Source: Podarcis cretensis (taxonomy: Eukaryota). Taken from it: 64,000 bases of DNA. Position 1 is the first letter of the stretch. Every line of letters starts with the position of its first letter. The translations under genes were made by a program, and so were the position numbers. The DNA lies in contig OX638166.1 of the NCBI GenBank assembly GCA_951804945.1, forward strand, positions 38,750,001-38,814,000, given 5' to 3'. The notes beneath the pieces were generated by a model. The model was given only the letters and a program-made list of their open reading frames with translations. It made no database searches and was not told where the DNA came from. Shown in pieces: positions 1 through 64,000 of the stretch.

Positions 1-120
1 CCACCATTCCACAAAAGAGCACCCTCCCACCCAGAGATACTCCATCCAAACTGTGTCTTCCACGACAGTCTCTTCAGTCTGCATTTCTGATCTTTTAAAA
101 ACCTGTCTCTCTCTCTTCAG

Positions 121-608
121 TTGATGGATATGGGCTTTACACGGGAGCATGCCATGGAAGCTCTGCTGAATACCAGCACCATGGAACAAGCTACAGAGTA
201 TCTGCTGACCCATCCTCCTCCACTTATGGGTGGTGTTGTTAGGGTAAGGCCACTTAGCAGCTAAGACTAAGTAGCAGGGGAAGGGCATATTCCTGGGCTG
301 CCACTCTCTCCAGCTTGATACTTCTGAAGGAAAATGTGTACTGCAAGCTAGTTTAATGTAGTTGTGGTGGCCTTAGCCAGGAGGATAAGCAGTGTACCCA
401 AAGGGTAGGTCTCTTCCTACTTGAATTCTGTAATTTAGGCCCTGTAGACTGTTTGGTTTCCCTTGCATTGAGTTCTGTAACCTCACAGGGTTATTTCTGT
501 GTTGTATGACAGGATCTGAGTATGTCTGAAGAAGATCAAATGATGAGGGCCATTGCTATGTCACTGGGACAAGACATCCCCATGGACCAAAGAGCTGAAT
601 CACCAGAG
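121..608 (+). CDS. HUWE1: HUWE1 UBA and UIM exons
   Basis: [31 protein letters not shown] (UBA, MGF loop) and [18 protein letters not shown] (UIM). Confidence 0.95.
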
Positions 609-3600
609 GTAAAGGCATCATAAGGGGATTCCATAAAGTGCTGGGTTGAAGGAATACTGGTGAGGTTTTTGGAAAGAAGTCGGGAGTGGGCTAGCATATG
701 CATCCTGGAATTCAAAGGTTGCAGAAATGTGGTGAGAACCTGCGGTCATGACAATGTAAATATCGCAGACTCAGTTTTCTTTGATAATAATAGGACAGCT
801 GCAAATAGCAGAGGAACCGTGCCTTATCTTTGAGGGAGGTAGGCAGGTGAGCTGTGGTACTGTGAAAGCAATATTTATAACCTGCCGTTTCTGCTCTCTA
901 GGAAGCTGCCTGCCGAAAAGAGGAGGAAGAACGTAAGGCCAGAGAGAAGCAAGAAGAGGAGGAGGCAAAGTGTCTAGAGAAGTTCCAGGATGCCGAACCT
1001 CTGGAGCAAGAAGAGCTGCACAGCTTTACAGACACCATGCTTCCTGGCTGCTTCCACCTGTTGGATGAGCTGCCAGACACGGTGTACCGGGTCTGCGACC
1101 TCATCATGACTGCCATCAAGCGCAATGGGGCTGACTACAGAGACATGATCCTCAAGCAAGTGGTGAATCAGGTGAGCCTATCTACCAAGACCACACAGTC
1201 TCTTTACATTGGGAGGCGTCCTGAACAATACCCAGTCCATTTTATGCTATTCTTGCCCTGAACAAGACTGCATTATCCCAGTGCTCTGTTAGCCTAGGTG
1301 ATTATCCAAGATGCTCTAGAAGAGGAAAAGGCTTCTTTAGGTACTTAAGTTCACCTGGTTTTCAGGGACAATCTGGAAGACAGGCTGCAAGCATTGGGTT
1401 CAGTTAGAGCTTGGATTTGAGATCCTGGAAGATAATGATATCTGTTCTGAATTGGGCCGCACGATCTGTGCTGGATGACAGGACTCCCAAGGACTGCTTA
1501 ATGTACGATACATTAGGAAAAATCAAGAACGCAATTGAAAACTGCATGTTTTCCTCTTTGTGTAGAAAGCAGGAAGCTCAGTTGGCCACAGAGGCTTTGA
1601 GGTAGATGTGTACACACATGGGTAACTCAGGTGTAACGGTACAGGCGACTCCCCAATTATGTAGTGGTTACGTTCTGAATTTCTGCACGTATCACTGAAA
1701 TCGCATAAAATGGGGAGTTGCCTGTCAGCTCAACAAAGCCCCGCTGATGTGTGTGGAAGAAGTTTCTTCCCTGTGCATCAGCTGAGCTGGTCAAGAAGAC
1801 CCGCTGCCACTTTGGCTCGTGTGAGCCAGAGACACAGCGGGGCTTTCTGCCTGATGCTCGGGAAGGCGCAGCAGCAACCACTTTGCCACACATCAGCTGT
1901 TAGCTGGGAGCCTCAGCAAAGCCCTGTTGCACCTCTGGCTCATGAAGAGACCATCCCCGGAGTCCGAAAGATGTCCCCTTCAGGTAGGGTCTCCTGACGA
2001 GCTAGAGGCTCAGCAGGGCTTTGCTGAGGGTCATCAGGTATCTCCCCCCACTTCCAGGTTTCTGGAGCCATGCATATGCATTGTCACACGTGAATTGAAC
2101 ACATGGTAGTAGGGGGGGGATACCTGAATATACATGCTCTCTTGAAACATAAGCATTTATCTCAGTAGGGAAAACTCTGTTTAAGTAGCTGGGGGGCAGC
2201 GGGGAGATAATGTGGAACCCAAGGTATAACAAATTAACAAGAGCATGTCTCCAGGTAGAATTCATAGATGTCAGTGTTTGATATGCTTAGGTCTCAATTT
2301 TAGAACAGTTAACTTCCTGTTGCCAGCAGGTGCCTGTAGGGCCTAGCATCATAGCCTTCTGAGCAAATACCTTAATGCCATTGTGTTCTGGATGTTCTGT
2401 AATGGATTAAGACTAGTGTCCAAGAAAGGCTATCTTGCTGATAATCCACTCCATTCATAACATGCCCTTTCTTTGGCAGGTGTGGGAAGCAGCTGATGTC
2501 CTTATAAAAGCAGCTCTGCCCCTCACCACTAGCGACACCAAGACTGTCTCAGAGTGGATCAGCCAGATGGCTACCCTGCCACAGGCCTCCAACCTGGCCA
2601 CACGCATCCTGCTGTTAACTTTACTCTTTGAGGTGAGTCCAAAGAAAGGAGAAGGAGACGTACCCTCCCCGCACCAGTTACCCCATGTCTTTGTTCAACT
2701 TTTACCTGGGGTGGGGTTGGAGGGTCAGGACTGGACATTCAAGCATTTGAGGTGATGGTTATCATGTTTTCCTATAGAATTTGGATTGCTCTTTACATAT
2801 AGCGTTTATCTCATAGCCCTCCCTTGCTGTTTCATTGCTTTAATCACTAGATGTTTCTCACTTCTCACAAAGTCCAGGATATAGAGCATACGGAATGTAA
2901 TTATTTGATAGAGAGAGTGGACATGATCACTCTAGTTCATGATACTTTGTCATTTAGGGTTTTCCATTGTAACTGCTTAGGTATCTATATGTTAAGCAGT
3001 GTCTGTATGTGTTATATAACATTAACATGAATATATTCATATTTCATATTTGACACTGAAATATTCCTTTTTTCAAGGATACTATACACACACACACAAC
3101 CACAGAATACTCAAATTCAAATAACTTTGGTGAACACATCTACAGATTGTATTCTACTAGGCCAGCCTTCCCCAACCTGATGCCTTCCAAATTCTTGCTG
3201 GTACTGATGGGAGCTGTTGCTAACATCTGGAGGGCACCTGGTTGAGGAATGCTGTATTACAGCATACAGTTGTGTGGGATGGGGTAATTTTTTACAGGAC
3301 AGTTGTGCTTTTCATTCAATCATCATCATCAACTATTCTTATTATTCTTATTACCACCCTACCCATCTGGCTTGGGTTCCCCAGCCAGTGTGGGCAGCTT
3401 ACAGTATATCAAAAAACACTTCAATAAACTTTGGATAAAGAGGTTGATGTATGCTGTTAGATGTGAACTACGCTGAGGACCTGTACAATAGAACATGCAC
3501 TTGAAAAGAAAATGCCTCACACTCCCCTTCACTTGGCTCTGAAGTGATGATAACACTTAGAACTTTGAATGTAATGGTCAGTTTGTGCTCCAATTAGTCC

Positions 3601-6600
3601 TATCTGCTGCATGGTTGCCAACCTCTTTACTTTTGTTTCCCTGCAGGAGCTTAAGTTGCCATGTGCTCGTGTTGTAGAATCTAGCGGCATCCTCAACGTT
3701 CTGATCAAACTGCTAGAAGTGGTGCAGCCCTGCCTGCAAGCTGCCAAGGAGCAAAAGGAAGTGCAGACACCAAAGTAAGCAACAAAACAGGATATAGGGT
3801 GGAGCTGGAAAGCCCCAAGCCAGGCTTACCCACACTTCGATATACATTACCTGGGTTTTGCTTCTGGTCTTTCTTGTGAGGAGAAGCTACCAGTTTTGTA
3901 TTTGTACCTAATGAAATACATAATGGTTTAATAATGCTGGATGCAGTTACTAACCTGGAATGAAATTGGGTTTACCTCCCTCCTTGAGTCCAGAAGGTCT
4001 TGCTACTGTTTTCTTGGCAGGGTTTTAGTCCCAAAAATGGCTGCAGTATCTTGGCTTAGGAACCCATGCAATATATTTTGTTGGATGCCTTAGCTGATGT
4101 AATTAACTTGCCTCCCACAGGTGGATCACCCCAGTGCTGTTGCTGATTGACTTCTATGAGAAGACAGCTATCTCCTCCAAGAGGAGGGCCCAGATGAACA
4201 AGGTATGAGCTCAGGGTGGTGGTGTGGGAAATGCAAGCTATTACGAAGGGGACTGGGAAAAAGGATCCTGGCCCCTGTGGAATTGTGAGTGTGTACGGCA
4301 AATAAGCTGTGGCATTTGCAATACGCCCTGATACAACCAGGCTGCAATCTTTTATTAGAACTGGGAGCAAGTTCCATTGAACTTTATGGATCTCAATTCT
4401 GAGTAGACATGGAGAGAACTGCAGTGTAGGTCTGCAGATGCTAAGAATCTGTATTCTTTCTCTCCAGTACCTCCAAGCCAATGGCAACAACTGGCGCTGG
4501 TTTGACGATCGCTCAGGCCGTTGGTGTAGCTATAGTGCAAGCAACAACAGCACCATCGACACAGCGTGGAAAGCAGGAGAGACCAGTGTTCGTTTCACTG
4601 CTGGCCGGCGGCGCTATACTGTGCAATTCACTACAATGGTGCAGGTATAGGCATTAGGAATGTTGTCATGGGTGTTCTCTGAGGTCGTTGGGCACATGGG
4701 GTATGGTAGTCTTAACCTCCCTCTTGTTTCCTTAATCAGGTGAATGAAGAAACTGGGAACAGGCGTCCAGTAATGTTGACTTTGCTCAGGGTGCCCCGGC
4801 TCAGTAAGAGTATGAAAGAGGGCAATGGACAAGAGCTGGAGAGAACCTTGGAGGAAGGCAAGGAGGTTGAAAGCAAGCCAAAGGAGGAGAAAGCAAATGG
4901 TACTGAATATGTAGTCTCATCACTGGCTTACCTATAGAGTAGGAGACTGGAACTTGTAACCTCAAACCTATTTTATCTTCCCTCATCAGATAGCCCTGCT
5001 TCTACTGAGAGTCTCACCCTGGAGAAGGAAGCACCTTCAGAAGAGGCCAAACCATCAGAGATCCTCATCCAGGGCCTGACAGAGGAAATGGTTACCGTGT
5101 TGATCCGTGCCTGTGTCAGCATGTTGGGTGTTCCTGTGGAACCAGACACACTACACGCCACGTTGCGCCTCTGTCTGCGCCTCACCCGCCACCACAAATA
5201 CGCCATGATGTTTGCAGAACTCAAGAGCACACGCATGATCCTGGGTCTTACGCAGAGCTCTGGCTTCAACGGCTTCACGCCTCTTGTCACCCTTCTTTTC
5301 CGACACATAATCGAGGATCCCTGCACACTTCATCACACCATGGAGAAGGTATGGCTTGCTTCTGCTGACTTCACCATAGAGAAGGTAGAGTCTTAGAAGC
5401 TTTCTTCTGTATAGGTCTTGCACACTAAAGAGGAGACTTGACTCAGCTTAGACAGCATATGGAAAATGTTGCTGCTTCGGTAATTGCTCGGGCTTCCTGA
5501 AATCTCCATTGCCTTGTCCAGTAGAACTGGCTTTTTCAATTGCCGGTATGAATGCACATTTCTCTTTTTGTCTGTTCCAGGTTGTGCGCTCAGCAGCCAC
5601 CAGTGGAGCAGGCAGCACAACTTCAGGTGTCGTGTCAGGCAGTTTGGGCTCTCGGGAGATCAACTACATTTTGCGAGTGCTGGGCCCAGCTGCTTGCCGC
5701 AACCCAGAGATCTTCACTGAGGTGGCCAATGGCTGCATTCGCATTGCCCTGCCTGCTCCCCGTGGCTCTGGAACTGGTAAGTAATTCAGAACCCTGCTGG
5801 TTTTCCTACAGTGTCCGCGCTAAGTCAGTGTGCCCATTTGCACATGGAACTTCTTCATAATTTGAGGTAGAAGGAGGTCTGGGTCAGAGATAGAAGAGAA
5901 GTATGAATCCTAGAGTAATCTTGTGCCAAAATAAAAAGCAGCTGGAAAAATCGCAAAGAACTAAGCCCCTTCCCTCCTTAAGTCCCAGGTTCCTTTACCA
6001 GTGTTGGCTGCTCTAGTTTTTTTTATTATTTCTCCTTTTGCTCCCCAAGCCTCTGATGACGAATTCGAGAACCTGCGGATCAAGGGCCCCAACGCTGTGC
6101 AGCTGGTAAAAACCACTCCAGTAAAGCCCTCACCGCTGCCTGTCATACCTGACACTATCAAGGAGGTGATCTATGACATGCTGAATGCTCTGGCTGCCTA
6201 CCATGCCCCTGATGAAGGTACATGACTGCCTGGGACAGGATGGGTGGGAATTTCTATGCATGGGGGAACCAAGGGCCTCGTTCTGTTGAGGAGGACTTCA
6301 TGTTGCCTGAACAAAAGCTCCCTTCTGATCAGTCCTTTTTATTAAAGCTGGAACCCAGTATTATCCATTTCACTTCCCATCCCCAAAAGACTAGTAATAA
6401 CAAAGTGCTTTTCTTTCAGCAAGATCATGGGTGTAAGATAAACACCACACCAGCTTCTTGAAATAAACACTTTGAATTTGCCATGTATATATGTATAACG
6501 GCTCTCTGAAGAGACATTGTCAGTGGTGGTCATGATTTCATTTCCCCTCTCCAGCAGACAAGTCTGAACCCAAGGCAAGCAGTACTAACCAGGAGATGAG

Positions 6601-9600
6601 CCAGATCCTGCAAGAAATTGGAGATGATATGTACCAGCAGTATCGCTCTCTAACCCGTCAGGGCAGTGACTTTGACTCTCAGACCGGCTTTGGCATCAAT
6701 GTGAGTCTGCCAGAAGTAAAAACCCAAACTCCACAGTAACATCTATCAGCTGTCAAAATCATTGAGCCATTTTTTCTGCAGCAATATCATAAATCCCATA
6801 TCATCTCATTTTTGGCTCTTTTATTTCCTTTTGCTTTTTGAGGTTTTCAGTTGTTGGGGGTTGTGGACTGTATCTGAAGCATTGTTTAGATGTTGACTGC
6901 TTCTCTGGTTTCTTATGGTTTGAGACCTCTGTGTATTCCACCTCTCTGTTGCTCCAAAGTAGCAGATGGCAGTGAAAACTGTAGTGCCTTGTCATGTGTG
7001 GAACTCTGTTGGTGGATTTTAGGCCATTCAGCACCATTTTGTTCATTGCCTTTGTTGTTCTTCTCTAGGCTCAGGTTTTTGCTGCTGATAGTGCAGCTGC
7101 TGAGACTCCCCAGTCTGGAACTCCCCAAGGAGATGGTAAGTCTCATCTTTGTTGATTAGACATAACAGTGTCTTAATGCCTCTCCAGGGATCTCCCTTGA
7201 AGCTATCCTGCAATTGGAAATACTAGTCCCTGATTAAAACAGACCCAGAATGACATTCCCCTGCTCAATCACTTCAAGTGTTGGGATGCCAGTCTCATTT
7301 CTCTTAGTTGTAAAGATGGGGCCCCTCAGTCTTTTTCCTGAAAGTGAGATCTAACCCCATCTGCCATACTGGAACCAGGTCTCTCCTGAAACTTTGTGGG
7401 GAGGTTTTTTTTTGGGGGGGAGGCAGGGAGCAGTTCTTTCACTGGTTCTCCTTTTCCCTTGTGTCCTACAGCCTCCACTCCTGAAGAATCAAGAGAAAAC
7501 AAGAAGGATAAGGAGGGTGATAAAGCAGCAGAGGAGAACAAGCAGAAGGCTAAGGGAAGCAAGCCACTTATGCCTACATCCACCATCTTGAGGCTGCTGG
7601 CAGAGCTTGTGCGCTCATATGTTGGCATTGCCACCTTAATTGCCAACTACAACTATACTGTGGGCCAGTCTGAGCTGATAAAGGAGGTGAGAAGCCCTGG
7701 AAGAACAAAACAAACCTAATGAACTGTGGATTAGGAGTGGGGTAAATGCAAAATAAGACTTGGGGCCAGCACTGCTAGGTTCCAGAGAAGAGGAGTGAGT
7801 TTGGGTAGACTGCTTGGGAGGAGGAGTTGCTGATGAAAGAAGATGACTAGGCCACCCTGGCCTGCTCTCGCTACTATCTTTCATTTTGTCTTTTCAGGAC
7901 TGTAGTGTGTTGGCCTTTGTGCTGGACCATTTGCTCCCTCACACCCAGAATGCAGAAGACAAAGATACACCAGCCTTGGCGCGCCTCTTCCTAGCCAGCT
8001 TGGCTGCAGCAGGTAGTGGCACAGATGCCCAGGTGGCCCTGGTGAATGAGGTGAAGGCAGCCCTGGGTCGGGCACTGGCCATGACAGAGAGTACTGAAAA
8101 GCATGCCAGGTGAGCTGGAAGATGTTGAGGATTGATTAGCACTTGAGAAGAGGATGTTGTATTACAACTCTCCTGTAATAGGTTCTTGCAGCTTTGCAGC
8201 CCAGGTATTCGTGGTTTTCAGTAGGTCCGCAGCAAAGGTCTTGACTAAATTATGTTTCTTTTTAGTAGTACCATTGTACCTTGGAAGTTGAATGGAAGCC
8301 GTTCTGGAAGTCCATTCAACTTACAAGACGTTCGGAAACCAAAGCACGGCTTCTGATTGGCTGCAGGAAGCTCCTGCAGGAAGCTCCTGCAGCCAATCAG
8401 AAGCCCCGTTGGATGTTCGGGTTCCAAATAATGTTAGCAATCCAGAACACTCACTTCCGGGTTTGTGGCGTTCGGGAGCCAAAATGTCCAATTATCAAGG
8501 CATTCAGAAGCCAAGGTACGACTGTATAAAATTTTCAGGTACACTATTTCGTAAAACAGGAATGGGGAACTTCCGGCCCGCCAAAAGTTGTTGGACACTA
8601 GCTCCCACCGGTCCCAGCCAGCATGGCTAATGGCGGGGGGATGGGAGCTGTAGAATATCTGGAGGGTCATAGGTTCTCTGTCACTTTACTAAATTAGAAT
8701 ACTTGTTGCAGGAAAATAGATCCTTCCTGTTACAGGGATTGGGGCAGGGTATTGCAGGATTTGCTAACCATGACACTGTTCTGGAAGTAAAGAAATGTCA
8801 CTTTCCACTTTGACACTCTCTAGGCTGCAAGCTGTCATGTGCATCATCAGCACCATTATGGAATCATGCCCATCCACCTCTAGCTTCTACAGCAATGCCA
8901 CAGCAAAAACCCAGCATAATGGCATGAACAACATCATCCGCCTCTTCCTCAAGAAGGGGTTGGTCAATGACCTGGCCAGGGTGCCTCACAGCCTTGATCT
9001 GTCCAGGTATGTGACTTATTTAACCGCAAGGAGATGGAGCGTGCCTCGTTCATGATCAGGGATGATGTCGAACAGTTGGTGTAGGGGACAAGGACAAGAC
9101 CAAATGTAGAAGACAGATACAATCCCTTCCACTAAGATTTGGCCTTAGAAAGTTTTTTCCCCTATCTCTAGAACATAACTGAATTGGCATATTGAGAGAG
9201 CAGGCAGAATCATGACATCTTCCCACTAGAGGTTTCTCTTCGTTCTACCCCAGCTAAGGTTAGCTTTGCTATTAAGACCTTTGTTCACAGTCTGGAAACT
9301 CATATTGGCATGTGTTTTTCCTCCAAGTCCCAACATGGCCAACACAGTAAATGCAGCCCTGAAGCCCTTGGAAACGTTATCACGAATTGTCAATCAGCCC
9401 AGTAGTCTCTTCGGTAGCAAAAGTGCCTCGAGCAAGAGCAAGGCAGAGCAGGATGCTCAGGGAGCAGCACAAGATGCCAACAGTGGCCAACAAGATGCAG
9501 GTATGCCATCCTCAGCATCCATTGTTTATGGGTCATGTACCTCTTCTCTGTGATTTTTCATCAACCTCTTCCACAATAAGATCCACACCTGCCATCCCCT

Positions 9601-12600
9601 CCTTTCCTTGGCCTGGAATTTTTCTGACTTCCATTATGAGCCTCCATTAGTCTGTCTGCCACTAAGCTAATTCAAGGATGACTTGAGAGGGTAATATTTA
9701 GACCTTGACTTACAGGGGAGAGCGGGGAAGCAGAGGCCCCAGAGGAGGACCATGATGTTGCCCAAGCAGAAGTGACAGATGGTGACATCATGGATGGTGA
9801 AACGGAGAGCGATGCCGTGGTGATTGCTGGACAGCCGGAGGTTCTGAGCACGCAGGAGATGCAGGTATTGATGGTGGCTTGTAGGAACCCTGCCTGTATT
9901 GCATGCAGGAGGTGACCACAGGTTTTAAGGCATGGGATGTTGGTGACATATAGCTGGGATCACTTCCATTCCTGCTTGTGTTGCTTAAAGTTGCAATTTA
10001 TTTAGGGCTATATGCAGAGGAGTGTGTAAATGAAGACTTTTGTTGACCACATCTTTGCTCTGAGATTAATGAGTACAATCTGGATAGCTGCACAAACTGA
10101 AATGACCCTTTGCTTGCTTAATTTAGATTGTGATACCTGAGGCTGGGCTACCTGTCGTATATAGCGTTTGACTTGGGTAGAGCACAAATCAGACCTGTGT
10201 CAGAAGTCAGGGTGATGCAGCTTGTTTTATGGTTTTGAGACTTGATTGTAAAGAACTGGAAATCACCAGTGTGTTTGTCTTTACCATCTTCTAGGTGGAA
10301 AATGAGCTAGAGGACCTGATCGATGAGCTTTTAGAGCAGGATGGTGGCTCAGGGAATAGTACAATAATAGGTGAGTACAAAGCCCCAACACTTTGCCTCA
10401 GAACTTTCCTTCAGGATCTCTGGACTCTCTGCCTTTCCCCCTCTGTGTGGCCTCTGAGGGAACCAAGTGCATTTTTGGCTTTGCTGTAGAGAATCCTACC
10501 TCATAAGGCCACTCCAGGTAGAGATCATCTACTGTTCTTCTCTCTTCCTCCTCCCTGCAGCTCTTCTTTATCACACAGCATGGGTGCTGTATCAGACATA
10601 TGTCCGTGTTGCTTTTTCGCCCATTATAGAGATAATCTATTCCTATACAATTCTTGGTGGGTGGGGTGACTTCTGAGAGGCAAGAGACTTGTCATGGTAG
10701 CTTTATAACTGCCAAGAAAATCGCCATCTGTATATGGAAAGCAGCATCACATCAGGACCATAACGGGCACTCAAAGATAAATGGCCATCAAGTTTAGGGA
10801 CTGCCCAGAAGGTCCTCTAAAGGGAGAGGGTTGTTTGCTCATAACTTTGCTAAGCCCTATACACTTCCTTTATGTCCTTCAGTGGGCCGAAGTGGAGAGG
10901 ATGAGTCTCAGGAGGATGTGTTGATGGATGAGGCACCTTCCAATCTCAGCCAGGCTTCCACATTACAGGCCAACAGGGAAGGTGAGGCATTGCCTACGAT
11001 GTTACATGGAGTCAGTAGAAGTGCCTATAGTCCCTGGAGGGGGAGGGGGAGGGTAAGTGCAAGAGAAGGGTGAAGTAGCATGATGCAGAAGGGTTGTTAT
11101 AGGCTTGCGCTCTCGTAAGAGAAGCAGGAGGAGGGGGAGGTTTCTGAGACCTGGCTTTGTGAGGTTTTGCTTGTCTGGCAAAAGGAGTTTGAAGATAGAA
11201 CTTGCCAGAAAGGTAACTGGAAGAATCTTCACTTAACCTGCAGGGGCCAATTCACCATAGCTACACTCTAATCTTCTCTAGATTCTATGAATATTCTGGA
11301 TCCTGAAGATGAAGAGGAGCACACACAGGAGGAAGACAGCAGTGGCAGCAATGAGGATGAGGATGATAGTCAGGATGAAGAGGAAGAAGAGGAGGAGGAG
11401 GATGAAGATGACCAGGTAAGGGCATTGAAGGAAAGGCAGTGCAGAAGTCTTTACAGTGGGTGCTTTATGATCTTAACATAGGAGGCTGTGGGGCAGATGT
11501 CAAAAATAACAGGGAAAGGGTGGTCATAATTGAGGACAGCATGTAATAGGTTTTTATTGGGGAGCTAATGGGAGCTATGCACCATAATGTTTGGGTTTTA
11601 GATCTAGAATATTTTATAGTGTGAGAGCCAAAAATTTCATTGACTCAGTCTGTGGTTCCAGGTAAAGAGAGTGACTAAAGTTGGAGTGAGGAGGTATGAA
11701 GACTGGTTTTCATGATGCCGTATTCTAGCCGGCATTTGCTTAGCCTTGTGTTTGGTGATAACTTTCCCTCCAGGATGATGAAGAAGGTGAGGAAGGCGAA
11801 GAGGAGGAAGATGACGATGATGGCTCCGAGATGGAGTTAGATGAAGACTACCCTGATATGAATGCCTCCCCACTGGTGCGTTTTGAGCGCTTTGACCGTG
11901 AAGATGACCTCATCATTGAGTTTGACAACATGTTCTCCAGCGCCAGTAAGAACTCTAAAAACTGGAAAGCCACAGGACATGGCTGATTCTGGGGGGGCTG
12001 GGAGCCAAGATGCTAAGTTTTTCCCCACATCCTATGGACTAGGGAACTGGGGTTTTCTTTGAAATGGAATAACATTCTCTATCTAGTGGAACGGAAGCAT
12101 CCACATAATGGGTTGTCTCCTCCCACTGCCCAGAACAGGCAGGATCAGGCAACCAGACTTTGCCCACATTCAGCATCATCTCAGTTCCTTTTCCTGCCTT
12201 ATCCATGATCAGTGCTGTGTTCTAGCACATGATCTGTTTTCTAGCTTCAAAATGTTGCTCTGACATTTGGGAGGCTTTGTAATTATAGCTTTGTTGACCC
12301 TATTTCAGGCTAGTTCTTGTCTCCAGGGAAATTATATTTGTATGTCTTCAAAGCTCCATCTTGGCTTGCTAACTTTGCCTATTTCTATTCCCAGCGGATA
12401 TTCCTCCATCACCTGGCAATATTCCTGCCACTCATCCACTCATGGTACGGCATGCAGACCATAGCTCCTTGACTTTGGGTAGTGGCTCCTCCACTACGCG
12501 ATTGGCGCAAGGCATTGGCCGCAGCCAGAGGACCCTTCGGCAGCTGACAGCAAACACTGGCCATACCATCCATGTTCATTACCCTGGCACCCGCCAGCCC

Positions 12601-15600
12601 AACCCACCTCTGATCCTGCAGAGGTGAGACTTGAGGGAGTGGAGGAGTATCACATTTTGCCAAAAGCTGTAGAATACAGAACAGTGAATTGTTCTGGCAG
12701 TTTGGTTTGCCCCAGTGTTCCCCATAATCTTGTTCTGAGAACTGGGGGACTCTTTTAGAAGTCACTGCATCTCTGTGTAGGAAAACAAGTGTTCCCTTTA
12801 TGTCTTCTTTAGGTTGTTGGGCCCTTCAGCAGCTGCAGATATTCTTCAGCTAAGCAGTAGCCTCCCGCTACAAAGCAGAGGTCGAGCTCGCCTTCTAGTA
12901 GGCAACGACGACGTGCACATAATCGCTCGCTCAGATGATGAGTTGCTGGATGACTTCTTCCATGACCAGAGCACAGCCACCAGCCAGGCAGGCAAGTCCT
13001 TAAGACTGTTTACTAGATTTGTAGGTAAAATCAAAAGGACTAATAGATTGAAACTCTACAGTGGGAATGGCTGACCCTTTTGGGGCCACATCGACCCTAT
13101 GGTCAGCCCTCAGGAAGCCAAAGTGTAAATATAGGTGCAATGAGAACTAAAGTTCTCAAGGCTATCTTCCAAAGCAGGACTTTTTGGGAGTGGTTGGTCA
13201 GTAACACTTTTTTGAAATTTCAATTTTTCTTTTTAAAAAAAATCAAATGGAAAAAATTGAGGGATGCTTAGAAGACTGCAAAAGAACCTTTTGTGAATTA
13301 GCAGTCAGGTGCCTACAACATTTTTATACCATTGTGCATCAATTCAAACATCTTTATCAATGGAGTCAGTTCACATTTTCAGCTGTTAGGCAGATGTGGA
13401 GAATGGCTGGCCAACGGCACAGCTGTGGGTCTTGAGGGAGTTGGTGAGCTGTTGTATGGATTGGCTTATCAGTAATATGTCCTCCACTTTTCCTTCTATA
13501 GGAACCTTGTCAAGCATCCCTACTGCCCTGACACGCTGGACAGAAGAATGCAAAGTACTAGATGCAGAAAGCATGCATGACTGTGTGTCAGGTGAGCTAA
13601 CAAGTAACTTACCTTGCTTCAGCCAATGCAGGCCCTTCTCTGTTTGGCTCTATTTAATCTGGTGCTTTTTCTCCATCCAGTGGTCAAAGTTCCCATTATC
13701 AACCACCTGGAGGCATTGAGAGATGAGGAACTAGAGGAGCGTAGAGAGAAGAGGCGCAAACAGCTGGCTGAGGAGGAGGCCAAAGTTGCAGACAAGGCCA
13801 AGGAGGCAGAAGACAAAGAGCAAAATGCCCAGGTTAGAAGCCCAACTTGAACATCTGTGACCTTTTTTAAAAGCTTGTTAAATGGCAAACTTTCAGCAGG
13901 ACTGATTTCATCTGGTATGGTTTTCATTAAGGAAGCTGCATTGTGACTAGGGTGTGGGGACAGGACTAAGAGTTGTATTCATTGTAGCACTAAAGCAATT
14001 GTTAAATTAGCGCAAGGCTTTCTGCTTGCACAATGGAACACTCTCCTCCTGTGCATCCCTAAATCTGTTCTAGGGGTGTTTCCCCAAATCCTCCGGAGAA
14101 GTTTCAGGGAGGGCATGGGCTGCAAGCAGGGAACGTGGTAATGCTTGCAACTAGTAGGGCGAATCAGTTGAATATCACCTTGAATATATGCAACAGGGTT
14201 GTAAATGAGAAGCAGAGTACCTATAATTTGGAATGAAAATGCCAGCAGACGTGTTTAGGTCTTGGTAGCTTGATAAGACAGCAAATCTGTTCTGCTCCAG
14301 AGCAAAGATGTGAACTGTTTTTTGGTAAACTTTAAATTGTGGCAAGTGGGCCACCTTAAAATAAAGTTGGGGATGTTCATTCACTTAGGTATATAAGGGA
14401 AAACACAAAATAGAAACCCCTGCTGTCATTTCAGTATATAATTCCACATGTCTGTGTGCTCTTTTGCACATGGCAGACAGAGATGAAATCAGAGAATAAA
14501 CCTCTGTTCCTTTCTTTCCCATCAGGAAGGCAAGCAGAAACTCAGACACTACACTGAGAGCTGATCTTTCTTAGTACAGTCTTGGGTTACAGACACTCCA
14601 GGTTGCGCATTTTCGGGTCGCGCACTGCACCAAACCCAAAAGTACCAGAACAGGTTACTTCCGGGTTTTGGCGCTCATGCATGCACAGAAGCACCAAATC
14701 GCGACCCGCGCAGACGCGGCGCTGCATGTTGCGAATGCTGCGGGTTGTGAACGTCCCTTCCACATGGATCACATTCACAACATGAGCATCCACTGTAGCT
14801 CTTTGTAAGAAGGAAAGTCATCACATTCCTTTCCTAGAGCCAGGTCTTACACCTGTTCTTTTTAAAAACAGCCCACCCCCACACTGTTACAGGAACAAAA
14901 GAAACTCTGTTATCAAGAATAGAGACACCAGCAGTAAGTGGAATATGGTAACAGTCATACCTATAATAGTTAGCAGACACAGGGATGGACACACTTTAAT
15001 GTGTTTCTTCATATCTCTGCCTGTCAATGCTATGAGGATATTGTCATGAAGTTTGCTCATTGATATAATTCTATTGGATTGGTATCTTTAGCCATTGTTC
15101 CAAACATTTGCAGAAGAGAAAGTGGTCATTCTCTTACTCTTTCAATAAAGAATTTAGCTGTTAAATCTCAACTAAGGAGAAGGACATCTAAGACAGTTTA
15201 GCAAGATTGTTTTTGGATCTGAGGGAATAGAATATCTTGACATTTTTCTGTATATAATCTATAAAAGCCGGATATCTTTGTCAACCAATTACAGAAAGGA
15301 AAACTTATCAACACATTTTCCAGCAGTATTTAGAATGCTTGCTTCTATGTAGAAGAGAACATTTTGATAGATGTGCCTCACTGGACTAGATGAAAATCGG
15401 GCAGAGCTGTTGTAGCAAAAGGCATTCAGGTTACGTACCGTCCTCCTTACGAACACTTCGTGTAACGAGCTCCGCTAACCCGGAAGTAGGTCTCCTGGTA
15501 GCAAACTTTGCCCCAGGATGCAAGCAGAAGTCGCTCACTGGTGGCGTGGTGGCAGTGGGAGGGCCCATTCGCAAAAGTGTGCCTCAGGTTAAGAACGGAC

Positions 15601-18600
15601 CTCCGGAATGAATTAAGTTTGTAACCAGAGGTACCACTGTAGAGAGAAGGTAGAGCTGTGACCTGAAGCTTCTGCCTCCTTTCCTTGTCCTGGGTGTCAG
15701 AAGCTACATAGGCAGTTTCCTGCCCAGATGAGTTTTAATCAGATGAATCTTCACCTACTTTTTTTTCCCCCTCTGCAGGGAGCCTTACCCCAGTCAAACA
15801 GCTCTGCTGAGCAGAACCTTCCAGGTAATTTGTTCCCTTACTCTATGTCTGTATGGTGTCTTCTTCCCTCAGCTCAGCTGAAGCAGATGCTGTTCCTGGG
15901 CCCCCTGGGATGAGGTAGTAGATTGTATAGTTTTAGGGTCACACCCGGTCTTGGAGATAACTATACAATCTACTGTCTTTCCTATGAGGACTCGCAACTC
16001 GCCGTGCCAGCACTGAAGAAGAGAGAAGCCACTGAGAAACCACGCCTAGCTCAGGAGGAAAGAACATGGGCTCAAGAACGAAATGTGGAATCAAAGCCCC
16101 TGAGTTCCTTGGTTCCATCCCTAGATGTGGACAGAAATTTGGGGATGGGGGTTATAGTGGGATAGTTTGTCATTAGATCTTGTAGGTAGGATTCCCTGGA
16201 TCTTGCTGTGGCTTGGGGAGAGGATCGTCTACATGAGTGTTCTCCTCAGATCTATGTGAAAGGATTTTGCAGGATTTTTAAAAAACTAGCTGTTCAGATA
16301 GGGGAAGAACCAGTTGCCTGACGCTGAGGCTTTGTGACGTTGCTCCTGCTGGGGTGAGGTAGTAAGTTGTATTGTTGTGGGGTAGGGATTTGTGCCCCAA
16401 ATCAGAGATAACTATACAACTTACTACTTTCCCTGGGAGGAGTGAAGTACCCAGGACTGGGGTGGGTGTTTGATGTGCCCAGCTTTTGAACTAACCTTGA
16501 GGGTGCAGGGTGAAGCCAATTCCCTGCTTGAAATCCTGCTGCTGCTCAGTGGCCTGGGTTTTAAGACAGCCTCCCTCCCTCTCTTGGCTCCCAGATGGTG
16601 CTGCCCATCCTGATGGCTATCCCGCAGTCCCAGCTGCAGCTGAAGACACCTCTGCTGGCCCCAAGCAGACTCTGGTCACGCTGGAGAGCCCCCAACAGCA
16701 ACAGCAGCAGGTGACAGGGGCAGGCGAGCTTCCTTCAGAGCTGGCGGGGCAGTCCAATGCCCAGGGCTCTGGGCAGTTGTTGATGCCGGTGGAACAGGAG
16801 GACTCAGGCCCTGGGAGGCCAAGCACTGATGCTGAGGCCACACAGATGGAGCTTTCACCTGCTCCCACCATCAGTAAGTGGCCCCAGGCTTCACCCTGCA
16901 GCAGGTGTTACCCCCTTTCTGGCTGTGTGTCACTTGTACGTGCATAAACATACTCTGATTCCTACCATCTTCCACATGTTCAGGAGAAGGCAGCAATAGT
17001 TTTAAAGTGCATATATTTTCATCAGCCACCTACCTACTCAGTGGCCAGGAGCATCATAACTAGACACCAGAGAGAACATGAACCTGTGGTACCAAACCAT
17101 ATGGGAAACAGCCCTACTAGAGCAGCTAGCCAATAGACTGAAACTGACAGAGGGGCAAATAAAAGAGGACAGCTTCACCCCAGTGTGGCTCCCCTTTATT
17201 GCATACACAGCCCAACAAAACAAGAACCCACCAGCAGCATGCAAATCAATATGGCTAACTTGACCCTAACAACAACTCCACCTCATACACGCAAACAAAA
17301 CTCACTGCAGCCAACTGCCCTGCTCCCAACCTCTCTCGCCACCAATGAAAACTAATAAATGAATAGAAAGAGAACCTGGCCACGTGACGCTGACACGAAA
17401 ACCTTGCACATACGCTCTCCCCACTTCTCTTCTCCCCATGCCATATACTGTCTATAACATAAGTGTCTCGCATCGAGTATAACTGATCTATAGAAAGGGT
17501 CCTATGAATGGAAAGCAGAAATGCTGTATGCACTTTTGTAACCCAAGAAAATCTTTAATAAAAACAATTTTTAAAAAGTGCATATATTTGCAAATTAACT
17601 AACATTTGCAAAGTGAAAGTAAAAGCCTATGCACCCACCTAATGATTTGATCCTAGCTTTCAAAATTTGGCTGGATGTTTGTTTTTTAAGTAGCTTTTTA
17701 TTGAGGTTTAAGCTCAAATTTTGAATCTCTCATTTTTAAAAATAGAAATGCTGTGCTGGATCAGACCTGTCAATTGAAAGTCTTCACAGGCAATTTCTGA
17801 AGCCTGTCACTCTATAGTAGTTGGCAGTGAAGGGTATATCACAGCCAAAACAAGATGTTTCCTTGCTAAATTGGAACCAGAGCCCAGTCGTAATGGGCAG
17901 CAGAATTTGAACCCAGTGTATCAGGTTTTCAGGCAGTGTTTCTATCAATGCTTCTTAGGAAGGGTGTCTAAAAACCAAAAGGGGGTCAATGGGTAGGTTT
18001 CTGCCCTTACCATGTTTTGGGCTGAATCTGATGAAAAGAATTCAGGTTTGTCAGACTTATCTCTCAGTCCTTTCTTTCCTTTCCCACCAGCTTCACTTTC
18101 TCCAGAGAGGGCTGAAGACTCTGATGCCTTGACAGCAGTCAGCAGCCAGCTGGAGGGCTCACCCATGGATACCAGCAGCCTGGCCTCTTGCAACCTCGAA
18201 GAAGGAGTTGGAGAGGCTGGTGGCCCTAGCAATGTGGACCAGGCAGGGGGAGCCACTGTTGTAGCAACGGCAGACACTGCCCAGCAGGGCTCCAATGCAC
18301 AGGCCCTCAGGGAGGGCCAGCCAGATCCTAGCCAGCAGGTGGATGATGGGTAAGGAGCAGCGATGGGGTGCAAGGGGGTGATATGCCAATTTTAGCATTA
18401 GCACTGCACTTGCTAATACTGTCACTTCCTGCTCTTCAGCTCCCCACCTGCCTCATCTTCTGAGAGCTCCTCCACCAGAGATTCGGCGGTGGCCATTTCC
18501 GGTGCTGATTCTCGGGGCATCTTGGAAGAACCCCTTCCTTCTACCAGCAGTGAGGAGGAAGACCCCTTGGCAGGTAAATACTAGAAGAGAACATAAAAAG

Positions 18601-21600
18601 AGGGAGCTATACTAAGTCAATGCCCTTTTTCTTAGTAGGGATAGCAGCTACCTCTAACATGCTTTTTCATAGGGATAAATCTTCCGGAAGGTGTAGACCC
18701 ATCTTTTCTGGCCGCTCTGCCTGATGACATCCGGCGTGAAGTGCTACAGAACCAGTTGGGTATCCGGCCTCCTGCCCGTACGGCCCCGACTACCACAACT
18801 GCTGCTACCCCAGCACCGCCCGTGGTGGGAAACCCTAGTGTGACAGAAGTCAGTCCAGAGTTCCTGGCTGCACTGCCTCCAGCAATCCAAGAGGAGGTAA
18901 GGTGGCACTTTTAGGAACAAGTATAATAGAACTATAAAATCTGAAGGAAACTCATGTAGCCTGTGACCCTGCACTGTACAAAATAAAACTTTCTGAATTT
19001 AGGATTCCTGACCTCTTAATTTAAAAAAAAAGAAGAAATTTTCCATTGCTTGAATTGTATTGTTTAAAACATGTAACATACAAACAAAACATAAAATGGG
19101 AAGTCAAAATAGGAAAGTAGGTGTAAAAACAAATCTACTGGACTGCCAACTACAGGTCACAAGAAAATCTGGGCAATTGCATTTCTCTTCTTTGCACTTA
19201 AGTTATAAATTGCATAAGGACAAGATATGCAAGTTATTTGTGTGGATGTGTTTGGCTCACCTTATTGCATGCATGATCCATAGTTCATTGCCTTGTGGGA
19301 AATTCCACATAAGGGGGATGTAATTCAGTGAAATATGTATTTCTTTGAAATATAGTGAAATTTCCAGGACTAAATTAATAATGACCAAGACTTCACATCC
19401 TAAAAGGGGCTTCTAGCTGTGGAGTTCCACCCGTCATGTGGTCACAGAACCCAGTTTCTGTCCCACCCCCACCCACCCCCCACCTCGGAAAGAGAGATAG
19501 CAATTTGTGGTTGAAGGAGGAGAGTCATTTTAGAGAGATTGGTTGGGTCTTTTTTTTTTTTTTTGCTCTGTTCTTGCTTAACAGTAGAAGTTGTTTTTAT
19601 CTTTCCCCCTCCCATCTCAGGTGCTGGCACAACAACGGGCAGAGCAGCAGCGTCGGGAGCTGGCCCAGAGCACAAGCTCAGACACTCCCATGGACCCTGT
19701 GACTTTCATTCAGACGTTGCCATCAGACCTGCGGCGCAGTGTGTTGGAGGATATGGAGGACAGTGTTTTGGCAGTCATGCCTCCTGACATTGCTGCTGAG
19801 GCACAGGCTCTGCGGCGTGAGCAAGAAGCACGCCAGCGCCAGCTCATGCACGAGCGTCTCTTTGGCCACTCCAGCACCTCTGCCTTGTCTGCCATTTTGC
19901 GTAGCCCAGGTAAAGCACATCTGTTTCTGACATACTACTGTTTTTAGTTCTGTATGTCTCGACTCCTGATCTGATTGCTTTGCTTATTTTCTTTCCCCTA
20001 ACTCAGCCTTCACAAGCCGGCTGAGTGGAAACAGAGGTGTCCAGTATACACGTTTGGCTGTGCAAAGAGGAGGAACCTTCCAGATGGGTGGTAGCAGCAG
20101 CCACAGCAGGTACAAGAGCAGTGTTCAAAACTCCCATAGTTCTAGGCACATTTTGCACAGGGAATTTCATTAGCGCGAGCAGTTTCTGAGCTCTGGCTGC
20201 AGTACTGCACCTAAGATTTCAGATTAAAACTGCAGAGTGGAAGGAAAGGAGGACTTTTTCTGCCTCCTCACTTCCAACTATTCTCTGAAGACTGGAGAAG
20301 AGACCCTCTTAAGAATATATGGGAGGGGCAGGGTAAGGACTAGGCCATGTGAAAAATGAACATAATATTTTAGCTGCAGTTCATTCATTTTCAGCCTTGT
20401 ATTCCTGTTATTTAAAAAAGTGTGCCTAGACATTCTGTTCTTGCACCCATAAGCTAAGTTTAAGGTGCCATTTAGCTCCTAGCTTTCATATCTCAGTTTC
20501 TAACACCGTACTAGACTTATGGGGGAAGGTAGTGCAGTTTCTTTGGAGGGAATAAGCTGAGGGTTAGGATTCCTAGGGAAAAACCAATGTAACTTATTAG
20601 TTAAGTTGGGTATGCTTGGGGAAATTAGAAATATAAAAACTTTCCCAAATTGTATAGTACCTAAGGTTAATCTTAAAGTCTGGAAACCAAGGGTGTTATC
20701 TTGCTTCTTCCAATTATCAATCCTTCCCAATAACCCCTGGTTCTTGCAGGGCTGCCATGGATTCCTTTGGGAGGAAGGGTGGAAAAATGTTTAATCAATA
20801 ATTCTCAGATTGAAAAAACCACTCCCTGCCCCATTGTGTAAGCTGAAAGATGGGCTCAGTGATCACTGGATCAGTTCAGGGATCAACTTGAAAGCAAGTG
20901 GGCAGAGTTGCCAGGCCAGCAGGATGTTCTGGTTTACAGGAACCAGCTGCAAGGCATGTCATGGTAAAAACTGTCTACCCTCACTTAGATGAGACACTGC
21001 TAGGGGAGAGCTGTTCACCTTGGATGCTGCTATGCTTTCAGAGTCCATTGTAGACTGTGCTGATGATATTTGTCTTGTTGTTTCCTAGGCCATCAGGCAG
21101 CAATGTGGACAGCCTGCTCCGCCTGCGTGGACGCCTTCTGTTGGACCATGAGGCCTTGTCCTGCCTGCTGGTACTGCTTTTTGTGGATGAGCCAAAGCTG
21201 AACACTAGCCGGCTACATCGGGTGCTGCGGAACCTTTGCTACCATGCACAGACACGCAGCTGGGTGATTCGGAGCCTGCTCTCTATCCTGCAGCGCAGCA
21301 GTGAGAGTGAACTGTGTGTAGAGACACCTAAGGGGACTGCTGCACCAGACGACAAAGGCAAAAGAGCAGCCAAGGCCTGTGCCCCTGACAGCCGGCCACT
21401 AGACCTTCTGCACAAGATGGAATCCAAAAGCTCAGGGCAGCTTTCTTGGCTCTCCGTCTCTATGGATGCTGCTTTGGGTTGCCGAACCAACATATTCCAG
21501 ATCCAGCGAGCAGGAGGGCGTAAGCACACAGAGAAGCATGCTGCTGCCGGTTCCACTGTTCATATTCACCCCCAGGCTGCTCCTGTGGTCTGCCGCCATG

Positions 21601-24600
21601 TACTTGACACGCTCATCCAACTTGCCAAGGTGAAGACAAGGGCTGTCTAGAGTGGTGCTCTTTTTTATGCGATGGGCATTCTGTCACTCTGATGAAAGTC
21701 TGAAGCTTCTTGATCTGCATAGCTTAAGAGAAAAAGTTAAGGATTTAGATTACAGGGAGGTAACTCTCTAGACTAAATATTAGGGTGAGTTCCAAACTGA
21801 GAGCAAGCAGACAGTTAAGCTCCCTGTAATTGTTGTTGTTATTTAGTAGATTTAGATCCTGTTTGTCCATCAGCATGTTCAAGGTGGCTAACAAAATCGC
21901 CATTGCATAAAAACGCCTAAAACAAAATAAGTGCAAATTTGCAGCAAAAGGTGTAGGGGTCATCATTTAAAAAATTGGAAAGCAGTTATTTTAGTATTTC
22001 TAGGCTGCATTTCTACCCACAGACCTTCAGAACAGCTAACAAAAGTTTTTTAAAAGTTTTGAAATTGGTTCCTCTCTCCACTGCAGTTGCTGCCAGCTAA
22101 TCAGCTGGTCTCTTGCTGTGCAGGGATTAAAGAAAATATGGGCAGGCATTCGTAGCATATTCTGTACCAGGAAACATCCAGTTGTGCTAGAAAGGAGCTA
22201 GACAAGTTAACTTATTGGTTCCTTTGCTGTTCAGAATAAATGAGATTAGTAAATAATAGCCATGGAAACTTCTTCTCCGTGAGCTACTTTGCACATCATG
22301 CTAAACCATTATCAGTGAGACTTGCATTATCAGTGAGAAAGGAGCTGCTGTGAGCCTCTTGCTTATGTATTCCCCCATCTTCCTGCACAGCCAAGAAGAA
22401 CAGCCTTTTCCTCCTAGTCTCTCTCTCTCTCTCTCTCCCCCCCCCCTTGTTGTGTCATCCACACCAGGGATTGTTTATCACAACCTCTGGTTGATTTCAA
22501 AACAAGCTGTTTTGCTTGAACTAACCAGCATTTGGGACAAACAGTAGTCCCTGGTCTGGATGCCCTGACAAGCCAAGATTTAGGGAAACTGGTGTGAGGA
22601 TAAGAACTGTTGGTCCTCCGGATAGTGGAGGAAAGGAAGACAGGGAAGCATGTGAGCCCACGGCTTGCAGCATCTCCCTGCTCATGTGTGACTTGCTAAA
22701 TCATGTGAATACAGCATGGGCCCTACTTTTGTTAGCATGAAGCATCCTGAAAACCTGTGAATTTAAAAGTGCAAGTTTTTTTAAAAAAAACAATAATAAT
22801 AATTACATTTTTTTTTAATTTAAAACAATTTAGTATCTTGTCAACAAATGATTCCAGAGCAGTTTTTAATAGCCTTTCCAATTCTTCTGTGATGATGGTT
22901 ATTCAAGAGTGGGTTTCTCCTTACACTTGCCTCAGGGGCAGTGCTAATGTAACTCAGTTTTGTGCTTGGTCCCTCCCCACTTCTAGTTCTGCCAGTTTCA
23001 GGGTAGCAGAACTTTGTCAGAGCTCCACCTCTGTTGTTGTTGTTGTTTTTCATTGTGATGATATGGTGGGATCAGCATTTGTAAATTTGGGAAGTTTTTC
23101 TGACCCATGGAACAGGGAAGATGCTTCTGATTATCTGCTGTATGCCCCATGAAGCAAAGGACCAGAACTGGCGACAAAGAGGAGCATAGCTCTCAACTTC
23201 TTTCTGGCAAAGGGTGGCAGCTTGTTTCCCAGGCAAGGTTCATCCTCCTTTGGTTGGCAGAGGGGCCAACACCTCCTATATGAAGACTAATACCTTGTTA
23301 CTGTCTTTTTAGCTCTGAATATGCTCATTAATATAGCTGTTAATAGTTCTGTCTTGCAGCAACCCTGGGGAATAAGTAATTACTTGGGTCCTGAGGTTAT
23401 GTGCATGAGTTGCCCCAAACCATCCAGTGAGTCTCTCGCCTGTACCTGGAGTTAGGGCAAACATACATGGGGAGAGAAGTGAACTTGGTGCTCTGTAGAT
23501 TGTTGCCACTCAGCCAAATGCTGACTGGGACCTGAGGAGACTGGCACACACGTGCTGCTGTGCATGGTCCCCTTTCTCACTCCCTGCTAATTTGAAGGAA
23601 GCTATAGAGATTCCAAATACTGGCTTTGGCGAAAAACTGTTGCTGGAGGCCTGTGTTAATGCTGCCTCAAAGGCATAGTTGTACTATTTATGGACCACAA
23701 GGTAGATATTCCATGTGGGACACCTTCCAATTACAGAGTGGAGACTGTCTTCCTGGAGCAAGGCTCTAGGGGTCGTTGCTCTGTGATTTAAGCTTATTCT
23801 CCCAGGACATAACTGCTGCTGAACAATTTGTTCTTTGCTGCGACTGGCAGTGCGGTATATATCTATGTATTCTAGGCATTTTCTAGAGAGCATCTACTTG
23901 GAACTGTTCAGGTTTATCTAGAGCCAGGTGTGCCAGTAGACTTGGAAGGTGAGGGGTGTATGGTTGGGGTTTTTTTAGGGATGCTGGTTGGAGAGGGTGC
24001 TGTTGTTGAACCTTGATTCGGTGGGCAGAGTGATAAATAATCCTATAGAACTGGAAGCCACATTTTTCAGTGAGGGATTCCAGAACATGATTTCACTTGC
24101 TTCTCTCCTCCATGCCCCCTTCCAGGTGTTCCCCAGCCACTTCACACAGCAGCGGACCAAAGAGACCACCTGTGAAAGTGAACGGGAGAGGGGCACCAAG
24201 CAATCGGGCAGCCCATGCCCAGGTCAAATGGGCACCAGTGGCATCTCCACTGACTTCTGGGACTTGTTGGTCAAACTGGATAATATGAACGTAAGCCGCA
24301 AGGGCAAGAACTCCATCAAATCTGTGCCTGTGAGTGCTGGCTCTGAGGGAGAGAGCTCTCCCTACAGTCTAGAAGCCTCTCCTCTGGGTCAGCTCATGAA
24401 CATGCTGTCCCATCCAGTGATCAGACGGAGCTCCCTGCTGACAGAGAAGCTGCTGCGCCTGCTGTCACTCATCTCCATTGCTCTGCCTGAGAACAAGAAC
24501 ACGGCTGAGGGGGTAGCCAACCATGCTGCTGCTGCTGCTACTACTACTACTGCAACTACCACCCCAGCACCTGCTCCCGCCCCTGCCCTGGCTGCTGCCG

Positions 24601-27600
24601 CCGCTGTAGCTGCTGCAGCTGCCGCTGCAACTGCTGCTTCTTTCGGCACCTCTGGTGCTGCCACAGTAACTGTATCTACTCTCCCCACCACTGTGTCCAG
24701 TAAGTATTCTATTGATTGGGGTTTTTTGTGGGGAGGGGTGCTCAGAGACGAGAAGAGGAAAGGATACTTTTCTTCTCCTTGTCCCACATTCCATTTTCTT
24801 TCTTCATTTGAGTTGTGGAGCAGGACATGTCTAAAGAGAAAAATATATGTAAATTTCTACATCCAGGCAATCCAGACTCTGTGACCTGTACAGTCATACC
24901 TTGGTTTTCAAACAGCTTAGTTCACAAACATTTTGGTTCCCAGATGTTGCAAACCTGGAAGTGATTGTTTCGGTTTGCGAACTATTTTTGGAAGCTGAAT
25001 GTCTCAACAGGGCTTCCACGGCTTCCGATTGGCTTCAGGAGCTTCCTGCAGCCAATCAGAAGCCGCGCTTTGGTTTCTGAACGTTTTGGAAGTCGAATGG
25101 ACTTCTGGAACAGATTCCGTTCGACTTCCAAGGTACAACTGTATGTGTATTTGCATTAATTTAATTTATTTTTCATAATTCTGTGTTTTGGTGGCCATGG
25201 AGACGAGAAGGGAGCTATGAAGAACCCCAAATATTTGTCTCAGTTGCTAGAAATCTTACTTAGCCACCTTTTAAGACTTCAGTAGGTATTGCTGCACACA
25301 CTTTCAAGCCATCATTGCAGCCCTGAGGAAAAGATTTTTGAAACAAAATAGAGAGCTGGGATTCTCAACAAGGCAAGCTCTTAAGATCACACACTGTTAA
25401 ATCTGTGCTGTCGCTGAATTCATAGAATTATAGAGTTGTAAGGGATCCCAAAGGTCATCTACTCCAACCCCCTGCAATGCAGGAATCTTAATTAGATCAT
25501 ATATGACAGATGACCATCCAGTCTCTACTTAAATACCTCCAAGGAAAGAGTCCACCACCTCCTATGGGAGTCTGTTCCACTCTGTGCCAAACAGCTTTTG
25601 CTGTCAGAAAGTTCTTCCTGATGTTTAGTCAGAATCTCCTTTCTTGTAACTTGAATCCTCTGGTTTTGATCCTACCCTCCAGAGCTTGCTCCAGTTTCCA
25701 TTTACGAGTGTACACATCCCTTACATATAATGCTGGTGCTCCTCCCTTCCTGACTGATCTGTTCCTTTTGAGCAGGTTGTACCCCTCAATTTCTACATTT
25801 CAATTACGAGCCTCATCCCACCAGCTTTCAGTAATGTCTATTAGATTATAGTTGCCATTCTGTATTAAGAGTTCAAGTTCTTCTGGCTTGTTTCCCATAT
25901 TCTGTGCATTGGTGTAGAGACAACTGAAAGCATGAGTCATTCTTCTGTACACTGCTGCCTCTGTCCCCATCTGTAGGGAGTCACCTGCCACCACTACATG
26001 TCTCTTCCTTCTCTGGGGACCTGCAGGAATGGTTCTGTACACTGTAGCTTCCACTTCCACCTTGGTATTTGCAAACTTACCACATATATGAACACAGCCC
26101 TGATCAAGGAGGATATTGCCTCCCAATAGAAGTCTGATAGAGGGTGTCTCTGTGACTTCTGTGTAGGGATGTAGGTAGATGGTAGGCAAGTGCTCAAAGG
26201 AGACCCAGACTTCAAAAAATAGCTGGTGGTTTGTTTGGTCATTCTCTCACTGGTTAATTGTCAAATCCCAAGTTGGTTCTAGCTTGTATCTTGTCGTTCT
26301 CTGCAGCTATCGCAAAAAACAGCAAATCGCCAGCCAAGGTAGGCGAAGCGGGAGGCGGAGGTGGAACTGACAGCAAAATGGCTGCCTCAGGCCTAACGGA
26401 GAACCAGCTACAGCTGTCTGTGGAGGTGAGTTGTGGTGGGTGTGGCCAACGCACAATATGGGGACAGAAGAGGAAGGGATTAACATTTTGAGCTGTCAGC
26501 GGCACAGTGACTTTCTCATCTTCCATTTCAGGTGCTGACATCTCACTCCTGCTCTGAAGAAGGTCTGGAAGATGCTGCCAATGTTCTTTTGCAGCTGTCA
26601 CGGGGTGACTCAGCCACACGTGACACTGTGCTCAAGCTTCTGCTTAATGGGGCCCGGCAACTAGGCTACACTCTTTGCAAGCAGATAGGTAAGGAGAGAT
26701 GAGACTGGAGAAGTGCCAGTGTGAGGAGCTGGCTTGGTTAAGGGTCCTGCCCTGTCTCAATCACTGAGTACCACAGTGAACAGTCAGAAATGTGAAGCTA
26801 GGAATATTAGCCAGTAGCTTACAGAAACAATGGGCTTCAGCGCTCTTCTCATGTACCACTGTGATAGTCTGGGGATTTACATGTGCAAGCATGGGTAACA
26901 TTTAAAGACACACCTCCTCACAGAGGATAGTAACTCATAAGACTGTTTTCCTTGCTGTCAGGTTTGAATGAGCTATAGTCTCTTTTGGAACTGTCTCTGC
27001 TAGAAAGAGTCACACCATAGCATAACAGAACTGTTTCTGGTGGTAGGGCAGGGTGATTCAACCAGATATGGGATTTCAGTCAGTTCTGAACAAGGTAGCA
27101 AGCATGGCAGGGGAATCCCCCTTGTGGTAGTGGAAGCCCTTGAACTGACTTCCACTAGCGCACCAGATAAGTTGAATCTGGGCCCTAAATTGTACTCTTA
27201 CATGGCCACCCATGTTGATCCAGAATATAGCAGCTGTTATGGTGCTCACAGGAACACAACTATGTAAGCATGTCACCTATTTTAGAACAATTGCACTGGT
27301 TACCAGTAAGTTCGTGGGTGCAATTCAAAATGCCAACCAACTTGGCATCAGGCCCTAAATGGCTTACATCCAGGACCATTCATACCATCTACGATCTTTC
27401 CTCTGTGTCTCAGTGTGGGCTTATTCTAGGTTGGCTGGGATGTGTGAGAGCCCAGTAGCGGAATGCTCTCTCACTGGGACATTCAACTGGCCCTTTTAGT
27501 TTCTACTTCCTAGTGAACACAATTCCTTTTAGGCAGGGATTTTTTATTGCCTCGGGCTTTATGCTGACTGTTTCAAATTGTGAACGCATGATCTTTGTTT

Positions 27601-30600
27601 TCTGGATTTTAATGGTTTTACCATCATGTGTTTTGATATTGTTTGTTGTGTTGGGTATAGTTTTATAGTGGAGAGGTGGCATCGATTTTCTTAAATAGCA
27701 CTCACTAATTCTCAACTCTCCCTTTCCAGGTACTCTCTTGGCGGAGCTGCGAGAATACAACTTGGAGCAGCAACGTCGAGCCCAGTGTGAGTCCCTGTCG
27801 CCAGACGGGCTCCCTGAAGAACAGCCTCAGACCACCAAATTGAAAGGCAAGATGCAGAGCAGGTGAGTCTCCTTCAAGTTGGCCTTTCTCTTTGTCTTTT
27901 GAGTGGCCTTCTCTGACTTTCTTCCCCACCTTCTTCCTCAATTGTTAGGTTTGACATTGCTGAGAACGTGGTGATTGTGGCATCACAGAAGCGCCCTCTG
28001 GGTGGTCGCGAGCTCCAGCTACCCTCAATGTCCATGCTGACTTCTAAGACCTCCACACAGAAGTTTTTCCTAAGGGTGTTGCAGGTCATCATCCAGCTAC
28101 GGGATGACACACGCCGTGCCAACAAAAAGGCAAAACAGACAGGCAGGCTAGGTATGTTAGGCAGGAGAGCAAGCTCTGTCTGCACAAGGCCTGTTTGTAG
28201 ATGCTAGAGCATGGGTGGGAGATCTCCTGATACTGGTTCAGACCAGTCATACTTTACCTATAGAAGACTGGAGAGGCCCATAGGCCACTGCAGTTTTGGG
28301 GGGTCGGTTCAAAGCTTGAGTAGGGGGTTAAATCTTAACAGGCTCAGTTGTAGGGGCCAACCCTCATTCTTCTTCTTCTCTCCCCCTCTTTTTGCAGGTA
28401 CTTCCGGTCTGGGCTCAGTTAGCAGCATCCAGGCCGCTGTTCGGCAGCTGGAGGCTGAGGCTGACGCCATTATACAAATGGTACGTGAGGGTCAGAGGGC
28501 CCGGAGGCAGCAGCAAGCAACAACGGTTAGCATGGTGCCTGTGGCGCTTGTAGGCCACTCATTTTGTTTATTTGAACTACCCTTTTTCATTATTTTACAT
28601 TCCTTTCTCCATCTTTTCTCCTCCTTTTTTATGCCAACTGGTTTGTCATCAGAGGAGCCTCTTTGTTCAGGGAAGGAAGAAGCTTCAGCTCCTTGCTGCT
28701 CTTGGCTCTTGATCCTAAAAAGCTGTTCTTCAGAGCAGGCTGAGGAAGAGCTTGTGAGGACAGTTTGTGATTTGAATTCTGGGTTCTGTGCAGTGTTTTT
28801 TTCTTCTAAAAAGATGTTTAGGGGTACTTTCATTTTGATTCAAGAAAATCACCATGTTATAGTTCAAATCGGGGGAAATAAATACAGTAAATGGACAAAA
28901 GCACAAAGATTCACAAAATGTTTAGGGGTATGCATACCCCCAGAAAAAAGCACTGGTTCTATGTATTGGGTAGAGGGATGAGAAAACAGCTGGTTCCAGT
29001 GTAAGAAATGCTGAAGACAAAAGAAGTCTTCCTTCTTTGTACCTGGCTTATGCATACACCTTGGCTGTTCTCCCAACAACCTCAATATACCTCCATGGGC
29101 TCTGGTGGTGGTTACCTTTTATGAAGTTTGCTTATTGATATGAAAAATCTGAGTTGGATATTTGCATAGTATCTTTTAACAAATTGTGGTCTTCGGACTT
29201 TTCACTCCTGCGAACACCCCTTTGTTTTCTATTATTTTAGTTACTCTTCCAACACTTAAAAAATGTGTTTAGCTTCTGTATGTCTTGGACACCTCTATGC
29301 CAAATAGCTCTAACCTTATTTGCTTCCTCTTCATACGATTTTGGGTTATCTGCTGAAGGCTGGTTGAATGGGGGAAGGGGTTTGTGGTAGGAGACAGTGA
29401 GCTGGGTGAAGAATCCTCTGCAGCTTCAAGATGCCTTCCCCATTTTGAAAGGCCGTCCACTTCCATGGTGGATACATCACTAACTCTGCTGCTTATGAAT
29501 TGAGAACTGAGTTCGGGGGGGGGGGGTTCCTGTATTTATCTCCCCTTCCTTACTAATGGAAAGCCAAGGCCTGACCAGGAATAAATGGAAGGCTCTGCAG
29601 CTGTGTAAGCAGGGTAGGGATTGTTTTTCTGGTTTCAGCTGCCTTTTTCATACACTGTTTGGCTAGGATTGTTGGTTGAGAAGCTGGGTGTTAAAAGCTG
29701 AGAGCAAGCTAGCCATCTCTACAGTGGCAGATATTTAGCATTGGTGATCCGCCCTGGATTCTTCAGTTGAAAAGCAAAATGCTGCCTTTAAGAAATAACC
29801 TTCCATTGCCTACAGACCAAATCAGTTTTGTGAAGTTTAGCATTCTGATTGCTTAAGTTGTTGGAATTTTGACATTTTAAAAGGTGGGCATTGTGGTGGC
29901 GGCGACAGCAAGTATTATTAGTGAAGAAAAAGACAAGTGATCAGGGGACACTCTGCTGTGGTCTCAGCCGTTGACACTTGCTTGGTGCTTCAGATGTTCT
30001 GTAATTAATAGTAAATCTTTTGGATTTCTGTGGAAGTTTCAAAAAGCACAAACAACAAGGGAGCTAACCCAAAGCTGTACAAGTTGTGGACTGAACATGT
30101 GATCCATAGTTGTGGTCTGTCTCCCTCTGCCCTTCAGCCTTAGTCTCTTCTCCTGGCTCAAAGCCACTCAAATTGGAAAGCCAACTTGACATGGCTGTGA
30201 GTGAGCTGACACCCATGGTAGCTCTAAGAGCTCACTTCCATTTATAAGATCCAGCATGTATTCAGGGTACTTCCACTGTCTGTGTGGCCGCGGGGCAGGA
30301 CCAGCACAGCAACCACACAGCATGGCTTGAAGCCCAAATTCTTAGGGCTTGTACACACATTACTTTCCTATGAGAAGTAGCTAAGCAATAAAAAGTAACC
30401 TGCATTTATTTCTGGGTTGCAGTAGGTAGAAAGAATGCATTAGAGGTCAACAAGAACCAAGCTTGTTTGCAAGCACAAGTGACACAACTGAATCACGTTG
30501 GTGGACTTTTCAATCACAACTGTTGTGGAGTGGATGTGACAATACAGTAATGTGTGTACAATCCTTGAGCCTACCTCTCTCCAGATTGTTGCATCTTAGA

Positions 30601-33600
30601 GGCTCCAGTCCTGCCCAGTTTCTCTAGAGAGATGTGGGCTGCCTTTGCCCCTGGCATGTGGGTCTTGTTAAATATGAGGTTATCCCTGCAGGAAGGTCCC
30701 TGATGACAACTTTCCTCTTCTCTCCACACCTGTTCTTTGCTTTCCAAGAACTTTCCCCACTCTGGTGCATGCACTTCACCATTGCTCCTGGCTGTAAGTG
30801 CTCCACCTTCAGATTCACGCATGTCATGCTTTCTGCTAGCTTTTTTCCCCTGCTCCCCTCTTTCTCCTGTAGCTGTGTCATTCGGCTCATTCCCTCTGCA
30901 GATTTTAGCTTGTGTATAGCAGCATGTTTAACCTCTTTTGGTCTTTGTAAAGGATGGGGAAAGTGGTAGGGCCACCATGCACAGTTCTGTTGATGGTCCA
31001 TTTTCTTCCCTGCCTTTTGGGAGTTACTGGGCTGACCTCCCAGCACCTATTTCCTAAGTGCTCTTGGGAAGCTTCAGCCCTCACTAATGTTTGCGTCTCT
31101 TCTGTTCAGTCGGAGCCAAACCAGGCAGAGGGTTCTGTACGAAGAGACGAATCACCTATGGATGTGGATCAGCCGTCACCCACCACACAAGACACCCAAT
31201 CAGTTGGTTAGTATCTGCTTTTTGCAGTTGAGGGGTGGCTGTCTCCGAAGTAGAGAAGCTGTTTTACCTGCCGTAGGCCCTCCTTCTACAGGTCTGAAGG
31301 AGTTGCCTGTCCTGAAACTGGGAAGGCTAAAGTGTGAAGGACTGATCTCTTGTTCTTACAGTGTCAGAAGGATCCCAGCAGGGTGAGAAGGAGAAAGAGG
31401 AGCGTCCTCCAGATCTGCCTCTGCTAAGTGAGCAACTCAGTCTGGATGAACTATGGGATATGCTGGGCGAGTGCCTGAAGGAGCTGGAAGAATCGCATGA
31501 CCAACATGCTGTGCTTGGTAAGGTTCTGGGCTGCTGGAAGGTTGGTCTGCTTCAGGCCTCCCTGCCTCTTGGAACTTCAACTTCTGCTCTCTTCCCTACA
31601 GTGCTGCAGCCTGCAGTGGAGGCCTTCTTTTTGGTGCATGCTACAGAGCGGGAAAGCAAGCCCCCAGTGCGTGACACCCGGGAGAGCCAGCTGGCTCACA
31701 TCAAGGACGAGCCCCCACCCCTTTCACCTGCCCCACTGACCCCTGCAACACCCTCCTCCCTTGACCCCTTTTTCTCCCGTGAACCTTCTTCCATGCACAT
31801 TTCCTCCAGCCTTCCCCCAGACACACAGAAGTTCCTCCGCTTTGCAGGTTAGTTCAAACTGTGACATGTCTGGCTGTGTCCAGGGTATTAAGACTAATTC
31901 TTTCATGAGGGCTTCAAGTGGGGGTTTCTCGGCTGTCTCTATCTCAGAAGGGCAGCTGGTTTGCTGAGGGAGGAGTGTGTGGATCAAGGTGTGACTAACT
32001 AGGGAATATACTTGTGGAGGAATTTCATTAACTGGTTTCTGCAGCATGGCTGGAAGAAACACAATAAGGAGCGTGCAGCCGAACCTTCACTTTTGTTCTC
32101 ATCTTGCAGAAACACACCGCACTGTGCTGAACCAGATCCTGCGCCAGTCCACCACCCATTTAGCTGACGGCCCCTTTGCTGTCCTCGTGGATTACATACG
32201 TGTGCTGGATTTTGATGTCAAACGGAAGTAGGTTTTAGGGTGGGGTGTTAGTATTCTGTTTCCTATTCATTTTAAATAATAATTAAAAAACAAGGAGATG
32301 CCAGAGATTGATTGTAAGCATGAGTATGATGTCTCACTTTTGATCTCTAGGGCAGATTGCTTGAGTGATATTCTAGGCTTGTGTGCTGACTTTTCTATTG
32401 GCTGTGATGCCCTCTAGCTTGGCCAGACATTTCTCATTTCTTGGCTCCTCCGTTCAGCTCCTCCATTGGCAAAAAGATCAGTGTGGGGCAGGAGAAGTGG
32501 TGGTGACTGGATGGGTGGTCTTATTCAGTTTTATATGCTTCTTCCCCTAGAATGAAGTATAGTCAAAAGTGTCTCTCAGCCCCAATTCTGAAGACACTTT
32601 GTTAAGGGTTGGAGAGATGGCAAACCCGCCCACTTTTCATCTACATCTGTAGAATATGTCATCTCTTGCATTGTTAGTGCTTTGCAACTGTAACTGTGAA
32701 TCGGCTTCAGGGAGTTCCATAGTAATAGCCCTGGGGGCTGCCCAGTGTGAGAGGTAATGGCTACATGCTTACTCTTCTTTCCAAGGTACTTCCGGCAAGA
32801 GTTGGAAAGACTTGATGAGGGGCTGCGGAAAGAAGACATGGCTGTGCATGTGCGTCGAGATCATGTCTTTGAAGACTCATACCGGGAGTTGCATCGCAAG
32901 TCGCCCGAGGAAATGAAAAACAGATTGTAAGCAACTTCTTCAGCTACTAGAACTTTTAGCGTGCTGCTATAATCAGAGTCTTCTTATGTGCACCGTTTTC
33001 TTTCTTACCCTTGCTGAGGACCTTTGCCCACGTTTTGTCTAAATGTTGATTTTTCCTTATTTTGTAGATTGAACCTATAAACCAGACATTCAGTCCCTGC
33101 CAGCCTTTTTGTTCTAAACCCATCCTCCACTTCTGACATTTCCTTATTATTATATCCTCTTCTGTTTTTCAGGTACATAGTATTTGAAGGGGAAGAGGGT
33201 CAGGATGCTGGAGGTCTCCTGCGCGAGTGGTACATGATCATCTCACGGGAGATGTTTAACCCCATGTATGCGCTCTTCCGCACATCGCCTGGCGATCGAG
33301 TTACCTACACCATCAATCCTTCCTCTCACTGTAACCCCAACCACCTGAGCTACTTCAAGTTTGTAGGGCGCATTGTGGCCAAAGCAGTATATGATAACCG
33401 GTTGCTGGAATGCTACTTCACCCGCTCCTTCTACAAGCATATCTTGGGCAAATCTGTCAGGTGAGTAGTGCCTTTGCTTTTAGGGTTTTTGTTGAACTAG
33501 TCCATCTAAAATGGTTTCCCATCTTTCCCAAAACATGTTCCTAACCCAGCCAGCTTCCTTCAACCATACAGGTACACAGATATGGAGAGTGAGGATTACC

Positions 33601-36600
33601 ACTTCTACCAGGGACTGGTGTATCTTCTGGAAAACGATGTCTCCACACTGGGCTATGACCTCACCTTCAGCACAGAGGTAAGCTGTCCCCTTCTCATGGA
33701 AGTATTTTGGGGCAAATCTTTTGGAAGTTGAAGGTTATTGAAGCTAAAGAGACAAAGGGCTATCGCACAGAATGGGCAACCATTCAATTTGGACAATTTT
33801 GAAGATGATGGATAAAAATCAAGAAGGTGGTAGAATTCCTCACCCAGAAGTTGTACAAATCCCTCCATGTGTAATAATAGGTGAAGATGACTATATATTT
33901 GCAGCGATTTTCTAGCAGTGGATACAGCTCTTTCCTTTTGAATTCAGATTTCTTTTGATCTTAAAAAATTAGAACTCTCTAAACAATGTGAGAAACAATG
34001 AGGCTGTGGATATTGGCATTGATTATCAAGCACTGTAACAAGAATGGCATTCGGACACAGTGTTCCAAAATAGTAAGGATGTATTACCTGGTGATAACTG
34101 CCAGAGTCTTCGTTGCCCCTGAATGATGGCTGCTGCTGTTCTGTTTTGGTTGTGTGTTTATATTTTACTATGCACAAGGGGTAAATCTGATTCTTGCAAC
34201 TACATTATGGTGTTTTGTTAAGAGAAGCATCCATTGGGTTGTAATTTGAGGCTGAGGAGGAATTTGTGAAACTGAGAAAGGATTGAATCAAGGCCAGTAT
34301 TGAGTCATTCTGACTTCTGGTCCTTGTCAGAAAGAGCAAGGCAAGCCTTCTCTTTTCCCAAGAGATGTTCTTGTTAATCCAGTTTCTACTTATTTAGTAC
34401 ACTTCTGTCTTTCCTCCTCCCCTACCCAAACAGGTTCAAGAGTTTGGTGTGTGTGAAGTACGTGACCTTAAGCCCAACGGAGCTAACATCCTTGTGACTG
34501 AGGAGAACAAGAAGGAATATGTACACCTGGTGTGTCAGATGCGAATGACAGGTGTGTTGGGGGAGTACACCTGAGAACAGTGAAAAGAACCTGATGATCT
34601 AAACCCATCTCTGCTGGAAGATGGGATCCCTCCACTTATTAACTTGCATCTACCTTTTGAATTAACATTCCCTCCCTATCTCATAATTCATACTAAATTC
34701 GAAGCAAAGAACTAGTGTCATACCAGAGCTGTCCATGAGTTGCTGTTTCACCGGATCAATAGCAATAGCCTGAAGAAGGAAGCCAAACTGTGTTTTTTAA
34801 GGAAAAGTGTACAAACAACAGCAACAACAAAAACTTTAGTTGTCTAATTCGGTCTAAGGTCATTACGTAGACTCTGTACTTGAGGCAGATTCATCTACCA
34901 ATCAGCTGTGAGAAGTTGTAAATTTTACATAAATGTGCACATTTCAGTGTTTAGGTTTTATTCCCTCCTGAGCAATAGTTTTCCCTCTTCTTCGGCTACT
35001 TAGAACTTCCATTGCCTTCCCCACCCATTGATAATCCATATTCCCTTCTGGCAGGAGCAATCCGCAAGCAGCTGGCTGCCTTCTTGGAGGGCTTCTATGA
35101 GATTATCCCCAAGCGCCTCATCTCCATCTTCACGGAGCAGGAGCTGGAGCTGCTAATCTCGGGGCTGCCCACCATTGACATAGATGACCTGAAGTCCAAC
35201 ACAGAGTACCACAAGTACCAGGCAAACTCTATCCAGGTTAGCTTTTCCTTTCTAGCAGGTTGCCTTTCACCAACTCTCTATTCTCCAGAGTGGAAGTGTC
35301 AAGGCCTTATGGAGAGGAATCCTCTTGATTTTTCTTGGCATGTTAACAATCAATTTCCTTAGTTGCTTGAGTTCAATGAGACTTTGGGTAAACTTGTATA
35401 GTATCGCAGCCTTGATATGTTTGACTGCAAGTTTGATCTTGGAACACTGTTTGCCACTAAGCACACAATGAGGTGGCTCTTCTCCTGTTGGGCGTATATC
35501 CCCGCTACCTCCTGCTTGGAAGGCAGGAAATGTGTGACCCCATCCCTTCTGCTATCCTCTCCCCCTATTGGCTCCTCTTTGTGTTGGTCCTTCTGGGCCC
35601 TTCACTTCTGGAGGCCTGCAAATTTCTCATGTTCTCAGAAATGCCAGAATCTCTGACTCCAGTCTCCACTCCTTTTGTCCTTCTGCACAGATTCAGTGGT
35701 TCTGGCGAGCCCTGCGCTCCTTTGATCAGGCAGACAGAGCAAAGTTCCTGCAGTTCGTCACAGGCACATCCAAGGTGCCCTTGCAGGGGTTTGCTGCCCT
35801 AGAGGGCATGAATGGCATCCAGAAATTCCAGATCCACAGAGACGACCGCTCAACAGATAGACTGCCTTCTGCTCACACGTGGTAAGAGGCAAATGGATAA
35901 GCCCATTGTTAGTCTTCAAATTATAGTTTTCCATTATGCAGGAAATATTTTTATGTAAATGGAAGTGTGTCATATAATCACCCTAACTCCAAGAGGCCCT
36001 CCAAACTTCTGTAAGTGCTAGAATTCGCTGGTTATCATCTTGAGCCATAACACTTATACCATGACGCTGCTGAAGGTTTTACCGATGAATATCTGTAAGG
36101 GCCTAGCTATTTTACAGGAGCTTCCCTTCTACAGCAGTATCTGTTGCTCCTTTACCTAGAAACACAATTGGGGATTTTGTGAGCCGGGAGGGGAGAAAAG
36201 GAATGAGTGTGTTTCTGAAACAGAGGCTATCTATAACTTCAGTCATGAGTCAATGGTAAAGTCCTAAAGAAAGAGGTGCCAGAACTCCAGTTTTGTGCCT
36301 TGCAAATCCAAATCCCAGATGGAGAGTTGGATGGGGTGACAGTTGTTTGGGATAGACATTCTGCACATGTGCAGAGGATTGTTCATCACTTCCAAGGGCT
36401 GAATTTTGACCTTCAGAACAGGTTCTTGGGCTGTCCTCTAGTTGAAATGAAACACTTCTAAGAATCAAATGTGAGCAGGCTGTAGATCTGTAGGTTTTTG
36501 TCAGTAAAGTGAGCACGGCCTACACATTAAGAGTTCTGGCCAGTTTGGGGAGGGTGAAGGTACTGTCTTTTGCTCTCATTTTGAAAAAAGAAAGGCATTG

Positions 36601-36760
36601 ACTTTGCAATCAAGCTGCTTGGCCCCACCCCCTTACACTGATGCTTTCTTCCTCCAGTTTCAACCAGCTGGACCTCCCTGCCTATGAGAGTTATGAGAAA
36701 TTGCGTCACATGCTGCTACTGGCCATCCAGGAGTGCTCGGAGGGCTTTGGCTTGGCGTAA
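121..36760 (+). CDS. HUWE1: E3 ubiquitin-protein ligase HUWE1, 3' part (51 coding exons; the 5' part is upstream of the window)
   Basis: Spliced translation closely follows human HUWE1 as I recall it, from the UBA domain ([16 protein letters not shown]) to the C-terminus ([15 protein letters not shown] 36758-36760). Exons read at splice boundaries: 121-243, 513-608, 902-1171, 2480-2632, 3647-3774, 4121-4202, 4468-4644, 4740-4899, 4990-5348, 5581-5776, 6050-6217, 6555-6700, 7069-7135, 7472-7686, 7898-8109, 8824-9006, 9328-9500, 9716-9864, 10295-10370, 10883-10981, 11282-11415, 11774-11945, 12395-12623, 12813-12991, 13502-13591, 13681-13832, 15779-15824, 16595-16873, 18091-18349, 18440-18573, 18673-18896, 19621-19909, 20007-20109, 21089-21629, 24126-24699, 26307-26425, 26532-26688, 27730-27862, 27949-28151, 28398-28525, 31110-31206, 31362-31517, 31602-31847, 32110-32227, 32786-32926, 33173-33460, 33572-33677, 34434-34551, 35055-35236, 35691-35881, 36658-36760. 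Confidence 0.98.
4468..4899 (+). CDS. HUWE1: HUWE1 WWE domain exons
   Basis: [53 protein letters not shown]|[11 protein letters not shown]. Confidence 0.95.
6555..6700 (+). CDS. HUWE1: HUWE1 BH3-motif exon
   Basis: Encodes [33 protein letters not shown]; the L-x-x-I-G-D-D core matches the BH3 motif (human VGQLLQDMGDDVYQQY). Confidence 0.9.
8271..8524. mobile_element. Tc1/mariner-type (Tigger-like) MITE
   Basis: TA-flanked, TIR-like ends (ccattgtaccttgg ... ccaaggtacgactg), central palindrome; a sister copy lies at 24891-25141. Confidence 0.7.
14577..14796. mobile_element. Tc1/mariner-type MITE (degenerate)
   Basis: ta-cagtcttgggttacagac ... catccactg-ta; shares terminal motifs with 50070-50308 and 61227-61451. 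Confidence 0.55.
15410..15639. mobile_element. Tc1/mariner-type MITE
   Basis: Right end gtaaccagaggtaccactg-ta; interior similar to the 50070 and 61227 copies. Confidence 0.6.
15905..15986 (+). ncRNA. MIRLET7F2: pre-miRNA let-7f-2 (intronic in HUWE1)
   Basis: Mature let-7f TGAGGTAGTAGATTGTATAGTT at 15911-15932; complementary 3p arm CTATACAATCTACTGTCTTTCC at 15961-15982; loop GGAG. HUWE1 is the known host gene. Confidence 0.97.
16350..16436 (+). ncRNA. MIR98: pre-miRNA miR-98 (intronic in HUWE1)
   Basis: Mature miR-98 TGAGGTAGTAAGTTGTATTGTT at 16355-16376; 3p arm CTATACAACTTACTACTTTCCC at 16412-16433. Confidence 0.97.
17019..17574 (+). mobile_element. 5'-truncated L1/Tx1-like LINE 3' end with target-site duplication
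   Basis: 15-bp TSD AAAGTGCATATATTT at 17004-17018 and 17575-17589; AATAAA near the 3' end; ORF2-terminus-like peptide (WYQTIW...FTPVWLPFI). Confidence 0.7.
24891..25141. mobile_element. Tc1/mariner-type MITE, opposite orientation to 8271-8524
   Basis: ta-CAGTCATACCTTGG ... CCAAGGTACAACTG-ta; TA duplication; same central palindrome. Confidence 0.75.
25418..25935 (-). mobile_element. CR1 LINE fragments (3' end plus endonuclease start)
   Basis: 3'-end-like catagaattatagagttg...aaggtcatct; minus-strand peptide [37 protein letters not shown] is typical of the CR1 APE N-terminus. Confidence 0.8.
27230..27560 (+). mobile_element. Old L2 LINE fragment
   Basis: Peptide [21 protein letters not shown] resembles the L2 ORF2 LHWLP motif. 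Confidence 0.6.
32786..36760 (+). CDS. HUWE1: HUWE1 HECT domain exons
   Basis: [16 protein letters not shown] ... [16 protein letters not shown]. The catalytic Cys codon is split TG|T across intron 35882-36657. Confidence 0.98.
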
Positions 36761-37205
36761 GGGTGGCTCCAGCTGCCATATTTTTCTACTGTCAGACTTG
36801 GGGAGCAACAGGAGGGAGTGGAACTGAGCGATGCTGCTCCCCCTTTTCCAACCACCTGTGTGTGTGTGTGCGTGCCCTGCTGCCCCCTTACTGAAGAGAG
36901 CCAGAGACCCCCAGCCAATCAGCCGTCTTCGGAGGTGGGGCCGGGGTGCAACCCCGAGAGAAAAAGACAAATTATATATATAAATATATATATATTTTTT
37001 GGTTTAGTTTGCATTTCTTAATTTGTGCTTGGAATGTGTTGATGAGGCGGCGGGAGGGAGCGTTTGGATTCTTTTGTTGGTCTCTTTCCTTGGCACCCAT
37101 TTGCTGCTGGAAGGGAACCTAAGGTTTAAAAAATTCCAAAAAAAGGAAAAAAAAATTAAAAAATAAAAGCGCACTCTTGATAAGAATGTACTGTGCCTGT
37201 GTGTT
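36761..37205 (+). terminator. HUWE1: HUWE1 3' UTR and polyadenylation signal
   Basis: ATTAAA at 37155-37160 and AATAAA at 37162-37167, followed by a GU-rich tract (tgtactgtgcctgtgtgttc). Confidence 0.75.
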
Positions 37206-37512
37206 CATTTTGGTAAGCGTGGAGAGTTCACCTGGCTTTGGGAAGATCTTCTGGAGATGCAGAAGGAGTCCGTAAGGCCATTCTGAATGGTAACATACAT
37301 GCTTTGCATACAAAATGTTCCAGGTTCAATCCCAGACATCTCCATGTACAGCTGGTTAACACTTGTGACTGAAATTCTAGCAAGACAAAGATTACTCAAG
37401 TAGGATGGGAAGTCTCTTGACAACATGCCCACCCCAAATAATGGTCCTCCATGTGGTTGTTTCCTGTCTGCATAGTGTTCTGGCAAGCTGGGGTGGATCT
37501 TGCTTCTAGCAC

Positions 37513-37700
37513 CTATGACTGTAGTTCAGTGGTAGAGCATCTGCTTTCCATGCAGAAGGTCCCGGGTTCAATTCCCAGCATCTCCAGGTAAGACTGGGAA
37601 TGTCGTCAATCTCAATATCTGGAGAGCCTCTGCCAGTCAGTGTAGGCAATACTGAGCTAGATAGACTAATGGTCTGACTTGGTATAAGGCTGCTTCTTGT
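37513..37700 (+). mobile_element. tRNA-derived SINE (Squam3-like); a more decayed copy lies at about 37270-37390
   Basis: tRNA-like head with A/B boxes (tagttcagtgg ... ggttcaattcc) followed by a non-tRNA body (ggagagcctctgccagtcagtgtag...aatggtctgacttggtataaggc). Confidence 0.75.
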
Positions 37701-37820
37701 GCCAGTTTTCACCACTAATTTTATTTGCTGGAAACTGGGTGTGTAGATTCCAACGTGAGAGGGAAGCAGCTCTCTTGATTTTGGCAGTTTCGGGAAGGCA
37801 AGGTGACATCTCTAGTTATG

Positions 37821-38389
37821 TGTCAGAGGTAGCCAACAATAAATCACACAGAATATGTGAAGTTAACTCTTCATTAGAAGATACAAGGTCTGCTCAGGGG
37901 AGCCAGGCCTAATGAGCACAACAATTCTTGGTAGGTATTGCCCCTTATGGAGGCTGAAGATCCACACCTTCCCACAGCTGTCTAAATCTCGTCCTTTCCA
38001 AACAATCTGAGACTATGCCAACACACCTGTCTCTGCTCCTCTCCCTTCATCCCTCTTCTGGTCCTGGGCAACCAGGGGGATAGGTAGCTTGTTGCAGCAG
38101 GCAGCAGGGAGACATCCTAGCTTCTTCGCCAGCCTGTCTCATCTCTGCCTCTTAGACTCCCTCCTCTCCTGCTTCACCTTCTGTTTCTGGACTTCTCTCT
38201 GACACAGACCCTCCCTGCTCACTAAAACCTGTTACCTTTTCAGCTTCTGACACCACCTACTTCCAGGCTTCACCCTCTGACCACTCATCGTCATCCCACC
38301 ACCATTCTCTGGGCTCTGAGCCTTCTTCCCTTGGTGGTTCCCCAGCCCGTGCCTTCAACCATTCCTCTGTGTCCAGCCAGTGCATGACA
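37821..38389 (-). mobile_element. Probable solo LTR
   Basis: TGTCA...TGACA termini, 569 bp; no clean TSD found. Confidence 0.4.
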
Positions 38390-39236
38390 TGCTTGTATTT
38401 TATGAGATCACTAGTCAGCATGCCATTTTGCATCCTGAGCAATCAAACCTCACTTCCTTTAACCAGGTTTGTACCACACATCGCTTTGGCAAAAATACCT
38501 TGGAGTTATGTCTGAAAAGGCAAGATGCTAAGAAACTGGCAATGCTTCTCATTTAACAGGTTGGGGCTTGAGTGTCCAACACAAACTCCCTGTCCTCCAC
38601 CCCACAATGCAATTTCCTGTCATCCTATTTCTATCCCTTCTGCTACATGAATCCTTGCCAGAAATTCCTCTGTGAACTCAGTGAACAATCTCAGAAGACC
38701 AGAATAACTTCTGAATCATTTATTCTGGGCACTGAATCTCAAAGTGGAGTGTTTTGTTATTTCCGAATACCTAACATTAATACATATTGCATCGCTACCT
38801 ATTGTTTGTTGCTTTGGTAGAGGATTAAGACTCCCAGATTTTGAAATGGGTGGTCTGGTAGTAAGAGGGTAAACGGGAATGGAGAAACTCTGGCTGTCCA
38901 GATCTTGTTGAACTGCATCTCCCATCATCTGTGGCCATTGACCATGTTGGTCCCAACATCACCTAGAAGGTCACTAACCCCAGCACTCCACCTGGAGAAA
39001 ATAACTTGGAGGCAGTTAATGAGTCAGCAGAATGCTGATGAAACCTCTTGAATGGTTTTATTATGTGAGAGGCAATGGCTTCTTGCCCACTCTTCCTTTC
39101 TGTCCTCTGAAAGTCTCTTTAAAATCTCCATGTCTATTCCTTTCTGTACCCTACTGCTTCATTTAGGGCAAAATTGAATGACGCTACTACTTTCATGCTT
39201 GTGGTCAGGAGGGAGGAAACAAGTTTGTCCAGTTTC

Positions 39237-39560
39237 ATGCGGGTGGCGCTGTGGGTTAAACCACAGAGCCTAGGGCTTGCCGATCAGAAGGTCAGCGGTT
39301 CAAATCCCAGTGTAGGGGTGAGCTCCCGTTGCTCGGTCCCTGCTCCTGCCAACCTAGCAGTTCAAAAGCACATCAAAGTGCAAGTTGATAAATAGGAACT
39401 GCTCCGGCGGGAAGGTGAACGGCGTTTCCGTGTGCTGCTCTGGTTCACCAGAAGCGGCTTAGTCATGCTGGCCACATGACCCGGAAGCTGTACGCCGGCT
39501 CCCTTGGCCAGTAAACCGAGATGAGCGCCGCAACCCCAGATTCGGCTACGACTGGACCTT
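39237..39560 (+). mobile_element. Sauria SINE with a 52-bp flanking direct repeat
   Basis: gcgggtggcgctgtgggttaaaccacagagcc...gcaagttgataaatagg...ggaccttt; exact repeats at 39185-39236 and 39561-39612. Confidence 0.9.
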
Positions 39561-40122
39561 TACTACTTTCATGCTTGTGGTCAGGAGGGAGGAAACAAGT
39601 TTGTCCAGTTTCTGTCTCCCCAGCAATAACAGCTGGGCCTAATGTACAGATTTCTCCTAAGAAAGGCAAAACTATCATTCAGAGGAAAGGAAGATGAGCA
39701 CCTTTCGGCAATCTGCTTGAACTTTTCAAAATGAAGTTACAGAGATCTGCACTGGAGAGGCAGCAGCCAATTTGCTGACTTTTTAACTAGTAGTGAAGCT
39801 ACAGCTGGGCTTAACAGCATGATGCCTATATCCTTAGGTTTTGTGAGTGGCAGGGGAAATGCTCTTGTCCTCTGTCCCCTTTGCCATAAGTTGGCAATGG
39901 GGATTATTGTTTCCTCCTCAAAAAAATGACACAAGAAAGCAAGTGGGAAGTGTGACTCTCCCACTTCGTCTTTTAGCTCTCTCTGCTTCTCAAGGCTCAG
40001 CTGAACAGAAAGTGGATGATGGGGGGGGGGGGGAGATAGGAGGAAAAGGGAAGGGAAATGGCCTGACTGAGGAGAAGGCAGGGGCAAGATAGTGGTATGT
40101 CATGAAAGGAGACAGAATAGAG

Positions 40123-40257
40123 CAGGCTTCCTCAACCTCGGCCATCCAGATGCTTTTGGCCTACAACTCCCATGATCCCTAGCTAGCAGACTAGTGGTCA
40201 GGGATGATGGGAGTTGTAGTCTCAAAACATCTGGAGGGCCGGGGTTGAAGCAGCCTG
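40123..40257. mobile_element. hAT MITE
   Basis: CAGGCT...AGCCTG ends, internally palindromic, perfect 8-bp TSD GAATAGAG (40115-40122 and 40258-40265). Confidence 0.85.
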
Positions 40258-40596
40258 GAATAGAGCAAGAATGAAGGATGAGTAGAGACAGAAAAAAGAG
40301 GGAGTGGTGTCAGATTGGGTGAGAGGCAAAGACAGTGAAGAACCAGAGAGAGAATTCATATGCGCACACGTTTACCTGAGTCAGATGCAGAATCCTCTTG
40401 AAATTATTCACAGGTTACTCCTTACCAACCCCCCCAAAACAGAACATGTTTTAACTGACTGAACTGTAAAAAATAATTGATTCAATGCTTTACACCACTG
40501 ACATGATACAAAAAATTGATGGTCATAGGCCCAAATAATATTTGCAAGATAGTCCCTCAAAGCCACCATTCTGTGATTTATTGGGTTTTTTTGTTA

Positions 40597-40972
40597 TGCA
40601 GGTGGCGCTGTGGGTTAAAGCCTCAGCGCCTAGGGCTTGCCGATCGAAAGGTCGGCGGTTCGAATCCCTGCGGCGGGGTGCGCTCCCGCTGCTCGGTCCC
40701 AGCGCCTGCCAACCTAGCAGTTCGAAAGCACCTCCGGGTGCAAGTAGATAAATAGGGACCGCTTACCAGCGGGAAGGTAAACGGCGTTTCCGTGTGCGGC
40801 TCTGGCTCTGGCTCTGGCTCTGGCCAGAGCAGCGATGTCACGCTGGCCACGTGACCCGGAAGTGTCTCCGGACAGCGCTGGCCCCTGGCCTCTTAAGTGA
40901 GATGGGCGCACAACCCCAGAGTCTGTCAAGGCTGGCCCGTACGGGCAGGGGTACCTTTACATTTACCTTTAC
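40597..40972 (+). mobile_element. Sauria SINE (CpG-rich, probably young)
   Basis: Sauria SINE head and core, internal (GGCTCT)4, ACCTTT-type tail. Confidence 0.9.
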
Positions 40973-41107
40973 ATAAAAATCATGAGGATCCATGCCTTGA
41001 ATCAGTGTTTTTCTGTTGCTGGCTAGCAGAAGATTAGTGTGGTGGTGTTTTACTGTGCAGTACACCAATGTAAGCTTTATTTCAGGAAGTTCCATTTTAA
41101 TCCTAAT

Positions 41108-41474
41108 GGGACGCAGGTGGCGCTGTGGTCTAAACCACTGAGCCTCTTGGACTTGCAGATCAGAAGGTTGGCGGTTGGAATCCTCACAATGGGGTGAGCT
41201 CCCGTTGCCCTATCCCAGCTGCCAACCTAGCCAGTTCGAAAGCATACCAGTGCAAGTAGATAAATAGTTACTGCTGTGGCGGGAAGGAAAACAACATTTC
41301 CGTGCATTCTGACTTCCATCACCGTGTCCTTTTGCGCCAGAAGCAGCTTAGTTGTGCTGGAAAAGCTGTCTGCGGACATACGCTGGCTCCCTCGGCCTGA
41401 AAGCGGTGATGAGTGACACACCCCATAGTCAAATTGGACTGGAATTAACTGTCCAGGGGTCCTTTATCTTTTTG
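41108..41474 (+). mobile_element. Sauria SINE
   Basis: gggacgcaggtggcgctgtgg...; flanked by the direct repeat CATTTTAATCCTA. Confidence 0.85.
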
Positions 41475-41864
41475 CATTTTAATCCTACTGGATGCAACCT
41501 TTACCCAGATCCTGTGAGAACACACACAACGTGCTCTTGCTCTTCTTTCCATCTGCTGGGGTGGGGGAAAGAAGCAACTGAAGAGGAAGTGATGCCCATG
41601 GCACTCTCAAAATCCCAAATGGGTCCCAAACAGTTGACAATCCTTGTGCCTCAGTATTGGCCATGATGTCTCTTTCCTGCTTACTCTGAGGCTGTTTTGC
41701 TAGTCGGGGGCAATACTCTTCCTGCTCAAGCAAAGGTAGTCAGATGCTGCAAAGTACAACTCCCATTACCCCTGACCATTGTCAGTACTAGTGAGGGCTG
41801 GGCTTTAGCCCAGTTTTAGTGTAGGCTATCCATATGCCAAAGTCTTCACTGTTTACTTCTTGCA

Positions 41865-42160
41865 CTTGACAATCGGAAGGTCGGCGGTTCGAGGCCCTGC
41901 AACAGGGTGAGCTCCCGTTGCTCTGTCCCAGTTTGAAAGCATGCAGTGCAAGTAGATAAATAGGTACCACTCCGGCGGGAAGGTAAATGGCATTTCTGTG
42001 TGCCGCTCTGGCTTTGCCAGAAGCGGCTTAGTCATGCTGGCCACATGACCCGGAAAAGCTGTCTGCAGAAGTGGACAAACGGCTCCCTTGGCCTGTAAAG
42101 CGAGATGAGCGCCGCAACCCCAGAGTTGTTCACAACTGGACTTAACTGGACTTAACCTTT
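41865..42160 (+). mobile_element. Sauria SINE, 5'-truncated
   Basis: Core gtgcaagtagataaataggtacc; tail ggacttaacctt. Confidence 0.8.
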
Positions 42161-43472
42161 AGTCTTGCTTCAGTTTTCCTTCCCATCATTCTTGGACAGT
42201 TTGCTCTTCCAATCTTCATATGATACTTTCTTTAGTCCAGATTCAGGTAGGCAGCCATGTTGGTCTGACTTTAGTCCAAATAGCCTCATGCTGTCTGCTC
42301 TGGCAGCAGCTGCTCTCCAGCGCCTCCGGCCAAGGTCCTTCCTTCCCTGTCATGTTACCTTATTTGGCTGAAGATGCTGGGATTGAACCTGGGCTCTCTG
42401 TATACAAGGCATGTGCTCAGATCAGTTGGTTGGATAAAAATCATGTGAATAAGTAACAGAATGAATGCTTCCTCCAAATCATCCGGCACAATGGACATTG
42501 AACTCTTCCAGCCTAGCACTTCTCCCTGACTCCCCCAGGCCTGCTGCCTTCTCAGTACTCTGTCTCTTCCCCCACCCCTTTATGAAAAAATTATTAAGAG
42601 ATTCCCATAATACAGTAAAATTACAGCTACAAAAAAAAAAAAAGTTGAATGCAAAGTTTTAAAAAGTAATTCTTAGCTCTTACCACCCACAGTGGACACT
42701 CGCTCCTCCCAGGTCTCACCTGGGTCTTTATCCTCCCAGCCTCTCACCCTGGGAGACCAACCTTTCCCTTTCTCTCACATGGGGTCCTCCATCAACCATC
42801 TACCACCCCTATGAGTATACAATCTCTGGGTGTTAATAAGGGCCCCAAACATAGGACTCTGAAGAAAGAAGAAAACCAAAAGGAGGCAGGGAGACAAAAA
42901 GATACTGAAAAGAAAACTGATTTTCCATCTGCTGGTTACATTAAAAAATATGATCATTCAGCCCATGCTAACATCCATCTTCTCCACTTTCAGTTAAACA
43001 ATATTTATTTTAAGTCAAGGTATCTAATTTATTTTCTTTTTCCCGTGAAAAGACAGATTCCCTAATTGTTATTATTGATAAATGTCAACCATTTTTTAAA
43101 ACTTTACTTCTGTTAATTCCCACCACCATTACTCCATACTGAATGATAATAAGTTCTTCTGTCCATGTCCATCTTAAAGTCTCCCCACTGTGCTCACACA
43201 CTGGGCCAATATTCCATATTCCTCCCCCCTCACTAAACATGCATTAGGTCGTGTCCAGTTCCATACGTTCAATTCCATTTCCTGTTGTATTTTAATTTCC
43301 TGTTGCGTTTACAATAGTATCCTAATCTTATCATCTATGACCTTCCATTTGCTTTTTCTCCAGAAAGAGTACCATAATTTTAATAGCATCATTCTCTAAA
43401 TTCGCTCCAGTTCATATGCAGAATATTATCTCCTTGTTAGAACTGAAGGAAGGCCAGGACTAAAGTTTTCCT

Positions 43473-44595
43473 TTTTTTTAAAAAAATATTTTTTATTAAC
43501 TGGCCAATCACATCAAATTAAATCACATCATATAAATTCCGAATTACAAAGCCAAATTTTTAAATTTTGTTTGTTGGGGGAACCCATACTTCAAGATCCA
43601 AAGGGGAATTCAGATCATCTTCTTATTACTGCGTTAATGTCCAAATCAGTCCCAATCAGTCCAAACAAAGTTCGTAATTCTATCCAGTCTTATCTTGGTG
43701 TTGCCACATCATATCTTGTTCGTATAATTTCTCTTTTTCCTTTACGATCTCTTCTGTTAGTCTCCTTAAGCCGATAGCAAGTGTAATAATCCTGTGTGGA
43801 TTTCCCGTTCCTCCACTAAGTCCAGATGGTTTCCATATATCTCCTTCGTAGATAACATCACTTTATCCATCGTAAATTTTGGCATTTGTCGCTCTTAAGT
43901 CCCACCGAGGAGTTGATTCACGATATGTAAACAACTCTATTTCTCTCTTTCTCCTCCCAGACCCAAGAGCTCCCACAATGCCTCACAAAATGGCTAACGG
44001 CATTTTTTCCTGACTGCGTCACTCCAAAACTCTTAGCTTTCCAGCTTCATCTTGAAACATTGCTTTGGATCAAAAGTTTATCTCCACACAGCCTTAAATC
44101 CACAGCTTAAGTCCTTAATTTCTGACTCATTAGGGGAGGGGGATTCTTGTTAAATCACATAAAAAGGTAGAGGCAGGTTTTTCCCCCCCTCCCCCCTCAG
44201 TCATTACCGTATCTTGACGTTCTTCTCGTATTTTATTGTTGTCTTGTTATCAGAGATCTCTTCTGTCAGCAGTATTTACTCCCCTTTTTCCTTGATGTAT
44301 GTGCAATTAATCATGTCCAAATTATTTCTTTTAAAGATCATTGCAACCAGCGGCGCGAATCGGGGACGGCGTCGAGGAGTGCCGAAAATCCCACAGGAGG
44401 GCTTTGTGCCTAGTGCCCCCACCCCCACAAATTCGGGGGTGGTATAGGGCACAGCAGGCAAGGGCCGTCCCCCCCATAATCCTGGGGGGGTTAATGAGGC
44501 TAATTACCCCCATCATAGCCTCCAAATTACCTCGTGTGGGTCGGAGAGATGTTATTGTCAGCCATCTTCCGATGCGCCACCTAGTGGCCCCCCCA
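43473..44595 (-). mobile_element. About 1.1-kb non-autonomous poly(A) retroelement nested in a decayed L1-like sequence
   Basis: 14-bp TSD ACTAAAGTTTTCCT at 43459-43472 and 44596-44609. On the minus strand it begins GGGGGGGCCACTAGG...AAGATGGC, has a GC/CpG-rich 5' part, and ends in AATAAA plus an A-rich tail. Confidence 0.7.
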
Positions 44596-46842
44596 ACTAA
44601 AGTTTTCCTAAAGTTTGTCCCCACCCCTCTCAACGCTACCAGTACCATATCTGAATAATTCATCTCACCATTTTTTATTTTATCTTCTCCTTCTCCAAAT
44701 CCTTGTATGGTAGTCATTTACATTTTTAAAATTTAACTATTTCATGATCCAGTGCTGCCACTTTTTCATCAATTTGGTCTGAATTATCTGAGTGTTCCCC
44801 ATTTCCATTTTCCATATCATATCTCTCTGGCTCATTTTCTTCATCAAACATTGATCTGATCATTATTAATTGTTCAGCCATCAACTATTGAACAATACCA
44901 GCGGTCACTGGGAGATCCAAAAGTACCTTAACCATACTGGATACTTTTGATGTACTAGATATTATTAGCAACTAAATCCCCCTTAATATTTCCACAGCTG
45001 CAACTGTGTCTTATCTCAAAGCAAATTCCTTTCTCACAGCTAATGATGATCGCTTTACTTTCAGCTTTTCCAGTTCTCTAGTGGCAGGAAACAGAAAAAG
45101 GATTAAGGATTTTTCACATATAGGGGGTTCCTCTCGTCTGTTTAATCTTTCTTGTCAACCATAAATTGGGCTTTTCACTCTGCTTTAGACACTTTTAACA
45201 ATCAGTTTCCTTTCTGTTTTTCTCAATGACAGAAGGCAGTACTTTCAGACTGTAGATTTTCTGCAGCAGATGAAGTGGGGTTGGGGTCTGTTACAGTTTC
45301 CTTGTCCCAGAAGTGTTTTAAAAAGAGAGAGTGCAGTTATTTCTTACCTTTAAAAGGTGATTACTCAGCATTTGGGCAAATCTGGAGATAGTCTGGAGGA
45401 GCATCCTTTTTAATAAAAACCCTCTAATTTCTATTGGTTCTTAAACAAATACAAAAACCATTAAGCACTCATCCAGCAGTACATCTAACGGTGTTGGTGC
45501 TGTCCATTGACTCTAGACATAAACTTTTACATTCAACGTTCAAACGTATTACTTAATGTAACCTCTCCAACTGAAAATATTGAACTGTTTGTATAACGAG
45601 GTCTTGATATTTGTCATTAACAAGCTTAAAGAAAGGAGTGAGTCCTTTCTCTTGGAAGGTGTCTCTATTCGTTATGCCTTTAATTGCTCTCCTGTGTCTG
45701 GTGACAGACATTGCTATATCTGGAGGGGCCTCCTTGGTGTCTCCATAGTTGGATTCTGATGTGTTTAACCAGATTCAAATCCTTATTCAGCTATGTTGTT
45801 CACAGGGTGACCTTTATCAAATTGCTATTTTGGAGTCCAACCTACCACCCAGGTCTGTTGTGAGGTTAAAATTAGAGAATCCTACGTATGTTGCCTGGAG
45901 TTCCTTCCAGGAAGGGTGGGAAGCAAATGCTATAAAGGATGTCCGAGACACAGAACATCCTGCTTAGTTTTCCTAGGCTGGCTTTTGAGAACTCTTGGGG
46001 AAGTTAGTACCTCATTATTGAGAAACATTTGTTATTTTTAAGCAGAGCTCAAGTCAAAACAAGTAATGCTTGGATGCAGAACAGAGTGTGGCTGTAACTA
46101 GCCATTTATGATATATGAGAGTGAGAAAGCCTGTGTATCAGCCTGCCTTGTAATTTGCCACTTGGATGAGAAGCACTTGCCCATAGCCAAACCACCTACA
46201 TGCTAAGCATAGCAAAGCCCTCTTTAATTGAGGAGGGGGAGCAACTGTGTGAGCTTCACATATGGCTTGAATTTGTTCTCTCTCTGCCTCAAAGGCATAT
46301 TGTACCTTCATGGTTATAGGCTAACAGTGCAGCATCAAAAGCAGCTGTAATAGAGGAACGCACATCTTTAGCACCACCAGAGGTGCTCACGACCTCTAAG
46401 GAAGGATGCAGCAGCAATACGTTTGTGGCTGTTTTTGGAGAGCCACCTAGCGTGGTTCAGCGCAGCATTCTTCCCTTAAAAAAAGGTTTATATTGAAGAC
46501 TTTGTGTTACAAAATAAACAAATAAGGGAAAATACATATAGCGTCTCCACTTTCAATTCATAGTCTTTTCCAAAACTTAATGTTCAGTATGAGACACTAA
46601 TGTCATGGACATATTATGGTTGTGGAGAAGAAAGTGGGCGAAGAAATGGGGGGTGTTGTTCTATTGCTTAGACTGCATCTGTTTACATTTCCCCCTCTTG
46701 GCAGCTCTTAAGTTGGTCCAGTGGCCCTTTTGTGGAGGCAGAGTACCCAGGAATTTGGAGGGGGGGATGAGAAGTGGCAGAACAGGATGAAACACATTCA
46801 AAGATGGAATCCTGCATCTTTGGCATGGAGTCACATTGAATT

Positions 46843-47470
46843 CAAGTCAAGTCAAGTAACCTTTATTGGCATCCCATAAGAACATTCAGAATACATTTAA
46901 AATAGCTAGGCCAGTGCGATCTCGTCGCCACCCCAACAGCACAGTCACTCGCCAAAGGGCAGAAGAGGCAAGCAATCTGCCTCATCTCTGTGGGTTTCCA
47001 GCAATCCTGTAGCATACTTTGGCGACAAAAAATCAAATAGAGGAACTTAGCTACTGTCTTGGTGAGCTCCTGGTCTCTCCCCTGTAATAAGAAGCGCATG
47101 ACCTCCGTCTCTGGTTTCCATGTTGGAATACATAGATGGTCTAGAAATTGTTGGCGGAGATCATCATACATTTTACAGTTAAGGGCCATGTGAGCTAGAG
47201 TTTCCACCAGGTGGGCATCGCATGGGCAGATCCTATCTCCTTCTGCCAAACCTGCAAACCTGCCCCAAAGGAGGTTAGAAGGATTAGAATTGAACTTGGC
47301 CAGTGAAAAGGCCCTTCTTTCTTGTAGATTAAACAAAAATTGTAAGTAATTAAGATTAAATTCCTGCGCCCAAGAGAGTCGAAAATAAAAAGGAGGGCAT
47401 GTTTTTTCCGCAGCTGAGATTAGTTCCTGGCGATCTATGTCCCACAGCCTAGTTTTTAACATGGTCTTTG
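46843..47470 (-). mobile_element. LINE 3' fragment, RTE-X-like, with Cys/His knuckle
   Basis: Open frame ...RICPCDAHLVETLAHMALNCKMYDDLR...; minus-strand AATAAA followed by a (CTTGA)n tail. Confidence 0.7.
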
Positions 47471-48628
47471 GCAAACTGGGAAAGCCACAGCGCCCAGGAT
47501 ATCCTCTGAAACCCGAGTTCCTGTATCTTTGTGCAAAACAGTTGTAGCCCTGGGGAAAGGAAGGAGTCAGACAGAATGCTAAACACATTTAAAGATGGAA
47601 TCCTGCATCATAGGCATGGAGTCACATTGAATTGAATGTGACTTACTTAGGAGACATGTATAGGATTGTTTGCATCCAGCACAGCTCTGTCCTGAGCATG
47701 AAGTGCCAGTTCTAAACAAGTCTCACATGCTGGATGTGAAGGGTAGAAAGAAGAATGTGCGTGTGTGTTTGTGTGTGTGTGTGTCAGAAGGATGACTTTC
47801 TACTCTTTCCCCTGTTGCCCTTTTGGAAGTCCATGATGAAGACTTGTCATCCACCACCCCATGAGATCTTTCAGCAATCTTTGCTCTGGTGTCCCGTTTT
47901 CCCTTTGCCACAGAAGCAACGTGAGGGTGGAAGCGGATCTAGCTAGACGGCGCACCCTCGTGAGACTTAAGCAGTCGAGGAATGCAATTATTTTGTCGCT
48001 GGAATTCAAAAGTATATTGGAATTTGAAGGGCAGCGCTTCCCCCATGTTCATGCACGTCCCCGTCCCCCCACTCCAGTCTGCTGGCCGAGGACAGAAACA
48101 CAAACATGTCTGCATCTTGCCTTCCCTTGCAAGATAGCCTCTGCCCCTAACTGGTCTGATCGTTCCGTTCCCAGTGAAGCAGCCATTCCTACGTCCTCAG
48201 ACGGTTCTGCTTGGGAAAACATATGTTGCTTCTTCATGAACCACGAAAAACACGAAGACAGTTGGGGCAGGCAAAATCTTTGAGTGCCAGTTCCTTCGTA
48301 GCCATCTTGAGGGCATGGAGTGCAAAGGCGCCCTCATGGAGAACAGCTTCATGGGGCCGACACCATCTTTTAAAGGGGCGAGGGGACAGATCCCTAGGCA
48401 GCTAAGGGAGGTGCTTGCTTCGCCACTCGCGGGAGGCCAAGTAGGAATGGCAGCTGTGGGGATGGTCGCCAGGGAAAGCACCCTGCGCTGATGACTCAAG
48501 GCCCTCTTTTGAACATTTTGGGTGGTCTGAGGGCAAGTTGAAGCGTGAGGGGAAAGCTGGCTTTGCCCACCTCACTGGCCCATGTGAAACATGACTTTCC
48601 TCATGGTGGCAGTCTGAGGGAAAAGCGG

Positions 48629-48656
48629 GATGATGATGATGATGATGATAATGATG

Positions 48657-48698
<42 letters not shown>
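48629..48698. repeat. (GAT)n(AAT)n microsatellite
   Basis: Read directly. Other tracts: (AAT)n at about 56305-56353 and (GTT)n at about 58240-58282. Confidence 0.95.
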
Positions 48699-50069
48699 TC
48701 TAACTCAAAATATCAAACCCCGGTGACTAAGAGCAGGAATATGACGCTTGGTGCAGATCTTACTTTTTGAGAATAAGCATAAAAACGCTATGTGGTATTT
48801 TGTTTCTAGTAGGCATTTTATATGTGGTCCCCCCAACCCCACTCTGGCTGCTCTTTCTAAATAATGTTTAACATACACACAAACCTGAGCCCTTTGAATG
48901 TGTTGAGCTGGCAACTGAAAAAATAAGTTCAATCGTACCAGCACCCTAAAACCAGGTGACTGTAAAATTTGTGTGAATTTTCTCTTAATAAATCATTTCT
49001 GCCCCTCCACTATTTATTCCATTCTAGGTATGAACACAGGTATTTCTTTATCTAAACATGCACACCTAGAAAAAGATTGACAAGAATTGCACAAGAGCAG
49101 ATACAGTATTATAAACATATTTCACAGTGTGGGGAAACGAGGATTGTGCTTTGGGTGGGGGAGGACAAGGGAACATCAAATCCCACCCATCTATGGGTTC
49201 CAGATATAATAAAGGACCAGAATACAGCAGCTGCATTTACTTTATGAAGATCACCAGAGTACTCAAAGCTTAAGCCCACCTGAGCTAACTCTGTTTCCCT
49301 TCAACATTACCCCACTTCCAGGTCCCAAATTCTGTTGCTTAAAGATAGTCACAATACATGTATCAGCCATTTTTTTAAAAAGGATCTTGTGCAAGTTTGC
49401 TCTTATGCAAGACCTCTATCAAAATATTGCCCCTGCTCCAGTGACGAGGTTCCTTTGACCAGCCATTTACTTTCCAAGAAAGAAGCCGGAGCAGAATGAG
49501 TGCAAGTTTTCACAGCCTTTATTGGGGTTCATGGCTCTCATAGCCACCACTCCAGCCAGCCTCCACAACAGCCTGGTTGTGGCAAGTGGCCGCTGAGTTG
49601 CAGATATCAGTCTGGACATTCCACTTGTGCACCAGCAGTAAAAAGGCTAGGTTATGATCCTCAGCTGAGCAGCAAAACAGAGCAAAGGGGGTAGTGATAG
49701 AAGCCAGCCACATGACAAACTGCCCACTAAAACTAAGGAGCTTCAACATCAGTGACTGCAGATGTATAACATGTTATACTTACTGGATTTTGTGTGCTAA
49801 GGAGCAATCGATATTAAATGGGGTGGGGAGCATGGGCTACTTTTCTGATGATTTCACCTTGATACACTAAAAACTTGCATGCATGAGTAGCACCAGAGCT
49901 TTTTTCTGTCTGGAACTCAGTTCTGGCACTGCTAGAAAAATAGCACTGAGTAGCACTCATTCCACAAACTCATCTGGAAGTGCCCCTTAGCGGCTAACAC
50001 TGATATGGGGAGTAGGAGAATTCCATTAATGAACAAGTACAGCTAAAGCATGCTCGTTCTACAGTACCA

Positions 50070-50308
50070 TGGTACCTCGGGTTACAGACACTTCAAGTTA
50101 CATACGCTTTAGGTTACAGACTCCTCTAACCCAGAAATAATACCTCGGGTTAAGAACTTTGCTTCAGGATGAGAACAGAAATAGTGCTCTGGTGGCACGG
50201 CAGCAGCAGGAGGCCCCATTAGCTAAAGTGGTGCTTCAGGTTAAGAACAGTTTCAGGTTAAGAACAGACCTCCGGAACGAATTAAGTTCTTAACCCAAGG
50301 TACTACTA
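50070..50308. mobile_element. Tc1/mariner-type MITE
   Basis: ggtacctcgggtta ... taacccaaggtact ends; inverted sister of 61227-61451. Confidence 0.7.
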
Positions 50309-51186
50309 TGTGTATTCACACAGCAGTAGATAACACAGCCCTGTATTAAACACTAGCAACTAGGAATTCAATGAAAGTGAGAGAACAGGCCTATGGAGGA
50401 GAGATGGAACACTCAGTACTCTCCGCACATGAGATAAATGCATCCAAGAGGGACAGAGCTCTCCATCCTTCCTGTCTGCCTCCCAGTAGGCTAGTAAACA
50501 TTTTTTGCAGGTGATTGGTAACACCTGCGGCTTTATTTACAAGGCTCAGAGGAATCTTATTTTAAATGCACCTTATTCTAGAGTGTAACAGTGCCATAAA
50601 ACATAATTAGTATCCCTAATTGCAAACTACTGCCATGTCCATAATTGCACAACAGTTCTGTTTTAACATACAGGTCACAGTTGGCCCTCCACATGTTCTA
50701 ACCCCTGCTAAATTCCACTTTCTGGGAATCACAAATGGGTAGAGTGCTGCTACACTCAGGTCCTGTTTCGGCCCTTCCCATATGTTTCTGGTTGCCCACT
50801 GTGAGAACAGGTTGCTTGGACTAGGTGAGCCAGGTCCAGCAGGCTTTTCCCATGTTCTTATGTTTCTGGGATTCCAGCTCCCATCAGCTCCAGCCAGTGC
50901 TGGGAACAGCAGCATCTTTGAAAGAGAGCTGCATTCAAGGATCAGAAGAGGTGACAGGAACACTGAACTAGAGTCTTAAGGCATGCTAGAATTCAAAGCA
51001 GGTCTCAAGAGTTCTATGGAGTTGATGTCACAGGTGAGTCTTTTGTGAGATTAAATGTTCCATCCCAGACAACCCATGTGCTGACTCCCTGCCTCAGTGG
51101 GGCCTGTGAATTACACTACCTCTTCTCACCTTCCCTATGAAGCACCTTCATGACCCCAAAGCCTCCCTCTGCCATAGAGAGGAAGG

Positions 51187-54100
51187 ATGGAGCTTCTCCT
51201 TGGGCTCTCTGCCCTTTTCCAGTTCTTTTTGTCCTCCTCCACCACCTGTAAGTGACCACAGTCAGAGCTAGCACACTTGAGTTCTGTTCCCCATGTTATG
51301 GGAAGCAGAAAGGCTTGTGCAACCCAGAAACTCTTTAGGATTAAGTGGTATAACTGAATGGGAGGTTTCAAGTACAGAACATTAGCCCCTGACAATGAAC
51401 TATGTATAAAGCTTATATTTTTAAAAAAGAAAAGGGTTCCATGTGGCGTTCATTTGCACAATCATTTGACTAACCTGTACCATATTGAGGGAGGGTGTGC
51501 AATACTGGTTTACATTAGAGGTTAACTTAAGAACTGGCCTGCAGTGTTGGTGAGCCATCAAAGACTCCTCCATTGGGGTTAACCACCACTCAATATCCAA
51601 AGCCCCAACTAAAGCATGTATTACACATTGTACCACAGTCAGGATGCAGGGAATAGGAGATCCTACAATAATAATAATAATAATAATTTATTTATACCCC
51701 GCCCATCTGGCTGGGCCTCCCCAGCCACTCTGGGCGGCTTCCATAGAAACCAAAAATACAGTAAAATCACACATTAAAAACTTCCCTGAACAGGGCTGCC
51801 TTAAGATGTCTTCTGAATGTCAGGTAGTTGTTTATCGCTTTGACATCTGCTGGAAGGGCGTTCCACAGGGCAGGCGCCACTACCGAGAAGGCCCTCTGCC
51901 TGGTTCCCTGTAGCTTTGCTTCTAGCAATGAGAATACAATATTCTACTGTTCCTCTGTAGTCTGTAGCATCCGGCATCCCTGGACGAATTGGGACAAGTC
52001 TCCCTCCCCAGAAGAGAGAGAAGCCCTGGAAGCACCATGGTTAGTGAACATATTTGGCAATGGCAAAAGGTGCCAAGGAGTTGTCCTGAGCAGCTGGTGG
52101 GTCCTGACAGCAGCCAACTGTTTCCTACTGATGTGAGTAATGTGAGAGATTGGAAGTGCTTTTCTCCTGATGGAGTGCTAGCTCTGGTCCTAAGATGGTT
52201 GGTTCTGAAATGAAACAGAGTGCCTGAACAATGAACAGGCTGTTGTGGAGTAAGGTCTCACCATTCAGGATCTGATAGCTATGGTTGATTATAAAATGAC
52301 CTTCCATGTTTGCCTTGCAGGCAGCCGAGCAATGTAGAATTCACTGGTGCCCATGGACGTTTCAGCACCAAGACAGTGAGCCAGTTCATTTCACACCGTG
52401 GTTTCAGTTCTTGGGATGCACCACCCAACAATGACCTGGGACTCATTCTGCTCGGCCAGCCAATTGATTTAAGGAAGCCAGACATATGGCCAGCTTGTGT
52501 CATTCGGAAAGAAAAACCCTATGACACACAAGAGGAATGTAGGATTATTGAGCGGAGACACGACGGTGAGTTTGGAGGTGCCCTGTCAAGGTCTGAGGGG
52601 GTTGTGCGGAAAGTGACCACAGCCCAGAGTCAAAGTCATAGGTACTAATAAGTCTGCAAGTTATTTAAAAAGACTAAGTGTATGTGTCACATCTGTTAGA
52701 ACCACTATACTCAACTAGTATGTATTTGGCCCATAGTTTAATATATTGAGAGTGTTGGGGTGATTATTACTCAGTTATATTATTGTATAATTATATTATT
52801 ATATAATTATATAAATTATATATCTTAGGGCTATGGAAACTTTAGAAAAAATATGGTCAGCGAAGGCTTAGAAGTTAGAGAAGGCTATGTAGGAGAATTT
52901 GATTTTTTTTAAAAAACGCATGCACACACACGCACGGCACTGAGACTGATCAGTGCTGGAGTGGATCCCTAGAGTTTGGCTAACAGGCCTTGCAGTTTAT
53001 AGTCATCTCTCCTTCTTCACAGGGTCCTTCAGATGGTCAGTGAAGGAGATCATTGTGCATACTTTGGTGACATCGGAATGTGCCAAGCAATGGCCTGACG
53101 TAGGCAAATCATGGAACTTGTGTGTTTCAAGAGAGGCGTCTAATGACACAAACTGCATGGTAATCCCTTATGAATGGATTCAGGGTTGATTGTGTGAATG
53201 GACACACACAAACACACACACACTTTACACCAACCCTAGTAAAGGTGTTGCGGCGCTCATCTCACTTTACTGGCCGAGGGAGCCGACATTTGTCCACAGA
53301 CAGTTTTTCTGGGTCATGTGGCCAGCATGACTAAGCCGCTTCTGGCGAAACCAGAGTAGCGCACAGAAATGCCCTTTACCTTCCCGCCAGAGCGGTACCT
53401 ATTTATCTACTTGCACTTTGACATGCTTTCGAACTGCTAGGTTGGCAGGAGCTAGACCTGGCCACAGAAAACTCTTCCCGTTGATCACGTTGGGGAGGAG
53501 GGATTGAACAATGGCCACTTGCACATCATTTTTTGTCCAGACCACATCTCCACAGCAGAGTATATGGGGTGCTTTCTGGTAATGGGGTGGATATGGGGTG
53601 ACTCACTCATCAACCCATCACAGCTCATTACCATTTGTATATAAATCCCACACAGGGAGACCAGATAATAGGGTGCACAGCATGTGTCTGTATTTCTCTG
53701 ACATCATGTTCTACACATAAGGCTCACAAAAGGGAACCTTGGTCATGGGAAACAGGTAGAAAGGGTACTTTGTACAGAGAAGAAGCCTCTTGTACAAAGC
53801 AACGTGTCTCCAGAACAACCCAGGAGTTTAAGCATTGCTAACATTTCTTCTCTTCCTGGATCCCTTGCCAGGTGCCTTTTCTCTAGCAAATGGGGCACCA
53901 GGACAGAGTACTTCACACAATGCTATTGTTGTTGTCATATCTCTTTACATTTTGGGGTCCTTGTTCAAAATTCAAAAAGGCAGCTCCATATGAGAAGGGC
54001 AGCACTTCCCTCATACTTCAGCAACGGCCAGCAAATTGTGATTCTGTATTCCAAACCAACTCTACCTCATCAGTTCTCTAGTGAGTGCCCATTCTATACT

Positions 54101-56299
54101 TCCCTTTTCTAGTCACCATTTTGTATATGTGGGAAGTTAGATCTGGTCTTATACTATTTGATAGGACCAATGTGATTAGAAAGGAACTACAGTCAGCAGA
54201 GGGGAAGGGAAGATTGGCCAAGGTTTGGAAATACCAGAATTCTAATGGGATTTTTTTTTTTAAAGTGTGAGTGTATAGGACACCAACAAACATTACCAGA
54301 AAGCACAAATAGTTATGTAGGAGAAATGAAGGGCGGGGATGAAAGGGACACCTTTTCTTCATTCTGGACACATCCTGTCATGTTTCACCTGCTGGTGCGG
54401 ACAGGAAACAGCACAATCAAACAAAATAATTGCCTCTTCATGCCAACTGCAGCATAGCTGAGGAGCTGGAAAAAAACTAACTGAGCTCCTATACTTCCCA
54501 AGAGGCAGCCTTTCTTACTGCTTTTAGTGGCACAGACCCTTTTTTTATCATCTGCTTTAGTTGTCTCATTCCATATCTGATTATCATGCTCTCTTTTCTG
54601 CTACAGGTGTCTGTAGGCAGTCCTGTGATTTGTCGTGACCCTGGCAGCGGGCACTGGGAGGTGATGGGTGTTGTGTCCCAGAGCTTACACGACTGCACAG
54701 CTCCTATCCTGGCTTCTCAGATTTTATCCCATTTGAAGTGGCTGAGTCAAGAAGGAGCACTTGGTCTGCAACTGAAAGATAGCGAGACCACTAATGGTGA
54801 ATTGTCTCCCCCAGCAATCACACCATTATATGCTCTGTCTGAAACAGAAGGAAAATTATCTTCAACAGCTGGAGAATCTGTAACATTCCCAACAGGCAGA
54901 GTATTCACATCAACAGCACAAACAACCACACAAGTCCCACAAGCGTCTATAACACCCCCAATTGTGGAACAAGAATCTGAAGCATCTGAAGCAGTTGGAC
55001 CTGTTGAACCATCAGAAGTAGCTTTGACAACCAACCCCCCACTGTTGGATTCTACCTTTACAAATGAACTCTCATCGCCAGAAGCTACAAAACCATTGAC
55101 TGTAATACCTACAGCTTCAGTGCACTCTACATCTGCACTCAATAGACTACAGTCAGTAGTCACAATAGTTGCAGCAGATAATCATGTAAATTTTACAACA
55201 TCCACAACAATTCAGAAAACATCCACAACAACACAGTCCCTCCCCAATATCACAACACCCCATGTAACACTTACAACTACCAGACACTCCCCATTTTTAT
55301 CATCTTCAACAACTGGACAGACATCTACAATGGCCAGAGAAACATCTTCTGTAATGTCTTCCACACTTGAACATCTATCTTCTGCAACATCTACAATAGC
55401 ACTAAAATTCACAACAGTGCAGAAGTCATCCACAACAGCAGGGCATTCGTCCACAACAACAGGGCAGTCGTCCACAACAGCAGGGCAGTCGTCCACAACA
55501 GCAGGGCAGTCGTCCACAACAACAGGGCATTCGCCCACAACAACAGGGCAGTCGTCCACAACAACAGGGCAGTCGTCCACAACAGCAGGACAGTCGTCCA
55601 CAACAACAGGGCAGTCGTCCACAACAGCAGGGCATTCGTCCACAACAACAGGGCAGTCGTCCACAACAACAGGGCATTCGCCCACAACAGCAGGGCATTC
55701 ATCCACAACAACAGGGCAGTCGTCCACAACAGCAGGGCATTCGTCCACAACAACAGGGCAGTCGTCCACAACAGCAGGGCATTCGTCCACAACAACAGGG
55801 CAGTCGCCCACAACAACAGGGCAGTCGTCCACAACAACAGGGCAGTCGTCCACAACAACAGGGCAGTCGTCCACAACATCCTCTACAACCAACCAAATAT
55901 CTGTAACATCCACAATACCCTCAACAGAAATGTCAGCTGTTGTACAACCACACATAATAATAATACCTGCTACCACTTCACAGCCACAAACGCCTCCTTC
56001 AACAGCCGTAGCATCCATACCAGACACTTACATCAACCAAGGTGCTCCTGTTCATATTGTTGTAGCTAGGCCACAGTTCCCCAAGAGTAAACGCGAGGAA
56101 GGCCCATCTCCTGGCCCTTCCCTAGCATTACTTGCCCCACCTAGTGTAACCATAATGCCCAACTTGCAACTCCCTGTACAGGTGACGCTGAAACAGTGTG
56201 AGATGGGATTGGCATGGGATGCCAACTCCCATACCTACCAACTTAACAAGATGGCAGTTCTTATGGATCGCAAATTTGGTGAGTACATGTACTCCCCAC

Positions 56300-56354
<55 letters not shown>

Positions 56355-58239
56355 GGGGGAGATCTGAGGAACTGTTATGTGTGTGCCACCAGTTGCTCCC
56401 TCATCATTCTGTCAGGAAATAGACTGTACTGGATAATATTACTTCAGACTTCTGTTAGATAAACTGAGAACTGAAGGCAAGCAAATTCATTTCTAATATG
56501 TTGGTCTTTCCGTTCAGGATGTGGGCTGCGGCCTGGTTTTGTGCCCAAATGCCCAAGCTGCTCTGAGGCTGAGTTGGGGGAATTTCCCTGGGTTGTTGCT
56601 CTCAAGCTGCCCATCCAGCATTTCTGTGCTGGCTCCATTCTCAACCCCTGGTGGATTTTAACCTCAGCCAACTGTGCCAACCTTATGTAAGTATCCTGTT
56701 ATTCAGGTTGATCTAGTTCAAGATGGGTGCATTGTCTTGGTCTCTCTCTCTCCCTCTCTCTCTCTCTCTGCATTTTCAATTTTACAGTACACCATACACA
56801 TTTTACCTTATACTATTTTTTTACAGACTTCCCAACCTAACCTTCAGTGACATTAACAGAATCTTAGTTTGCTGCATTTCCGTTGTTTTCTACACCTTAT
56901 TTTAATTCTACCAATTCCTTCGTTTTATTTTACTGTTGTTCAAACAGTTGATTGCAGGCCAGTTGTAATATCATTTCTTTTTAGGTACTCTCTGAAATAT
57001 TCCCACTCAGCCCTTGTCCTCTCTTCATCACAATCCCTTATTTTAGAAGTCATGCTTGCTAATTCTGCAAACTGTCAGTTTATCGAACAATTGCTTTTCT
57101 GTTCGAATAGCTTTGTCTTTCCAAATCTTTGCATACATAATTCTTGTAGCAACTGTGGCGTATAAAAATATGTTACACACCTTTTTTGGTAGCTCCTCTC
57201 CTATGATGGCTAGCTGGAAGGCTTCAGGTTTGGGGGGGGGGAAGGTGAATTTAAACATTTTTAAAAATTCTTCATAGACCATCTCCCAATATTTTTTGAT
57301 TGCTTGCAAGGCCACCACATATGTGTTAGGGATCCTTCCTCCTCTGAGCATATCCAACAGAGTTTAGAGCCCCTTTTGTACATTTTGATGAGTCTTGTGG
57401 GCATCAGGTACCACCTATACACAATTTTTAATATATTCTCCTTCATCTGATAACAAGCTGAAAAATTAATTTTTCGGTGCCATACATGGCATGGCAACAG
57501 CAGAAGGGAGGGGGGGGGACAGAATATTATAAATAAAATCACAGTGCTAGACCAAAACTCTAAAGATATAAGGAATGAATTTCAATGGTTTTACTCAAAA
57601 CTGTACATTTATCTGCCCTGAATCCTTCAACATTCAGCTTCCCTGGATGTCTCAAAGTTCTAGTGTTATGAAACACCATCCACTCTCTCCATTGTTTTAT
57701 TCATTTCTATCATGCCTCCTCCTACACATCTTTTTTTAAACTAAAAAGTCCCAAAAAGCTCCTATCAGCTTTCCTGATAGGAGAGTTGCTCCATCTCCTT
57801 GATGATTTTGGTTGCCCATTTCTGAACCTTTTCCAGCTCTACAATAAATACTCTTTTTGAGCTGTGGTGACCAGAACTGTACACAGTATTCCAAAGGTGT
57901 TTGCACTATGGCTTGAATAACTGCCTTGTGATATCAGCATTTTTATTTTCAAGTGGAATTTACCTTTCCACAGCTGCCACACATCTTCATCAAGCTATCC
58001 ACTATGACCCCTGGTTTCGTTACTGGTCAATCACCACCACTTTGGAGCCCATGAGCGTATAAGTCAAATGAAGTTGTTGTTGTTTGCCCATGTAGACATT
58101 TGCATTTTCCATTTTACTTTGAATTGCATTTGCCATTTTACTGCTGTTCACTCTTACAAAATATATTGCTGTCCCAAGCACCTGTTTGCTACCAGTATCG
58201 CATCCATTTTAAAAAGCTGAATTTTATGGTATTATTATT

Positions 58240-58281
<42 letters not shown>

Positions 58282-61200
58282 ATTTTATACTGCCCTTCTT
58301 CCTAGGATCACAGGGTGGTTGACTAGCATGCTAGAACAGTATGCATTTTTATCCTTCCCAGTGATTTCCAGACTTTTGCTGAGCTGTGCCTTAAAAAGTT
58401 ACCCAGCTACCACATTGGAACATGTATTCATCATTCTGTGCCCACTGAAGTAGGAAGTCCTTATGTAGCATTAATAACCTTCCCACCCCAAATATATGTC
58501 ATTTGTTTTACATGCTGTGCAGGTGTTATGGGGCCACAGAAGCACATTTTATTTGATTGCATTTTATATCAAGTTCACAGTTCATATAATAAAAGTTCAA
58601 ATAACAACAGTATCTACAATAGAGTGCTTAATACCTGCTTCTGCAACATGTTGCGTGTGGTTGCTGAAACTATTATGCTGCTGTATCTCTGTTTCAGAAA
58701 AAAATCAGAAGCTTTGGCCCTGGTGCAGGCTGGTCTAGTTGACATCTCCAAGGCAACGTACTCAGTGCAGACCCGCCAGTCTCTGACACACCCAAACTGG
58801 TTGGAGCACAGGGACCTTCACAACCTGGGCCTTTTGCAATTGGAGGAGCCACTGGAATTTGGTCCCTTTGTTGCACCTGTGTGTCTCTCAGACAAGGCAG
58901 ATGCAATAGGTGACTTCAGAAATTGTTGGCTACCAGGCTGGTCTGTGCTGGAAGGTGAGTGGTGCACTTGCTTCCTGCTTGTACACTGTGATCTGAATTG
59001 GCTCTCTTAAATGACCTTGTTGGTTCTTCCAGTCTCTGTGATTCTGTAAGCAAGATTGCATATCAGTTAGTAGTTAGGGTACCCAGAAAAGATACCCAAG
59101 AGAGATAAGTCTGTTTGGTTTTGTGCAGTGCCCTCTCATGAAATGATGCATGAAAGGTATAATGCCAGTGTTACATCACTCTTGCAGACAGCCAAAGAGC
59201 TGGCTTGCTGTTTCAGATAAGTCTGAGAACATCAACCTTCCACAGCTCATGTTCATGGACACTCCTGTCCATTGTCCACTCTCTATCCCAACATTCCTTT
59301 TCTTTTGCCCTGGTCTGGACTCTTCTCTTAATTCCTCTTGCCCACTTCAACTTCCAGCCCTCCTGTTCCCATCTGCTCACTTTCTTTATCCTACTATAGG
59401 GGTGGGGAACTTGCAGTACTCCAGTTGCTAAGGGACTCCAACTCCCACTGGCCTTAGCCAACATTGTCAAAGGTCATGTATGATGGGAGCTGTAGTCTGG
59501 CAACAGCTGGAAGGCGAAAGGATCCTCATCTCTGTGCCCTGCCATATCCTCTTGTGAGCCCTACTGGTGGTCATCACTGAGGGCCTGGAGATGGTTTTAT
59601 GCTGCCTAACTTGAGGGCAGATGGTGCTACCCCCATGTGTTCTCTCCCTGCTGTAGGAGGCCCTGCCGTGCTGCTGAGACATCCCTTAGACATCCTGAGC
59701 GTCACCAGCTGCGACCAGCTTGGAGAGCAGCTCTCCAATGCCATATTCTGTATCAAGGCTCAAATGGGCCGGGAAGGAGTCTGCACGGTGAGAGAGAGCT
59801 TGGGAGTAGATCATCATTATGACCCACCTCCACCGCTTTTTGACTCGGCGCTGATATCAGCTGGGTGTGGATTTAAAAAGTCAGTCTCCTTGCCCATTTG
59901 TTAAACTGAAGAGGTTAAAAGACATAATTCCTGCCTGCCACACATAGCTCTTTCGGGTGTACAACAGCACCTAGATATTGCATGTTCTCTGTCTCTGTCT
60001 CTCTGTCTCTCTCATACTGCTATCATGAATCCAGTAGATGGGTATTTACAAATTAGCTTGAGACATGGTTTGCATAGAGGCGGCATGTCAAAACAGGAGG
60101 TGCCGCCTTGCCCTGCCACTGCCGCCACCATACCTGCTGCCACCAGCAGCAATTTTGGGTGAGATATCACTGAAATTGCTCAAGATTGTGCATGTTCCAC
60201 AAGGTCTTGCAAAATTTCGGATGTCATTTCAGCCAAAATCGGCACCAATACTAGCGCCGTTTCTGTGCCAGCAGTGGGGCAGGTGGGGCACCTGCAGGGC
60301 TAAAGCCTTGGGGGCTCCTGCTGTTTGAGACAGCCACTGAGCCAGCTCTAGCATAAAGTGCCCCACAGAAAGGAGGTCAACTGCTGTTTGAAAGAGTGTA
60401 ATGGTTGGGAAACTTCTTTTGTACCTACTTCTCTTTCTCATTTTCTCTTCCTTCTCCCTCCTCCTGTCCAGGGTGATGTGGGCTCTCCGCTGATCTGCCC
60501 TGACCCCCAGGGTGGGGGCTGGCTTCAGCTGGGGGTGCTGAGCAGTTTTGATGAAGCCTGCTCTCGCCCCTATGTCTTCAGCAGTCTGCCCCACTACCTG
60601 CCCTGGCTGGAGAGGACCACAAAGGTTGCAGGGTATCGTTACAATCGCACAGTTCCTTGGAAACATCTGAGGCCTACAAAAAATCTTAGGCAGCTACAGA
60701 AACCAGAGAGTGAGTGATAGCTTGGAATTTCTCATGTGAGCTGCTTCAAAACACATGTCCCTTCTCCCCCAGGTCACTGTGGCCTGTACATAGGATGGCA
60801 CAATGCCTTCCAGAGCACCTCTGACAGGAATGGCATTCCATGTACATTTCCTGCTGTTTAGAGTTAGCCTCCCTCGCTCTGCTATTGTCCTCTCCCCCAC
60901 CACACACTGACCCAGCCTCTTTGCCCGCTTCAGCCCTGGCTGCATGGATCTCAGCACAAGTGTCCTTGCCCTGGCAAGTGCTCATCGCCACATGTGAGAA
61001 TCAGAGCTGCGGGGGCTCAATTCTGAACCGCTACTGGGTGTTGACTACAGCACAGTGTGTTCAACAGACGTAAGTGATGCCCCCATTCTCGTGGCCTCCT
61101 TCAGAATCAGTGTCAAATGGGAGAAGCATGGTGGGCCAACTTGGACCCACAGGCTAGAGGTTCTCTAGCCCTGTGTTAGGAGATTGGAGCCCATGCCCTT

Positions 61201-62960
61201 TGGGGGACTCTAGTTCATTATCAGTACAGTGGTACCTTGGGTTGAGAACTTAATTCGTTCTGGAGGTCTGTTCTTAACCTGAAACTGTTCTTAACCTGAA
61301 GACCACTTTAGCTAATGGGGTCTCCCAATGCCGCTGTGCCACCGCTGCACGATTTCTGTTCTCATTCTGAAGCAAAGTTCTTAACCCAAGGTACTATTTC
61401 TGGGTTAGCGGAGTCTGTAACCTGAAGCGTCTGTAACCTGAGGTACCACTGTATTCACCCATTCCGTGCTACATGTTAGGGTAGGGAGACATTTCATTAC
61501 CGGGTGAATGTGAAAGAGGCACACCTATTTTGTTCACCTAGGCTGTAGGACATGGGTAGGCAAACTAAGGCCTGGGGGCCAGATCCAGCCCAGTTGCCTT
61601 CTAAATCTGGCCTGCGGATGGTCCAGGAATCAGGGTGTTTTTACATGAGTAGAATGTGTCCTTTTATTTAAAATGCATCTCTGGGTTATTTGTGGGGCAC
61701 AGGAATTTGTTCATTTTCCCCCCTCCAAAATATAGTCTGGCCCCCCACAAGGTCTGAGGGACAGTGGACCGGCCCCCTGCTGAAAAATTTGCTGACCCCT
61801 GCTGTAGGATATAGCTGCTCAGAGGACATACAGGAAAGGGAGATGGCTGTACTCCACAACATGACCGATGAGCTCGGATAACATGAACAGAAGCAAGAAA
61901 AAGGCCCAGATTAATTTTAACATGGGTCAACATCAAGTTTACCATAGTTTATGAAGGAGTTGTTACTTTGAATAAACTATATAAACATAGCTGACCCTGC
62001 TGCCTGGCCTGTCCCATCATTATGGGTCCTAAAGGTCCAGTCGTGGCCGACTCTGGGGTTGCGGTGCTCATCTCACTTTATTGGCTGAGGGAGCCGGCGT
62101 ACAGCTTCCAGGTCATGTGGCCAGCATGACTAAGCCACTTCTGGCGAACCAGAGCAGCACATGGAAATGCCGTTTACCTTCCCACCAGAGTGGTACCTAT
62201 TTATCTACTTGCACTTTGACATGCTTTCGAACTGCTAGGTTAGCAGGAGCAGGGACTGAGCAACGGGAGCTCACCCCATCGCAGGGATTCGAACCGGTGA
62301 CCTTATGGGTCCTACCAAGAGCAAAAAAAATGAAGAACAAGAGACTATTCCCTGTTAGTGATGGCTAGTGCCCATTTGGGACTGGTAGGGTGGGAAGCAG
62401 GGAGGCCACAATGGAGTTGGAGTCAATAACAGCCAGCGCCAACTGATTCTAGTTTTGTCCCCATCCTGGTCCCTGCGGAGTTCTGCAAGGGCAACACAGA
62501 GACTAAGGAGGAGGAAGAAGCAGACGGCCAGTGCCATCACCTGAACTGGTTGTAGCTAAGAAGGCAGGTGGGTAGGGGCTCAGGGCAGACTGAGGTTGGT
62601 GGGGCAGTGCCCCATTTGCCTTAATGGACTAGCCTACACTATTCTCTTTGCCTTGTTGCTTTTCCTTTGACCCAAAACAGAGTTATTCCAGGCCCCTCTT
62701 TACTGTTTGCAGGGACCCAGCAAACATAGCTGTCTTTGTGAGGCTGACACAGCCCAAGGGCCACGCCAGAGGCATCCATGTTGCTGCAATTTACCCTTAT
62801 GAGGAGACGGCGCAGTACAGTCTCTCTGGCAGCTCCAACGTGGCTCTGCTGCTCCTCCAGAAGCCCATCGCCTTTGACCAACATGTGGCTGCTATGGCCT
62901 ACTTCCCAAAGGAGCCCTGGGATAGCTGCAAAGTGATGGGTCTACAAATGATGCAATCTG
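51187..62960 (+). CDS. Secreted multi-domain inactive trypsin-fold (S1) protease homolog with a mucin-like stalk; 3' incomplete
   Basis: Exons: 51187-51247 (ATG in AGGATGG context; MELLLGLSALFQFFLSSSTT), 51961-52132, 52321-52565, 53023-53159, 54607-56278, 56518-56686, 58698-58954, 59657-59787, 60472-60709, 60934-61069 (acceptor uncertain; 60862 and 60916 are also in phase), 62713-62960. All introns are GT-AG, phases 1-2-1-0 repeat for each domain, and the 3466 nt stay open. S1 motifs present: PW, CxGxxLxxxWVLTAAxC, xxGLLxL, GSPxIC, WL. Confidence 0.85.
51667..51915 (-). mobile_element. L2 LINE 3' end inside intron 1 of the pseudoprotease gene
   Basis: Minus strand reads RAFSVVAPALWNALPADVK...FRRHLKAALFREVF and ends in an (ATT)n tail. 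A related 3' end is at about 3335-3420. Confidence 0.8.
51961..54750 (+). CDS. Pseudoprotease domain 1
   Basis: EAPWLVNIFGNGKRCQGVVLSSWWVLTAANC (His57->Asn), NNDLGLILL (Asp102 kept), CM|VSVGSPVIC (GDSGGP replaced; Ser195->Val). Confidence 0.85.
53243..53455 (-). mobile_element. Sauria SINE fragment
   Basis: Reverse complement of the SINE core (ggtacctatttatctacttgcac). Confidence 0.85.
55441..55881 (+). repeat. Coding minisatellite: 21 units of 21 bp encoding G(Q/H)S(S/P)TT(T/A)
   Basis: Consensus GGGCAGTCGTCCACAACAACA, in frame inside the 1672-bp exon 54607-56278. Confidence 0.95.
56518..60709 (+). CDS. Pseudoprotease domain 2
   Basis: CGLRPGF...[37 protein letters not shown] (His->Asn), HNLGLLQL (Asp->Asn), CT|GDVGSPLIC (Ser->Val), YLPWL. 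Confidence 0.88.
56770..57480 (-). mobile_element. L1-like LINE 3' fragment
   Basis: Minus-strand peptide KIVYRWYLMPTRL...CWICSEEEGSLTHMWWPC (L1-clade C-terminal zinc knuckle), frameshifted. Confidence 0.75.
57610..58150 (-). mobile_element. CR1 reverse-transcriptase fragment
   Basis: gaccagaactgtacacagtattcca reads LEYCVQFWS on the minus strand. Confidence 0.65.
60934..62960 (+). CDS. Pseudoprotease domain 3 (N-terminal half)
   Basis: LPWQVLIATCENQSCGGSILNRYWVLTTAQC (His->Gln), SNVALLLLQKPIAF (Asp->Asn). The Ser-motif exon is not seen. Confidence 0.8.
61227..61451. mobile_element. Tc1/mariner-type MITE
   Basis: ta-CAGTGGTACCT ... AGGTACCACTG-ta: perfect TIR ends with TA duplication. Confidence 0.85.
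61551..61801. mobile_element. hAT (Charlie-like) MITE
   Basis: 8-bp TSD CTGTAGGA (61543-61550 and 61802-61809); imperfect TIRs catgggtaggcaaac / tttgctgacccctg. Confidence 0.8.
62033..62300 (-). mobile_element. Sauria SINE
   Basis: Reverse-complement core and B-box (ggattcgaacc). Confidence 0.85.
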
Positions 62961-63176
62961 GTATGCCAGGAGACTGACTGGGAGTTGGGTGGAGGGAGAG
63001 GGAGAGAAGAGAGGGACCTTGCTATTGTATAGGGCTGTATGCTCCAAGACTATTTCAAACAGTCTCTGTTCCTTAACATCAAATATCCCTTAGTACATTC
63101 ATTTGGAAGCCCTGTGACGTTGCATCAAGTTGCTGCATGATTTGTGCAGGCAGCCAATGGAGCTTAATCTGGCTTT

Positions 63177-63315
63177 NNNNNNNNNNNNNNNNNNNNNNNN
63201 NNNNNNNNNNNNNNNNNNNNNNNNNNNNNNNNNNNNNNNNNNNNNNNNNNNNNNNNNNNNNNNNNNNNNNNNNNNNNNNNNNNNNNNNNNNNNNNNNNNN
63301 NNNNNNNNNNNNNNN
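63177..63315. other. Assembly gap (139 N)
   Basis: Run of N. Confidence 1.
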
Positions 63316-64000
63316 AGGATCAGCTGTGCTGAGTGGAAGTGGACAGTCCTTGAAGACACACCCAACAGGGAGACATCTACTCTCCAAATCTATATTCCAT
63401 CAATCTTTATGCAATGGCCATGGCTACCTGCAAAGAATCCTGAGCATTGTAGTTTGGCAAGGGTGCTGAGACTTCTCAGCGATCTCTCATGGAGCAAAAA
63501 GTCCCCAGGGTTATCTGAGGAGAAGGAATGGCTATTAAATTAGTGCAAGTGTATCAGAAAGATGTTGAGAGGAACTCTTGACTGCCGCTGCCTCACGGCA
63601 CCTCTTGTGTCTCCCTAGTAACATTTGTTAAATGACATGTTACATGCCATCATCATGCACATTCCTCCTTGCAAACATCATCCAATGAAGTACAGTGAAA
63701 AAACACTGAAAGCAATGATGATATATCTCATGTCTTTTGTAGTTAAATGTTACCTGGCAGTTGCAGAGGGGACCATATGTCTGTGGTAACGTGTCCCTCA
63801 CAACATGTAAATTAGGCCCCGTGTTTATGGTGTAGATATGATGAAAGCATATGGCTAAAAGCGTAGGGAAGTGGTGGATTTTTCAGTGGTGCTAAACTAG
63901 ATTATTATTGTGGTGATGGAAGCAGAGGTGGGGTGAGGGCACAATTCCTGAGACAAATTAGTTCAGGATAAAATGGTGTGATTCAACGGACAAATGTAGA

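Follow-up and report, generated by a model that had tools for sequence, protein, structure and literature searches.

The 11 exons between positions 51187 and 62960 (+ strand) of a 64,000-nucleotide stretch of Podarcis cretensis DNA, here called the window, are probably exons 1 to 11 of the lizard PRSSLYL, an ancient tetrapod gene whose product we infer to be a non-cleaving, GPI-tethered binding protein of male germ cells or sperm. The gene itself is already known and was named PRSSLYL in the anole (Hughes et al. 2022, BMC Biol 20:133, PMC9178871). As judged from the compared sequences, its build of three trypsin-fold domains (D1, D2 and D3) is older than the amphibian-amniote split of the living tetrapods.

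Joined by script, the exons yield 3466 nt or 1155 codons in phase and with zero stops, and all 10 introns are of the GT..AG type. They comprise three sets of the exon cassette of S1 proteases (intron phases 1-2-1-0). The ATG at 51187 opens the leader MELLLGLSALFQFFLSSSTT, which is followed by a GTAAGT donor after 51247. The exons are:

Exon 1, 51187-51247, + strand: the ATG and a hydrophobic leader of signal type; 20 codons and 1 nt, phase 1
Exon 2, 51961-52132, + strand: 'His' exon of D1 with TAANC (His57 to Asn) and a Cys of propeptide type; Pfam Trypsin at 25.7 bits against a cutoff of 20.6
Exon 3, 52321-52565, + strand: 'Asp' exon of D1 with NNDLGLILL, Asp102 kept; 61% identity to Varanus
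Exon 4, 53023-53159, + strand: third exon of D1, from splice sites and tblastn of the Varanus protein
Exon 5, 54607-56278, + strand: 1672 nt; end of D1 with CMVSVGSP (Ser195 to Val), then the Ser/Thr/Pro-rich linker of about 490 residues to D2
Exon 6, 56518-56686, + strand: 'His' exon of D2 with CGLRP..., GEFPW and TSANC (His57 to Asn); Trypsin 34.5 bits
Exon 7, 58698-58954, + strand: 'Asp' exon of D2 with HNLGLL (Asp102 to Asn); the query that retrieved the orthologues
Exon 8, 59657-59787, + strand: third exon of D2, both joints present in spliced contigs
Exon 9, 60472-60709, + strand: 'Ser' exon of D2 with CTGDVGSP (Ser195 to Val), then a short D2-D3 linker
Exon 10, 60934-61069, + strand: 'His' exon of D3 with TTAQC (His57 to Gln); Trypsin 31.5 bits
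Exon 11, 62713-62960, + strand: 'Asp' exon of D3 with SNVALL (Asp102 to Asn); 63% identity to Varanus D3; last exon in the window, the gene model being 3'-incomplete

An earlier note, made from the letters of the window, had proposed this model, and its exon number, codon number and end coordinates were all reproduced exactly. The hydrophobic leader that it described is matched by the start of the Pogona PRSSLYL cDNA BK059518, where an identical MELLLGL... leader follows a similar 5'UTR. The Varanus protein is collinear with all 11 exons (tblastn), and Pfam Trypsin scores above the gathering threshold on exons 2, 6, 7 and 10, each scanned singly. With the same Varanus protein no further D3 exon was found by tblastn in 62961-64000. 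The Ser195 exon of D3 and the C-terminus lie beyond the window, and for this reason the state of Ser195 and the C-terminal tail of the P. cretensis protein are read from orthologues only.

A search with exon 7 returned Varanus LOC123029954 (68% identity) as well as Heteronotia, Euleptes, Phrynosoma, Pleurodeles, Ambystoma, rat Tmprss9l1, Rousettus and echidna. The orthologues are one-to-one in monitor lizard, geckos, salamanders, echidna, bat and rat, and were also found in caecilians and dog; among 189 fetched S1 proteins no other exceeded about 32% identity. In a domain tree D1, D2 and D3 each form a clade (support 100/96, 99/99 and 100/99, respectively), inside which amphibians, squamates and mammals branch in one recurring order, and D1 and D2 of the window nest among the squamates. 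Each of the three domains accordingly has a one-to-one counterpart in squamates, in amphibians and in mammals. HUWE1, which is X-linked in human, has its 3' end some 15 kb upstream in the same orientation (match to residues 4215-4281 of 4374, E 2e-34; HECT matched). Two let-7 precursors lie within one intron of HUWE1. The records DAZ89702, DAZ89707 and DAZ89712 were deposited under the name 'Y-linked serine-like protease(-like)', and these PRSSLY-type names together with the position downstream of HUWE1 identify the gene as PRSSLYL. PRSSLYL has been placed in a region syntenic with the human X, with homologues listed from anole, bearded dragon, gecko and lacertids (PMC9178871). Eutherians carry the gene on the Y, the only chromosome on which it survives in them, whereas lizards for which a chromosome is assigned carry it on an autosome (PMC9178871). 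The anole D1 and D2 sequences of the supplement to that paper carry motifs identical to those of the P. cretensis gene. By sequence, by the tree of single domains and by its place beside HUWE1 the P. cretensis gene is orthologous to PRSSLY, PRSSLX and PRSSLYL.

The earlier note had regarded the gene as unnamed, a view that does not hold for an orthologue of PRSSLY that is called PRSSLYL in the anole (PMC9178871) and is LOC-annotated in other lizards. It had itself counted one-to-one orthology to a characterised gene against its reading, and PRSSLY is such a gene. A restriction to non-mammalian amniotes is contradicted by the orthologues in salamanders, caecilians, echidna, bat, dog and rat. 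The kinship with the PRSS55/PRSS52 group that it suspected agrees with the naming of PRSS55 as closest paralogue (PMC9178871).

The first reading as a whole is of a multivalent decoy or binding protein that is freely secreted, previously unnamed and possibly of non-mammalian amniotes only, and we consider it unlikely. It is consistent with the signal-type leader and with the lack of an internal transmembrane segment among the 1155 residues. GPI proteins are commonly shed, so that a soluble form of PRSSLYL may exist, and non-catalytic binding is common to the secreted decoy and to a GPI-anchored PRSSLYL. However, named orthologues occur throughout the tetrapods including mammals, which refutes both 'unnamed' and the taxon limit, and the C-termini of orthologues are hydrophobic. 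GPI-anchored S1 proteins such as PRSS55, PRSS21 and PRSS8 have a hydrophobic C-terminal attachment signal and lack a cytoplasmic tail. A hydrophobic C-terminal tail is present in 10 of 12 orthologue C-termini, from squamate, salamander, echidna, rat, bat and dog, as read from hydropathy alone and for exons beyond the window; two caecilian models are without it. These tails resemble GPI signals and make a membrane-anchored PRSSLYL more likely than the freely secreted protein of the earlier note. PRSSLYL would be tethered by GPI at its C-terminus by analogy with its paralogue PRSS55, which is GPI-anchored (PMC6208766). We propose that such a tether places D3 and D2 near the membrane, with D1 held away by the mucin-like segment.

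This segment lies inside exon 5, where a core at 55424-55878 (+ strand) consists of 21.7 copies of a 21-nt unit encoding a 7-residue repeat of the SSTTTGQ/H type. Ser and Thr make up 62-64% of the core, and Ser, Thr and Pro 49% of the linker between D1 and D2 (about 490 residues). Tandem Ser/Thr-rich repeats and composition appear to match those of mucin-like glycoproteins, and the repeat segment would be densely O-glycosylated. The 'mucin stalk' of the earlier note is present as a mucin-like segment, but it sits between D1 and D2 and not beneath all three domains. Hughes et al. (2022, PMC9178871) described the counterpart of exon 5 as an 'upstream ORF'. In the lizard gene as in PRSSLY, one long exon that evolves fast precedes the conserved trypsin-like exons; the lizard mucin exon measures 1.67 kb in comparison to more than 10 kb in some mammals.

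Half of the junctions (5 of 10) are backed by spliced contigs from up to four runs of three related organisms; the runs are presumably RNA, with tissues given as codes. The junctions are 56278/56518, 56686/58698, 58954/59657, 59787/60472 and 60709/60934 (E5/E6 to E9/E10), all with GT..AG. A single contig comprises E5-E6-E7, another one E7-E8-E9-E10 and onward, and the contigs continue 384-1254 nt beyond exon 10. Read depth is 110-160 over the exons and about zero in most intron bins. The junctions from E1 to E5 and E10/E11 are based on the collinear tblastn of the Varanus protein and on the published start of the Pogona cDNA. An absence of spliced transcripts, which the earlier note had allowed for, was not encountered; the contigs are present at high depth in the relatives and link D1 and the mucin segment to D2 and D2 to D3, as is expected for the single transcript with three tandem trypsin-fold domains that it had predicted. 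That D1 with the mucin segment is one product and D2 with D3 another is very unlikely, although D2 figures as 'the' conserved domain in PMC9178871, D1 is missing from bat protein models and some database entries are single-domain fragments. Contigs from three runs (X1, X2 and X6) join the 3' end of exon 5 to exon 6, E7 to E10 are found on one contig, no leader-bearing start codon exists between the mucin exon and D2, and the full-length proteins of Varanus, Heteronotia, Pleurodeles and echidna contain all three domains. Minor isoforms may occur alongside the full transcript.

Expression in lizards is testis-biased (PMC9178871). Published values for Pogona are 39.7 and 112.7 TPM in testis versus at most 1.1 in the other tissues shown, and the literature describes a testis bias in two lizards and expression in round spermatids of the mouse. 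On this published expression PRSSLYL would act chiefly on male germ cells or sperm, and the reproductive role suggested in the earlier note is probable. PRSSLY knock-out mice have been described as fertile, with an absent phenotype or a small sex-ratio shift only, which suggests that the gene may be of small effect. In the domain exons amino-acid-changing differences to close relatives are fewer than silent ones (pN/pS 0.23 and 0.35, calculated on those differences that were listed, 14 of about 17 and 17 of about 24; binomial P 0.008 and 0.03). Published Ka/Ks values are 0.001-0.31 for the PRSSLY domain and near 1 for the upstream ORF, and the gene was lost from birds, turtles, crocodilians, snakes, frogs and several mammals (PMC9178871). 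These repeated losses, the Ka/Ks of the upstream ORF and the fertile knock-outs would suit a transcribed but decaying gene, a pseudogene in the making. The chance of this is slight, however: 1155 codons in 11 exons are open, the structural cysteines are conserved, pN/pS is low, splicing is identical and deep in the relatives, and the three-domain build predates the amphibian-amniote split.

Three Trypsin stretches are recognised by Pfam in every full-length orthologue, and D1 alone reaches 2.1e-21. A structure model of the gecko orthologue, of low overall confidence (mean pLDDT 57.9), comprises an N-terminal helix, three beta-rich blocks and a C-terminal helix; S1 proteases are its only matches in Foldseek (TM 0.65-0.76, E about 1e-13). 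None of the three domains has His57 (TAANC, TSANC, TTAQC), Asp102 is present in D1 (NNDLGL) and absent from D2 (HNLGLL) and D3 (SNVALL), and Ser195 is changed to Val in D1 (VSVGSP) and D2 (GDVGSP). No R-IVGG activation site aligns in D1, D2 or D3, and the structural disulfide cysteines are preserved. The alignment thus confirms every motif loss listed in the earlier note. A complete His57-Asp102-Ser195 triad was found in no domain of any of 18 species, with Ser195 of P. cretensis D3 lying beyond the window; the intact downstream domain that the earlier note had reckoned with was not among these orthologues, and its statement that no triad is intact holds in the window. Position 195 of D3 is Glu in all four other squamates examined and also in amphibians. 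Eutherian D3 keeps His57 and Asp102 with Pro195, in contrast to the lizard D3, which has neither, and echidna D3 keeps Ser195 but has lost His and Asp; this points to a loss of the D3 triad residues lineage by lineage. That one domain still works as an enzyme by non-canonical residues, or D3 by its exons beyond the window, is hardly probable: the kept Asp102 of D1 and the residues kept in eutherian and echidna D3 would favour it, but D1 lacks His and Ser, D2 all three residues, D3 of the window has Gln57 and Asn102, Glu195 recurs in four of four other squamates and the activation cleavage site is absent. PRSSLYL would accordingly not cut peptide bonds, and by likeness to other dead S1 domains its protease domains would serve as binding modules.

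Such dead S1 proteins are PRSS37, PRSS54, haptoglobin, HGF, azurocidin and protein Z, which have one domain, no mucin segment and no GPI-type tail. In single-domain proteins of this kind selection maintained the trypsin fold once the triad had gone, and the fold is used for binding; PRSS37 acts in sperm. The polyserases (TMPRSS9/polyserase-1, PRSS36/polyserase-2 and PRSS53/polyserase-3) also have tandem S1 domains, some of them inactive. They are known to keep at least one active domain and are not known to have a mucin insert, whereas no domain is competent here in the species examined. Names of orthologues such as 'TMPRSS9-like', 'polyserase-2-like' or 'serine protease 53-like' are automatic best-hit labels, and mammalian PRSSLY fragments are auto-named 'serine protease 55-like' or '52-like'. 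PRSS55, the closest paralogue (Hughes et al. 2022, PMC9178871), likewise belongs to the S1 family and is reported to be expressed in testis and GPI-anchored (PMC6208766); it differs as a single-domain protein without mucin segment that is described as a chymotrypsin-like serine protease.

The account of PRSSLY in PMC9178871 has one identifiable domain and does not contain the words catalytic or triad, in contrast to the three dead domains found here, of which D1 lies within its 'upstream ORF'. The present analysis may add to it the three domains, the lack of a full triad in 18 species and the GPI-signal-like tail. For the family as a whole we would tentatively suggest, at a little less than an even chance, an obligate triple pseudoprotease (an overlooked D1, the mucin segment, D2, D3 and a GPI-type tail), whose D3 triad perhaps still worked in early mammals and was disabled independently by lineage. 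If true, the published mouse alleles, which are cut near the 3' end, may spare D1 and the mucin segment. If unreported, it would turn work on the only known gene 'lost from X, kept on Y' away from proteolysis and towards binding.

The gene at 51187–62960 on the forward strand starts with an ATG at 51187, which is followed by a hydrophobic leader and a GTAAGT donor after 51247. Exon borders, obtained from splice-site scans in frames with trypsin-like peptides, define eleven exons (E1–E11) in a model that is open at its 3′ end; D1, D2 and D3 denote the three tandem trypsin-fold domains.

E1, 51187–51247, forward strand, start codon and leader
E2, 51961–52132, forward strand, D1
E3, 52321–52565, forward strand, D1
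E4, 53023–53159, forward strand, D1
E5, 54607–56278, forward strand, D1 and mucin segment
E6, 56518–56686, forward strand, D2
E7, 58698–58954, forward strand, D2
E8, 59657–59787, forward strand, D2
E9, 60472–60709, forward strand, D2
E10, 60934–61069, forward strand, D3
E11, 62713–62960, forward strand, D3

Joined by a local script, these exons comprise 3466 nt or 1155 codons with 0 stops, and GT..AG borders are present in 10/10 introns; the eleven-exon, stop-free reading of 1155 codons in the earlier note was thus reproduced with the same count. The joined 1155-residue reading was used locally only (phase and stop check, BLAST, MAFFT and tree), and database, family and fold searches were carried out with single exons or orthologue proteins as queries. 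The intron phases 1-2-1-0 are seen three times along the gene, which represents threefold use of one S1 protease exon cassette, and with 18–41 % identity between equivalent exons the three copies are old. A local search of 62961–64000 revealed none of the remaining D3 exons, which lie beyond the window or inside a run of 139 Ns at 63177–63315 within intron 11.

A full HMMER search with E7 alone led to multi-domain proteins matching all of this exon. The matches are Varanus komodoensis LOC123029954 (1131 aa, 68 %), Heteronotia binoei LOC132581843 (1325 aa), a Euleptes ‘TMPRSS9-like’ protein (922 aa), a Phrynosoma fragment, proteins of Pleurodeles and Ambystoma, rat Tmprss9l1, and Rousettus and echidna proteins. 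Three of the matched clusters include the third-party entries DAZ89702, DAZ89707 and DAZ89712, named ‘Y-linked serine-like protease’ or ‘-like’; a literature search for rat Tmprss9l1 and the Pleurodeles Y-linked serine-like protease found nothing. The gene had been regarded as unnamed and possibly restricted to non-mammalian amniotes. However, it has been published as PRSSLY, lizards included (Hughes et al. 2022, PMC9178871), and the rat, Rousettus and echidna orthologues, together with those of salamanders, refute the restriction. PRSSLY is absent by loss from birds, crocodilians, turtles, snakes and frogs, and the lizard gene, PRSSLYL, is located on anole chromosome 1 in a region syntenic with the human X (PMC9178871). 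In the anole supplement of that study, the D2 motif EFPW...ILTTANCAN sits in the ‘domain’ set and the D1 motif APWIVNIFGNG..C in the ‘upstream ORF’ set.

In a maximum-likelihood tree of 45 domains D1, D2 and D3 form one clade each (support 100/96, 99/99 and 100/99), and the order of amphibians, squamates and mammals is repeated within all three. The window's D1 and D2 are placed among squamates; its partial D3 was left out as too short. Domain-wise clades and repeated species order identify the window gene as a one-to-one PRSSLY orthologue, and the three-domain build is older than the split of living tetrapods. A homologue search with a dog D2 fragment gave nothing but other, automatically named PRSSLY fragments; no genuine PRSS55 was among them.

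Upstream of PRSSLYL, on the same strand, the 3′ part of HUWE1 occupies 1–36000; one exon corresponds to residues 4215–4281 of 4374 (E 2e-34), and the HECT domain was detected. HUWE1 is X-linked in humans. One HUWE1 intron contains two let-7-family precursors 440 nt apart (15905–15985 and 16349–16436; 77.8 and 73.2 bits), which probably correspond to let-7f-2 and miR-98 in mammalian HUWE1. ORFs of the intergenic 36–51 kb have no Pfam domain; among them is a 241-aa ORF on the reverse strand (46863–47588), also lacking a Pfam match, which on visual inspection is similar to the C-terminal region of retrotransposon ORF2 proteins. An Rfam tRNA match at 37520–37580 on the forward strand (46 bits, model positions 6–65 of 71), likewise between HUWE1 and PRSSLYL, could represent either a tRNA pseudogene or the head of a SINE.

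Scanned singly, E2, E6, E7 and E10 exceed the curated cut-off of Pfam Trypsin, E9 reaches just 12 bits, and E3, E4, E5, E8 and E11 gave no Pfam match at E ≤1 save a spurious one on E8. The domains become evident only when complete orthologues are scanned, each full-length one having three Pfam Trypsin stretches; D1 alone, from a Pleurodeles fragment, matches at 2.1e-21 over profile positions 4–218 of 220. D1 was found in newt (P0155), echidna (P0112) and, strongly diverged, rat (P0156). It was not detected in the bat protein models P0171, P0105 and P0166 or in two caecilian models, which reflects either lineage loss or incomplete gene models. For the gecko orthologue, a structure model of low overall confidence (pLDDT 57.9) served to judge the fold and the number of domains, not interfaces. 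It comprises an N-terminal helix, three beta-rich blocks (pLDDT 60–87), disordered spacers and a C-terminal helix, and its Foldseek matches are exclusively S1 protease domains (TM 0.65–0.76, about 230 columns). E5 carries a tandem array at 55424–55878 (21-nt unit, 21.7 copies) encoding SSTTTGQ/H-type heptads with 62–64 % Ser+Thr.

A hydrophobic tail of 12–20 residues closes the squamate, salamander, echidna, rat, bat and dog proteins, with no residues beyond. GPI-attachment signals have this form, and a GPI tail is probable; its exons lie outside the window, so that the tail is known from the orthologues alone. PRSS55 is GPI-anchored (PMC6208766). The idea of an unnamed decoy that is released freely and confined to sauropsids is refuted as to name and range; as to secretion, the leader is present but the GPI-type tail of the orthologues weakens the case for free release.

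All dead-triad motifs quoted earlier were found in the window. His57 is substituted in D1, D2 and D3, Asp102 remains in D1 only, Ser195 is replaced by Val in D1 and D2, and the alignment shows no R-IVGG activation site in any of the three. Orthologue domains were aligned to two active references, and a full triad occurs in 0/43 domains with readable sites from 18 species. Across orthologues D1 retains solely Asp102 and D2 no triad residue. D3 retains His57 and Asp102 with Pro195 in eutherians, has Ser195 with Asp57 and Asn102 in echidna, and carries Glu195 in squamates and amphibians. Because these lineages keep different residues, the D3 triad appears to have been lost separately, lineage by lineage. 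Inactivation before the domains were duplicated does not fit D3, in which eutherians retain His57 and Asp102. An active site hidden in some domain is unlikely, since two or three triad residues are gone per domain. Giant poly-proteases of fish, in which numerous S1 domains follow one another (P0001 of Lepisosteus, 4066 aa, 14 matched stretches; P0151 of Tautogolabrus, 5350 aa, active-site motifs of the His type and the Ser type, 17 each; P0003 of Labrus, 1783 aa), look active and, at 27–30 % identity, are unrelated to the PRSSLY orthogroup.

Public sequencing runs were chosen in which about one fifth of sampled words from a 10-kb stretch was present, roughly as expected if only exons are represented, and their contigs were mapped on 56100–62099. 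The GT..AG joints 56278/56518, 56686/58698, 58954/59657, 59787/60472 and 60709/60934 occur in X1 and X2 (organism A) and X6 (organism C), and part of the same set in X5 (organism B). A divergence of about 2–3 % from the window indicates close relatives as source. One contig of 878 nt joins E5-E6-E7, another of 1153 nt joins E7-E8-E9-E10 plus 384 nt, and a third of 1658 nt extends 1254 nt past E10, a length that would accommodate the remainder of D3 plus a 3′UTR, but not a fourth domain and a UTR. Exon bins reach 110–160x in X1 and X2 and most intron bins are near 0; the runs are guessed to be RNA, spliced contigs and empty introns being the RNA pattern. Unspliced contigs of low depth (5–7x vs 110–160x) run through introns 7 and 8 (58926–59684 and 59759–60132) and differ from the window by small indels; they represent pre-mRNA of the relatives or transcripts with retained introns. 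An interspersed repeat at 61100–62100 in intron 10 (depth 10^3–10^5, contigs from 4/4 runs, many loose ends) looks like a very abundant transcribed SINE-like element; a 131-nt piece (62147–62277) has a second copy in intron 4 (53349–53479, 84 % identity).

The junctions of E1–E5 and E10/E11 rest on tblastn of the Varanus protein, collinear on 11/11 exons (47–83 % identity), and on a cDNA published for Pogona that opens with the same leader as E1. Expression in Pogona testis is 39.7 and 112.7 TPM and ≤1.1 in the other tissues shown, and in mouse it is highest in round spermatids (PMC9178871). The earlier guess of a reproductive pseudoprotease was a good one.

The listed contig differences comprise 8 silent and 6 replacement changes in X1/X2; for X6 the numbers are 8 and 9, respectively. 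The resulting pN/pS of 0.23 and 0.35 (binomial P 0.008 and 0.03 vs neutrality), crude figures from a partial list, show that the three non-catalytic trypsin folds are under purifying selection. The intact frame, pN/pS <1, the conserved splicing and a persistence that dates back beyond the divergence of amphibians and amniotes make gene decay unlikely. One transcript per domain is contradicted by spliced contigs joining exons of D1/mucin, D2 and D3.

Three dead trypsin folds, together with the mucin segment and the probable GPI tail, argue, by analogy, for a protein that binds rather than cuts. The leader brings it into the secretory path, where O-glycans may stiffen the Ser/Thr repeat segment between D1 and D2 and the C-terminus would be swapped for a GPI anchor. 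D3 and D2 would then lie at the membrane, with the stalk holding D1 outward, and the dead domains may serve to bind partners. Inactive S1 domains with a binding role are known from PRSS37, haptoglobin, HGF and protein Z. The protein presumably acts at the male germ cell or sperm surface. Mouse PRSSLY mutants are fertile; a slight female-biased sex ratio was seen in one study (PMC9178871) and none in a later one.

PRSSLY has been reported as the sole ancestral sex-chromosome gene with the X copy lost and the Y copy kept in eutherians, and its protein was described with ‘only one identifiable domain’ (PMC9178871); the main text mentions no catalytic residue or triad. The gene itself is thus already known, and the earlier sequence reading is accurate; what may be new is a refined PRSSLY annotation with three dead domains, a GPI-type tail and lineage-wise D3 loss. 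The lizard copy shows the protein's original build, three dead trypsin-fold domains plus mucin segment and probable GPI tail, free of Y-chromosome degeneration. Furthermore, the ‘upstream ORF’ includes a conserved folded domain, D1, which bears on the design of true null alleles and on the choice of baits for a partner search.
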